Notes under the pieces: generated by a model
What the model saw: only the letters and a program-made list of their open reading frames with translations
The model's database searches: none
Told to the model about the DNA's origin: nothing
NCBI GenBank assembly: GCA_002633005.1
Contig: NMRA01000478.1
Location: forward strand, 264,881-328,880
Length of the DNA stretch: 64,000 nt
Reading direction: 5' to 3'
DNA from: Phoronis australis
Taxonomy: Eukaryota; Animalia; Phoronida
Part shown: piece after piece, positions 1-64,000 of the stretch
Layout: every line of letters begins with the position of its first letter
Position numbering within the stretch: position 1 is the stretch's first letter
Program-made: the position numbers and the translations under genes

Positions 1-68
1 TCAAAAATATGCATTTTGTATGGGTTAGAAATAACGGAATTTAATGCGCACAAGTACATGTCAACCTG

Positions 69-206
69 GGCTGGGTTGCATAAAACTTCAAAATTATCCG
101 CTGGAAAAGTTCGATTGTTGCCTGACGTTAGGTGTATTGCTCAACAATAACGTGACGTGTGATAAGGCGACGTCATTGTTACAATACGGCTTTATGCAAC
201 TGGGCC
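69..206. mobile_element. Short MITE, PIF/Harbinger-like
   Basis: Imperfect terminal inverted repeats (ggctgggttgcataaa at the left; tttatgcaactgggcc at the right), flanked by an identical 3-bp CTG at 66-68 and 207-209 consistent with a target-site duplication. Confidence 0.6.
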
Positions 207-1929
207 CTGGTAAACAAGGTTCACAGCTACCGCCATCGTTCATTCAACAAGCAATGGCAATAAGGTGCGAAGTTATGAGTATTTGATGAATTGGCGACAG
301 TATACTGTTAGTATATTAATATAATCGACTGTGGGCCAATGGCCCTATGAGTTTGAAATCAACGTTTTCCTTTCTTTCTTTCTTTGTAATAATTGCTGAC
401 AATCAGCATCAGGGTAATTTGTAGAGCAACGTCGGACTGTTTTGATAAAAGGTTTATCGAAAATTGACAACGGGATATCTCTAATTCCTGTTTTTAAGCA
501 CAAGATTTGTGACATAATATTCAAGTATTGTCTTATAATTGCCGGAATTCCTGATGTAGCGATTATTCGAGCAAGCAGCGAATAAAAATAAGAAGCTAAA
601 ACTTTGCGAAGTGATTTAGATTTGAAAATTTTGCAGTGGTGGGAAAGAATTGCGCCAATACTGCGCAGAATTTTATAGCCTACATTTGTTGTACCTAAGA
701 CGAGGTAACTGAATCTCGCATCACAAATGGGTCACCTGGGCTGCGTTGCGTAGACTCAAGAAAATCTCGTAACAGCAAGACCATGCAAAATCATGCCAAG
801 TGTTTCGGTAATAAGATCGAGGCCTTAATCGTATACATTAGCAAAATGGTCGCCTCTAAAGTGAATAGTCACTGAAGATGCAATGTTGGATAGGATTCAG
901 CGTTTCCGCTCCACAAGGGGAGATTTCTCGAGTACTTTGCATGTGAAGTACGGCGTTTTATGTTGATAGCCATTTTGACGAGCCCAAATCGAAGTGCGAG
1001 TGGCCGTCATTCTTGCTTTTGAGTGGACATTTTTAAAATCATGACGAATAAAACACTTTAAAGATTACCAACAAAATGCGTTTCTTTTGTTATACATTGG
1101 GGGAAATTGCAAATCCCCCCTCCCATTTTTCTTAACCGAACCCAAAGGAGGGTCCCATTTAAAGATTCGAAATATGAAAACTAGTCACAAAATAGATCGC
1201 GAACTGCATTTATGTTGACGTTCACGTCGGCAAACATGTCCTTCCCGATTCTGACCTTGTAATAGTGCCAGATCGCATGATGAGTAGTTTTAGCTTAAGC
1301 AAAAACAACAGTTGTAGGGGGCCTAGGGAATTTATCAAAACGAAGAGAAGTATTTGTTAGATTTTGTTCGCCTAAAGAAATATTCTATCTTTAGCATGCA
1401 AGATATACCTACTCATTTTACCATAACGTAGAATTGTCGTGAGGACTTGACAGGGACCTCAGGGGTCTCGCACCCCACTGATTTATCCACATTATTTTGA
1501 TAACGCTTTGTCAAGTCACACATCGTGTGTCATAAAAGAGATAAGCAAACCTGCAGCTGACGCAGCAAGTAGAACTATTCTCGTTTATCACATTGGTGTA
1601 GACTCACAGTTGAACTGTGGTTTTCTGTTGACCCCAGACCGTCCTGAGTTGCACCACATATACCAACTCCGGACGGTCTCTCACGACAATTTAGCGTTAT
1701 GCAGAGTCTGAAAGAGTCTTCATTAGGGTCAGGTGGGGCTACATGTATGATGCGTATTTTCGTATGGAACTAGCAACCTCAGAGGTAATATAATGCTAAT
1801 AATAGTGATGGTGATGAAAATAGTAATGATTATAACAATAAATTTATTGTGCAGAGAAGTAAAGGACAAACATAAAACACGAGACAAAAATAAAAGTACA
1901 TTCCAAGTGCAAGTCGCGAAAAATATAAA

Positions 1930-2525
1930 AAGTCTGCATTTCTTTTTATACAGGAACTTTGAATTTGAAATTTTACGAAAAAAATCCGATCACATGAGTA
2001 TTTTTTGTTACTAGACATCCTTATTGCTAAGAAGTTTAAATTGGGATTAGCTGTGCATGGTCCTAACAATGGCGACCCAGGATTTTATATTATTCCCTTC
2101 TCGGTACTAGACTCTTGATTTGTGGCTCCTTAATCCTCATGCGAGGTCGGAAATTTTAAATACTGCTTCACACTTTGACCTCACGGACCCTTGGAGACAC
2201 AGCAATCGAAACAAAAAACTTTACTAGTCTTTTTGTTTACATCTGAAAAAGTTGGTAACATCTTGGATTATTCTAAGATTGAACTTGGATTCAGAACTGA
2301 ACACTCTATTAGAATATTAAATTTCACCCGTGGTCCTGGATTTGGAAATTCGTGAACTCTGTATTCCTTAATACAGAATCTATATGCTGCATTAGTGAAA
2401 AAAAGTTATTCGCTATACTACGAAAATGCACAGCACTTCCAAATGACGACTTGCACGTCCAACTTGACGACTCTTTATGTTTTGAAGTGCTTCTTTTAAA
2501 AATACGGTCGGAAACTGCATGAGAG
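1930..2525 (+). mobile_element. Degenerate L1/Tx1-clade non-LTR retrotransposon ORF2 fragment (AP endonuclease C-terminal half and linker)
   Basis: Colinear peptide remnants across frameshifts and stops: FLYRNFEFEILRKKSD, YFLLLDIL, VHGPNNGDPGFY, NPHARSEILN..FDLTDPWRHSN, GFRTEHS, RGPGF then frameshifted WKF, LDDSLCFEVLLLKIRSET. These follow the order of L1/Tx1 motifs (YGPN, D.WR, SDH, RGPG.WKFN). Confidence 0.7.
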
Positions 2526-2749
2526 TATGCACTTTGAAGTTCTAGTAGGAACTGTACTCGCACTTGGCTTACTGCAATTGGTCAGGAAAGTGCTAAGTGA
2601 AGTGCATGGTTTTTATTCCAATGCAAAATCAAAAGAAAAACACCTTCACGTAGGAAAGGGAAACTATTTGGGGTGAAGTGTTGTCTGGTATAAGTTCATG
2701 TAATTATGTTCAACTTTTCTCGTTTCATGACATGTTTCTTTGTCGCCGG

Positions 2750-4994
2750 TTATGTCCTTTTGAAGGGACATGCTAAGTTTGTTGACTATCGGAAAAGGTA
2801 TTTTGGTTTTCATTTATAGGGTGATTAACTTATTGACGTTATTAGCTTTGATCGCAGCGATAAATGCAAAAAACGTCACTAGTTGGCACCACCGTAGTTA
2901 GACTAGTTTGAAAATCCACGCCAGTCATGTTCTTGTCAGTAAGATCACATCTGCCGATTTTCATAAGGATCCTCTACGCGATTTGGCAGATACAGAAGCA
3001 AACGAAAAAAGCTGACTAAAAATAATTAAAATTGCCACCAGTTGATACTGAATACGTCGAATCCATCAAAAAGGAAAAGGCACTGTTGTCTTCATAATAG
3101 AAATTTGTTTGCCCAATTTCATGAAAAAGCATCAAGGAACTGTGAAATTACATTGGCAAAAGTAAAAAAATAAAATTGCCACAAGGGAGCACGGCTGTAA
3201 TTGGATTGATCTGAAACTGACAGTCATCTGGATCCCATCTCCATATAGAAAGTTAACACTTCTGTTAAATTTCAGAAAGATCTTGCAAAGGGTAAAGAAG
3301 ATACAGCCGTGGACGCAAAAAATAAAATTGCCACGGGGGGGGGGCTAAGTAGTTGATTATGTCCGAAAACCAACGTCATCCGCGGCAGTCTTCCGATCAG
3401 GAACACATCTCCATATTCTAACCATTATTCATTACCCTTCAAGCAATTTGGTGAATGGAGGGGATGATGTCAAAAACGCACTCACAAGTTTTTAAAATGG
3501 ACACCTAGTGGCGCAGAATGCGTCAAATCCGCCCGAAAACGAGAAGACGTCGTCTTCTTAATATAAACCTAATCGCAAAATTTCATGATAATAAAAACGG
3601 CCGCTATACATTTAACCTATCCGAAAACGGAACCTGTCGATTCTTTAATAGAAACTTATTTATTAAATTGCACAAAGGATTTTCAAAGATACAAAATACA
3701 ACGCAAAAAGCAACTACAGGGCACAGCAGTAGACGGATCATTCCCAATGTCGATATTGTCCGTTGACAACTACATATAAATACACTAGCCAAATTTAATA
3801 AATATCCTGCTGAAGGTTTGGGAGATACAGCCACAGACGCATAAAAACTGCTACCAGGAGGCGCCACAATGGTCGAAGCCGTCTGAATATCAACGTCAAC
3901 CGTCTTCTTCAAAGTAGGAACATATGCCAATTTTCACAATCATCCTTAGAGCTTGGTTGATAGGAGGGCGGATGCGAAAAACAGACTAGAAAACAATAAA
4001 AAACGGCCACTACGTGGCAAAAATACGTCGAATCCATCCAAAAACAGGAACACGACATCGTTTCTTTAAAAGAAACAAATTTCCTCAAAACTACGTCAAG
4101 GAATTACAAAGAACGGAGGAAAACGGAAAACGTGAAAATGCCACTAGGAGCACAGCGTTCGTCAGATCCGTCTGAAAGTCGTCGTCGTCCGTTGTCAACT
4201 TGATATAAATACACTTGCGCAAATCTATGACCCTGCGGTGGGTTTAGGAAATACAGGTATGGGCGCAAAAAACAACTGTCACTAGGAGGTCCCACAGTAG
4301 TCAAAGACGTCGGAAAATCGTCGTCAACTGTACTCTTCAGAACAAGAACATATATGGCAATTTTCACCATCAGTGGTTTGCCAATTCGTTGATAGGGGGG
4401 CAGACGCAAAACGACTCAAAAACAGTAAAAATGACCATTAAGTGGCGCAAAATACTTCAAATCCACCAGGCAAAGGTAGGATATCCTGCATAGGATTTGG
4501 GAGATGTAGCCATAGGCGTGAAAAAAAAACCGCCAGTACGAGGCGCCACTGTGACAGTTGTCGAAGTCATCAGAAATTCATCGCCGTCCTTTTCACAGTA
4601 ATAACATATATGCCAATTTTCACAATCATGCTTGGAGTGGTTTGGTTGATGGAGACAGACTCGAAAACAATAAAAATGGCCACTAGGTGGCGAAAAATAC
4701 TTCGAATTCATCTGAAAACGGGAGGATAGCATAATCTCAATAACAGATGCTTATTTGCATGCCAAATTTTAGGAAATCCGTTGCGGACCTCCGAAGATTA
4801 CCGATGTAAATGTACAAAAAATAAAATTACCACTAGGGAGCATACCAGTAGTCGTTCAAGTCTGAAAAACTCGCTCATGCTGCAAAATTTCATGAACATG
4901 CATCGAAAGGTTTTGGAGATAGAGCAGTGGGATGCCGGACGAGGAAGACAGCATAATGCACCCATATTTAAATAATTATATGGGCGTATAAAAA
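2750..4994 (-). mobile_element. Helentron/HINE (DINE-1-like) non-autonomous element with internal degenerate ~140-155-bp tandem array
   Basis: On the minus strand one end reads tttttatacgcccatat..atatgggtg (T-run plus subterminal hairpin, 4961-4994). A short hairpin atgtcc..ggacat lies at 2752-2771. About 14 internal units share a core of the type aaaa(t)tgccactagg(n)ggc and mostly recur every ~140-155 bp. Confidence 0.55.
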
Positions 4995-7961
4995 TAACCC
5001 TCGGTGACTGCATTAGGTGGTTCATTGAGAATGAGTTTGAACCTCCATTTTACTAGGCGGTAACTGTTTGTTGCGTCTTTCACAAGGGAGTCTCCGATGT
5101 ACATCTCCCTAAAACGTCTCCGTATGTGATGTGGGGACTCGCAGTAGCGTCGCTCAGACTTGCGATTTTGAATAAGTCAAATCATTCTTCCTACAAATGT
5201 TTTCTTCTCAAAACAGCCGAGAGGTGTCGTCGAAGTTGTGAGCGTCAGGAAGTACGAACGATCGTAACAACTCCGCAGACGATTGATAATTCCTAAATAT
5301 ATTGAAGATGACCGTCACACTAGTGTTGTAAAATTGTCCTAAAAATAACATTTGCTCAGCGCAGCCCAAAATTTGCTAACTGATCGCAAATTACAAATTC
5401 AAATGAATTCAAGTAAAAATTGTTGGCAATTCCAAGTAAACGAATCTTCCAGATTTTCCCCACATAATTTTAGTGAAACTTCAAACATTATGGTGCTAAC
5501 AATGTGTGAAACTGGCACACATTGGTGCCACACTCAATTCATGTGACAACTGACAACCTTAATCCTCTTGATGTAAATGTAGATTAGATACCAGACATTC
5601 GTGTAATCGACTGTTGGTTTAATCTCACAACCTAGCTAAAGCAATCAGCTAAATGCTGTAACAGTCAACTGAGAGAGGTTTATTTCGTGTTGCAAGAACA
5701 ATTCAGGGCATTCCAGCGAGGCCGCATGACACTGTGACATTCGTCGCTTTCCAGGAAAAGTTTCAAGTTATCTCATTTGTCACTGTACTCATTGCACAGA
5801 TAAAAGATGTACATGAGAATGCAAACGAAGTCAACACAGAAACTGAAGACAAATAATCTCAAATGGCAAAGGGGCAGTGGGCTACCCTTTACTGGGACGA
5901 CTCATATGCTGTTTTCAATAATTCAAAGCATAGCCAAGCAACAAATGTATGCACACGTGACCAATTTGCAAAGATGACACCTGAGTCAACGGTACAAATC
6001 ACAAAGTAAAAATGCACCAGAGGCACACGTCGCACTCATTGGTGCACACACGTGCACCTACAGAGGCACAAGGTGTACTTACAGGGGCTTACAGTACACT
6101 TACCAAGTTATGCACTGCACGCCGTACCACATATGGTACAATTGGCGAGCCACATGGTACATTTGGTCAGGCAGAAAATGCACATACTGAGGGACACAGT
6201 ACGCATACCCAGGACACCATGTACTGAATGTTAGATTTAGGCTTATGAGCCTATAAAGAAAATAATGTTTTCCATAGAAATTTCTTGGTCAATTTTTTCA
6301 TACCTAGGCCTTTCCTATAGAAAGGTGCACTTGTTTATATGTGGCAAGCCTTAAAAAGCATGTTTTTGTGCATCCTTAGTCCAGTCATAAGCTTATTCAG
6401 GAAGTTGCCAGTTTTTTCACAAGGCCCATGTACATAATTGTGGATACAGTCACATGTTCATGTACAGGGGCATGAGCCTAATAGGTGCTTATACTATAAA
6501 CAGCAATGATGATGGAATCGTTTTGATCATTCATTTCTCAGTTACAGCCAAGCTAAGTGTGCCTAGTTCATCGTGTTTGCACACCAATAACCTCCCATTC
6601 CCCAAGTCCCAAGCCAACTCTTCTGTATCCAGATTGTTTTAGCTAAAGTGAACTTTGATTGCACAGAACATTCTGGGACTTTTGTTGTAACGTGGTTTGC
6701 TTCATCATCTAATGTACATGTAATAACAAAGATGCAGTCAGTTAGACTATAGCCACAGACACGTTGCACTCCCCAGACCATAATTGTCACTGCCAGGGGT
6801 CCCACGTTTTAAGAACCAGTTGTCTCCACAGAATAACGGGCAGCAAGCCGGTCCTCAAAATACGGGAATCCTGTAAGTCATAATTGTCCCTTAGAAATTA
6901 AATTCTTAAATTATGTCATGTTTGGGAGTGGTTTTGAGAAATACATTGAAAACAAGCTCAATAAATCTGGTTTGCTTGTACTTGAGAGAATAAAGGGAAT
7001 CAGAAAAGCTCACTAGTTTGGTGATAGATTCACTTTTCTACAAAATGGCAGATCCCTGTAACAGCGTTGCATTGCTGCGCAGTGACTGAGGAATCTACTG
7101 TGATTTCAGATAGCTGAAACAATCCAAAATTACAAAAAAGCATGTGTGGATGACAGCACTTTTGAACTTCACTTGTGGAATCTGCAGTATGTTTGCTATC
7201 AGAATCTGGCGTTGGTTTGTGTCAAGCATTGCCAAGGAAGTGGTGGTTTTGAGCTGAAAAGGGTTAAGGCAAAATACCGAAACTTAAAATGTGTATGGGT
7301 CATCATCAGACATGCTATGTAAGGTTCTCCTCAAAATGGTTCACCTCAGGTCATATCAATTACACCGGTAACAGGAAAACTGTTTGTGAGTCATGTATAT
7401 TTTAACAGTGAACTGGAGTACTCATTATAAATCCAGCAAAAATTGGAACTTTACTGACTATAGGTCAGTCTTGATGCTTCAAAAACGAATTATAGATACT
7501 GGTTTAGAATAAAGACAAATCCAGCCAATGATATCATAAGAACAAAAAGAAACAATGTTTCAGTGAAGCCAGACAAGGTTGACTTGGTAACACGAGCCAA
7601 CCAAGCATGATGCAGACTCCACTTTCACCACAGAAATCTGGGTGGAGTTGAGATGTGTGCGAAATCAAAGAAATCTCACCAGCTATGTCCACTGGCTGGG
7701 TTTTCAAATTCGACATATACGCCTGATATTTTTTGTGACCTCTTTTCTGAGCCTGGATTCCATTTCATTAAAAGTAAGAAAGCTAAAAACAGGAGACAGA
7801 AAAACTATCTACAGCGCTTTTGAAGTGAAATCACTCACAACTTCTGATGATGCATTTGTTGACAGAGTCAAGGAAAGGCCACAAGCCCAGTGAGGTACAC
7901 AACATCTGGCAAAAACAAAAGAGAATTGTACAGTGCCCCAAAATCAACTGTAGAAGGTACT

Positions 7962-10900
7962 TCAGTCCGTGTATCCATACAAGCTACTCTCCGCCAAAGC
8001 TCGGTTTGGATCTTGCGATTTTCTTCTTGGCCGTCGCCCAATGGGCTCCAAGTCATTGTAACATTTATCAAACACTTTGTCTATAGCCACCATTCCTTCC
8101 TCCTTAGATACATTGCGAACAGTTAATATCGACATTAAAGCCTTCCTTTTCACACAGTCCTACAACAGGAGATTGATATCCAATCAACAGCAGTCCACCT
8201 GATGAGGAAATTTGAGGATCTTCATCATAGGTTTTTCATTATGGAATAGAAACAACAGCAGAGATTTCATGTGAGCCACTGCACTCCTAGTAGATAATTC
8301 AGTGGCATAGCTATAGATAGTGGAGACAGGCAGACAAATTACCTTTCACCCAAGCAGCCATAACCCCAGATACATATATGCCACATAAGCAGTCCAGATA
8401 AAAATTCTAGATTTTCTAAAAATTTAGTGAGCAAAAATTTATCCAGAGCCCCCAAGAACTTATCCCTGCAGTCGTAGTTCAAGTCAAAAATTGACAAACT
8501 TTATGGTACCTTTTGAGTAAACTTTCAAATCTCTACTCAAATCATAAAGCATACGTGATTTAATTTTTGAGTAAGATTAGACCCTAAGTTCAGGACTAGG
8601 TTTGGGAAAAACTTCAGAGCTCACCCGCATAAGCATAGTTGAACATACGTGATGCTATGATGTCACTGCTGTTATCCAGATTGTTTAGGTTAGGTAATTG
8701 AGGCTAGAACAGTCACACTGTTTAAAACCAAAATTAGGGCATTATTGGTTTACTGTATTTTAATGTGCTTAAAATGCGCATAGTGTACATTCCTTGCACA
8801 CATGTATAACTGTCGAATATCAAGAGCATAATTTTGTCAAACTTTCAGTCCTGGAGACTTAGCACATCCTTTCTCTCATAGTTTCCTTTCTAATGACCAA
8901 TGCGTCTTCACTAAACACCAATAGTACATACCGGGTAGTTGAACTCTAGAATTCAATATCAAAAAATTGTGTCTGTGCATTTTTTGACAAAAATAGAATG
9001 TTTAGAATGGTTTCGAAGATTGTTCAACTCAACACTGGAATAAAAACACCCAAAATAGCCCATTAACTAGACGGTGCATTTTCAGTAAAAATCTAATTCA
9101 TAAAAGTGACTGTTGGTCATTTTGAAAGAAATACCCAAATTTCTTAAAGGAACACTATCGACAAGAAAATTACTTGTCAAAGATCATTGGAATCCAACCT
9201 GCACCCCTTGTGGTCACATTTTAACAATCAGCTGGTAAAGTTACTGGGATTGAATGCCTTTGGGCAGACAAAGGCTAAATTGGTGATTTGTAATAAAATC
9301 CCAAAACACAAGGGATTTTGTTGCTTTCAAGCTCAGGTAAAACCTAATAACCCAAAAACGACCATCCCATTCAGCACCCAGAAACAGTCCCACCACATCA
9401 CATAACAAACCTGATGCCTCTCCTTAATCCCCGGGGTCAGAAATCCCGCATCTCCCTCCACCCAGGCGGCCAGTAACGAGCAGTGCATGAAGTTAGCAGC
9501 GCGGATCTGCAAGTGAGAAACATTGGAGAGATGGAATTAATAACAATATTACAGTTCAGGGCTTTACAAATATCATCATACGCACGTATATAACCAGCAA
9601 TTGCACTCAATGACTTGGCACTGGAACTTTCATTTAATCCATCATTAAAGGGGAAGGCAACTGTTTTCAGAATCATTGTGGGCTAATGTGTTTTAAACCA
9701 CTATTGACCTAGTTTTTACAAGTGACAACACTGTCAGAAACAACAGACCTTTTTTATAGCACTGCGTATCCAATCGCGAATTGAATACCCAAAAATTCAA
9801 AATGGAAGAAAATCGACTTCACTTGAAAGTTTCTCAGCTCCACAGACATGAGTGTAACGTATGAACATTCGCAGTGCCAGTGTGTCCACAACACACCAGT
9901 TTCTTGCATAAACTTGTGCCATATCCGCACTTCTCCGATGTACCACGCGAAAGTGAATGGAGTCACATCGTGGTCAAATACTAAGTTGTCACAACCACTA
10001 CAAACACAACGCCTAACCATCCCTTATGGGAAAAAGAGCAGCAATATCTGACAACTTTTCACACTAAACATAATGGAAGTTGACTAGTGCTGCGATACGT
10101 TGTTCTCATTTTAGGTAGTATGAATCGACCAATAAATGCTCGTAACACGAGATCAGATATTGTTTTCGGATGTTGTCATTTCACAGCTGAACGACTAGTG
10201 GGATTACTTTTTGGTGTTTTGATGTAACATTGGTGATGTGAAGTACTTTAAAAAAAATTTTTCTTGTTATATACTAGACACATTTCCAAGTACATGCTAA
10301 ATTTTATGAAGTTCCATCAAGCATCTTCAAGTTGATAGACATCAAGCCACAAGCCAAAAAATGAAATTGCCAAATTGTGCCAGAGTACTCATATCCGTCC
10401 ACAATTATCATATTACCTACTCTTCTCAGTAGGAACACATTGCGATACTTTGAGTGGTTTGCCTGATAGAGAGTTGGATGCGAAAATTAAAATAATAATT
10501 GGATACTAGGTGGTTTAGAACATGATAAATCCATTCAAAGATGGGATGGCATCATCAGCTCCTAAGTAGAAACCTACCAATATGCCAAACTTCATGAAAA
10601 TCACCAAGGAACTCTGAAGATACAGAGGAAAGCGTAAAAACAATAAAACAGCCACTAGGGGTCACAGCAGTGGTTGGGTCCGTCTGAAGGTTGTAGTCAT
10701 CCGTAGTTGCATTCACTACTAAATTTTACAAAGATCCTGTAAGGGGTTTAAGAGATACTAATGAGGACGCAAAAAACAACCACTATGAGGTACCTGAGTA
10801 GTCAGAGCCACCAAAAAATTAACATCAACTACACTGTTTTCAGAATGAAAACATCAGTCTGACAACTTTCAAAATGATTCTTTGAGCAGCTTTACAGATA

Positions 10901-13900
10901 AGGTCCAAAAACATATTTGATTTTGTTTTGTTTTTTGAAGTTTGGGTTGGTGATGAAGTATTTTTTAACATTTTAAACCTGCAACTTTGTACAATTTCAA
11001 AAAATAAGAGACCTCGGGCGAAATTAATGTTGGCTACAGTTTTTTTTGATCACTGAGCACAGGTCTCAAAGCGAGTCAGAGTTACAGACAAAAACCAATT
11101 AAGCTTTTTAAGCCTAGAGGTAGAACATACTCTATTATGCAACTACTTTTGACTTATGAAAAAAGACATTTATAAAATGTAACAGAAAATCAAAATGCAA
11201 CTTACTTACCTCAGTGCATGCTAGATGCTCAAGATTATCAAACTGCAGCTTAGCACGGCAAAAATCGAAGGCATGCACAAATTCGTGTGACAGTACATTG
11301 CAGCAAGTTCTCCTAGATGAAGCTCTATTACTGCAGACAACTGCCTACGGAAAGTGAGAAAATTGAGATGAGATCAGAGGGACGACAATATATAGAGTGC
11401 ATCCTAATTGCCCAATGCATGTAATCCAGGCAAATAGTATTTGAATCATCTCAACCTTGTAATGTGTCGACATTAAAACAAATTCCATAGTAGTCCAAAA
11501 TGCCTCCCCCCTCCCCACCCTCCCATTTCACAATTGCCCCACCCAATTCACCAATCATTTCACAATATCGCACCTCCTCACAATTTGCCAGTCTCCACTG
11601 GTTTCACCAATTTCATACTACCAATGTTTTGACACTGATACTTCTAATGACGCTGCACGCTGTGAAAATACAGATTGAATCTCTGGTTCAGGAATGTACA
11701 TTTATATCTGGCTATGAACTGAAGGGTGGTTAAGCCTTTATACCATAAGGTGCTCAAAAGTGACCACAGATATGAAGCTACCTGGATCAATTGACCCATG
11801 GACATGTTTGTTTTCTTCAGTCAATCCTTGATGTTGATAATCTAACATATAAAAGAATGTCAACAAGTGTAGCTCAAAAGAAGTTATGATTGCGAGGAAT
11901 TTTTCATTCACATGTAGTCCTGACCGACAGCGCGGTATTATAGCCAAGTTTTCTGTCAACAACAAGCTTAGATGTAGACCAGTCGCCATTACAAATTAAA
12001 GTGGTCTTCTCTTGTTCCTTGTTCAAGTTAGAAGTGATCTATAGGATAGGGAAGAACTAACAGTTGTGACCTGAAATTTTACGAAATGGGTCAAAATATT
12101 TATTTTCCACTGCAAGGTGAATATTGAGACCAGTTTCACAACTCTAAGGCCTAAACCAAAACTTCATATTTATAGTGAGATTAAACTATACTGTTATATA
12201 CTTGCAGCTACTCAAAAAAACTCTCTAAATATCGCAAGCTTGAAAAAGTAATTTTCTGCAATGATTGTGAATATTACTTATTTGTTGAAAGATGAACCCC
12301 AATGATTCATCTATTTGCGTAATTTTCATCTTTGACAATATTCTGATCCTCGAAGTGTTTCTAATGTATCCACACATGTATGTGACGTGTTGTTTTTGTA
12401 CTGTATTGTGAAATATTTTGTTCAAATAAATACATGTAAAAAAATTTTGACAGCAAGCATGCGTGGGTTTAATGGCACTTTAACATATGCAAGATTTATG
12501 GCAGAAAATGTCAACATTTCAAAGAAAAATAAGTTTCCTTTAAGGTCATGTTGAACAAGCAATGGGCAATAGCAGTGTCAGGTCTCAGGCAAAACTCCAG
12601 GGTTGCACAACACGGAACGGGCAGACTGGAAGATTTTACCGATGCCGGGTCCCCAAGAGTCATAATCAGTTGATTAGTGCAATGGGCCTGGCCTTGCAGC
12701 CTAAACACGCTTGATGTACTGCAAGAGGCATCAGGCCACCTGCACTCCTTTTTATCATGAAACGATGAACTCACCAAAATCTGGTTGATGCACGGATCAC
12801 CATGTGTCATAAGGTGGAGCAACTTACTTGGTTTGTGAGGGGATCGTAGCCACCTGTAACGTTACTTCGACATGGCTCACAGGACACGTGTCTTTTTAAA
12901 TCAATATCACTGAAAAGAAGATGAGACCTTTTATTTAAAAATATATATAAAAAAGACTTAACCATAAGATCACATTAAGAAAACTTGACAACACGCCAAT
13001 ATCAGGACAAATAATAAGACAAACTTACTTTAATTTTTAAACTGGCATATGTGGTGAAAAGTCGACAGACACAAAAAGTTCATGGCCTAACAGAATTTCA
13101 ATAGACATCCAAACGAGTCAAAACAACTTGACTGCATATTAGTCAGGTAAAGAAATCGAAGTCATGGCTAAGACGACACTTGAGCTCAGACAAAAATAGA
13201 ATAGTGTCAGGAAAATTCTTGCTAATTACAAAGTTCTCACACCCTGGACAGCAAACTTTTGTTTAAAGCAAAAAGATTTTTTGTGATCTCATGTACTTAC
13301 CAGCCATGGCTTTTCATAGCACCAATAAGTAATTTAACAATAGGGTCTGAAAAGAAAAGGTGTAACGTATTATTGTTACCACAAATACAGCGGTCATGAA
13401 CCGGCCTTTGGTTATCAAAAAATAACTTGATGAACTCACCTTACATTATATTGACAGATGATTCTCAAAAGACTTTACTAGTCAACACATAGTGACAAGA
13501 TGATACTTCAAGAGAAACATCATAGTCATTCGGTAACCCTGTCAGGTTTACAAACCATTTGGGCAACCATAATTTTGAACGGGATCGACAGGACAGTCAG
13601 AATTAAAAAACAATCAAAATTTTAAAACAGTGCTTGAAATGATGCCACTTTTTTAAATATTGTCAGCTGGTCGGCAGTTGTTCAAAAAGTTCAGCTATCA
13701 GTCATTTCGGAAATAAGAAATTTGCTGCACCAAAAGTATTTTCTTAGCACATTTTTCAACATTCCGTGCACCCCGCAACACTGGTCCGACTTACCAGCAG
13801 CAGTGTTACACATATCAACAAACTTGAATGAAAATGCTTTTCATGACTGTTGGTTGTTGCCTGTGCATTTCTCACTTGGATGAATACTATTGGTTAGTGT

Positions 13901-16508
13901 TGGTGCATTTCAAATTCTTATTTTCATTGGTCAATCCAAATTGAGCTCATCTTTTTGTGTTATAAGGAATTCCATTGGCTAATCCAATATTTATGGTTAA
14001 CCTCTGTGAAAAAATGCCACGCCGTTCGCGGTTTCGGGGGGATTAATTCTAGGATTTTGCCCAGCCAGTGTCATCTCTGGTTTCCATATTTATGGTTGAC
14101 ATGCACATTTGTCGTATTCAATTTATGGCAATTACAGCACAAAGGCCTGGGGAAGTCCTGAGAAACTATTACACACAACCTCGCTCTCACTGTCGCCAAT
14201 TTCAGTTCTGATTTAACCGTTTAAAAACGTATAAATTTCTGGCAATAACTTGGGAACTTGCTGTAGTTTCAGTTTGGCGCAGGCAGCAGTTTAGCTGACC
14301 AACCTGCACCAAACTGAAGTGCCCCAAATCAGTTTGGCACAGGCATCAGGTTGGGTAGGCAACACGTAGCCCCTCGGTTGGCCATTTAAGGGCTACAATA
14401 CTTCCATTCGCTTTCTGTACGCATTTCATTACATCATGTATTTTAAACGGGCGGTGACCGGATTTGGGTTACCAATTTTGCGTTTTCACCTCGTCATAAA
14501 TACATTCCACACTTAAAACTATCATTTAAAAAAATGCTTACTTTCATCATTGGTCCTTTCTACTTCTATACATATCTTTGATGAAGCTTAGTTGTGAGAA
14601 TTAAGTTGACTTTGGCGAAGAATTACAACTCCACTTTTTTGGTTGCCGTTAACTTTTTCATCGCGGGCGATAACCACAAAGTATGTCAACTGAGTCACGT
14701 GAGTTAGGCAAAGGCTAGCGCGAGACTGAGCGAAGCGCGTGACGCTGGCGTCTGACGCTTGCAAAATAGCATGAGAAGGTATCAGATGAAATTTGTAAGA
14801 TTTGTGTCCCTTGGACTTTTTATTCATCAACATGCCTGATTTCAGGTAAATTCCTCAAAATGGCATCTGGTAAGAAAAACTTGAGCAAACCGTGACAGAT
14901 TTTCATCGATTTGTTCAAGTTTTCTTGACTAAATTGTATCCAGAGTCATCATGTCGTGAACACATCCACTAAAACAAGAAACTGTAGGAACACCGCATTT
15001 ATTCACCTTCACTCTTATCAGGCTTCTATTGTGAGTCAGCATGCGTGAATAATTGGCTGATAAGCCACCTCTGGAACTATTTTTGGCTGAATGGATGACC
15101 AGGCCATAAAATGATAATATTAGCCAAGACCAGTTACTAATGCAACAAAGAATANNNNNNNNNNNNNNNNNNNNNNNNNNNNNNNNNNNNNNNNNNNNNN
15201 NNNNNNNNNNNNNNNNNNNNNNNNNNNNNNNNNNNNNNNNNNNNNNNNNNNNNNNNNNNNNNNNNNNNNNNNNNNNNNNNNNNNNNNNNNNNNNNNNNNN
15301 NNNNNNNNNNNNNNNNNNNNNNNNNNNNNNNNNNNNNNNNNNNNNNNNNNNNNNNNNNNNNNNNNNNNNNNNNNNNNNNNNNNNNNNNNNNNNNNNNNNN
15401 NNNNNNNNNNNNNNNNNNNNNNNNNNNNNNNNNNNNNNNNNNNNNNNNNNNNNNNNNNNNNNNNNNNNNNNNNNNNNNNNNNNNNNNNNNNNNNNNNNNN
15501 NNNNNNNNNNNNNNNNNNNNNNNNNNNNNNNNNNNNNNNNNNNNNNGCGCGCCGAATGAAAGTAATCGTGAGTGTTGCTGTGTTGCAAAATCTCTTATCC
15601 TGGGCCGATTTGAAAAATTCAAAGTTGTACTCATATTTGTTTTCGCTCCTCTTTTCAAATATTACAGTAAAAACTACGTAAAACGCTCACCATAAAAAGT
15701 ACAGTCTGCTAGCTAGATTGTAATCAGCTGATCGTATCGGCATGAGCGAAGCCAATTATCCTCGCTCGTGACTCGATGACTAGAGCAGCCTGGCGGCATC
15801 CCTTTGATCGTGAGCCGAGTGCGACTCAGCCAAGGTGGATAAATACGGTCTAGTTCAATTTTCCATACCCCGCCGTTTACCTTAAACACTGGGGTTAGAA
15901 CCAATTTTATTTAGTGGGAATGTTCATAGCATGATGGTATGTGTTAATTATAACCCCATGTTCTTATATGTATGGTTCATTTGATTTTATTTGCTGTATT
16001 TTGAAATAAGTAACTTTTTGTGGGGATTTACTATCGCCCCTGTATGTCTGCGGCATCCAGGGCGATGTAATTGCCTGCAGGTTGGGCTGCAACAGGAACA
16101 TCAAACTATTCCAAAACATTAAACAATTACGAAAATATTATATTTCTAACCTTAAGTGTACAACAGTCTTCACCTAATTCAGCCATGAATGACAATGTCA
16201 GAAAGAAATTTTAATTTTTTGGATTATTTTTTCAAGTGGAAAATATGACAGAGAGTGAGCATTCAAAACTTACTATGTTTCGCGCACCATTCAACGTGTT
16301 GTTGACATTGCAACTTGTGAACGGCAGCTCGGCCTCCTAAAATAGTCTTCCACCACGGTTTCTCAGACTGACTGTGTCTGGATGGATAAAAATAGTATCC
16401 ATAGTCATCATTTTCCCTGTTATTAAACTTTTTGCCGAGATCAGGTGTTTGAAATCCTTCGGTTTTGGAGGAGGTTGATTTATCCCTGCCCTCAGAGGAG
16501 GCCGCCAT
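7962..16508 (-). CDS. ATP23: Mitochondrial inner membrane protease ATP23 homolog (peptidase M76), 6 exons, ~263 aa
   Basis: Exons: 16274-16508, 13301-13346, 12828-12909, 11210-11344, 9411-9506, 7962-8159. All introns are GT-AG and phases are consistent. Spliced protein: MAASS..DDYGYYFYPSR..NPIVKLLIGAMKSHGCDIDLKRHVSCEPC..VTGGYDP..VLSHEFVHAFDFCRA..HLACTEIRAAN..DCVKRKALMSI..VFDKCYNDLEPIGR. It carries the HExxH zinc motif and matches the recalled ATP23 pattern. Confidence 0.95.
10200..10900. repeat. Second, more diverged copy of the ~150-bp array family, inside an ATP23 intron
   Basis: Shares cores with 2750-4994: gatactaggtgg (~10502), gccactaggggtcacagcag (10651), accactatgagg (~10779), and atatgccaaacttcatgaaa. 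Confidence 0.5.
15155..15546. other. Assembly gap (N run) in ATP23 intron 1
   Basis: 392 consecutive N. Confidence 0.99.
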
Positions 16509-16800
16509 TTTCAGTGAACTTGATTTACGTCTCCATTGTAAAAAGAGTAACACCCCTACCCCAGTCAAAATGTTTGTTTATTGAGTTTGTTATTTTATAA
16601 CAATGCTTCTGTTTACATTTTTCTGTCGCTGCATCTCTCAAAGACGTTACGAATTGAAATACAAAGTGTAATATAATTGGAAAATCTACCTTACGGAAAT
16701 TCGAAACATTATTTCAGGCAGAGTATTTCCGAGGTTCCTGTATCTGTGGAAACTGACGACGCTTTTGCAGGGAGTCACACGTCCTTGCTCTGGCGGTGCC
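16509..16800. promoter_or_regulatory. Putative bidirectional promoter shared by ATP23 and FAM221A
   Basis: Divergent start codons at 16508 (-) and 16801 (+) are separated by only 292 bp. The ATP23 ATG sits in a YY1-like aaaATGGCGGC context. A near-match RFX X-box gtatctgtggaaac lies at ~16740-16753. Confidence 0.7.
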
Positions 16801-19800
16801 ATGTCCGAATACCCAGTGCATTTAAAACTAGACGGCTCTGCTGCTGCCAGCATAGATGCTTATGTCGAATACAAAAGGTTGTATGTGTAGTAAATGTCGA
16901 CGTTAGTCTCGGCTGTTTGTTGTTTGTCGATTCATTACTGCAACTATTGAACTTGGTGTTCTACTCACTTACTGGCTCCGGCACTCTTTGACACTTTGAC
17001 AAAGTACAATCTGTTTCTGACCGAGTACGAGTCCTGCCCATACCTTCCTGTCTGCATGAGCAATGTATTTTTAGTACACAACAGACTCCAGTACATATTA
17101 ATTAAGCCTTCCGCTTGAAGATTTTCTTCATATTATGCTTAAATCTCGTTATTAAGTATTGATCTTGGAGTGGGTGCAATGAACTTTCAATTTCTTTCAA
17201 ACCAAGACACAACATATTTTCCATCTGAGTTGGTGCAAACTTTATATACAGTCAAGTGGTCAAGATAATTAAGTTGAGCTTCATCTAGACTAAGTCTTTG
17301 CTCAATTTGTTATGTTGCAGAATTGTTGGGGATGATGATGGAGGTCGGATGTTCACTCCTGAAGAGTATGAAAATTATAAGCGCACCGTCCTGCCTCAGG
17401 TATGTGTTTATATTGAGAGGTACAAAATTCAGTGCCAGCGTGTGTCGTTAAAGCAGCCAATGCAAACTTTTGATTTGGACTATTTATCAAAGCGATCTTG
17501 CTTGTAACTCAGATGAGAAGTGGTTTCTGGGTTTGCAAAAAATATAATTCTCTATTCCTTAAGGCTTTGCTCCAACAGCAATTAAAATTGCACGTGGTGA
17601 CAAGCCAATTTGTAGAACCCCAAAATCTGTTTCTTTCTAAGCCCTAAATCATCAAATTTAATTTGAGACCAATTTCATGCTGGTGTGTGGTCTAATTGTT
17701 ATGATGGAAGGTTGTTGAGAGGTCAAACCAAACAAGGTCACACTGCCAGACCCTACAAAGTGAGCTATGGAACTGGAGACTTCACTCAAGGGTCAAGCAG
17801 TTTGGTCTTGTTTGATTTGATATATCATGGAACAGGAGACCTATCTCAAGGGTGTACCTGTGTGGTCTTATTTGGTTTGATCTCGCACAGAACAGGAGAG
17901 CTCTTTAAGGGTCTAACAGTGTGATTTGATTTCACTATCTCCAGATTTAGATTCCGCAACTCTACTCACTAGATCACACTATATTCTCTCTTTGAATAGC
18001 ATGACCCATGTCAACAATGTGGCCAAGTACTCCTTCAGTCAAATCATTACCATGTCAACAATGTGGCCAAGTTCTCCTTCAGTCAAATAATTATCATTTA
18101 GTGGTAATTAACACAGACGTTTTCTTGTCTGTACTCATTTTGTGTAAAATTGTTCATCTTACAGAGAATGAAGAATCGCATCTTTGTTGCATGGGCATCA
18201 TCAACAGGTATGGACTGTAAGCTGGTGGGACCTGAGACACCATGCTTCTGTACTCACAGGTGACTGTTATAACTTCATGTACACTAAGTGCTGCTTTTTA
18301 AAAACAGAGCAAATGTCAGTTGAAGAAGTCAAGTTGAAAGCTGCTCCTTGTGTCTTACAGAATGTATTATAAATCAATCATACAGTTGAAATAAATTTGA
18401 TTTCAAATAATATTGGTTTAGTACTACATGCCAGGAAAAATAGTTACCATGTACTTACCTGATGTTCAAATCCTGTTGGCAACGCAGCTTAACATGCAGT
18501 TGACAATGCAGTCATGCACATGCCCACATATATTCAGGGGCGCATACTTCTTTAACAATATGTATGAAGAATTTTTCGTGACTGATAATTTTCTCTCTCA
18601 AGATATCGCCAGCACAAGACAGACTTCAAGCAGATACCGTCACAACGCCCCATCTTACTGCCATGTAAAGTGCCAAAATGTAAATGTTTGACATACCATT
18701 ACATTCCACTTAATGGGAGCCAGCCTATCAGGTGTACCTGCAAGCATTTTGCTGACGATCACTCAGAGATAGACCCTTACAAGTGTAGGAAAGGTTGGTC
18801 TTTATTTGATGTCATTGTAATCAATTGTCATCTGTGACTGGAGCTTGTGAGAACAAAATATAGTTTATAATCAGTGGCGGATTTAGGGAGGTGGGGAAGG
18901 AGGCCATGCCCCCCCCCCTAAAATTCTCCCAGATACCATTTGAGGGGGCGGGCAAATGCACAATGCATAGGCATGAACAAACCTCGTTTACGTTTTTTTA
19001 GTAATAAGGTCCACAAACTCAAATATTTGAGACCCCTGCATCCCTACATATTAGGCTGGGCATGCACATGTGGCAAAATTGTGTTTTTTTTCTGTGCCTT
19101 GCGCCCNCCCCCCCCCCCGCCAACTCAATATCCTGGATCCACCCCTGATAATAGCCTAGTCACGTTGAATATTTAGTTTAAAGTTTTTCATTTCAAGTTT
19201 GCTTGAATGTCTAACATCATTACATAATTTCTAAAACCTGGTTATATTTATGGATGCTGAAATCATCTGAAAATCTGTTGGTCATAACTGATTTCATCTA
19301 ACTAGTAAGTACATATTTCAAAGTTTAAATTATTTTACTGGCAATTTTTATTTGTAGAAACTTGTAAGTGTTCGGCATTCAGGAGTTCGTTCACATGTGG
19401 CTGTGGTGAACCTGTTCACATGCATACAATGATTGTGGAGACGAAGGAGGAGAGACAAGCCAGGGGGCACCCGGTGGGACAGGATGTTGGTTACCAAGCC
19501 ATGGGTGGCCTGACAGGCTTCTCTTCGCTCATGGATGGCTACATGAGACTGGATCCCAGTGGAATAGGTTGTTATATTATTTTGAAATAAAATAAGTAAC
19601 ATGTTTATGTCCCTTAAAAATGAAAATTAAATCTGCTAGAAAACAAAAATTAACTTAGGTCTTCTCCCTCATCAAATCAGTCTCATAATATTGCTATGCT
19701 TTCCGATAGAGGATTCTGTTTATGTTGCCAACTAGAACATCAGAAGTAACTCAACAAAACACTGCTGAGTGTGCTGCAGTTGACCCCCCCCCCCCAACCT

Positions 19801-21429
19801 AAAATTCAGAATTTGAAAATGGCTTGCGTACACATTGCCTGTGACTTCAGTTGATAATGGAGTCGTGTTAGAACAAGGATTATTATAAGATCGGTTTTAT
19901 GAGAGTAAAGGCCTAGTTGGATTTTTTATGTTTAGCCAGCTAAACAGGATGAGCTGCAACTTTATAGAATTAATAGACACAAGCTTTTGATCGAAACTGC
20001 TTTTCCTTGGGCATATTTGTCTTGTTTTTGCACATAGAAAGAATGATAATGACAATTATTTAGTAATTTATTTTATCTCAATTACACTTGTTCTCAGTTC
20101 ACTATTTCCATGTATTTCAGTGATATTTACATTTAAAATTGTAAAGTTACATATATATAAGCAATTTAGGTTGCTCATGACTAAAAGTTAACAGAGAAGC
20201 TCGGCATACTTTAGCCCATGCGAGAGTACCATAACATGTATGAAAATGTTTGTGAAAGTCTAAGTTTTATGTGGTACCTTTGTACATGCAGTTTTAGCTG
20301 CAAGCATTTTGGACACTCATCTGCCTTCTTTTGTGTTAGATGATTGCAGAAACAGTTTACTTTGAACAATTGCTATTATTGGAAACAAGTGGTTCACTAC
20401 TCATGCCATGGTGTTTCTTGTACTTATTAAACATGTATCATATGCCAAACAAGTGAAAGTGTTGTTTCACTGATTTTTTTTCACTCATAATTACAGGTGC
20501 ACCTTCCAAGGAGTTTTTGGAACAACCTATAGGCCCTGATGATCACCCATTCTTGCGATCTAATGTGACATCTATACAGGCCCACCGACTGGCGCTAAAG
20601 GGTATGGCCTGTTATATGTCATTGGCGTTAGATAAATTGTTTTTTTTTTGTTTCCCTTGCCCTCAACACCGTAGTACTTTCCAGTATTTTACAAATGATA
20701 ACGACAATGGAAATGACCATCCCCATTTCAATGCATTTGATGTTATTTAATTTTCTTATCTGTAGGGCCTAATGCTGTTGATGAAGACCTTGCTGAGAGA
20801 ATGTCAGCCATGAAGAAACCTGGTGAGACAGACATGGACTTCTATGAGAGGAGGTATCAAGAAAGGGTAAGTGAAGAGGATGAGACAAAAAATAGGCCTT
20901 AGAACGTGTTCAAGATATTTTTGTGAAGTCATAGCTATGTGTTGTTCAGTGGTTGTGTACCAACATTAAGTAAACGTCAGCTAAGATTTGTCTTAACGTG
21001 GAAACCGTGCCCATGATGGCTGGGTTCAAGTGTAGATGATTCACCATTGGAGTAGCTGGTCTGATCCACTGTCTTAAAGACGGGTTAATTGAGGACTGTT
21101 TTGCTGTGTACTAGAGTACTTATATGTGAATGAGTGCCCCAGGAATAACATGCTGAGCTCTAGTTTAACCGAGACGAAACAGGTTGAAGAGGCAAAACTC
21201 TTATCAGTCAAGCTAAAATTTTGAGAATCGAACTAATTTAGAAAACTACAGGGATAACCATAAAGGTGAATCTAACATGTATTTTCAGCAAAAGGCGGAG
21301 CGTGCAAGAGCAAGGGGTGTGACTGCGGCCCCTAAACACACGGGTGCACGGTCAGGTCCATCTACGTCGACAGGAGGAACCACAGCAAGTAGGGGAAGTG
21401 CAAGGAAATCGTCCAAACCAAGCCGATGA
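16801..21429 (+). CDS. FAM221A: Protein FAM221A homolog (Cys-rich), 8 exons, ~332 aa
   Basis: Exons: 16801-16877, 17321-17399, 18165-18259, 18603-18793, 19358-19567, 20497-20601, 20766-20866, 21289-21429. Introns are GT-AG and phases are consistent. Protein: AYVEYKRIVGDDDGGRMFTPEEYE..TGMDCKLVGPETPCFCTHRYRQHKTD..YIPLNGSQPIRCTCKHFADDH..AMGGLTGFSSLMDGYMRLDPSGIG..DMDFYERRYQER, closely following recalled FAM221A. AATAAA at 21733-21738. Confidence 0.93.
17767..17930. repeat. Imperfect 60-bp tandem repeat (~3 copies) in a FAM221A intron
   Basis: The unit gaac(t/a)ggaga..aagggt..tttg(a/g)tt recurs at 60-bp spacing. Confidence 0.7.
18006..18093. repeat. 44-bp tandem duplication
   Basis: ccatgtcaacaatgtggccaagt(a/t)ctccttcagtcaaat occurs at 18006 and 18050. 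Confidence 0.85.
18872..19147. mobile_element. MITE in a FAM221A intron
   Basis: Ends cagtggcggatttagg and cctggatccacccctg form imperfect TIRs, with internal poly-C tracts. Both flanks carry ATAAT (18867-18871, 19148-19152), a candidate 5-bp target-site duplication. Confidence 0.65.
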
Positions 21430-24400
21430 CTAATTGGAAGAGAGAAAATACTTAAACGTGTGGTGCATTCAGTACAAGAAAACTTCATTCAAGATGGTGG
21501 ATTATTCCAATGCAGTTCTGCTTGGGCTGTGAAATTTGTGCCTGCGTGTTCGAACATTCTGAGCCAAAAAATGATTGGCAGTTTGTTTATTGGATATTAA
21601 TCCATTATGTAGAATGCTCTCTCAGTCAGCTGTTTCTAGTGTTCAAAGCAATGGTTTACATGTGTTTGGTACTGTTGAAAGTGCTTGTGCTCTGTTATTG
21701 TCAGAGCATGATTGGAACAAGTAACAATCGTCAATAAATATTTTATTTTATTTTTTTGTTTTGAGATGTACATATTTACATTAAAACACACATTATTCAA
21801 ATCAATTAACATTTTTTGTACTGTTGATTTTAGATATCCTTATAGTGCATCAAAATATATCAAATTCGGGGTAGATTTTTGGGGAGACACGGGACACATG
21901 GTTCCCTCACTTTTTACAGGTAATAAATGGTATCTGTGGAAACCCATTCTTTGTCATATTATGGTCTTCAGCCAGTTTACGTACATTTCACGTCATGTTA
22001 CATTTGTTGGACAATAAGATATCTTGAAAATGCTTCAGAATTATGAAGAATTAAATTTATGTCTCCACGGTTAGCCTTCGTGGTGAGCGTTCCCCACTAC
22101 CCACGCCGTGTTTTCTAGGACTGCAGTGCGGTGCCTCCCGAGCAGGAGCGGCAAAAATCGATGACAATTGCGAGAAGAGGACAACTACCTTCTCTTCCCT
22201 CGCTGGGTGATGACAATCTAAGCTACGTCACTGAACCGTGTGTAACTTTTTATGATAATAAAACCTGATGGACAATTTGCTTCCCGCATGACATCATAAC
22301 AGTGCTGCACCCAATAAGAACGCAAATAGTCAGCCGACCAAAACATTTTATCATCTAAATAAAATTTTGGTGGCTTAATGATAATGAGTTAGCTAATGAG
22401 GTCGTTATTTAAGCACCACTCTCACTGATGGCTAACCAGTTCACTCTAGCCAATTAAAAAACAAAGTCATACAGAGAATGAGGCTTCGTTTTTTGCTGCT
22501 TCCAGAGAAGCCAGTTGCCATTGATGTGAATATTTGTTTAAATGAGTCAATATTTAATTCTTTAACATATGTCTACGCACTAGCTTTCATTCAACTCTGT
22601 AGCATTACAACTGCGTCCAAATTTATTCAAAATTCTCCAAGCGGGGTCAATGTACCTCAGTATCGAAGGTACTTTCGATTCACATGATTATTTCATTAAC
22701 AAGTTGTTATTTAGTCCCATGTTGTTTGTGTACTTTAAATATCAAGTGTTGCTGGTGACATGTCTTTCCAAACGATTTGTGTAAGTACGAAAGTAATTAC
22801 TTGGTCATAACTTCCAACCCTTCACATTACAAAAGGTAAGGATCAACGATTGCGTTGACAATATATTGCACATTTTCAGACGATTCAAGTGATACTTTAC
22901 ACTGGAAGAAAGAAGGTGAATGAACGTTAAAATCCCGTAATTAGCCGTGTCACTACAAGCGAAGTAATGCAATTTCTGGGAAAACTGAAAGATGAATCGC
23001 CTATGTGAATTGAATGCCATTAGCCTGATTTCTTCGGATAATAGGCCACTGGTCGCTCTTTTGTTGTGTTGTCTCTGCTGGACTACCAGGATCTGTCCTA
23101 TCAAAATTAATATTGACTGGCCAAATCACTCCATAAAATACTGAATTAAATAACAGAACAAAACAAAACAGCTCAGTGTTAGTTTAAAATGGCGGACATG
23201 ATGTCTTTTTAGTCGAAAATGTACTTCCTAACGAAATTTAAAATTGCAGCATGGCCTTCTATTCGATTGTGAGTCCATAAAAACAATTAAAGAGGCATGG
23301 AACGCGAAGGCTCGTCAAAAATATCTTTAAAACAATGCCTGACTACTAAAGTACCATTTCGCAGCGCCTAGTACAGTACACTTTCGCTGTGAGGAAATTT
23401 CCAGAAAAAATCACAAAATTCCCAATTTTCAAAATACGCGCGAAGGAAAAAAACGTGGTTACAACAGAGTTTCTAACCTCCCTTCCACTTATGATAAATA
23501 CTCGCGTGCGCTCAAATCAGTTGCTTGAAGTCGCTTGAGGTCAAAGGTCACATTTCCACAGAACGAAAATGTGCTACATCTGTGTCTTGCCATACCAAAT
23601 GAGGAGACGTGCCTTGTCGGAGAAAAATCGACGAAGTGGCGAGGAAGTTGAGAGATCGTTTTTTAAAATTTGAAATAAAAGAAAATCTTTGATGTCTACA
23701 GAAATTAAAAATCTTCATGAACAAAACCTAAAAATACCTGGCGAGTAGGCTGAATTCTGTTTTTTTTTCAATGGCAGAGAATCACTTTCAGTGTTGCAAT
23801 TCCGTCTGTTTATCACGTTCCAGAATTCTTTAATGCGTGTGGCCATATGTTTGGGAATGTAGCGCACCGAAACTGGCGAGTTTTGTAAGTTTCAGCAACG
23901 CGTAACATTCAAGTGCCGTTTTTCAAAATTTCCTATTTGAAAATTTGTAAACCAGTAATTAGAGGCACATTTAACCATATTTTACATGCAAGTGGAATTA
24001 TGCTCAAGGTCAGCGTAATTATTATCAAATACCGAAAAACAAAGAGCTAAAAATCAGACAACAGTATTATACAGTATGATTGATTATCAATTTATAATTT
24101 ACAAATTCTTAAATAAAGTACTTAGCTAATTACGTTTGAGAACAATGAAAGACAGAAGGGTTTGGGTATATGGAAACGTTTTTCAGACCAAATTACATCA
24201 TACTTTTATCAAATTTTGAGCCACTTTGAACTTGTGCTACAGAACTATTTGTACGTCGTGTTCTTAAAACAAACATAAGATATGTTTATTGGCTGATAAC
24301 ATAACTAGTTAAATGGCAAATGCAACCAAGCTAGGTCTAAGACAGGAATATTTTGGCTGTTCATATATCTAATGGTAGCGTATGAACAAACGATGAACGT

Positions 24401-24511
24401 CTTTCAGGAACAGAATAAAATGTTTTGGTTAGTATGCAAGCTTTGCCTCAAAACTAACCCAAATCACTTCAAGAGTTCATCCACAAAACACCATTAATAC
24501 ACTATAGCCCG

Positions 24512-24750
24512 GCATGCGCGCACCCAGCCTTTAGTATGGGGTGCCCGAATCTCTGACAAAGTGAACCTTTTGCTAACAAAAAAGCGGGAGGACTAAAAAA
24601 CTGGTGTACCACCTTCAGGTCTGTGAACTGTGCGTCTGCGCCTTTTTAGTGGAATTTTGTCTCGTTTTCTCGGACTTTTTGTTTCTCTCAGTGAGGCGGA
24701 CTTTTTTACCCACTTCGTTCGAGCCCCCCACCCCCTGGGTACGCACATGC
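24512..24750. mobile_element. MITE-like element
   Basis: gcatgcgcgcacccag at the left and ctgggtacgcacatgc at the right form 16-bp imperfect TIRs. Confidence 0.5.
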
Positions 24751-24939
24751 AAAAGCAACGCCACAGATCTTGCCTTGTATGCATGTGGTGGATATGCAAA
24801 TCCTGTCAAGGCAACCCGTTATAAGACTTTTAAAACTATGTTACTGGTACTTGTGATGGCACAGTTTTGATAGGGCCCTTTATTTACCCCCATTCTTTTG
24901 CATGTGTTTCATGCAATTTTAAAGAAACAGTTGACATGC

Positions 24940-25620
24940 TTATTTGCATTGGCTGCCATAGAAACCATTTTTGAGTTTTCAAATTCGTGCTCCTGGTTTT
25001 GTTGTACTAACCAGAAGTCTTTGATTAGTAATTGATCTTTGCAAATAATATATCACATCAGCTGTATGCAGTTTCTATGCTGTGTGCACCTTTGCCCTGG
25101 TAACCATTTTTGTATTATCAAAATTGTTCTACTTTTTATGATACATCTTTAAAAAGCAAACAAGCAGTTTGAACGCTTTGAATTTTCGTCGATGTGTGAC
25201 TTGTGGAACTAGTGTAAACTCCAAAACACCTGGTTACCTTGGAAACGGTACGAATTCAAGCTTGACAACTCCTCAACGTTTTTAGGAAAGGTAATTAAAG
25301 TGCTTTGAACATGGTTGCCTATTTCTAACATGACTGCTGTAAAACCTAAAATTGGTGATCTTATGAGTGAAAATATCTGGTCACCATGGTAATAGTACTC
25401 ATCACCCCGAAGTTTCAACAAAGCGTCACTTTAAATACTATGTGCGTGGTTGCCTACTAGTCTAAAATGATTTCTATCTCAAAACTGAAATCGTAGATTT
25501 GGCTGTAAAAATTACTGGTTATCATGGCAACGGTACATATTTCAGCTTGGCATCTCCTTTAAGTTTCAAGGGAGGGTCACTGTAACACGTTTGCCTGTGC
25601 ATAACATGACAATGCCATTA
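24940..25620. repeat. Degenerate ~140-bp tandem array with a GTTGCCATGGCAAC-like core
   Basis: Core variants at 24951, 25091, 25232, 25379 and 25517 (spacings 140, 141, 147, 138 bp). Confidence 0.6.
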
Positions 25621-26011
25621 AGGCTAAATTAGCATATTTTGGCCGGCTGACTAAAAGAAAACAGTGGTCACATCCCAACGCCACGTTCGTAGCTTGTTAA
25701 TTAGACGTCGGTCGATACAACTGCTTGGTGTTATTCGTTACTTGGTGCATGCACTTGAAGTTTTCATGGTAACACAGCCTTTCTGACTACATTCTTCTAT
25801 TGAAAAAGGTGAGAAGTTCGCATTCAATAAAAAAGGATACTTGGTTGTTTGTGTTTGACGTGAGGTAAATATTACCAGCAACGTTTTGGTTGGTCTATCA
25901 ATGTCAGTACCGAAGTAGAAACTGGTGACCTGGTGAGCGTCGTGCGAGCGAGGCCCATGCCAGCATTTATTGAGGTAATCCATCGTTGCCATTGACGCCT
26001 TGGAGATGGCA

Positions 26012-29000
26012 TTAGTTGCTGATACTACCAAAACGTACGCGTGAGTGTGAAACTCCCCGGTTGTAGAAATATGAAGCGCACGTCTGACAACATGTTCGCC
26101 AGTTTCCTGGGACTGTGCAGTGGGCAGGCTTGCACCCACTGTTGCGGTCACCGTAAGCGCAGCCTGCGAAGAAATAATGTACAATGAGAGAATCAATTTC
26201 TATTCTGCTGATTTGTAGCACCAAACTACAGTTTTTAATTGCTACATGGGCTTGCGACAAATCTCGCGACATTTTATTACTGTCTAGGACGAGATTTTTT
26301 GTAGTATTTAGTGGGCTAAGTCAAGGATTGATATGTGGTGTTCAGTCATTCACCCTCAAGAAAATACCAGAGGCCATCGTTAACTCAAATTTTAAAGCTT
26401 TCCAGACCTATGAAATGACAATAAAGCTGTGACTGAACTGTTACTGAATAAAAGACTGGTAATTTTGACTAACCTGGTATTGCAATGGCCGCTTTCAGTT
26501 TGCCGCAAGACTCACAACAACGGTTTTCGAAAAATCTGCTGTAACAATTTTGTGTGTCGGCGCAAGTATCTTTGGAGTTGGCAAAGACTGGACCAGGAGT
26601 GTCGCCATGAGGACACGTGTCTGTAGGAGTAAAGGTAAGTTCTGGTTAAGCTAGGGAATGCATTAGGGCTAACATGCACATGTCACGATTTTCTCGTACA
26701 AAAGACCTGAAAACTATGTGCCAGACTGATTCATTAATTCGGAAATAATAAAAACATTCTAGCGCTTGTTATATTGTAACGGGTTTGGCATGAAGTTCTG
26801 GAAGAGATCACGTTTACACGAGCAATTTTGCCTGAAATTTCGAACTCAAAAATACGCCTATTTCAGCTACGGTAAGTTCACCAACTGCTTGCGGGCGTTC
26901 TGTACAAAAAGCTGATGCTCACCTGAAGCTTCAGGTGCTTTTGGATCGTGGACGCATTTGCCATTCTGACACCACTGCAACAAAATATGGATAGTTTATT
27001 TGCTGCACATGACCAGATGGGCATCAAGGGACATTGCCGTGATAAGCGCCAGGGATTTAGTGGGGCGAGCGGAATGTCACAAGTTTGTCAAATTGGTAAA
27101 GGTGAACACCACCTCCCCCCAATCGGGACCTCCCAAATCCCCCAACGTGTTATAAATCCCCAGTGGTTATCTATAATTAACGACCGCCAGATGGTAAGTC
27201 TTATGCCCGTCCTGGTCACCTGACATTTGGTACGTTTGTTCACAAGCCCCATGGTGGAGTTTCTTTTTAACATGAAGATTAGTCCAAGTATTGGCAATTA
27301 AGAGAAAAAATTCACAATATCGGATGCTGTCTAAAAATACAATATATGGAGATACCAAGTAAACCACAAAGTTTCCACTCAGGCAATGCGTACATGTGTC
27401 ATTTTAGAATTCGCAATTATAGGGCAAGCCAACCTCAGTGAACTCTGAAGTCTTTCTTGGGTCCCCAACGGTTTCGATGTTCTATCGATACCTATCACGG
27501 AAAAAATACTATGAAATCGGTTGTATAAGAGTAAAAGGTGTGTAATTCGTTTTTCGTTTTTATCCAGCTAAGTATGGGAAATGCAAGTACATTTGTAGTA
27601 CCGATACACACCCATTCCAGTAAAACATTTTTCAAAAATAAGACACAGATAAGTAAGATAAGTCACATTAACCATTTCCAAACATTAAAACAAGTACTGA
27701 TTTCCCCATATTTTCTGTGAAATACAATACATTGCAGTTGAATCAAAATCAATGTCAATTTGTACCTTACGGTTGCCGCACGTGGTACCACGGGCAGCCT
27801 TCAGCGACCCCGGGCGGTAACATCCCTTTAGTGTTGGATGGTAACAGTACATCAACCTACAAATCATCTGGTCTTGTCTTCTTCCCTGAAACGGGAAATG
27901 AATTGCACGGCAAGTGAATGTTGACATAAAACTGAAACTGTTTTTTTAACTTATGCCCAACGCACATGCATATATTGAGCTGAAATCAAGCATTTTCAGC
28001 GACTATACAACCAAAAGTGTTTCCACGACAAACTATAGTATATGACTTGGAACTATTTGTTGACTGTGCAGCTACTGACGATGTTTGAGTGAAGTTCAGC
28101 CAATCGCCAGGCGGTGTACACAAGGATAGATCAAAATCCGAGTAATTTAGTGTGCGCGTCCGTTTAATGAATACAATATATGGAAACATGAATGTTCTCC
28201 TAAATTTGTTCTGGTTTTGTTCGTATTATTGTTGTGGCCAAAAACGATATTATGTTTATACCATATTTGATATTCTCTGCAAATAATCTAAAACCAGCGA
28301 AGCTTGGAAGCGCCCGAACAAGAAAAACACACGGGTTTAGGAGGATGTGAGGGTTGTGGCCTCCCTTGTCTGCAATTGAAAAGCATAGACTGTCTAGGAC
28401 AATTGGCTGTGTTTCTCATTTGCCGGGTATCTTGGTTGTCGCCTCTTGTGTCGCCCTGGCGACCATATACCCGGAGTACAGCAACAGATGCCGTCAACAG
28501 CCACGTAAATTTTCGACAATATGGGTCTAGTACAACATAGGTCACAACACACAGTCTCGCGGCACCCAAAATCCGCTAGTAAAGATAAGAACGCCTCTAC
28601 TGTGAACACTCTGCCTGGAAGATGATTTCCCGGAGGGAACTAATTCGGATTTATTTAAAGTATTTCGTACTGGATGTAGATTTAAAACAATAAATGATTT
28701 ACCCCGCAGTAATAAGACAGTTGACCGTACACCTGTCGACACTGGTCATCCGGTGTGTTCTGCTGACCAGGCTGTATGCTGAGATGTGACTCCCACTCGG
28801 TATTGTTGATAAAATCCTTGGCTTTGTTCAAAAGGCAGTTCCTGCCGTATCTGTAAGCAGCCATCGAAGTCAGAAATTAAGGTTAAGTTTGTGTAGGGCC
28901 CTAGAAACATGGTCAAATTTAAATACCTCAGAAATGGCGGACCGGATTCACCGGAAACTTCCAGACGCCACGCTTTGTGCACTGTTCTATGGGTACAAAA

Positions 29001-32000
29001 CGTTATTAGAATTGTTTTTTAAAATGTTTCACTGTAATCAGCGTCTTTTGATATTTCATCTTGGACATTTGTATCAAACAAAATTTGGTTTTGTTATCAA
29101 TGCCTTTGTTTTGCTATGATTATCCCTTTCTTTTTTCTGAATGTAACTAAGACGCGAGGACACGTGACCTAATTAATGGGAGATTGGCAAAATGTCAGGC
29201 TTTCTACTTTTAGAAAATATACATTTTTACTGAGTTGAAATGTACAGTTTTCTAGATGTTTGATTTGAATACACCAACTTGTCCATAAGGTCCTGCATAA
29301 ACTTAAGAGTCTGAATCAAAGTCAGTCTGCTCGCAAACAGGTTTGTTTCAGCACTGAACATGCAAATCTCAAACTTAAGTCTTTGATCGTAAGGCAACAC
29401 TTGTGTGAAATTTCTTTTAAAACTTCTGACTCTACAATAACCAAATAATACTCCGAACTTCACCTGTTAAGTCGGTCGACATAGTCCCTAGCATCCCTCT
29501 TGGAACATTCCGAGAAAGTGCTTCTATGGTCATAGCTGCTCGTCTGCTTAATAGGAGTCATGATAAACTGGTGTATGGCCGAGCAGTTGTTGTTATCGCC
29601 GTCATGATCAATGTCAAATCTGCCGGAAAGAAAATGGCTATACTTCTTTGTAGAAAATTGACAGGATTTAGTCCCGCACGTGCATAATATGCGTAAGACA
29701 GGATTATATAGTTTGCCATTGAGCAAACTGGTTGCAGTTGAGACGATTTCACGTCATGACGTTTGTCGCCCTTTTCCGGAAGTATAACCCACTTGCCTAG
29801 AAGACGAATCATGTTCGTACCAAGCACAGCGTTTATCAAAACGCTCATACATTTAGTTATAACAATTTTAGCAAAAGTATACTAATATTTTCGTTCTTGT
29901 AAAATTTCGCTAGTTGACAATGGCGTCCCTGGGATTTCTGAAGGGAGACTCTGAATATTTGATCGGACAGGTGATGTCTTGATCGTTGGATGCATTTTTC
30001 TACAGATTGAAGCATCAAAGAAATCCCTGAATTCACCTATGACTTGGCATTATTCTGGTTAGTTGGAATTTGTTCTGAATAGTCTCAGTAAAGTTGCACA
30101 GTTTCAACGTTCAAGGTGCGGCGAAACTTACGCGTGCGCCAGTTCGTGTGCCGCCGTGCTGGTCGTGGCATGAGTCCCGCGGTCTTCAACCACCGACTGA
30201 CTCGCAGAGTAGCACATGCCCTTTCGGAACCCCATACCTGTGCAAATAAGTCAAAAAGGCAAAGGTAGCATTCTTGCACGTGAAGAACGGCAACGTTAAT
30301 CGTACTTAAGAACAGTTACTAGCTCTAACTCGATACAGTACGTGTCGGTATAGGGAAACATTGCGTAGAAAGAATGTGAATCACTATGCAACGTACCCAA
30401 AACGTCCGAATGCAAAGTTCCATTGAAACCGATTTCACACAGATCGTACCTAAAATGAAATCATGAGGAATTAACGTGAAGTAAAATCGACCAGGGCTGG
30501 ATGCATGAAACTGAAATGTTCCTCTGGATAAATGTGATCGTTCCATGCCACGTCATCGTTGTTCTCAAGCGTTTAACTCTGATGCAACCAAGCCCAGAGG
30601 TGCGTTTCGTGAAAGTGACTTCAGACTTAAAACAGAAGTTTGGTCTCACGCTTCCGCTTCATAGGTGCCAAAAAATGTTTAGCCCAGTAAATATATACAT
30701 GTACATATACATATACATTTACATATACATATATATATATATATATATGAGCCCATCATAGTCTAGACATCATTTCTAGAAATTATCTCAGTAAGCAGCA
30801 GATACACCTGTATCTGTTTATTTTCAAAGGCTTTGCATTTTGCTCCAGTGAGATGAAATGTTTTTCGGAAATAGTTGTGAGGAGTGTAAGACCAAATTTC
30901 TGTCTTAAGTGCAGCTGATTGGATAAGTCAAGAGTTACATTTCAAGAAAGTCATAAGTTACTTTTCATGAAACGGACCACAGAAATTCAAGTAATTTGGC
31001 GGTAAAAATTCGAAATCCAAAGAGTATGAGCATTTTTGTCAACGTGTACAATGAAAGGTCTGGTGTGTTCGACCCTTCCATAATGTCATTCTTTGCAGAG
31101 GAAACCACCTCCATAAAACAGGTGCTAAAAGTACGTGAAAACTGTTCTCTACTTGAATATTCACAAGAGTTGGAGTAACCCTTTGATACGCAGCATAAAC
31201 TAAGTAAATTTATCTTACCCTGTCAAGAGCATTGCGTGATCGTGCGGCTGCAGTGTACGGTGGATAGTTGGGTTGCTGATCCAGAAATGAAAATTGTTGA
31301 GGACTTTCAGTATTTCAACTAGATCTCGACTCCTGTTGCCGTTGGGAGACTTCAGACGGATAGATTCCGTGAAGGGGGCCATGCTGGACTCCTAAGGAAA
31401 TGTTCAGAATTCCCATGGTGATCATTTTCTGTTACCAGTAAAGGTGCATGTCACACTGAATTTAACAACGTTTGCACAAGTCTGTGCAGTGGATATCACG
31501 AACTTCTTCAAAGATAAGAGGAAGATGACCGCATGAATGCTTGGAGTTAGCACATAAAACTACCCAACCCCATGCAAGAATCGTTGCGATATTTGGCTTT
31601 CGAAAGATGAAGTCTTAAAACTAGTTTCCTTTTGTTTGCGCACGATAATTGTTGAACTACGACACGAAGTGCATTATTTGTGCATGGTGAACGAAGGTCT
31701 GTCTCCCAAAGGTAGAGATTAAAAGGAGTTCTTTGCAAACATGAATTTTTCATTAACCTTACGCAAGATGCAGTCTTTGAGGGTCAGATAAGAATTACGA
31801 GTTACCAGTACCACTTACAGTGGCGACATATATCCCCGTTAACTTGATCTTAAATTCATATTCATCTGTTTGAAGAGAAGAGTAGATCTTGTCCATCTGT
31901 AAAAGCCGCAAACACACAGTGTTGGTCACGAGATTACGAAACGGGAACAATACGTCCTATATATCTATCAAATGTAGATGCAAAATTTAGGAATTTAAAA

Positions 32001-35000
32001 ATTAAGCGATGTGTGAATTACAGCCGTGTTTCAGACACAGATAGGCTGTACTGGATGTTTCGTTGACGTCATTATGGTCGACTTTCCGCCCTACTCCGTT
32101 TTTGACGTGATTATTAATGTCTACTGTCCATACTTTTACGTTCAACCAAATTACAAACCTGCCAAAGCAATTTGTTTCGAATTTGTTGGTAATTTGAATC
32201 TTCAGTGATTGCCTCTCCCCAGTGGCCCCCTAAAAATCGTTTTATCTGCTTTTTATCAAGCTAAATCACGCGACAGTGCATGCAGTTACGTGGGCATTTC
32301 GAACGCTTCTCACTTACATTGTGCACAACATGTACCACGTGGTGACGTAGCGCTTGTATGGCGTCGCGGGACTTTTCCTTTTCCCCGCTTTTAGAGCTTT
32401 TGTCGTGATATCTGCAGATGAGGCAAGTCAGGTTTACATGTCTCTCGGTCATAACTCGTCATTTGACATAACCTGATCATTCAAATAGGCGGGATTTCTA
32501 AACAAAATGAAACTTGATCTTTGTATTATAATCCCTGCATTATCTTTACGGAGAAAAACAGAAACAAAAAGCGACAAACCTCTTATATAAAGCGTAATCG
32601 ACAACAACTAAAACTTCAATGGTTAACTGCTGGAGTGGGTTGTTCTCCTTCTGCAGCAGCGATCCCCAACTGTCCTCATTGTCTTCTTGAGTTGAAACGG
32701 AAATTGTAGGTGTCAATTGAATTGTTGTTGGTGTGGGCGCCATTGTAGTAATAGAGGGTGCGCTTGTACTTGAGTCTGCCGCAGTCAACGACTGTTCTGT
32801 CGTGTGATCGGTTAGTGGCGAGCTCGCTGTTGTCGACTGCTCTGTCATGTGATTGGTTAGAGGCAAGATCGTTGTTGACGGGTTTGGATTTCTAGTCCAA
32901 GTTTGTATGTTTCGAGGCATTGACGGAGGTGAGTTGGTTGATGTCATTTGTAAGTAATTATCTTTCACGGTTGTTTGCTGTAAATCTTCTTTTGTGACAA
33001 ATTGGAAATTTGTTGTCTGTCGTGTCTGACTTGTTGGTTTTTGTGTAATGGTGGAATCTGGGAGTTCTGGTGAAGTGCCGAGATGATGATGTTCTGACGC
33101 AACAATAATTTTATCTAGAACTGTAGTTGTTGTCGCGGTCGTTGATTTTCGGTATAATCGCAATCTGCGGCGTGTTTGCTCTCTAATTTTCTTCAGCCAT
33201 CTCAAATAAATGGGTGACTGCTGTAATTTTGTAACGTAGCTGGCTTTGGTGACTGGAGCTGTCGTCGTCATTGCTAGTGTTCCTGTTGTTGTTGTTTTTC
33301 TTTCCGAACCTTCAGTCTTCCTTGCCAAAGTTGATTCAATTGGAGACGAATCCATTACGGTTGCTATGGCAGGAGTTGTTGCTTGCGTGATCTTTACTGA
33401 CATAGCCCTCTGATCTTGTGTCTTAAGAATCGTATAGTGGAAGTTATCTTGACGCCTGTGCGTGGAATCAAATTTATACCCCGTTGTTGTAATACCATCA
33501 TTATAAGAGATCATCGGCGTTGGTGTGGTGATTGAAGTGCGAGTGCTGGAGCTTCTGGAAACCATCTCTCTAAGGCGCATTCTTATTTTGCGCAGCCATT
33601 CTGGTTCTACGTAAGACCCACGCCGTCTAGTTGCATATTCAGACCGAGACCTGGTTGTTGTGTCGACGCTACGTGTAGAACTAATTGGTTTTGGAGTGGA
33701 AGAATTGGAATCATCGTTCTCCAGATTTTCTTTGTCCCAAACATTGCCACTGGGAAGGCCATAAGTCCTCTGAACGACCGTAGAAGTTTCAAATAGGCTT
33801 CCTCCTGCTGAGTGGTGACCAGAAGATGAGGAAACAAATTGTGCACTGTGACCAGGAGCACCGAGTGAGGGAATATTTATAGGAGACGAAGGGTCTGAGG
33901 TAGGCATTGTTCGCCTACCTCCACGACCAATGTTGTTGTATCTCCCAGATATGAACACGCTCCTGGTCCTGTTTAAGAATGGTCTAGAATACTGATTTGA
34001 GCGACGGTCTTCTGCAACGCGATGCCGTGGCCTCTGCCACCACATGTTACCGTAATTACGCGAATTGGTGCCAGGAATTGAGTTACCATTATTTGTTCTC
34101 GGTGCTGTGGTATAGTCTTCTGATGGATGTCTCCCTGGGTTAATGTGATCTGAATTTCTCACGAGGTTGTTAAATGTCGGTGGGTTATATCCGACGCGAG
34201 ACGCCCAAGATCCACGCCTCTGCGACAAGCCTCGCTGTCTATCGAGTGATTCGATTTGGCGACTAAGCTCTCTCATCATTGCGTCTAATCGCTGCTGAAG
34301 TGCTAAATAACGCCCAGAGTCTCTTCTTGGTGTCAAATTTTCCGTTGACGACGACGGAACTCTTGTTTGACTCCCACGATTGTGGTGCGAATAGGAAGGA
34401 GCTCCCGGGCCTCGTGGGCTCCTACGGTAGCTTGGAAAGTTCGTGAAACGACGTCTACCATTGTTATGTCTGGACTGCCAACTGGAAAACCCGCCACCAT
34501 TTCTTGCCTATAAATTACAAGAAGAAAACGTGTTGTTATAAACTTTGAGTATTTGAAAGAAGGCAAAAATCTAGAATGAAAGACATAAATTGAGGGTTCT
34601 CAGCCTCAAATCATAGCACCATTTAAAAGTGTGCATGTTACTTTAAAACCCGGCGGCAAGTAAAGGTTAAAAGCCAGTGTTAAAGCCTTTGAAATTTCCC
34701 CAAAATGAAAAAAATGGAATAGGCCCGGTTTGGTGTCAGCCAGGCGGGCATAATGGAGGGTGATTATTTCGGATGATTTTCAGTGGTGCTGTGAAGCTCT
34801 GACGTGTAAAACGTCCACCCATTTGACCTCTGATAATCTGGAACTGGAAGTAAGCCGTTTTTAAAGCATTTCTTTGTTCAGCCGAATATTTTCCCGCAAA
34901 TACTTTTCAGACGAATAGAAAATGGAAATAAATCTACTTGTAATCACTAAGTTCTCCTTTTGAAACCCGCAGGGCAAGAGCAATTTGAATCGAGTCTCCG

Positions 35001-36409
35001 GTCTAGAATAGGGGCGAATGTGAATTCCCATTTCTTGGTCATTTTGGCTCGTCAATTGTTTCGGTGGACGTACCGAGGAAAAACGTTCTGACTTTGTTGA
35101 ATCTATTCTTCCATGAGAAACACCATCGTGTGTGCTTTCTTTGAGTTTCGCGTTTCTTTCCTTTCAAGTGTCTTGAGGCAGAGTGGTAAGAAGGGAGTGT
35201 GTTGAACCAGTTTACGATTTTTGACTGTAGACCTGTGCCGTTTTCCCAAAGAAATTGTTCTATTCAGCGCTTTGTATAATTTTTGTGATACAACCGACAA
35301 TGCTTGGCTGAGTCAGATTTCCACTGAGAATACTCATAGCTATTACATTAACAATATCAATAAAACGTATTTTGAGACCCGCGTTCACCGACTAAAACGC
35401 CTCCCCGTAACATTTTCAGCCAGCCGTTTTCCCAAAGAAATTGTTCTATTCAGCGCTTTGTATAATTTTTGTGGTACAACCGACAATGCTTGGCTGAGTC
35501 AGATTTCCACTGAGAATACTCATAGCTATTACATTAACAATATCAATAAAACGTATTTTGAGACCCGCGTTCACCGACTAAAACGCCTCCCCGTAACATT
35601 TTCAGCCAGGTTTTCGTGTTATTTTTTGTAAGAAAAGCTGCAAGAAGGCACATAAGCAGAATTTGAAACATCTTGGTTTGCCAAGCAGTGAGTCGAAAAA
35701 CCTGCATCAACTGTGCTAACCTCAGGCTTTTAAACCCCACAGATGTTTCCCTATGGAACTAGCTTGAATAGCCAACCCTTTTTATACTTTGTTTGTTGAA
35801 ACAAAACGAATCGCAGCAGCAGGATATTCAATGGGAAAGGAGCACTTTGGTAAAATTGAAATGGTTGCCCTCTTCCACAGGTGGAGCTGGTATCACTGGG
35901 AAAGTGTAAGTAAATGGTCATCAATCCAAGCGGTGCAATTTGCCGAACCTACATGTAGGATGTCATAATGTTTTGCCGTCATGACGGCTAATTCTGTTCA
36001 CAACAAAAGCTACTGGTAATAACTATTAGGGTGGCAAAAATTTAATTGCAGAATGGCTTTGACACGTTACTAACTTTTCTGTCCACTCCCTTCATTCTCG
36101 GTCGAGAGAGAATACTACTCTGATGAGGAATTCGCCACCCAGCCGTCATGACGGGGAATTCCGCTATGTCTGAACACTTTTTACTTGTTGTTTAATATAC
36201 TGTATGCCTGCGGATGCTCTAACAACGGACATGCTAAGTTTTGGTGATGGTTGTATGTGGGGTTGGCTCTCTGGATCCCCTTAATCCACCGACGCGCTTT
36301 CTAGAGGAGAATCTCCGGGCACTTACCACGTCCCGTCTTCTTCTGTTATGAAATATCCATTTAACATTACTGTCAGACTCCCGAGGGAAATTGAAGGCAT
36401 TTGTCGACA
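26012..36409 (-). CDS. ADAMTS/MIG-17-like reprolysin (M12B) zinc metalloprotease with long disordered N-terminal region and Cys-rich C-terminal repeats; 5' (signal-peptide) exon not located
   Basis: Exons in order: 36327-36409 (less certain), 32580-34507, 32318-32411, 31819-31896, 31219-31391, 30397-30449, 30132-30237, 29464-29619, 28703-28850, 27766-27885, 26923-26974, 26474-26620, 26012-26163. All GT-AG and phase-consistent. Motifs: LTIEVLVVVDYALY, HDHAMLLTGYDLC, GMC..SVVED, AAHELAHAFDIDHDG (zinc site), FIMTP (Met-turn), FSECS, PGQ...PDDQC, AARGTTCGNRKWCQNGKCV (ADAMTS Cys-rich), then two C-x-(H/Y)GD..C..C..CC-x-(S/T)C PLAC-like repeats. Confidence 0.88.
30692..30748. repeat. (TACATA)n/(TA)n microsatellite
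   Basis: Directly visible. Confidence 0.9.
35237..35608. repeat. Near-perfect 186-bp tandem duplication in an intron
   Basis: Unit starting gccgttttcccaaagaaattg occurs at 35237 and 35423. I saw one difference (tgtgataca vs tgtggtaca). Confidence 0.9.
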
Positions 36410-39400
36410 CTGGAAAATAAGAATCTTGTAAACAAAGTACCCAGAAAGAAAACAGACAAAGGACACGACTTCAATATTTTGAAATACGACAACAATCAGT
36501 GATTGAATACCAACTTTGATTTTTGTATATTAAAATGTGGGTTTTACTATGGGGAAACCCTGTCTTAATTTGTCCCAATAACCGTGAAAAAACTGACCGA
36601 TAATGTTGCAATAGAGATACATGCATTGAGAACTGAATGTTTCACGTTACGAAAAGAGCTGCAAATGGTTAAATGGAACTGTTAAACGCTTTGAATGCGA
36701 CTTGGTGATGCTGGTAAATTCCACATATTCCATGAGGTTTTAGTCGATTTTTATAAAAGCGAAATTAATAAACATGATAATTAAGTAAAGCGAAAATGGG
36801 ATTCTGCGAGCAAGACCCTAAATACAGACGTTCTGTGACTCCTGACTCGCTGTAATTGCTGTGATGTATATTGCCTCACTTCATTCGTGTTATCGCCCCG
36901 TCTACAATGCCTGTCGAGCGCAACGTTAGGTGCTGGCAAGACCGACACACTTATCGCCTGGCGGCGACAATATGTGTCGAGTGTGACAGCGTATACTGTT
37001 ACACTGAGATGTCACGTGAACTTGTTTGGCTGTGTACATGTACAAGTAAACCTACGCAATACTGCTGGCATGTGAATCCAAACTTTGACGAGTGACCCAC
37101 ACGGTAGCTGAAGTATGATGTGGGGTCCAGCGTTCGAGTAGGGGGGCGACATAAAGTAAGAGGGAAATAACTCTCTTCTTTACTGTCCCAATGTGTATGT
37201 TTACCAAATGTACGCTCCTGCAAACGCGGCTGGGAACAGGCGTGGTTACCATACAGTGTCGGATCTAGGATATCACAGGGGGGGCCCAACATTTTTTTCC
37301 GAAAACATTTGCTCAAAGCACAATTGTAGATGCGCATAGCACCGAATGGAGGAGGTCGGGAGGGGGTTTGCCATAATCACCTGTACCTTAGTGCTCAACG
37401 TGCTACATCCTGGCTGTTGACAATACTTCCCTGGACTCCCCCTGACTATGGATCTGCGTGTGTGCTCAAAAGCCTGGTATGCAAACTACCATTCAACACA
37501 GTTGTTGATGACAAAATGTGGCGGTGTTCACAGCAAACACCGTGGAACTCAACCCGATATGGATGTTGACAACATATATATTGTCGCGCTCGTGGCCTGG
37601 GCGACAATGTGTGTCGAGTGCTGCAATATATGTCACAATTGTTGTTCTTGTGTTTTATCCGAATCTGTTATCAATGATCAAATCAAATGGCAAATTGTTA
37701 CGATTATCGAGGTTGGGACTGAAGATTGCGGGACGTCTCGAACATTGAGCAGAGTTCCTCAGAACGGAGGCGCGAAAGAACGCAGCTTACACGCACCGGC
37801 CGGTATTCTTAGAACGTACTCGGCGTCACCACTTCTGATTTGAGGAATCGTTGTCATCATTTTAATTTACTTTCTATAGAAATCGACTGAAAACTCCAGA
37901 GAATACATCTTAAGTGAAACAAATTACCCTTCGAAAACGCCTTCCAAAATACAAAATTTCCCTTTAAATCACGCACATGGATACACATTCGGCGGATGCG
38001 ATCGAGTGTTGGGGAATTACCCAGCTTACAACACGTGCACGAGAGATTCCTGTCTTATTGTTGATCTAAACCCAAAGTTAACAAATCTTCAAGATAAACT
38101 GATACTAAGCCAACCTGCTGTTCTGAGTGGGAAATACACCAATATACAGCAAACGCAAAACTTAACTAGGGTAAATAGAGGTTAATGAATTAAATTTGTG
38201 TAAATCAAGTGTTCACGCGTAGTCACGTTGATTACGCTCAAGGTACCAATTACACTAGTTATTGGGAACTTTTGAACGCTTTGCCGATGCGTGTTTGTCA
38301 GTACTGGGTCGTTCCAGCCCGGGAACCGCTTTTCGTTTCTTGGGCTGGTTCATAACTTAAACACAGGTGCGCATCCTACTGAATCATACGAATTGACATG
38401 GAAGGTTAATTCACACAAGAAAGGTTCATCAAAACGTATGGCTTAAAGAGTTTCGAGGGGTAGTCTGCAACTGTTTCGGAGGAGTATTCTACCAACATCT
38501 TCCATTGTTCATGTGCTACATAACACATGGGTTGAACATAAAGGAAACTTCTATCTTATGAGTATGTCATTCGTCATGCGAAGTACCGTGAATGAAGGGT
38601 AAAGATACATGAAAAGGGTGTTCAAAAATGTTCACAAAATACCGTCTGAAAATGAATACCAGAAAACGATCTTAGTTGCAACTAATGGCGTTTTCATTTT
38701 ATACGTATTTCAGGAATCCCCACATTTCTGTTGAAAGACCACAATTGACTTCAACTGAAGATTTTTTTCAGACTGCACATGTGGAACAATCGGCCATAGT
38801 ATGCATCACAGAACGAGCACGTCTCATTCACCTACTATACAACTGATTAAACACAGGAAAATTGAAAACAGTTCTCTTTAATATTCTCCGTATTGGCGCA
38901 TAGGTAATACTGGAAGAGCCTCACACAATTGGTCGCGTTTGGTTCCAAAATTGTAACCTTGTCGTTCTCCACAATTGAGGGCAACTGTGCATTGCAAACA
39001 AAACTTAAGGAGCATTGGTATAAGAAAACACTATTACTTCCAAACTAAACCACATCCCGGTACTCGTATCTAAGAACATTTTTGTGAATACTTTCGGGAC
39101 AATCTGTACTGTGAGCTTTGCCTCGTCTTGATAAAGAGAGCCCTGTTATGAAGATTTGAAGTTAATCGCAATGGCTGGTGTAGGCTTAATTTGGATGTTT
39201 GCTTATCGCAGTTGCTATTTACGTCATAAACGTCATCGTTTTCGATCCAATTCTTATGAAATTTACCGAGCTGACGTAATTTATTGGAACTGAGTGTGAG
39301 AACTAAACTGACAACTTTATCGATTACAAGTGGTCTAAATTAGCGTCCCATCGTTTTCTGACCACAATTTTAACTCCATTAAACCATTCACCAAGGTTCT

Positions 39401-40348
39401 TTCTCTACAGAAATCACCCATTTAGTCGCGTTACACCTGTACAACTTCTCGAAAGACTCGCATCGGTGGCGTACAAGAGCAATGCCGCTCAGACGGGAGT
39501 TATTTTTTTCACGGCGAGTGTTTCTACGGATTGAGGCCTTTGTTGGTTTAATTGCTTACAAAAGATTTCGCTTTACGTGTCAGAAACTCTAAAACAGTTC
39601 CGTTTTACCACAAGAGGAACTTTGTAAACAGATCTTTATAGATCTGTTGATTTTAAAAGAACATAGTCGAGAGTTGCTTCCTAAATTTTGATAAAAATCA
39701 CTTTTACAAAATCCCGAAGAACTGGTTACGTTAGCTTCTTGTAAAGAGAATTTTATGTAAGCATCTTACAGATCGATCTCTTTAAATATGCTTTATCTCA
39801 GTACAATGACGGGTTTTATTCTATTTACACTCTAAAATAGGAAATTACTAATTTCCAGCGTCTTCGTCCCTGTCATAATACTGCATTTATCATCCAGGCT
39901 ATTACTAAAAATACATACGAAGTAGTGGGGGCCTTCTAATGTTAAGGTGTCTAAAGTGTCGGAATTTAATTCAAGTTTTACCCAAGTCAAGGCAAACGAC
40001 AGACATTCATGCAACTGAACAAAACATTTTGCTACTATAATGCATGTAATTGGCAAAAATACTTAAAAAACAATTTTGCCGAGGAACATGCATAACGGAG
40101 AATGCAGAACAAATGAGACGGCATTTGGTACACTTGAATGACTCCCGCCGGGTCAACCAGTTAAGATATCTGATTCGTTCCCGATGACTTACGATATCAT
40201 ATCCGGTTGAACCAATGCAACCGTTGAAGACAATCAACTCCGGCCATTGTCCAGAATATCCACCGATTTGAAAAAGCAAGCAGTTAAACGCGGAACAGAC
40301 TCGTAGCAGTATTAAGACAAGTTATCAGGATGTGTTCTTATTCCAAAT

Positions 40349-40622
40349 TAAAGCGGTGTTAAACCCTTGGTTTCTGTTAAAAACAAGTTTTGATTTGCGC
40401 CTCTTACCCCTGTGATATCCGTCTTAAAATTTTCCTCAGTCAAAACAAGCAATGACTGTTACCTGACGTTTTATGAGCTATGAAGAAATTGTTACTGTCA
40501 CTCCTTCCAGAGAAAACGCATCTAATCTGTGTGAAGATAACGACAAGGCCAATTTTCTGACGGTAAATGGCCTAAAACAAAACTTGTTTTTGGCTGAAAG
40601 CACGGGTTCAAGGCCGTTGTAA
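40349..40622. mobile_element. Kolobok-like MITE
   Basis: Left end ttaaagcggtgttaaacccttggtttctgttaaaaacaagtttt is an imperfect inverted repeat of the right end aaaacttgtttttggctgaaagcacgggttcaaggccgttgtaa. Termini are TTAA-like. A related end occurs at ~46990-47030. Confidence 0.5.
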
Positions 40623-42404
40623 GTGACTACAGTTTTGCGTGCGGCAACCGTCGTTCAAAACAAATGAACACGAGACGTTATTGCCATAACAATAACTTGA
40701 TTATGTGGTTGCTAGCATTGGACAACTTATTTTAGAGTGAAACTACTGTAGAGCAGAAACAGGTGAACTCAGTAATTGGTGTTTACTGCGACTTCAGTGA
40801 GCATCCGCAAAGCGTTGTTTATGTTTGACACAAATGTCCATACGTTGTGTGTTTATTCTCGTTTCTCATGTTCTAATAATTACGCTTTTAACTCTGTCTC
40901 AGCTTGTTGATAAAACAATGTTTTGCGTCATATGATCATTACATAATCCAGTGCTGACGCAAAAGTTCTTTTTAGCACCATTTGAGCAAGTTTTGTACTT
41001 CAAACATCAACTATGGTCGACAGGTATCGCTGGTCCCCACTAGTGTCGCTGTTCATTGCTTAAAGGGGCATTTCACCGATGTTCAGCTGTCAGTGTTGAA
41101 TTATTAACCGTAACACTTTGGGGTTTAAAAACGTCACTACGCGCATCCGATCTAGAATTGTTGTCGAAGGAGTCGGCAACTCAAGTTACAGGCAATGCGC
41201 ACATGGATCATTTTCGAACTCTCAATTTTAGGGTTGATCAATCCCAATAGACTGTGAAGTTTTTCTTGAGTGGCTGACGGTTTCGATATTGTTGTTGGTA
41301 ATGGAAATAAAACCCTGTCACTCTAAGGTATACCACGAGATGACTGGCAACTTTAAAATTCTGAATACACTCTACAAATCGATGTTATTATTATCTGCGC
41401 ACGTTCTCGCACCTATAAAGCTGTCCGTTGTGTGGGTGATAATTCAAACAAAGCAGACATCCTGCACGCAACGTTTTCCTCCAATTATGCCGTAATTAAA
41501 CCAGTAAGTTTTCTGTTGGGAAACACTGCGTGCAACCCGAACAGTCCGTTCGGTTACTGTTTATTCAGTTGTGGGGCATTTTAGTTTTATTCGTTTGGTT
41601 TTAGGTTAGAACGATTTCGAGTGTTCCTGCTCCGTCCGTCACTCGTTATGTTCACAGTTGACTACAATACGCAAAAGGTGTGCGGCCCTCCAGTGAACGA
41701 AATGTTTGCATGTTTAGGTTATAGAGCAACACGTCGACCGTGCATTCAACCAAATGTACACAAAACTATAATATTCAAAGGTGCTTATTTTCTCAAAGTA
41801 CAATGCCTGAAGAATATAATTTTGGACAGTATATTAATCCACAATTGATTGAGTCACATGACCATGCCTTTTATATGAAATTCAACTAAGAAGGGCAGTT
41901 ACAGTAATAAGATAAAACGGCAAAACTTTGTTTGATGTAAATGTTAAAGATGAAATCTCCAAAAAATTTGTTACAGTTTTCCAAATTATGAAAATTCATT
42001 TTCATACAAAGCAACTTTTGATTTTTTTCAGAAAAATCACAAAAGTTATATTTTTCATAGCCTTTCATGGATAAGTAACAATTCCGAAAAGGGTTTTGGA
42101 GAAAGGTACATAAAGGATGCTATCTGAAATTCTCAAGTGAATCCAATTATTCATTTGTGAGACATGATGTTCCGAATGTAGCCAAATTTGGACATTTTCG
42201 AATGCCCTACGTCACCTTAAAAGGGTGTTAAACAACGATTTCATATTAGTAGATATTAGCGACGACCATATTACTTGAACTTAAAAAAACAATGACTCGC
42301 AGCAGTGGTGAATCAGTAAAAGTTTCCAAGCAAGTTTTAATGTTCTTAAAGGTCTCTTAAATCACCGAGAGTCCTTGGTAGTTCACCGTAGTTTCATTTT
42401 GTAA

Positions 42405-42428
42405 TTGTTGTTGTTGTTGTTGTTGTTT
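42405..42428. repeat. (TTG)n microsatellite
   Basis: Directly visible. Confidence 0.85.
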
Positions 42429-42916
42429 TGGGAATTTTCGTGGGCTTTCTGGTCTTGTGTTATAGCACTGGCGTTAGCCAATAATCAGCTCAAACATGGT
42501 TGGTTTACTGATTACAATGGCGTATGCATACTGTGGAATTGAAAGGTGTTGGTGGTTAAAAGTTGAGAGAACAGTTGTCTCTACTACATGTACCTGCTCA
42601 ATCGCTCAATCAAGCTCCAGCAATGTTCCTAAGATCACTCACTGACTTGATGAGATGGCCCTTTTTATTCATACGATTAATAATGACAGTTGTTTTATAG
42701 TTTTTATAATGGAACGAGGGTAAGATGAAAAACATTGACGCTTACCTGGTTTGGTGCGTGTTGCCTGAAATGAAAAGTTCACAGGGATTACTTTCAATAT
42801 GAAATGCAATGACAATCCAATTTTGAAACCGTGGGGTGGCTGTCGGTACTGGCCAACCATGTTTAAAAGTACACGTGACATCCCGTGTTACTTTTATGCA
42901 ACCCTTTTGTGGACCA

Positions 42917-43348
42917 GTGCTCGGTTGCATGAAACAGTCCCAAATAGGGACTCGACTAAATTCCTTAAAACTGCTGCGTATTTGTGGGCCTGTGAAAACC
43001 CCGGTTGTCCTGTCTTTTGCTGTTTCAGTCTCATTACTAAGTCAATTTTTGGCTTTGATAACAATCGAGAGTGAATTCTCGTCGGAATTCTCAATATTAT
43101 TGAAGACAAGTAGGGATCTTTTCATGCAACGCCCCTAATTTAAGGACTTAGTCCCCCATTGTTTTGACTGAATTAAGGCCTCAGTTTTTTGTTATATGAT
43201 TACAAAATGCCATTAGTCAAAGAGGGGCTCAGAATAAAGATATGATAGAAAAATTTTACATCTGTGCTTAAAGAACGAAACAAATACGAAAAAGATTTGG
43301 GGAACTTGGTTGAGTCCCTATTTGAGACAGTTTCATGCAACTGGGCAC
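42917..43348. mobile_element. MITE (PIF/Harbinger-like), family copy 1
   Basis: TIRs of about 35-45 bp: gtgctcggttgcatgaaacagtcccaaataggga and tccctatttgagacagtttcatgcaactgggcac. Internal sequence is shared with 53740-54115. Confidence 0.75.
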
Positions 43349-46300
43349 TGAACTCCTTGCGCGACTCCAAGTTCTTGCGTTTTACAGGTGCCTGTGTTGA
43401 TAAATGAAGATAAAACTGCCGCAACCTAACATCTTATTTAACCATCGTGATGCCACTGTTGCATTAAATTACAAAGCAGTAAAACAGGACTACAATCACG
43501 TGACTTGCTCCTTTACGTAACAGAAGTAACTACGTAGATACATTTATTTTACTTTTTAAAACTGTGTATACACGCATGGGTAGGAGGCTTTTCGTGCAAC
43601 AAGAAATCAAACTAATACTGTTGTATTATTGCTACAGAATTTCACCAGCAAGCTGCGAGATAATTTCATTGGCTACCGGTACCATTTCGTTCGCTACATA
43701 AATATGCCATGTGCAAAAACCAACAACACGCTTCTAATGTTGGCAATTCTATGTTGTTGCACTTCAACGAATTTCCCATCCGGTGATTTTTACTGACGCA
43801 ACCTATCGTTAAAAGTCGATATGTTCAGCAAAAGGCGGGCGGACACTTTGTTCTGATCTTGCTGTAACCATGTCAAAAATTCTCTTGTTATTTATTACAT
43901 TGTTTTTATGATACGTCATGAACTTATTTAAAGGACTACAAAAAGAACTTAGTCGGCCTACTCAGTCACCGATCATGAAAAGAATTTTTGTAAGCCAATA
44001 TCAGAAAGGTACTCACAGTGTCGTCCACACACAAAACTATTTTGCAGCTCCAGAAAAGCGCGTAAAAGAAAAGCAACATAAAGCGAACTATCTGCAGGCA
44101 ATCCATAGCGTCGTCAGCCGTAAACCGAGTCAACGCATTTGAAACTTTTCAGGCGGACCATGTTTATTTCACAAAATTAAGTCCTTAGCCTGAACACCAC
44201 TGGACCAATGAAATGAGGCTCCCCAGTGGGATGGCCTTCAAGCACAAATTTAGATTTAGAGTCTCACATGAAGTGAGACACTAGATGTGTCTGTCAATCA
44301 GTATTGTAAAGGCCGTTGGAAGCTGATATAACTAAACACGCGACCTGTCTGAAAATTTGTATTTACAAACACTAGCGACTACAGGTATACAGTGCCGCCA
44401 TTTTTAATGTATGGGCCCACTACTAAGCTCACGCAGCATCGGTGTTAGATGAGGGAACTAGCTGAGTGCTACATCGATTGTTACTGAATGGAACTTATGG
44501 AAGTATATATTATCCTCCAGGAAAGATTCGTAAAATCAATTATACATAACAGTGCACATTTCTTGAATGAAATTCCTAAGCCGGTTCCCCCACAGGCACC
44601 TACACGAGTGGGAACAACTGGCTTATGAGCGGATGAAACCAGTGGGGTCCCTGGTTTTGGCTAAAGTATTCCATAGAGCTTTACCTGCGTTCGCTGCGTT
44701 GTCCAGCGACGCAAAATGCATGGCTTACGTTTTCCATAGATTGATTTGCATAATCTAAAAAATACCGCATAATTGACAGCGTTCCTGAGCTGGGCTGTGT
44801 TTTTGTAGAGGACGTTTCTGGCGAGAAAAGCGATACCAAGCAAGACCACGAAAAATGACGCACTAGCAAAATAGCCGCCACTGAAGCAAAGATAACTATA
44901 AAATTTTTGACTGAAGTGATTGGTCGGCCACGCCGGAATGTTATTAGATATTTCAGTACGCTGCGGGTAAAATCGCTATTTCTGATCAGTAAGCCAAGAT
45001 TTTTTGCCTCACAGAAGTAATTCACAGGCGTCTTTCAGTACGGAATACATCCCATTTTTCCAGAATCTTACTGCGGTTGCGTCATCAGCCGTGTCCCTAT
45101 TTCAGACAAGCAAAAGTTTCTAATTGACTGGGTCAAATTTATGGAATTAACCCACGCACATGTAGGAGACGGAGCAGGGGCGCAATAAATAAATATTAAG
45201 CTCCAACCGTGCGGTGTCATCTTTGAAAGCCATTGCATTGGTTATTAAAAATATTTATGTATGTACTAAGCTCTCTTACTAGGGGACTAGTTCCAATTAA
45301 GTGAGCTTGCAAATCTTTTTATTATGACTTCAGGAGACAATGAAGAATCTATTTCACCACTGCATTGGTTGATGCCTTGGGCTAGAACCCATTATCGTTT
45401 TTAATACTTTGAGTTTTCTTTCCAAAATATACATGGTTAAATGGAGTTCATCAACGCTAACTTGCTTTATTCCAGGTTGAAGCTCGCGACTTTGACTTGA
45501 CCCAGTTAGTGCAGAGAAGTACTTTTTAAATAAAGTTCTATGGAGTGGTTTGACTAGTGATAGAGTTGGACACTCTTTCGTAGGAATTTACAGACACGGG
45601 GTTAGATGTAGAAACAATTTGGCCCAAATTTTACAAATCAAAATCGTAATTTCTGTCGTTGTCATGCACAATGAAGTTAAGAGATTATAAGTGAAATGAG
45701 TCGATTTCCGTAGTTTGTTCGGGTATTTGTGGTTGTTTCGACCATGAACCCTGAACCGCGACATTTATAATTCATACGTCCACTGTAAATCTTATATGTA
45801 TGTAAGCCATTGCAATGCATGGCGATATCTCGCGAAGTTTTGCGAATTCTTGCTTTTTTAGAAAGAAACTGTGTCTACGGATATGTACACCGGCCGGGAC
45901 AGTATTAATGGTGTCAAACGGCACGGATAATCCGGCTGCTATGAATTTGAGTAGCTCTATTAAACGACAATTAGTTTGAGACTGCGAGTATTTGTGAAAG
46001 AAACGTGAATTTAACACAGACTGATTCTATTATGATCCTGGTATGTTTTGTGGAAGAAGAAATCGCTTATGTGATAAATCCGTCAGCCAATGCGCCAGCA
46101 GGTGTGAGACAGCCATCAGGCAGTGTCTTCAAGTTCAATATGTGGCACCACTATACATGTACTGTTTCCAGAAATGTTTGCTGCAGGATTATTATTCAAA
46201 AGTCATTTGAATCACATGAATAACGCAAAGTCTAATGCAAAACCAAACAGGCCGTTGATGACGGCGTACTTTTATTTAGCAGTAGCAACTTGTGCTATTT

Positions 46301-47649
46301 AGTTTGTTTTCCGGAAACTTGAGCTAACAATTTGAGGCTACTGTCTAGTGCGTGAGGGAATATAACAACGACAGTAATTATAGTACAAATATCGCCAAGT
46401 GACTGGGGTGTCGTAATTCGATTACCTGATTTTCGAGTCAACAATCCCAGACTATGAGCAGTTGGGAGTCGTAAATGTGAAGTGGTGTTCAGTATAGTTT
46501 TAACCCAGTTACTGAATTAGAACATTCTGGTTTAGTCCTAATTTCCAAGAAATTGAACAAATGAGTATAACCTGTAGGAGTATATGTTCAATGAGTGGGA
46601 ATAACTTTCAATGTCGTTTGGTATTATCTCGGTTATAAAAGTTGGGTAGACACAGTTAATGGTGTTGGGACTTCGCACTTCGAAAGTTGTGGCAAACAGG
46701 AAGGTCGCTTCAAAACTTGTGCCTTCTGCCAAACAAATTTTGATTAGACCAACTAATGTTATAGAATTGACCTCGTCTTGCTCTTTTGTCAGTTAGAAGC
46801 GACTCCTGGGTTTGGGTATAGTAGACAATTAGTTATTTCTTCAGACAAAATTTAAACAAAAAATTCAGGTCACGCTGTGACATTATTATAGTAACGTCAT
46901 AAGAAATGACGAAATGTCAGTTTTTTCTAAGCTCAAAAATCACACCTCTTTTGATTAAGGAATAATTTGAGACCACTGACTAAACCCAAGCTTGTTTTTT
47001 GGTAGAAAGCACGAGTGTAATGTAGTTTTAAAGGGATTTTCAACATCCATTCGATCACACTGGCATTGATTGAGACGGGTGCCGGCCAGGTCCACGATCT
47101 ACCTCTATAAGTTTCGAATACAGCTTTAAAACGGACTACTATGACGCATCACACCACCAGACAACAATTTTCTAATTACAATACCAGCGTCTTGAGGCTA
47201 ATTGTCTGCTAACTGTCTCTGCTGAACTGGTGAAGCGGAGTCCTTTCTTTTTACTCTTGTTGATCTGAACTCTTAAGTTCTTGGAAAGATTGCGTAATAC
47301 ATCTGAACAGCCATGTCCTGTATTTAATTGGTAATTCTGAGGCTGTAAATTCAAGTACTACTTTGAAAAATTCCCACCGCTTCCAAAAGTACGTGCTGTA
47401 AGCCAGACTTCCGTCAAAAATATGAGCTATTTATTGAGACCACTTCCTGTTAAAAAACTTCTACAAAAATCGCGTTTTTGGTATATGCCTGGCTGCACTG
47501 TTGTCCAAATTTCCGGTTGGAGAACAATCTATTCTCGCGGTACTGTAATCTCTTAATATGCCAGAGAGCACAAGTGTTTCCAAAGAGCATTTTTGTGAAA
47601 AAGCTAGATCACCCAACTCTGACCCTGTGAAATCACCTGAGTGAAAATC

Positions 47650-48265
47650 GAGTAAACTTTGATACCTTACAAATATATAACAAAATGACCGCTGAAGTGA
47701 TTGGCCAGCGAGGTTGGAGAAATTTCGTCCGGCGAACGTTTCCATCAACGGTGATTGCTCATCCAAGTATGAAGTGATAGTCCTGCGGGTATTTCGTGAT
47801 GACTTGTGTAATGTCGCCAAAATCTCAAGGATCCACTTGGAGCACAAGTCCTGGGCCCGGTCTCCAATCTTTTTACTCGAAATGGAACTCAAAATTAGGT
47901 TTGGCATTTTCTACTCTACTTTTGGGCGAACTCAAGATAAGTGTCTATTATTCTATGCTCGAGTACACAATAACTTCCGTAGATAATTTATTGCCCTTAG
48001 TTCACAGTTTGTAAACCCAATAATAAAGCAATAAGTTCGAGCTTGAACTCGAAATTTCGAGTTTTTACTCGAGNGTAAACTTTGATACCTTACAAATATA
48101 TAACAAAATGACCGCTGAAGTGATTGGCCAGCGAGGTTGGAGAAATTTCGTCGAACGTTTCCATCAACGGTGATTGCTCATCCAAGTATGAAGTGATAGT
48201 CCTGCGGGTATTTCGTGATGACTTGTGTAATGTCGCCAAAATCTCAAGGATCCACTTGGAGCACA
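47650..48265. repeat. ~195-bp direct duplication (47650-47846 and 48071-48265), second copy starting at a single N
   Basis: Near-identical gtaaactttgataccttac..ggatccacttggagcaca twice. An n sits at 48074, and the intervening segment begins with a MITE-like end cctgggcccggtctcc. Confidence 0.8.
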
Positions 48266-48603
48266 GGTTAGAGTTCGGTGTATCGCAGCGAGAAAGATTT
48301 ATCCAAAATCCCGTGCTCTCATTCTGTTGAAAATACACGGCAAAGACGTGCGTAATCTCGCGAAGCCGTGCTTATTTAGAGAGGTCCTACCGTTACTGAA
48401 CTCTACCCAGGTCTTTCGTTAAAGAAAACTTCCCCATCGCGACGTCTTAGTTCTGGAAATCTCTCACTTTGAGAAAATGGCGTCATCTATTGGCAAAAAG
48501 TAAAACACCACACTATTAGTCGAGTTGCGGCGTGCAACAAATGTCTCGTGTTAACGTGATGTGAAATGTTTAACATCAATAATCAATCATTTTCTCCCAG
48601 AGT

Positions 48604-51600
48604 ATGGCGTGTTTTATAGCAGTAGCCTTTCTGATAGTGTTAGCATTTTCAGAAGAAAACGCCAATGCAGGTGAGGTACTTCACGCCTTTATCACAGAGT
48701 TATTTCCGTCTTTGGTAGGAACCTTTACATTTGTATAGGGGTGTACTTTAGTGGACAGCAAGCAGATATAAAGCGCCTGAATAATTTGCTTCTTTGTCAG
48801 TGGTTCCTTTTCTTACCTTTTAGTAAACAGTTGCGTTGTTTTGTCACCGGTTCGGAGTTTTCATGACTTTGAAAGATATGATGCAGTTTGTGTGGTGGGG
48901 GAGAATAATCGTAAAGGAGAACTGAAAATGAACAATACGATTATTTGGTTTCAACTAAGGCTAGCCAATACATTAGTTGATATCTGAACCAACCCTTAAC
49001 AGGGTTGGAAGCCCGCACATGGAAAGCGTAGAAACCAGCGTTATACATAACACACTCGAATTGATCGTCAAATATTTACCTTCATTTGTCGAAAAAAAAA
49101 CAGCGTATATAGGTGCACGGCAATCAAGTCCTTCAAAAGAACTTATTCACTCGAAATTCACTTTTTACTATTGGCTTGTCACTCCGTCATTTTCATTTTT
49201 TTACCTAGCGGTGTGCTAGTCGTGAACTAAAGCATTCACCTCGCTCATTGGCTGGCATTTGGGTCACTACATGGTGTCATTAGGTCAAAAACTGAGAGTA
49301 AGCGATGGCAGACGATTTAATTCGTCGTTGTTAGAGAAAGGTAAAAAGAGGCTTGTTTCTAAATTACATAGGTCTTCATTGCGAGGTTTTTGATTAAGAC
49401 ACTAGATTGCCGAAGGAATTGCCTATATTGTGTGTAACCGTTTGGGTGTTAATTGGTATTCAGGTGACTTATAAGCCCAAGAGGCTGGGATTATGTTGCA
49501 TATGAAGTTCACTTGTTTTGTATTGTATTGTATTGTATTGTATTGTATTGTATTGTATTGTATACTGCGATGTTCCCATATCATTATTATAAATAATAAT
49601 TATATATAACCGGTAAGACCGTTTACGGTTCCCTAAGTATGTTGTGGGAATGCAATTTGGTTATTACCAGGGTTTTCTGTTGATTAGCCTATCCGATGAA
49701 ACGCCCATGGGCTTTATTTGGTGTTACAACTTCTGGTGTCAAGTGTCCTGATAGCGTTTATTCGGAAAATTTCCTCTTGAAAGCCCGCTAAGCGTCAACG
49801 TTTAGTCACAAGTTCAGTTTTGAGGAGCATTTATCATTTATAAAAACGAACAAAGTGCTGGCGAACTATGCATTTATTGAAATAAATTTAAAAACTTATT
49901 TTTAAGTAAAAATGTCAGTCAGGCAACCTATTACTTTCCGTTTACACGCCCCCCATTCAATCGGAGTAAACGCCCGGGCGTTTATTTGGTATTACTAAAA
50001 CGACTGAAATTTTTCATTTTCCGACTTTGGGCCCATGAGCTTATTTACAGAAAATCACGTTAACACAATGATCAAATATTTTCCAGAATTTGAGAAATGA
50101 ACATACATGTAAATTATATGAAGTTTTCGGTGTGGGGGCAAGATACTTATTGAGTGTGTTAGAACTACTTATGGAATCATGAAAGGTCTTACTTGGTTAA
50201 ATTTTGCTTCTTTTTGCATCTGTGTAACAACTACCAATCAATTCATCTACCACTTTATGCTCATTGATGCTGACCTAATGACGTCATTTTATACTAAGTA
50301 GTGACCCGAATGCCAGACAATAAGTAGTTTGTTATCCAGTAGGCGAAAAAAAGTAAATGGCGGAGCGACAAGCAAACCGTAAAACGCCGAGTCTTCAAGA
50401 GAATATTTTAGTATTCTCTCGGACTACTTAAAAATATTTTGAACGTGTAATTATATTCGCCATATAATTTATGCAGATAAATTTCTTCACGCAATCATAA
50501 TTTGAATGTGTGCAATGCGAGTACGATATTCACTCCTTGCACACATAGGTGGCGCTGCAAAAATTATTGTTGTACATTGTTATTGTTATTTAGGACACAA
50601 TGCCTCGTTTTAGCATCAATTTTAACAACGCAAACGTGAATGCGCGAGTGTTCTAAACATGCACCATCATTTGTAGCTTGAACGCAACACCTCGCTTTCA
50701 AGCGTAATTGAAAATTCGTGTATGGAGTGAACATGCAAGACTAAACCCTGCAATATCAACCTAAAGACTTCCAACTTTGTTTGAGTTTAGTGTTTGTTTA
50801 CTGACTAATATGAGTCAGCCTTACGTGCAAAACTAACTTTTTGTTGAGACCGCTTTTATCTATAAAGTTAGTCTCAAATCGAAATAAGCTGTGTTCTGTA
50901 GACTTGGGAAAACCGAATTGTTCCTGAATAAATGTGCCGCAGCAGTTGTTCCACCCAATCCTGAAATTTCGTCTAAGTTTTATAACGGTAATTCGAACTA
51001 ATTCAATCCTCGAACGCTAACACCATTTGCACGCAAGCACAAGATAATACGTGAATCCCTCGTTCAACAGTCTCCAGCGAACTTCTCGGCACATCAAATA
51101 CTTTACGTCGCCATCACACACCCAAGTGAGCTTATCGCTATTTATGGACTTGGCCGAATGCGTATTGGATGAGATAGTTGCAGTCGCAAATCAACACGCC
51201 TTTTTAGCGTACGAGTTTCAATGTAAAAAACGAACAGTGTATAAGGCAAACTACCAAAATGACTTTTTTAAAATTGAAAAGTAAATAATGGCCTCTCCAA
51301 GATTTTAAAATCGGTGTACTATAAGAGAAGTTATACATAATATGTTACCTTCAGGAACGCGGCTGATTGAGCCACGCGCATTAATTAACTTTTATGAAAG
51401 GGTGGGTTAGTCAAACTCTGGCTTAGGCTCACTTCTTACCGCGTCCTTGAGCGTTGGAGTGACGAAATGCCAAATGTTAGCGTATGAATTGCCTCACGAA
51501 ACTTGTTTCAGCAGTGGAATATGCGTCGTTATCCAAACCTCCGGAAATTGTGCCAAATGGGTTGACAGAAACGAGTGTTCGAATAAAAATTCCCCTGTGG

Positions 51601-53459
51601 AGAACCGGTGACGTTGGTGACAACCCTCCATCGCAATACTTCGTCCGGCTGAAGGACGAGGACAACGGACAAGTGTTACGGTTCCTCTCCTTCTCGCATT
51701 CGGCAGTCCAGAGTAAAGAAATTACCATGGCTCTTCCATCTGCAGTCCGAAGAGCGATTATAACTGTGGAGCCAGTGACAAGAGAAACTAACACTCAAAT
51801 GCAGTACGACGTTTTGCATCTGGGTGCTGCTGTGTCGCTGCTTGTAGGTTAGATGAATCCGAGTTTCTTTGTAATGACACGTTTTTAAAGAGTTACACGA
51901 TATCAGCTGAATTAAATCAAGACGTTTTTGACAAAAAATTGAAAACTGGATGTCGTTTGGTCTTTAAATTTAGGTAACCATAGGGCTCTAGTCCTGGAAT
52001 GCCAACTGCCGCACGTGACCTATGCATTCTATTGTTAGAACTTGGTACCCCGAGACTAGCCACGAGAGTTTGCACTGTAAATTTCAGGCAGTCTGGTCGA
52101 CTGAGTTTTGGTCGAGTGTTGTAGTTATCAAATCAAGCCAGATTTCATTGCTTCATTTTCATTTCGTCTTCTTTGTTCATCAAGCGAGACTCTTGAGGTA
52201 CAATTAGTCAACAAGACCGACAATTACATTGGTCATTGTTTATACGCACCGAACTGTGGCCCAGTCTCGATGACAGGAATCATCTGACCTGTGATATCTA
52301 TTCAGCTCCAGTCTTAGAACTACTTTTGACAACCTATTAAACTACATGCTAGGACTTTTTCAACGAGAGATTTTTGAATGTTAAAATCATGTTACTGTGT
52401 TTTACCCGAGAAAATATAGTAGAAATGATATTGAATCGAGATGTGATACAAAAGACATTTTCCGGTTCCATAAACCTGAACAGTTTGTCATACTTCTGTA
52501 AAGAGAGTTCGTGACTGCTCTGACGCTAGTAGCAATAAGTGTGCTACCTCGAGCGACTATCTCATCAACAATACAAAATTGTGTATTTGTTTGTAGGAGA
52601 CCCTAAGACAGATCTCGTGGTTATAGTCGTGCCGATTGTAATGGGGGTTCTCTTACTATTGTTTGTTGCCGTCGGAGTTTACTTTTGTATCAAACGAAAA
52701 CGGAACAATCACGCGGAGAGCAAAAGCAAAAATCCAACTGGTGATGTGTTTCAGCCAAACGAGCTGGAGACCAGGGATCAGACGACGAGCCGCAGCCTCA
52801 CATTCATGGATCGCCTGGTTGGTCACAGCGCTAGTTCTGTCGATCGTCTTGTCAGCACAAGCAGGATGGAGCTCGCTGAGGCCATGGAATCCGACAACCT
52901 CGAGTGGATAGCGCGCTCCATAGAGAGGGTGAAGAGAAGCGCCGCCGGGAGACATCTGAAGCCGGAACTAAAGCAAGCGTCGGAGACTAAGGACAAACTA
53001 AAGCGAATAAAAAAACCGCGAGACGCTGTGGTCAAGATGTCTCGAGAGACTCTTATGGAGCTCCGCGAATACCGGAACCCTCCAGCTGCAGTGCACCATA
53101 TAATTCGAGCAGTTCTTCTACTGCTGGGCACAGGCGAAGACATCACTTCAGACTGGTTGAAATGTCAGCGGCTTTGCAACACGCTGTATTCGCCGTACAA
53201 CCACGGGTTGTTTCTGAGGATACAGAACTTCAAACTGAAGTTCCTACACCCGGAAATTGCAATGCGAGTCCGCGAGATGCTGGCACCGTACAGTGCCGAT
53301 AGTGTAAACGTTGTGCGTGATGGTCTGGGATTGTTTTACACATGGGCCAAAACAATGACCGACGAACGGCTCCGAAATGTGGACCCGCTTCCAAAACCAG
53401 CCAAAGGAGACCGTCAAAATGCTATATTGTCTGATATGGCTAAGCTGAGACATTTCTGA
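48604..53459 (+). CDS. Type I membrane protein (~421 aa): signal peptide, FN3-like domain, TM helix, cytoplasmic dynein-stalk MTBD-like domain
   Basis: Exons 48604-48670 (MACFIAVAFLIVLAFSEENANA, signal peptide, G|gtgagg), 51512-51847 (LSKPPEIVPNGLTETSVRIKIPLW..QYFVRLK, FN3-like, G|gttaga) and 52597-53459 (TM LVVIVVPIVMGVLLLLFVAVGVYFCI, then KRKR stop-transfer, then ELREYRNPPAAVHHIIRAVLLLLG..DW..IQNF..FYTWAKTM). Both introns are phase 1 and GT-AG. Confidence 0.8.
49520..49563. repeat. (TATTG)n microsatellite
   Basis: Directly visible, about 8-9 units. Confidence 0.9.
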
Positions 53460-53739
53460 ATCTTCTGAGCGAAAGTCATGTGCAAACAATAGTGCATTTA
53501 ACATGAGGCATTGCAACGGAAGTAAGGTTACATAAGTTTAAACTATGTTGCATATAATTATTCGTAGTTGCTTTCTCATCACCGGCGTATCCACGAAAGA
53601 GGGGAGGTGGAGAGGGGCACTACAGGGCCGTGACCATTGCTTGAAATTGGTCTCTAGATAATGCTTGCCAAAGTGCCTCCAGGTTGCCTCTCACCACAGC
53701 CACGTCCCGTTCGCCAACAATATCGCGTTTGGTCCTCCT

Positions 53740-54115
53740 GTGCCTGGTTGCTTCCCAAATAGGGATGGTCATTTCTTATGCTGTTTGAGTTTCATTACTA
53801 AGTGAATTTTTGGCTTTGGTGCAAATTGAGAGTGAGGTCTGCGTTGAATTTTCAATATTATCGAAAATAAGTAGGGATCTTTTTATGCAACGCCCCTGTA
53901 AGTTAATAACTAAGTCCCCGGCCTTAATGATGACTCAGTTATGGGCTCGGTATTTAGTTATATTATCAGAAAATGTCATTTGTCAAAGACGCGGTCATAA
54001 TAAAGACAAAATTATAAAAATATAACATCTGTGAGTAAAGAACGAAACAGCTACGCAAAAGATTTAGGTAACTTAGCTGACTCCCTATTTGGGACTGTTT
54101 CATGCAGCCGAGCAT
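53740..54115. mobile_element. MITE, family copy 2 (left TIR partly deleted)
   Basis: Colinear with 42917-43348 (tagggatcttttcatgcaacgcccct core, one mismatch). Right TIR tccctatttgggactgtttcatgcagccgagca. Confidence 0.7.
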
Positions 54116-56355
54116 TGTTGAATACTTTCAGTTACGCCGTTTAACCTCATTCTAGACCCCTGTTTTCATATTCCAATAAAATCGGTCATATATCTTTTCG
54201 TGCAAATTTCAGCTGTCGTGAAAGCCTACACAAAGTGACATTGACACAGCACGTACCACCAGACAGTGAGGGCGTGTTGCCGTTTCAAGGTAGTACATTT
54301 ATCGTCAAATTTCAAGAAAGTAGGGTTTGTTTCGTGAAAAGTGAGTTAGCTTAAATTAGAAACCTCCGCTTATGTTCCACACAATTATTTCCTAAACTGA
54401 GTCCAATCGTACTTCAACAAAGTACTAAGTGCCCGAAGACGTACTGGTATATTGCGGGTTAACCAGACCAACTGTGTGAAGTATTGATATTGTTTTATTC
54501 AGTAATAGCGAAATCAAATTTAAAATGTTAAGTCGCTTTTCATGAAACGGGCCCCTGGTCCAAGGCAAGGACAACGGAAGTTGTTTTATGTGTTCTACCA
54601 GGAAGACAAGTTCTACCATAAGTGTTCGACACGTGTCAACAGATAGTTACACGGCGCATCAGTTGGTAGGCGTTTTACACCTGTATATGACTGTTCTCTC
54701 AGAAACCACACGTTGTGTGCTGTTACTCTCACTAATGACGTGAGTATTGCAAATTTTCTTCAACTACTTACGATTCATGGTTACAGTAAATATCCTTGGA
54801 TTAATAAAATCAAATTATCTATAATACATTTGCACTTGACAAGCTCGAGCTGAAACAATGAACTAGTTACTCCAGGTTTTTAACTGTGAGCTCATGCGAA
54901 TTAGTAACCTAAACCGGTACTTACATTACAAACCGTAAATATAACAAAGAGACATGGTGATCAGTAATAGTAAGTGGAACGCTGCACAAGCACAGTGGAA
55001 ACAAGATTACAAACAAAATACAACAGGGTGGTCTGAAGCAGTCACCTGGCAACTGAAAATCTTTCTCAGCAACTGAAAAGGTCACCCGGTAGTGTCGCAA
55101 CGGTACAAATCACCAATATTGTATCAAAACACAAAAAACAACCCCAGCAGTCGATCAGCTGTCAATTCTAGGACACCTGCAAACACTATCTGACGATATG
55201 TTAATGAGTTGATCTCAAATTACGAGCATTCATTGATCGACATATATTACGTAAACTCCGGACTAAGAGTCACCCTCTCTTGTATTTAGCTTGAAAGTCG
55301 TCAAATATCGCTGTTCGTTTTCCCGTGGTTTGTAAGTTTAGCTCTATATAATGATACTCGCTACAGTACTTATATCAACATCTAAATGGTCGAGAAGCTA
55401 CAACTATTGATCTTGATCATTACAGGAGGAGTCACGTCTTATTCTTTCTCACAATCCAGCAGATAAGGCAGTGTCCTGTGTAGCTAATGTTGAACAAGTC
55501 ACAATCGCCCGACAGCATAAAGGCATATTCTACTCCTCAAAGGTGCCACGCTCAATTCTGTCTCCCCAGATACAAGCGCTCTAGGAAAATTCCCATTGTC
55601 TGCAACCCCAAGATCAACGACCTGGTTCAGATGTCCATTGTGTAAAGAACGATTTAACTACGCGTGATAATCTTGTGAAGCTCCGCCTGATGACCCCTTG
55701 GTCAAAAGCACTAAGGAAAAGTGGAAAAGGCTAGTGGTTTCACTCCTCAGTCGTTCAGTCGGCGTAATACATGACGGCTCCTGAAATCAACGCCAGAGAA
55801 TTAATTGTTCATAAGCTGAATTTAAATAAACTGACACGGTGATTATTGAATAAAATGTGATGTCCAAACTATCGTCACTTGCGATGATTACTGTCACGAT
55901 TCCAGGGGACGGTTTCCAGAGTCTATAACCAAACCTAGATTTTTTGTCTTTTGACTTTGTCTTTTAATCTGGAACAAAGCAGAGTACGAATTTTTGTCGT
56001 TTGACTTCGAGTTGTCGACAGATTTTTTTGAATATATGTTAGCCTTCGTCTGATTTTGTGAAACAGGTTAAGCCATCCGTAGACTTATCTTTTGCCAAAA
56101 GAGAAAAGACAGTCCACTGGTACTGTGAAGCATCACGTAAAAAGAAAATCCAGCAAGAGCCCGACTCATTAAGCCAATTACCGAAACCTGTTTTTGTAAC
56201 GTGATTGAGTGAAGCTGAAAGCTCGAGGGCTCTCTCGCTGGGCGTGTACCCTCATGTTGCAACAGATTTGTAGAAGTCAAGACCAAAATGACAAAATTTC
56301 AAGTGACATATCGGCGAGAGAAGTGACTTCTGGAATCCGTTGCTCAGTATCGATT

Positions 56356-59172
56356 TTACAACCTTAACGGTCGGGGTCCAACGCCATGCTGGCGGAGCTT
56401 AACCCACTGGATGAAAGATATAAACTTACCATTTTTACGAATGCATACTCCTTTCGGAGTCACCACAGCTTTAATCAGTGATTTCCAGAAATCTTCTGCC
56501 TCCAAATCCTTCGTGGGCCACTCGAAGTATATTCCATCGCGTAACAAGAGCCGAAGAGGTTTCGATAGCTTCTCTAAAGCCAAGTCACCAACAACCACAG
56601 GTATTACAAAACCTTTACCTCGCAGTATACTCATTTGCAACTCGAAATAACGCTCGTTTGAGTCCAAGTAATCATCTGTTAAACACAGAATACATTTTCT
56701 ACTGGAGTCAATTCCACGGAAAAATTCATCAAAAACACTGACACCCAACATTGTATCTCTTTCGCGAAAGAACACTTGTAGGCCATATTCTTCCAGTTTG
56801 CGACACATCGAACTTGCGACCTCGTAATCCATGTCAGCATAACAGATATATGCGTCGAACCGTCCCGGCTCTTCTACGAAACAATCGCGTCTACGCTTCA
56901 TTCGAAGGATATATATCCAATATTTCAGGTGCCATTTAAACCGCCAAATGACTAAAATTGAACACATTAAGATGGTCGTGACTGTAGCAGTTACGATTAT
57001 TATCGTGACCTTGGCGCATTGAAGGTTAAGTTTGCCTAAATTGACGTCAATCAACGCTGACTTTCTTCCATCTTCAAATTGACAAATGAGATTGCTTTTG
57101 TTAAATACAACGTGATCCGAAGTGTCACGCTGTATCCATTCAATGAACGGCACATTAGCACATGAACACTCGAAGCCTGAGTTGCTAATCATTTGAAGGG
57201 TCAAAGTGGCGTTTGCTAAATCGTTAGTTTGTTCTTTAGTGAAGCCTTTGATTTCATTGTAACTAAAATCTAGCAATTTCAAAAAACGCAGACTAGCGAA
57301 CTTTAAGTGCACAGACTTCATGCCGTTTCTTTGCAGATTTAAGTATACTAATTGAGGGCACTCAGAAAACGAATCTTCTGGGAGCGAATTTAACTGGTTT
57401 GAAGACAGATCAATTGTTTTTATGTTGGGAAGACTGCTGAACAATGTTAAAAAATCCTGAGTTCTTGTAATCAACCCGATTCTGTTTATTGACGCATGCA
57501 GGTGCTCTAGTTCACCCATTGCCCTGAACAGCTTGGGGTTAACGTACTCTAAGTTGTTGTTGCTGATATTGAAAATTTTCAATGATTCCAAACCGTACAC
57601 TACTACGTTTATGTACGTGAGGAAATTGGAAGAGATGTCTAAAACTTGTATGAAGTTTTTTAGCAGCACCCTTTTATCATTCCATGTAAAGTCTGATATG
57701 TTGAGGTCATACATTTTGGATTTTCCGTTGTTGAAAAGTGACGAAAAGGAGAAATCAACTTGAACCATGAAAAGTTTTTCTAGCGGAATACTACCTTTTA
57801 TCTCAGCGCCATCTGTCGCGATTTTTGCACTCGGTTGCATCTTACGCTTCTCTGTTTCCGTTTTAAACGTATTGGTCAATGGTCTTCCAAAATCAGGTTT
57901 TGTATACATCTGCTGTCTCGTAAAGGATTTGACGGAAGGTTGTGTTTTACTTTCCAATGCTTTCGACGTCAATGTGTGAACTGGCTTATCTGGAAAATCG
58001 CGCCAGAATATTTCGCTCTCATCTTCGAAACAAACATTTATTGTCCTGGCGTGTAAATATTGGTGTGACAAGTGGAATTCCTTCAAGTGTCTTCGAGAAT
58101 ATACGTCCGCAAAAAGACGGAAAGGGTTCCCTTTCACTATCATTGGCATGTTGTAGTCCAAGTTGATATATTCCAAGTGTTTAAGGTGTCGAAGGAAGGG
58201 ACCGACTGAGGTGATGACATTTTGACGCAAAGAAAGTGCCTTCAATGGAATGTGTTTCAGGGGGGAAAACTGGTCGGCGTTCAGTGTGATGGTTTCGTCT
58301 GGATCGTAACATTTATCTATAATCAGAATTTTGAGCCTCGTGGCATTTTCTAGAGATCCCAATATCGGAGAGAAGTACTTTGTTTTCACTCCAATGCGAT
58401 CAAACTCATTGTTGCACGTGAAGTCTAAAACTTGGAGACTGTGTAAAAACGGCTTAATCACGTTTTTGTTAAACCCGGTTATTTTAAGAAATCTCATTGC
58501 TAAACGAGTGATGTTAAGATGCGATAGTGTTTCAAAGGTGCTTTCAGTCAAATTAAGTGTTGAGCTACTCAAATCTAAAACGTCCAGACGTTTCAACAGT
58601 GAGAATCCACTAGGGAGAGGCGACGTCGGCCACGTTATCGAAAGATAACGAAGACTCGGTAAATCTCGAAACGTAGCATTTACACAGTTAGTATCAAACT
58701 GCATCGTCTTTTTCATTTGCAGAGTCTCGAGTAAAGGAGTGGGACGGAAAAACCTTGATGAACCATTATGGCATCCGAAAGACACACCTGTGGTCTTCGT
58801 CAAGCTCAAATTCTTAAGTGACTGTAATCCCATTAAGCTGTCTTGGTGGAAGGAAAGAAATACTTTGTTGCCGGACAAATCTATTTCTTTTAAATGTTTC
58901 AGAGTTATGAAGGCTCCTGCAGGTATGACCGAAATAAAATTTGAGCGCATATATAGGGCAGTTGCATTTGTTGGAATTCCTGTCGGTACAGAAACAAGCC
59001 CTCTGTCGTTGCAGTTGAGAATTGTGTTGTTTTTGTCAAAACTCATGGTGCAATTGGAAGTATTGTGATTTGGCCTTTGGCCACCTTCAACCACAAACCC
59101 GCTGTTGATTACATGCAGCATGGTTGACACCCATAACATCACTTCCAACCACTTTATGTTGCCTGACGTCAT
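56356..59172 (-). CDS. Toll-like receptor (single cysteine cluster type): signal peptide, LRRNT, LRRs, LRRCT, TM, TIR; ~938 aa
   Basis: Long uninterrupted ORF; first ATG at 59172, just after a splice acceptor at 59185-59186. LRRNT NCNDRGLVSVPTGIP; many LRRs (LKEIDLSGN, IKTIDLSSNQL, LKLLDFSYNEI); LRRCT FECSCANVPFIEWI..C..C; TM VTIIIVTATVTTILMCSILVIW; TIR FDAYICY..RERDTMLG..SRKCILCLTDDY..YFEWP..FW. Confidence 0.93.
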   Translation of the reverse strand: MTSGNIKWLEVMLWVSTMLHVINSGFVVEGGQRPNHNTSNCTMSFDKNNTILNCNDRGLVSVPTGIPTNATALYMRSNFISVIPAGAFITLKHLKEIDLSGNKVFLSFHQDSLMGLQSLKNLSLTKTTGVSFGCHNGSSRFFRPTPLLETLQMKKTMQFDTNCVNATFRDLPSLRYLSITWPTSPLPSGFSLLKRLDVLDLSSSTLNLTESTFETLSHLNITRLAMRFLKITGFNKNVIKPFLHSLQVLDFTCNNEFDRIGVKTKYFSPILGSLENATRLKILIIDKCYDPDETITLNADQFSPLKHIPLKALSLRQNVITSVGPFLRHLKHLEYINLDYNMPMIVKGNPFRLFADVYSRRHLKEFHLSHQYLHARTINVCFEDESEIFWRDFPDKPVHTLTSKALESKTQPSVKSFTRQQMYTKPDFGRPLTNTFKTETEKRKMQPSAKIATDGAEIKGSIPLEKLFMVQVDFSFSSLFNNGKSKMYDLNISDFTWNDKRVLLKNFIQVLDISSNFLTYINVVVYGLESLKIFNISNNNLEYVNPKLFRAMGELEHLHASINRIGLITRTQDFLTLFSSLPNIKTIDLSSNQLNSLPEDSFSECPQLVYLNLQRNGMKSVHLKFASLRFLKLLDFSYNEIKGFTKEQTNDLANATLTLQMISNSGFECSCANVPFIEWIQRDTSDHVVFNKSNLICQFEDGRKSALIDVNLGKLNLQCAKVTIIIVTATVTTILMCSILVIWRFKWHLKYWIYILRMKRRRDCFVEEPGRFDAYICYADMDYEVASSMCRKLEEYGLQVFFRERDTMLGVSVFDEFFRGIDSSRKCILCLTDDYLDSNERYFELQMSILRGKGFVIPVVVGDLALEKLSKPLRLLLRDGIYFEWPTKDLEAEDFWKSLIKAVVTPKGVCIRKNGKFISFIQWVKLRQHGVGPRPLRL

Positions 59173-59638
59173 CTCTGTCAACGCCTGAAAAGAAATAAAT
59201 CAGTCATTGCCTTTTGCCCTGTTTAACTTGCTGTAAACGAATATCGAATTTGATCTTTTACTTAATTGTTGCATGAAATCGGTCTTTTGTTTGTCATGTT
59301 GGCATTATACTGGTACACACTGGTTATACGTTTTGTAATTACATCTACTCGTGGACCCAACATGGTTCTTCTTTGTTTTTTTGTAAACACGATGGAGTTA
59401 GGTTGTTTGTGAGAAAATGAAAGACTGTTACTGAAATGGTGTGAGGTCGTGAAACACTTTTCTTGACACCAATCTGAACGAGTAATGCCTATAGCGACGT
59501 GGCTGTTTAACGTTTATTTGGTGTAATTCGGCAGAGAAAAGAAAACAAAAGAGCTGCAAAATGTGTACAGGAAACGACAGGATCACAGCAACAGAACATT
59601 CCCCGTGACGCAAAATTGATGACATATCAATGCATACC

Positions 59639-59923
59639 GCAAACATGTTTAAGCCTGGTCAGTACACACGTGACCCAAATCAGTCTGAAAAGATTTCTGC
59701 CCCAATTGCCGTGGGACTCGGACCTGGGACCCTCTGGTAACGGTGCAGACGCTCTAGTCTACTGAGCCATAGGACCACGGGTCGAACACAGAAATCCAAT
59801 CAGACTTAGTAGTGGGCATCTCGTCATTGAAGTCCTGAGTATATAGATATGCAATTCCTATACACTGAAGAGTTCACGTGATGTTGACACAAGTGGCGCG
59901 CTGACCAGACTTAAAAATGTTCG
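59639..59923. mobile_element. TIR-bounded element carrying an internal tRNA-like (Pol III A/B box) segment
   Basis: TIRs gcaaacatgtttaagcctggtcag and ctgaccagacttaaaaatgttcgc. Minus strand ~59775-59705 reads ggtcctatggctcagtagactagagcgtctgc..ggtccgagtccc, with A-box-like and B-box-like motifs. Confidence 0.55.
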
Positions 59924-62614
59924 CCCTAGGTACCTCCTCGCCCGTTTAAGAATTACATATTCATATGCACTCAGGAGTTCAAGGGTAGCCATTTTTCCAC
60001 CAAGCAGAAGTACCAGGTATAGCAAAGCCTGTCTGCCGTTTCACCCCAGACTACACAGTGTAGGTCTACACTATGTATGAAGCACAACACAGTTGTACAT
60101 ATGTTTTGTCCCTTGTATCTTGCTGTGACGTAGGAGGAATACGTTTGATGAAAGAAACTGATCTACTCGATATCTTCGCATCACGAACATCTCGCACACT
60201 TTCGTTTAGATAATTCCGTGAACAATCACGTAATACTAAATCCATTGAGAAATACTAGTTTAAAGTTCTTGATTACCAGTAAGAAAATGCGTTTTGTGTA
60301 AAATTAGCGGCCGTGCCACATGTGATCTGCTTCAAAGATATGACAAAACTGAGCATGCGCGTTTTGTAACTAGCACTTGCACGTACATGTAATTTATTCA
60401 AACACGTGCATCGCATATTATTCATGTTACAGGTCAAAGAATGCAATATGCATTAAAACTAGATATGATAATTGTGGCGAAAGATGTACGGAAAAACGAC
60501 CATGTATCAGAATACAAACAACTTACATTCCGACTGTAAGACAGCGACGTGTAACATAGAACCCATTTGCATGGACAGCCATAAGGAACAATTATTGATA
60601 AATGGTCGACACGGAAGCAGAGGGAACCAATAATAGAAAAAGGGTGGTGTGAGCGCGAAACTATTATGTAGGAAAAAGGGGTAAATGTTTGAGCAAGCCA
60701 TTGTAAACGTAAATGAAAATCTACGTACCGGTGTCTAAATAAAACATGATAGTCTCGCATTGTGCAGGTTCAGTGTACCTTAAACTCTGTGCTCAAGATG
60801 ACACGCTAGGCTTCGGCCGTATACATACCTATACATTGAACACTGCAGCTTTGTTTAAGTTGTCGTGTGTCAATAATATCTCGGGTTACTCGTGCGGCTT
60901 AAAACTGTCGCTTTTGATGAGGTTGCAGGTCGTTTTCCGGTACAGCTACTCTTCTATTTTTTACCACCGATGACTAACAATCAGTTCCATACTCCGCCCT
61001 AAAAGCATGGACTAAGACGTCAAGTTTTCACTTTCGTATTCTTCGAGACTGAAGGACGACAGCTGTTTCGAACAATTATTGAGGCGCCGCAAACATGTAA
61101 TTTCGGACCAATAATATTGCCGATCCATAACAAACATATTTTCAGGTTGACTAATGTGTAGAATAATTCAGGAAAGGTCACAGAAGAGATGATCTGTGTA
61201 TGAATTTGACTTTCACACGTAATGTTTTGATAAGAAGTTACGGGAGGTGCGTCAGTTTTTATCAAGATATGTTTCTTAAGTGTTTCCAATAGTTTACATG
61301 TCAATCATTGGAAACATTTCAAAGCACGTTTCAGAGTGATTCCAAAATGTCGCTGAACACTACACTGTGTAATTTTTCAGAAACGTGGCGAAACTTGAAC
61401 GAGAGTTTTCCGATTCGTGTTTCACAAACATTTACAAAAGTTGCATAGTGTAGACACAGGTATGTAGTAAATTCCTCAGCGTGAACTCTTGGAAATTAGG
61501 ATTGAATATCCTCAGTTTAATATTATTGTGCTTTATCATATTGGCAATAAATTGATCAAATGACTTATTTATTCATCCTTTAACGTTTGTCTCTTGAGTA
61601 TGTGTGTGAGGTAGTTTTGGCGAGATAAGAACCTTTCATTCATTCCATGTGCACCCCATTTTAAACTGTTTATTTATTTCGACAGACAATACGGCAAAGG
61701 CGAAATAATGCCTTCCACCAGGAAGAGATAACCAGGAAGGGACAACTGTTTTAGCGCATTTTAACGTATTTTCAAAGGTGATTTCAAAGGTATATGTTAA
61801 AGTAGTCTGGAATCCAAGCATTGTGTTTGAAAGCTTAACTCTTTAGCTATAAAATGACACCACTTTTGTCCCCAAAGACTTCATATTATTGGCACTGGGA
61901 TGCTTTGAACATGACTTGTTTTACCCTTCCAAAAGATGCCTCTTCCCAGGCATGTACTCGGGCATGATCCTCTTTTTTGAACCAACAGATGTCACTAATA
62001 TATGCAAATGAGGCTCGCATCGTCTACGTCATACGACGTCATACGGCGCGAGCTTCCAATTTGAACCCTCGAGTGAATGACTTGAAACGCAGTTCTATCT
62101 GATTGGGCAGATCTAAGAAAATTAAAGGAGCATGCCACCCAAAAAACAACCCAATTTGTATCAATTTAGATCGAGTAGTTCTCCTCGATAGCGGCACGTA
62201 CGGTTGCGTTACCTGACACCTGACGGCAGACGGAGGTGATGATATTTTCCACTGACGTCATCGGTTTCACACGCAGTCTGTTCAGCAGTTCACAACACGG
62301 GTAACTGGTGTCAGCTTATCGCTTGAATTCATCGTTTAACACCAATAAATGATCAAACTTCGATGTAAAACCCTTAAAAATACACCGAGTTCTTATAAAA
62401 ACGTGTTGTCTTATTTCACTGTTACGGATTTATTGATATTTGGACACACCGTAGCCAACAAATTTCGGCAGTCCAATTTACCAAGGTCCGTATCAGGAGT
62501 TCGTGTTCTGTTCGGAGATAAATTCTAAGTATTTTTCCGTGAAATACAGACAGTAGGACCTAGATCTGTGTTGTTTAGACTTGTGTTTTTTAGTTCTAAA
62601 CACAAAAAACGCTT

Positions 62615-62726
62615 GTTATCCCGGCCAGTGTCTCGGAACCCGATCAGGCCCGTCGCGGGCGGACTGACACGTTATCCCGGCCAGTGGCTCGGAACCCAAT
62701 CAGGCCCGTCGCGACCGGACTGAAGA
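62615..62726. repeat. 56-bp tandem duplication inside the Kolobok element
   Basis: gttatcccggccagtg.ctcggaaccc.atcaggcccgtcgcg..cggactga occurs at 62615 and 62671. Confidence 0.85.
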
Positions 62727-63274
62727 CATCACGAACATTAACCAGCCACATTTGGAAACTAATCTTGAAGTCAAGAAAATACTATAGTAGTGAGCTAAAG
62801 AAGTAATGTGCACGTGATTATTTTTGTGAAGCCACGAAACTGCAAATCTACTAAGGCCTACTCGTCGGGGGCCGTGAATTCAGGTTCCCGTTTGGCCACA
62901 GAACCGCCAGGGCAGAAGTTGTACATTGACAATCATTATTTGAATAATGTATAAGTAAATAAAGATTCCCCTAACACCTGGCCGTGGGATGGAGTATCGA
63001 GTTATTGTTTCACAACACATTCTGTCAGCAAACACTGAATTGCTTGCGCTCACACGGCCTCGGTGTCCGGTCAAATTAGTTTTATTGCACCTAAAGCCGG
63101 TAACGCAGTGATTTATTCATTGCTGGCTTCTCAAATCATTTGCACTCACGAACACTCCAAAGGCATTACAAATTGCATCTAATGGGACACACTTTCTTTC
63201 AGTTTTTTATATAAGTATTGGTTAGTTTGAGAATAATTCATTTTGAAACAGAACGCTTAGTAATAAACGTCAAC

Positions 63275-63497
63275 ATGGCAACTCGCAATCCCGACTTGGA
63301 GGAGTATTCATCTGACGAAGACTTCCCAGGTAGATCGTTAGTTTTCTCAGCGGGATATCTGTTCGAACCAGCTAGAGTACACTGATCAAGAAGTATTAGA
63401 GAAGCGCCGTGAACGTGCACAAACAATGGAGCACATGGATAGTTCCGAAAACCGTCTCATGGTGTCAGTGCGCTAACTGCACCATAATGGAAACAAC
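63275..63497 (+). pseudogene. Truncated KolX-like (P2X7 C-terminal ballast-like Cys-rich) accessory gene remnant
   Basis: ATG at 63275 gives MATRNPDLEEYSSDEDF..GYLFEP then a stop. In another frame SWCQCANCTIMET follows, resembling the YxFEP and WCxCxxC motifs recalled for this family. It breaks off where the THAP remnant ends. Confidence 0.55.
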
Positions 63498-63823
63498 TGA
63501 TCCACGTTTCTTTGCTTCCTGCCTGCCGAACGCAAACACACTAGGCACAGTATCTGACTTCAGCCTCGGTTGCTTTTTCTGCCCTGGCATGAGCTGTTTG
63601 GCAAGCTGGAATTCGTCAGTGAAATCACTGTCCACGAAATGTCGGCCACAGACACGGAGATGTTTCACGGCCTCGTACTTGGTATGAACTCCGTACTTGT
63701 CCTTTTTCACTGCCGCGAGCCACTTCCGAAGCATTTCGGGCTCTCGAGGAAATCGAAAAAACGATGTACCCGCTTTCCTCGCCGCTTCAAGTTCGAACAG
63801 GCAGGAACGACACACCACACCAT
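63495..63823 (-). pseudogene. Frameshifted THAP domain (N-terminus of the Kolobok transposase), truncated
   Basis: ATG at 63823 gives MVWCVVPACSN. A 1-nt frameshift leads to RKAGTSFFRFPREPEMLRKWLAAV..LRVCGRHFVDSDF..RLKSDTVPSVF, completing the C2CH THAP signature and AVPT-like box. No DDE domain follows. Confidence 0.8.
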
Positions 63824-64000
63824 GGCGGAATTCACTCTGCATACGAACCACTGACGTCGCTGCGGACTTTCTCACCTTCCTCACAGGCTAACGCGACACC
63901 TCTCGGCAAGGTAAGGTCGACCGTGTACGAGCCGATGTGGCCCCAGACCGATTAAGACGGTAAAAAAGACTAATTAAATCGGGTGGCATTAGCCTTTAAG

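Follow-up and report, generated by a model that had tools for sequence, protein, structure and literature searches.

A Predicted Single-Pass Membrane Protein of Phoronis australis Whose Cytoplasmic Tail Is Motor-Less and Distantly Homologous to the Stalk Tip of Dynein

A spliced gene in the 64-kb window (the whole 64,000-nucleotide stretch of DNA analysed here) encodes a predicted surface protein whose cytoplasmic tail is motor-less and distantly homologous to the tip of the dynein stalk, the microtubule-binding domain (MTBD). Judged from sequence, over 100 other uncharacterised proteins end in this unnamed module. Tentatively, and at a little under an even chance, we read the protein as tethering microtubules to the membrane weakly and statically. 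The papers cited below treat the dynein MTBD as part of a motor, with its affinity set by the stalk. If the reading is true, cortical microtubule anchors would include a new kind, made from a module common among animals in which the dynein fold is retained, the stalk is capped and the whole is placed on membranes.

Gene Structure, Splicing and Expression

Three coding exons on the forward strand (48604-48670, 51512-51847 and 52597-53459) form a single frame of 421 amino acids. Exon junctions were read from the stranded RNA reads of runs X1 and X2, and both introns between the coding exons are GT-AG and in phase 1. Coding exon 1 (48604..48670; 22 codons plus 1 base) contains the ATG and a hydrophobic, signal-peptide-like segment. 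Intron 1 (48671..51511) was spliced in 4 and 7 reads of X1 and X2, respectively (junction 48670>51512), and an alternative NAGNAG acceptor, which moves the exon start to 51515 and removes one codon, was used in 3 reads of X1. Exon 2 (51512..51847) encodes the ectodomain and has spliced reads at both ends; intron 2 (51848..52596) was spliced in 11 + 2 reads (junction 51847>52597). These junction reads bear out the phase-1 joining of three exons proposed in the preliminary description. Exon 3 (52597..53521) encodes the transmembrane (TM) helix and the entire cytoplasmic tail, and its stop codon, ending at 53459, is followed by 62 nt of 3'UTR. A 3'UTR intron (53522..54212, forward strand; 22 + 7 + 2 reads) leads to the last exon, which starts at 54213 and has its first AATAAA at 54803.

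Expression was found in two of three raw-read runs, the depth in X3 being almost nil on the exons, and the X4 contigs gave no coverage of the gene's exons. A stranded read pile at 50166-50213 was considered as an exon and rejected; its reads diverge on both sides and carry three fixed differences. Upstream of exon 1 there are genomic stops in frame. A pyrimidine tract with a CAG ends at 48600, just 5' of exon 1, so a further upstream exon may splice to 48601. A search for paralogs within the window returned the gene itself as the only real match.

It is extremely improbable that the locus represents a dynein fragment in decay, wrongly joined exons or a chimeric assembly. The identity of the tail to the closest dynein structures is 20-23%, the searches returned no ortholog that shares the ectodomain, and two of the three coding differences in the RNA reads alter the amino acid, all of which would fit such an origin. 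However, stranded spliced reads link all exons in two runs, the TM helix and the module lie in a single exon, the coding frame is intact with a third-position GC of 0.56 (0.38 in introns), and the nearest relatives are non-dynein proteins at 38-40% identity.

Membrane Topology and Ectodomain

The predicted protein consists of a signal-like N-terminus, an ectodomain of ~112-115 aa, one TM helix, KRKR (residues 167-170) and a 255-aa tail. Hydropathy peaked at the N-terminus and showed a single strong TM maximum of 3.28, in the hydropathy window starting at residue 142. The predicted TM helix with KRKR maps to 52614..52703 (helix at residues ~141-165, with a juxtamembrane Cys at its end). A type I single-pass topology is predicted from hydropathy and KRKR, in agreement with the layout described earlier.

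The ectodomain shows a beta-like pattern with no Cys and no N-glycosylation sequons. Exon 2 matched no Pfam family and no PDB sequence at E<=10. It was also compared with the FN3-like stretch of P0058, and shuffled sequences scored as high in 764 and 884 of 2,000 cases; the assignment of exon 2 as a CLCA-type FN3 domain did not pass this shuffle test. The FN3 label that exon 2 had been given is unconfirmed, as is the description of the protein as a receptor. Transglut_core and Ig-like_KY had no match in exon 2 or exon 3.

Homology of the Tail to the Dynein Stalk Tip

A phmmer search of the PDB with the tail gave a best E of 1.3e-4, and the top 13 of 29 rows were all cytoplasmic dynein. The family profile reached E=1.2e-12 to the yeast MTBD; its PDB hits at E<=0.01 were dynein heavy chains or fragments in 49 of 51 cases, the other two being designed helical proteins. 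One of these 49 entries bears a radial-spoke label but is 4,583 aa long. The fold of the tail is predicted to be like that of the dynein stalk tip. With the AlphaFold model of the tail (pLDDT 92.7), the best match in the fold search was 5ayh (Z 17.4, rmsd 3.9 over 143 residues), the top 11 rows were all dynein (Z 12.6-17.4), and the top 5 of 48,161 chains were dynein; Foldseek gave a best E of 8.4e-4. A single-sequence AlphaFold model (pLDDT 58.8) was set aside as poor. Both sequence and predicted fold place the dynein likeness of the tail, which the preliminary description had pointed out, beyond chance. The Pfam MT match was present but weak: PF12777, a model covering the whole stalk over 344 positions, scored 11.2 bits (E=0.19), under its curated cut-off of 24 bits, which 5 of 150 relatives passed. 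The Atlas placed the tail near three unnamed clusters (0.89-0.92), where Mollusca were the most frequent, and a further cluster (0.82) that was 50% MT, with low recognition, which is a lead only.

Like the dynein MTBD (PF12777; PDB 5ayh, 3err, 6rzb, 6kjo and 8i3j), the module has a six-helix head on a CC1/CC2 base and retains the H1 contact residues. Unlike dynein, the protein has no AAA+ ring and its stalk is reduced to stubs capped by a three-helix unit; the module also lacks the CC1 proline, has changed H3/H6 arginines, falls under the Pfam cut-off and is fused to a TM helix. No AAA family matched the tail or exon 2, and none matched any of the 150 relatives (E<=5e-4). With the 421-aa frame ending at 53459, the reported lack of AAA+ holds.

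Layout of the Tail Module

The tail begins with a polar linker of ~50 aa (52704..52859, +), which lies outside the family match and would likely be flexible. The family match starts at residue 7 of a query beginning at 52845. Next come a three-helix cap unit (52863..53012, +), conserved across the family and present in some members as tandem repeats of up to 5 copies, and a long helix aligned to dynein stalk CC1 (52959..53033, +; a stub of ~25 aa without the CC1 proline). The MTBD-like head H1-H6 (53034..53318, +) was placed from the alignment to dynein and the predicted model, and is followed by a helix aligned to CC2 (53319..53378, +; a stub of ~20 aa). A proline of the tail aligns with the CC2 proline of dynein across a 2-residue gap, but lies outside the cover of the family profile. 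The motif string previously quoted as dynein-like spans 53025 to 53357. A short C-terminal segment (53397..53429, +) resembles, as judged by eye, the motif PA..RQ..IL/IF, which occurs in 10 of the 150 hits, mostly in or near the gene's subgroup.

The tail had been described as a bare MTBD head after a short helical region. It is instead a conserved unit of ~170 aa made of the three-helix cap, a CC1/CC2 stalk stub and the head. In the model the helices flanking the head have 25 and 20 residues and a helical cap precedes CC1, so there is no long antiparallel CC1/CC2 stalk. The cap would stand in for the long stalk and lock the CC1/CC2 register, and no ATP-driven cycle would then be expected.

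This layout bears on whether the protein could be a true receptor, in which an outside ligand or clustering would shift the CC1/CC2 register via the cap and so switch microtubule affinity. CC1- and CC2-like stubs are kept in the module, other TM members carry VWA/CLCA ectodomains, and in dynein affinity is governed by CC1/H1 movement (PMC6629372). We nevertheless consider a receptor improbable: the ~50 polar residues between TM helix and module would make a poor mechanical link, the ectodomain has no Pfam or PDB sequence match and no known ligand, and the commonest hosts of the module have no ectodomain.

Module Family, Hosts and Phylogeny

The module was matched in 311 cluster representatives, 120 of which have the full head. 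Among these 120 proteins, 10 have TM helices and 34 have myristoylation-like N-termini (44/120 with a membrane-anchor signal), as called with simple self-made patterns. Ig-like_KY was present in 48 of 150 hits (KY/hillarin-like proteins); we take hillarin to be the name for the Transglut_core plus Ig-like_KY domain set. The KY/hillarin-like proteins of Patella, Helobdella and Pinctada end in the same C-terminal ~170-aa unit of cap, stub and head. In contrast to them, the gene encodes neither a transglutaminase-like nor a KY Ig domain, and where they have a myristoylation-like start it has a signal-like N-terminus, an ectodomain and a TM helix.

The membrane architecture is not unique: type I proteins with the same tail were found in amphioxus, a tunicate and one further source. 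The amphioxus CLCA-like proteins XP_035689228.1 and XP_078700756.1, the tunicate VWA protein XP_077966891.1 and the amphioxus CD20-like protein XP_066272931.1 likewise carry this cytoplasmic module after one or more TM helices, at their C-terminal end or close to it. Their ectodomains differ from that of the gene's product and are mostly much larger, and these proteins do not form one clade with it. The module is absent from their annotation.

In a 36-row tree, for which 25 non-TM rows were picked by hand, the gene fell in a starred 14-row set with KY/hillarin-like proteins and a Ridgeia protein; a 121-row quick tree gave no starred set around it. Its branch was fairly long (1.07 against a median of 0.68). 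The module groups with mollusc and annelid proteins, and a single clade of the gene and the other TM members was rejected (AU p=0.003). Fusion of the module to membrane proteins therefore likely occurred more than once. The gene's copy would likely derive from a cytoplasmic, often lipid-anchored KY/hillarin-like gene. The preliminary description was thus upheld on the spliced, expressed gene, the type I topology, the MTBD homology and the shuffling of the module onto other proteins, and was corrected on the bare head and on the membrane architecture, which other proteins share.

Word-indexed homolog searches were crowded and uninformative on absence: none of 7,613 candidates passed when exon 3 was the sole query, and with alignment A1, 2 of 7,980 and 3 of 7,998 passed, all of them scallop KY-like. 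No paper describing the module family was found in the literature, although the likeness to dynein may be mentioned in figures, supplements or subscription journals. Two 'MTBD-like' matches concerned the unrelated TTLL11.

Tubulin-Contact Positions and Possible Functions

According to PMC7042235, yeast dynein forms salt bridges to tubulin through K3117, E3122, R3124, R3152, R3159 and R3201, and each mutation of an H3/H6 arginine lowered affinity more than 2-fold. PMC7042235 and PMC4298687 pair the dynein glutamate with alpha-tubulin R402, and PMC6629372 reports that motor-free MTBD fusions decorate microtubules. The gene keeps three of the six residues, all in H1: R284, E289 and R291 correspond to K3117, E3122 and R3124, as mapped by counting along the phmmer and family-profile alignments. 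None of the three H3/H6 arginines is kept, L322, N329 (near an insertion) and V373 standing at R3152, R3159 and R3201. Since half of the salt-bridge positions are changed, tethering is put forward as a hypothesis. Residues 323, 326 and 375 are basic but out of register, and the head has a net charge of +3. R284, E289 and R291 would dock on tubulin as their dynein counterparts do, and loss of the H3/H6 arginines would reduce affinity, so that binding would rely on many copies clustered in the membrane.

Across the family, Glu occupies the E3122 position in all 130 heads and K/R the R3124 position in 103 of them (79%). The K3117 position is basic in 29 of 130 heads and the H6 arginine position in 20 of 130; 85 of these heads have K/R at or beside the H6 position, and 91 have it close to that of R3159. 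Net charge ranges from -9 to +14 and is 0 or less in 39 of 120 heads. The homology and predicted fold, the invariant H1 Glu, the frequent K/R at the R3124 position, the three kept H1 positions, the charge of +3, the decoration by motor-free fusions, the 44/120 anchor signals and the separate placement of the TM members in the tree speak for the tether. The lost H3/H6 arginines (0/3), the few basic H6 positions, the heads without positive charge and the long branch speak against it, as does the gene's own lack of the basic residues typical of the family after H3 and its Arg in place of a 91%-conserved Ser. The invariant Glu may be structural.

It is doubtful, though a real possibility and the main alternative, that the dynein fold was retained and tubulin binding lost, the module being an interaction domain through which this protein and the KY/hillarin-, CLCA- and CD20-like hosts are linked to one cortical partner in common. 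The scarcity of basic residues at the H6 and K3117 positions and the wide charge range would fit this. Conservation is highest at columns that are mostly hydrophobic or Pro/Gly, and a conserved cap and a basic patch after H3, both absent from dynein, are peculiar to the family. A fold match to the Chlamydomonas radial-spoke chain 7jtk_C (Z 11.4 to the tail model) points the same way, and this fold may thus occur away from the tubulin lattice; 7jtk_C is presumably RSP2. Against loss of tubulin binding stand the invariant Glu and 79% basic residues at two H1 contact positions, and the frequent K/R at or beside the H6 position and near the R3159 position.

The tail model also matched 9ya2_L, a non-dynein, microtubule-bound chain from Toxoplasma (Z 9.8, rmsd 3.1, 125 residues), which favours the tether as far as the model goes. 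The Z of these two non-dynein chains (9.8-11.4) is below the ~13 given by the tool as safe for helical proteins. Both chains are motor-less with an MTBD-like fold; they differ from the gene's product in being soluble and cytoskeletal, with 11-17% identity and no sequence-level match seen. From its length and numbering (162 residues, numbers 1207-1457), 9ya2_L is probably ICMAP2. A dimer that binds between protofilaments, in the manner of the ICMAP2 globular domain of Toxoplasma, would suit both this match and the loss of the H3/H6 arginines, which another docking mode could explain. Such a mode is even so distinctly improbable for our protein: identity is 11%, the family is nearer dynein in sequence and fold than 9ya2_L, and the naming of the chain is itself inferred, the title of entry 9YA2 giving ICMT1 and the paper's accession list an ICMT-2 model.

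Rather unlikely is the broader proposal that invertebrates have undescribed direct membrane-to-microtubule anchors derived from a capped, motor-less stalk tip that was repeatedly fused to membrane anchors (lipid tags, tetraspan, CLCA/VWA and this single-pass protein). The gene would then encode a minimal surface protein coupling the outside to tubulin with no adaptor or motor. With one ectodomain, one TM helix and one module, it is about the simplest test case, and the family would lend itself to working out which MTBD residues and which register binding requires. Even without tubulin binding, the module is an unnamed domain shared by at least 120 proteins, of which some are misnamed dynein heavy chains.

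Gene structure and expression

The three proposed exons (window 48604-53459, plus strand) joined into one frame of 421 aa through GT-AG introns in phase 1, and hydropathy gave a signal-like N-terminus and a single TM helix followed by KRKR. In stranded RNA reads of two runs from a single study, counted in about a fifth of each run, the joint 48670>51512 was backed by 4 and 7 reads and the joint 51847>52597 by 11 and 2 reads. Three reads carried a NAGNAG variant of the first joint, and a 3'UTR intron was found in 22 + 7 + 2 reads. GC at third positions was 0.56 in exon 3 versus 0.38 in the introns. The frame, the phase-1 joints and the junction reads confirmed the three-exon model of the preliminary description, and this is a real gene. 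In the third run of that study, read depth over the exons was close to nil, so expression likely varies among samples. The ATG was immediately preceded by a splice-acceptor-like sequence, so an additional upstream exon may exist.

The stop codon lay 62 nt ahead of the 3'UTR intron (window 53459-53522), an arrangement that can trigger nonsense-mediated decay in mammals; the spliced transcript was seen all the same. Part of the reads in both runs differed at window 51549, 52655 and 53287, likely as alleles: one difference was silent, and the others were L154F in the TM helix and P365L at a variable module position. Upstream of the gene, near-duplicate stretches (window about 47690-47845 and 48070-48270) adjoined a repeat, with high read depth on two strands at 47734-48201.

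Homology and fold of the tail

The best PDB sequence matches of the cytoplasmic tail were microtubule-binding domains (MTBDs) of cytoplasmic dyneins (E=1.3e-4, colinear over exon 3 residues 129-264). Pfam MT (PF12777) also matched, but beneath the Pfam cut-off. A family profile, in which the query was aligned with 64 of the 150 listed matches (up to 600 aa and covering most of the match), found the yeast MTBD in the PDB at E=1.2e-12, and 49 of its 51 PDB matches were dyneins. The AlphaFold model of the tail, made with the family alignment, was confident (pLDDT 92.7, pTM 0.86). In Foldseek, dynein-containing entries made up all 28 rows shown down to rank 32, with E<=0.001 in only 1 match. VIA-align placed the model on the dynein stalk 5ayh with Z 17.4 and rmsd 3.9 over 143 residues; model residues 30-181 superposed on dynein 3262-3408, so the match spans the head and short stretches of the stalk helices CC1 and CC2. 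By sequence, profile and fold, the tail is a motor-less homolog of the dynein stalk tip, as had been proposed. The product is not a dynein, and its set of MTBD contacts is incomplete.

After the dyneins, the fold search returned the radial-spoke chain 7jtk_C (Z 11.4, rmsd 3.8, 143 residues) and 9ya2_L, a Toxoplasma intraconoidal microtubule chain (Z 9.8, rmsd 3.1, 125 residues), both scores falling short of the level below which the tool advises caution with helical proteins. The row following 9ya2_L fell to 7.6; in a wide search an axonemal chain equalled 9.8 with rmsd 6.0. By size and numbering, 9ya2_L is probably ICMAP2 (PMC12819142), in which passages of PMC10774369 report no recognisable domain. 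In the main text of PMC12819142 "dynein" occurs only within a reference, and the text examined in the two papers does not mention a dynein likeness of this protein.

A family of motor-less modules

The tail had 311 matches at E<=0.001 among 1.84 billion representatives, of which the 150 listed were used for the family counts. The conserved unit of about 170 aa comprised a three-helix cap, a CC1 stub, the head and a CC2 stub. Complete heads numbered 130, in 120 of the 150 proteins, and 99 of them ended within 60 residues of the C-terminus. The cap accompanied 104 of 131 heads (query counted) and was tandemly repeated in some members, up to five copies. MT was matched at E<=5e-4 by 10 of the 150 relatives, an AAA family by none in Pfam, and Ig-like_KY by 48, often with a transglutaminase-like core. 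Among 30 relatives looked up, the 17 with an organism name were all invertebrate animals, and the named sources were molluscs, annelids, a rotifer, a sea cucumber, amphioxus and a tunicate. The nearest relatives of the studied gene point to an invertebrate host, probably a lophotrochozoan. An abalone cluster of 300-356 aa bears the name "cytoplasmic dynein 2 heavy chain 1-like". This invertebrate domain family is large and unnamed; no publication describing it was found in the literature searched, where the hillarin papers were represented by listings.

A myristoylation-like pattern opened 34 of the 120 full-head proteins, and hydropathy gave a TM helix in 10 of the 120; both counts are rough lower bounds, because some matches look like fragments. 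An MG start was found in 37 of 144 Met-starting matches, against a Gly frequency of 0.05. Predicted membrane proteins bearing the module without AAA exist beyond the studied gene. Type I layouts with the module were found in amphioxus CLCA-like proteins, a Styela VWA protein and a Cys-rich protein, so the receptor-like layout is not unique. The ectodomain of the studied gene was found in no other protein among the relatives examined. The FN3 and "receptor" labels are tentative.

Two relatives, P0096 and P0134, each had five tandem dynein-like heads, well over the Pfam MT cut-off, with no AAA family match, a motor-less design unlike that of the studied gene. In three KY/hillarin-like (KY-like) relatives, P0052, P0128 and P0129, a weak CARD match lay directly ahead of the module.

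Origin of the membrane fusion

A 36-row tree was built from the query, all 10 TM members and 25 rows chosen from 121. The studied gene shared a starred set of 14 rows with proteins of molluscs and annelids, from which the other TM members were absent; its sister group was KY-like proteins (support 94/90, unstarred). A single clade uniting all TM-bearing rows, a group set by hydropathy, was rejected (p-AU 0.003) in a monophyly test picked after a quick tree had been viewed. The studied gene is likely one independently membrane-fused member of the family. The tree was unrooted and without dynein rows, so the direction of shuffling is only inferred.

Tubulin contacts and likely function

Passages of PMC7042235 list six salt-bridge residues between yeast dynein and tubulin. 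With positions mapped by counting along printed alignments, all three in head helix H1 were kept in the studied gene (R284, E289 and R291), and all three in H3/H6 were changed (L322, N329 and V373), where basic residues lay nearby, off register. Among the 130 family heads, the H1 Glu was present in all, and the R3124, R3152 and K3117 positions were basic in 103, 39 and 29, respectively. The R3159 position or its neighbour column was basic in 91, and the R3201 position in 20, or 85 counting the preceding residue. The H1 Glu and H6 Arg are described as highly conserved tubulin contacts in passages of PMC4298687. Head net charge was +3 in the studied gene (family median +2.5, range -9 to +14).

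With the H1 contacts kept and those of H3/H6 lost, the evidence for tubulin binding is split. The main rival reading, that the module now serves as a repurposed interaction domain, is quite possible. According to passages of PMC6629372, MTBD fusions without a motor decorate microtubules and movement of CC1/H1 sets MTBD affinity; a capped stub could therefore plausibly bind microtubules in a fixed state. A weak static tether is tentatively suggested as the most likely function, at slightly less than even chances.

Other features in the window

A long single frame on the minus strand (56356-59199), convergent with the studied gene, encoded a Toll-like receptor with LRRs, a hydrophobic segment and a TIR domain. 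A Ser/Thr/Arg-rich frame of 650 codons, also on the minus strand (32546-34507), ended in residues that presumably resemble the first part of a reprolysin-type metalloprotease domain. It was followed at a distance by a short stretch rich in Cys (26012-26320, minus strand), presumably ShK-like; Pfam supported neither label. A THAP domain on the minus strand (63465-63887; Pfam, E=7.8e-14) possibly belongs to a transposon-derived gene that is truncated where the window stops.
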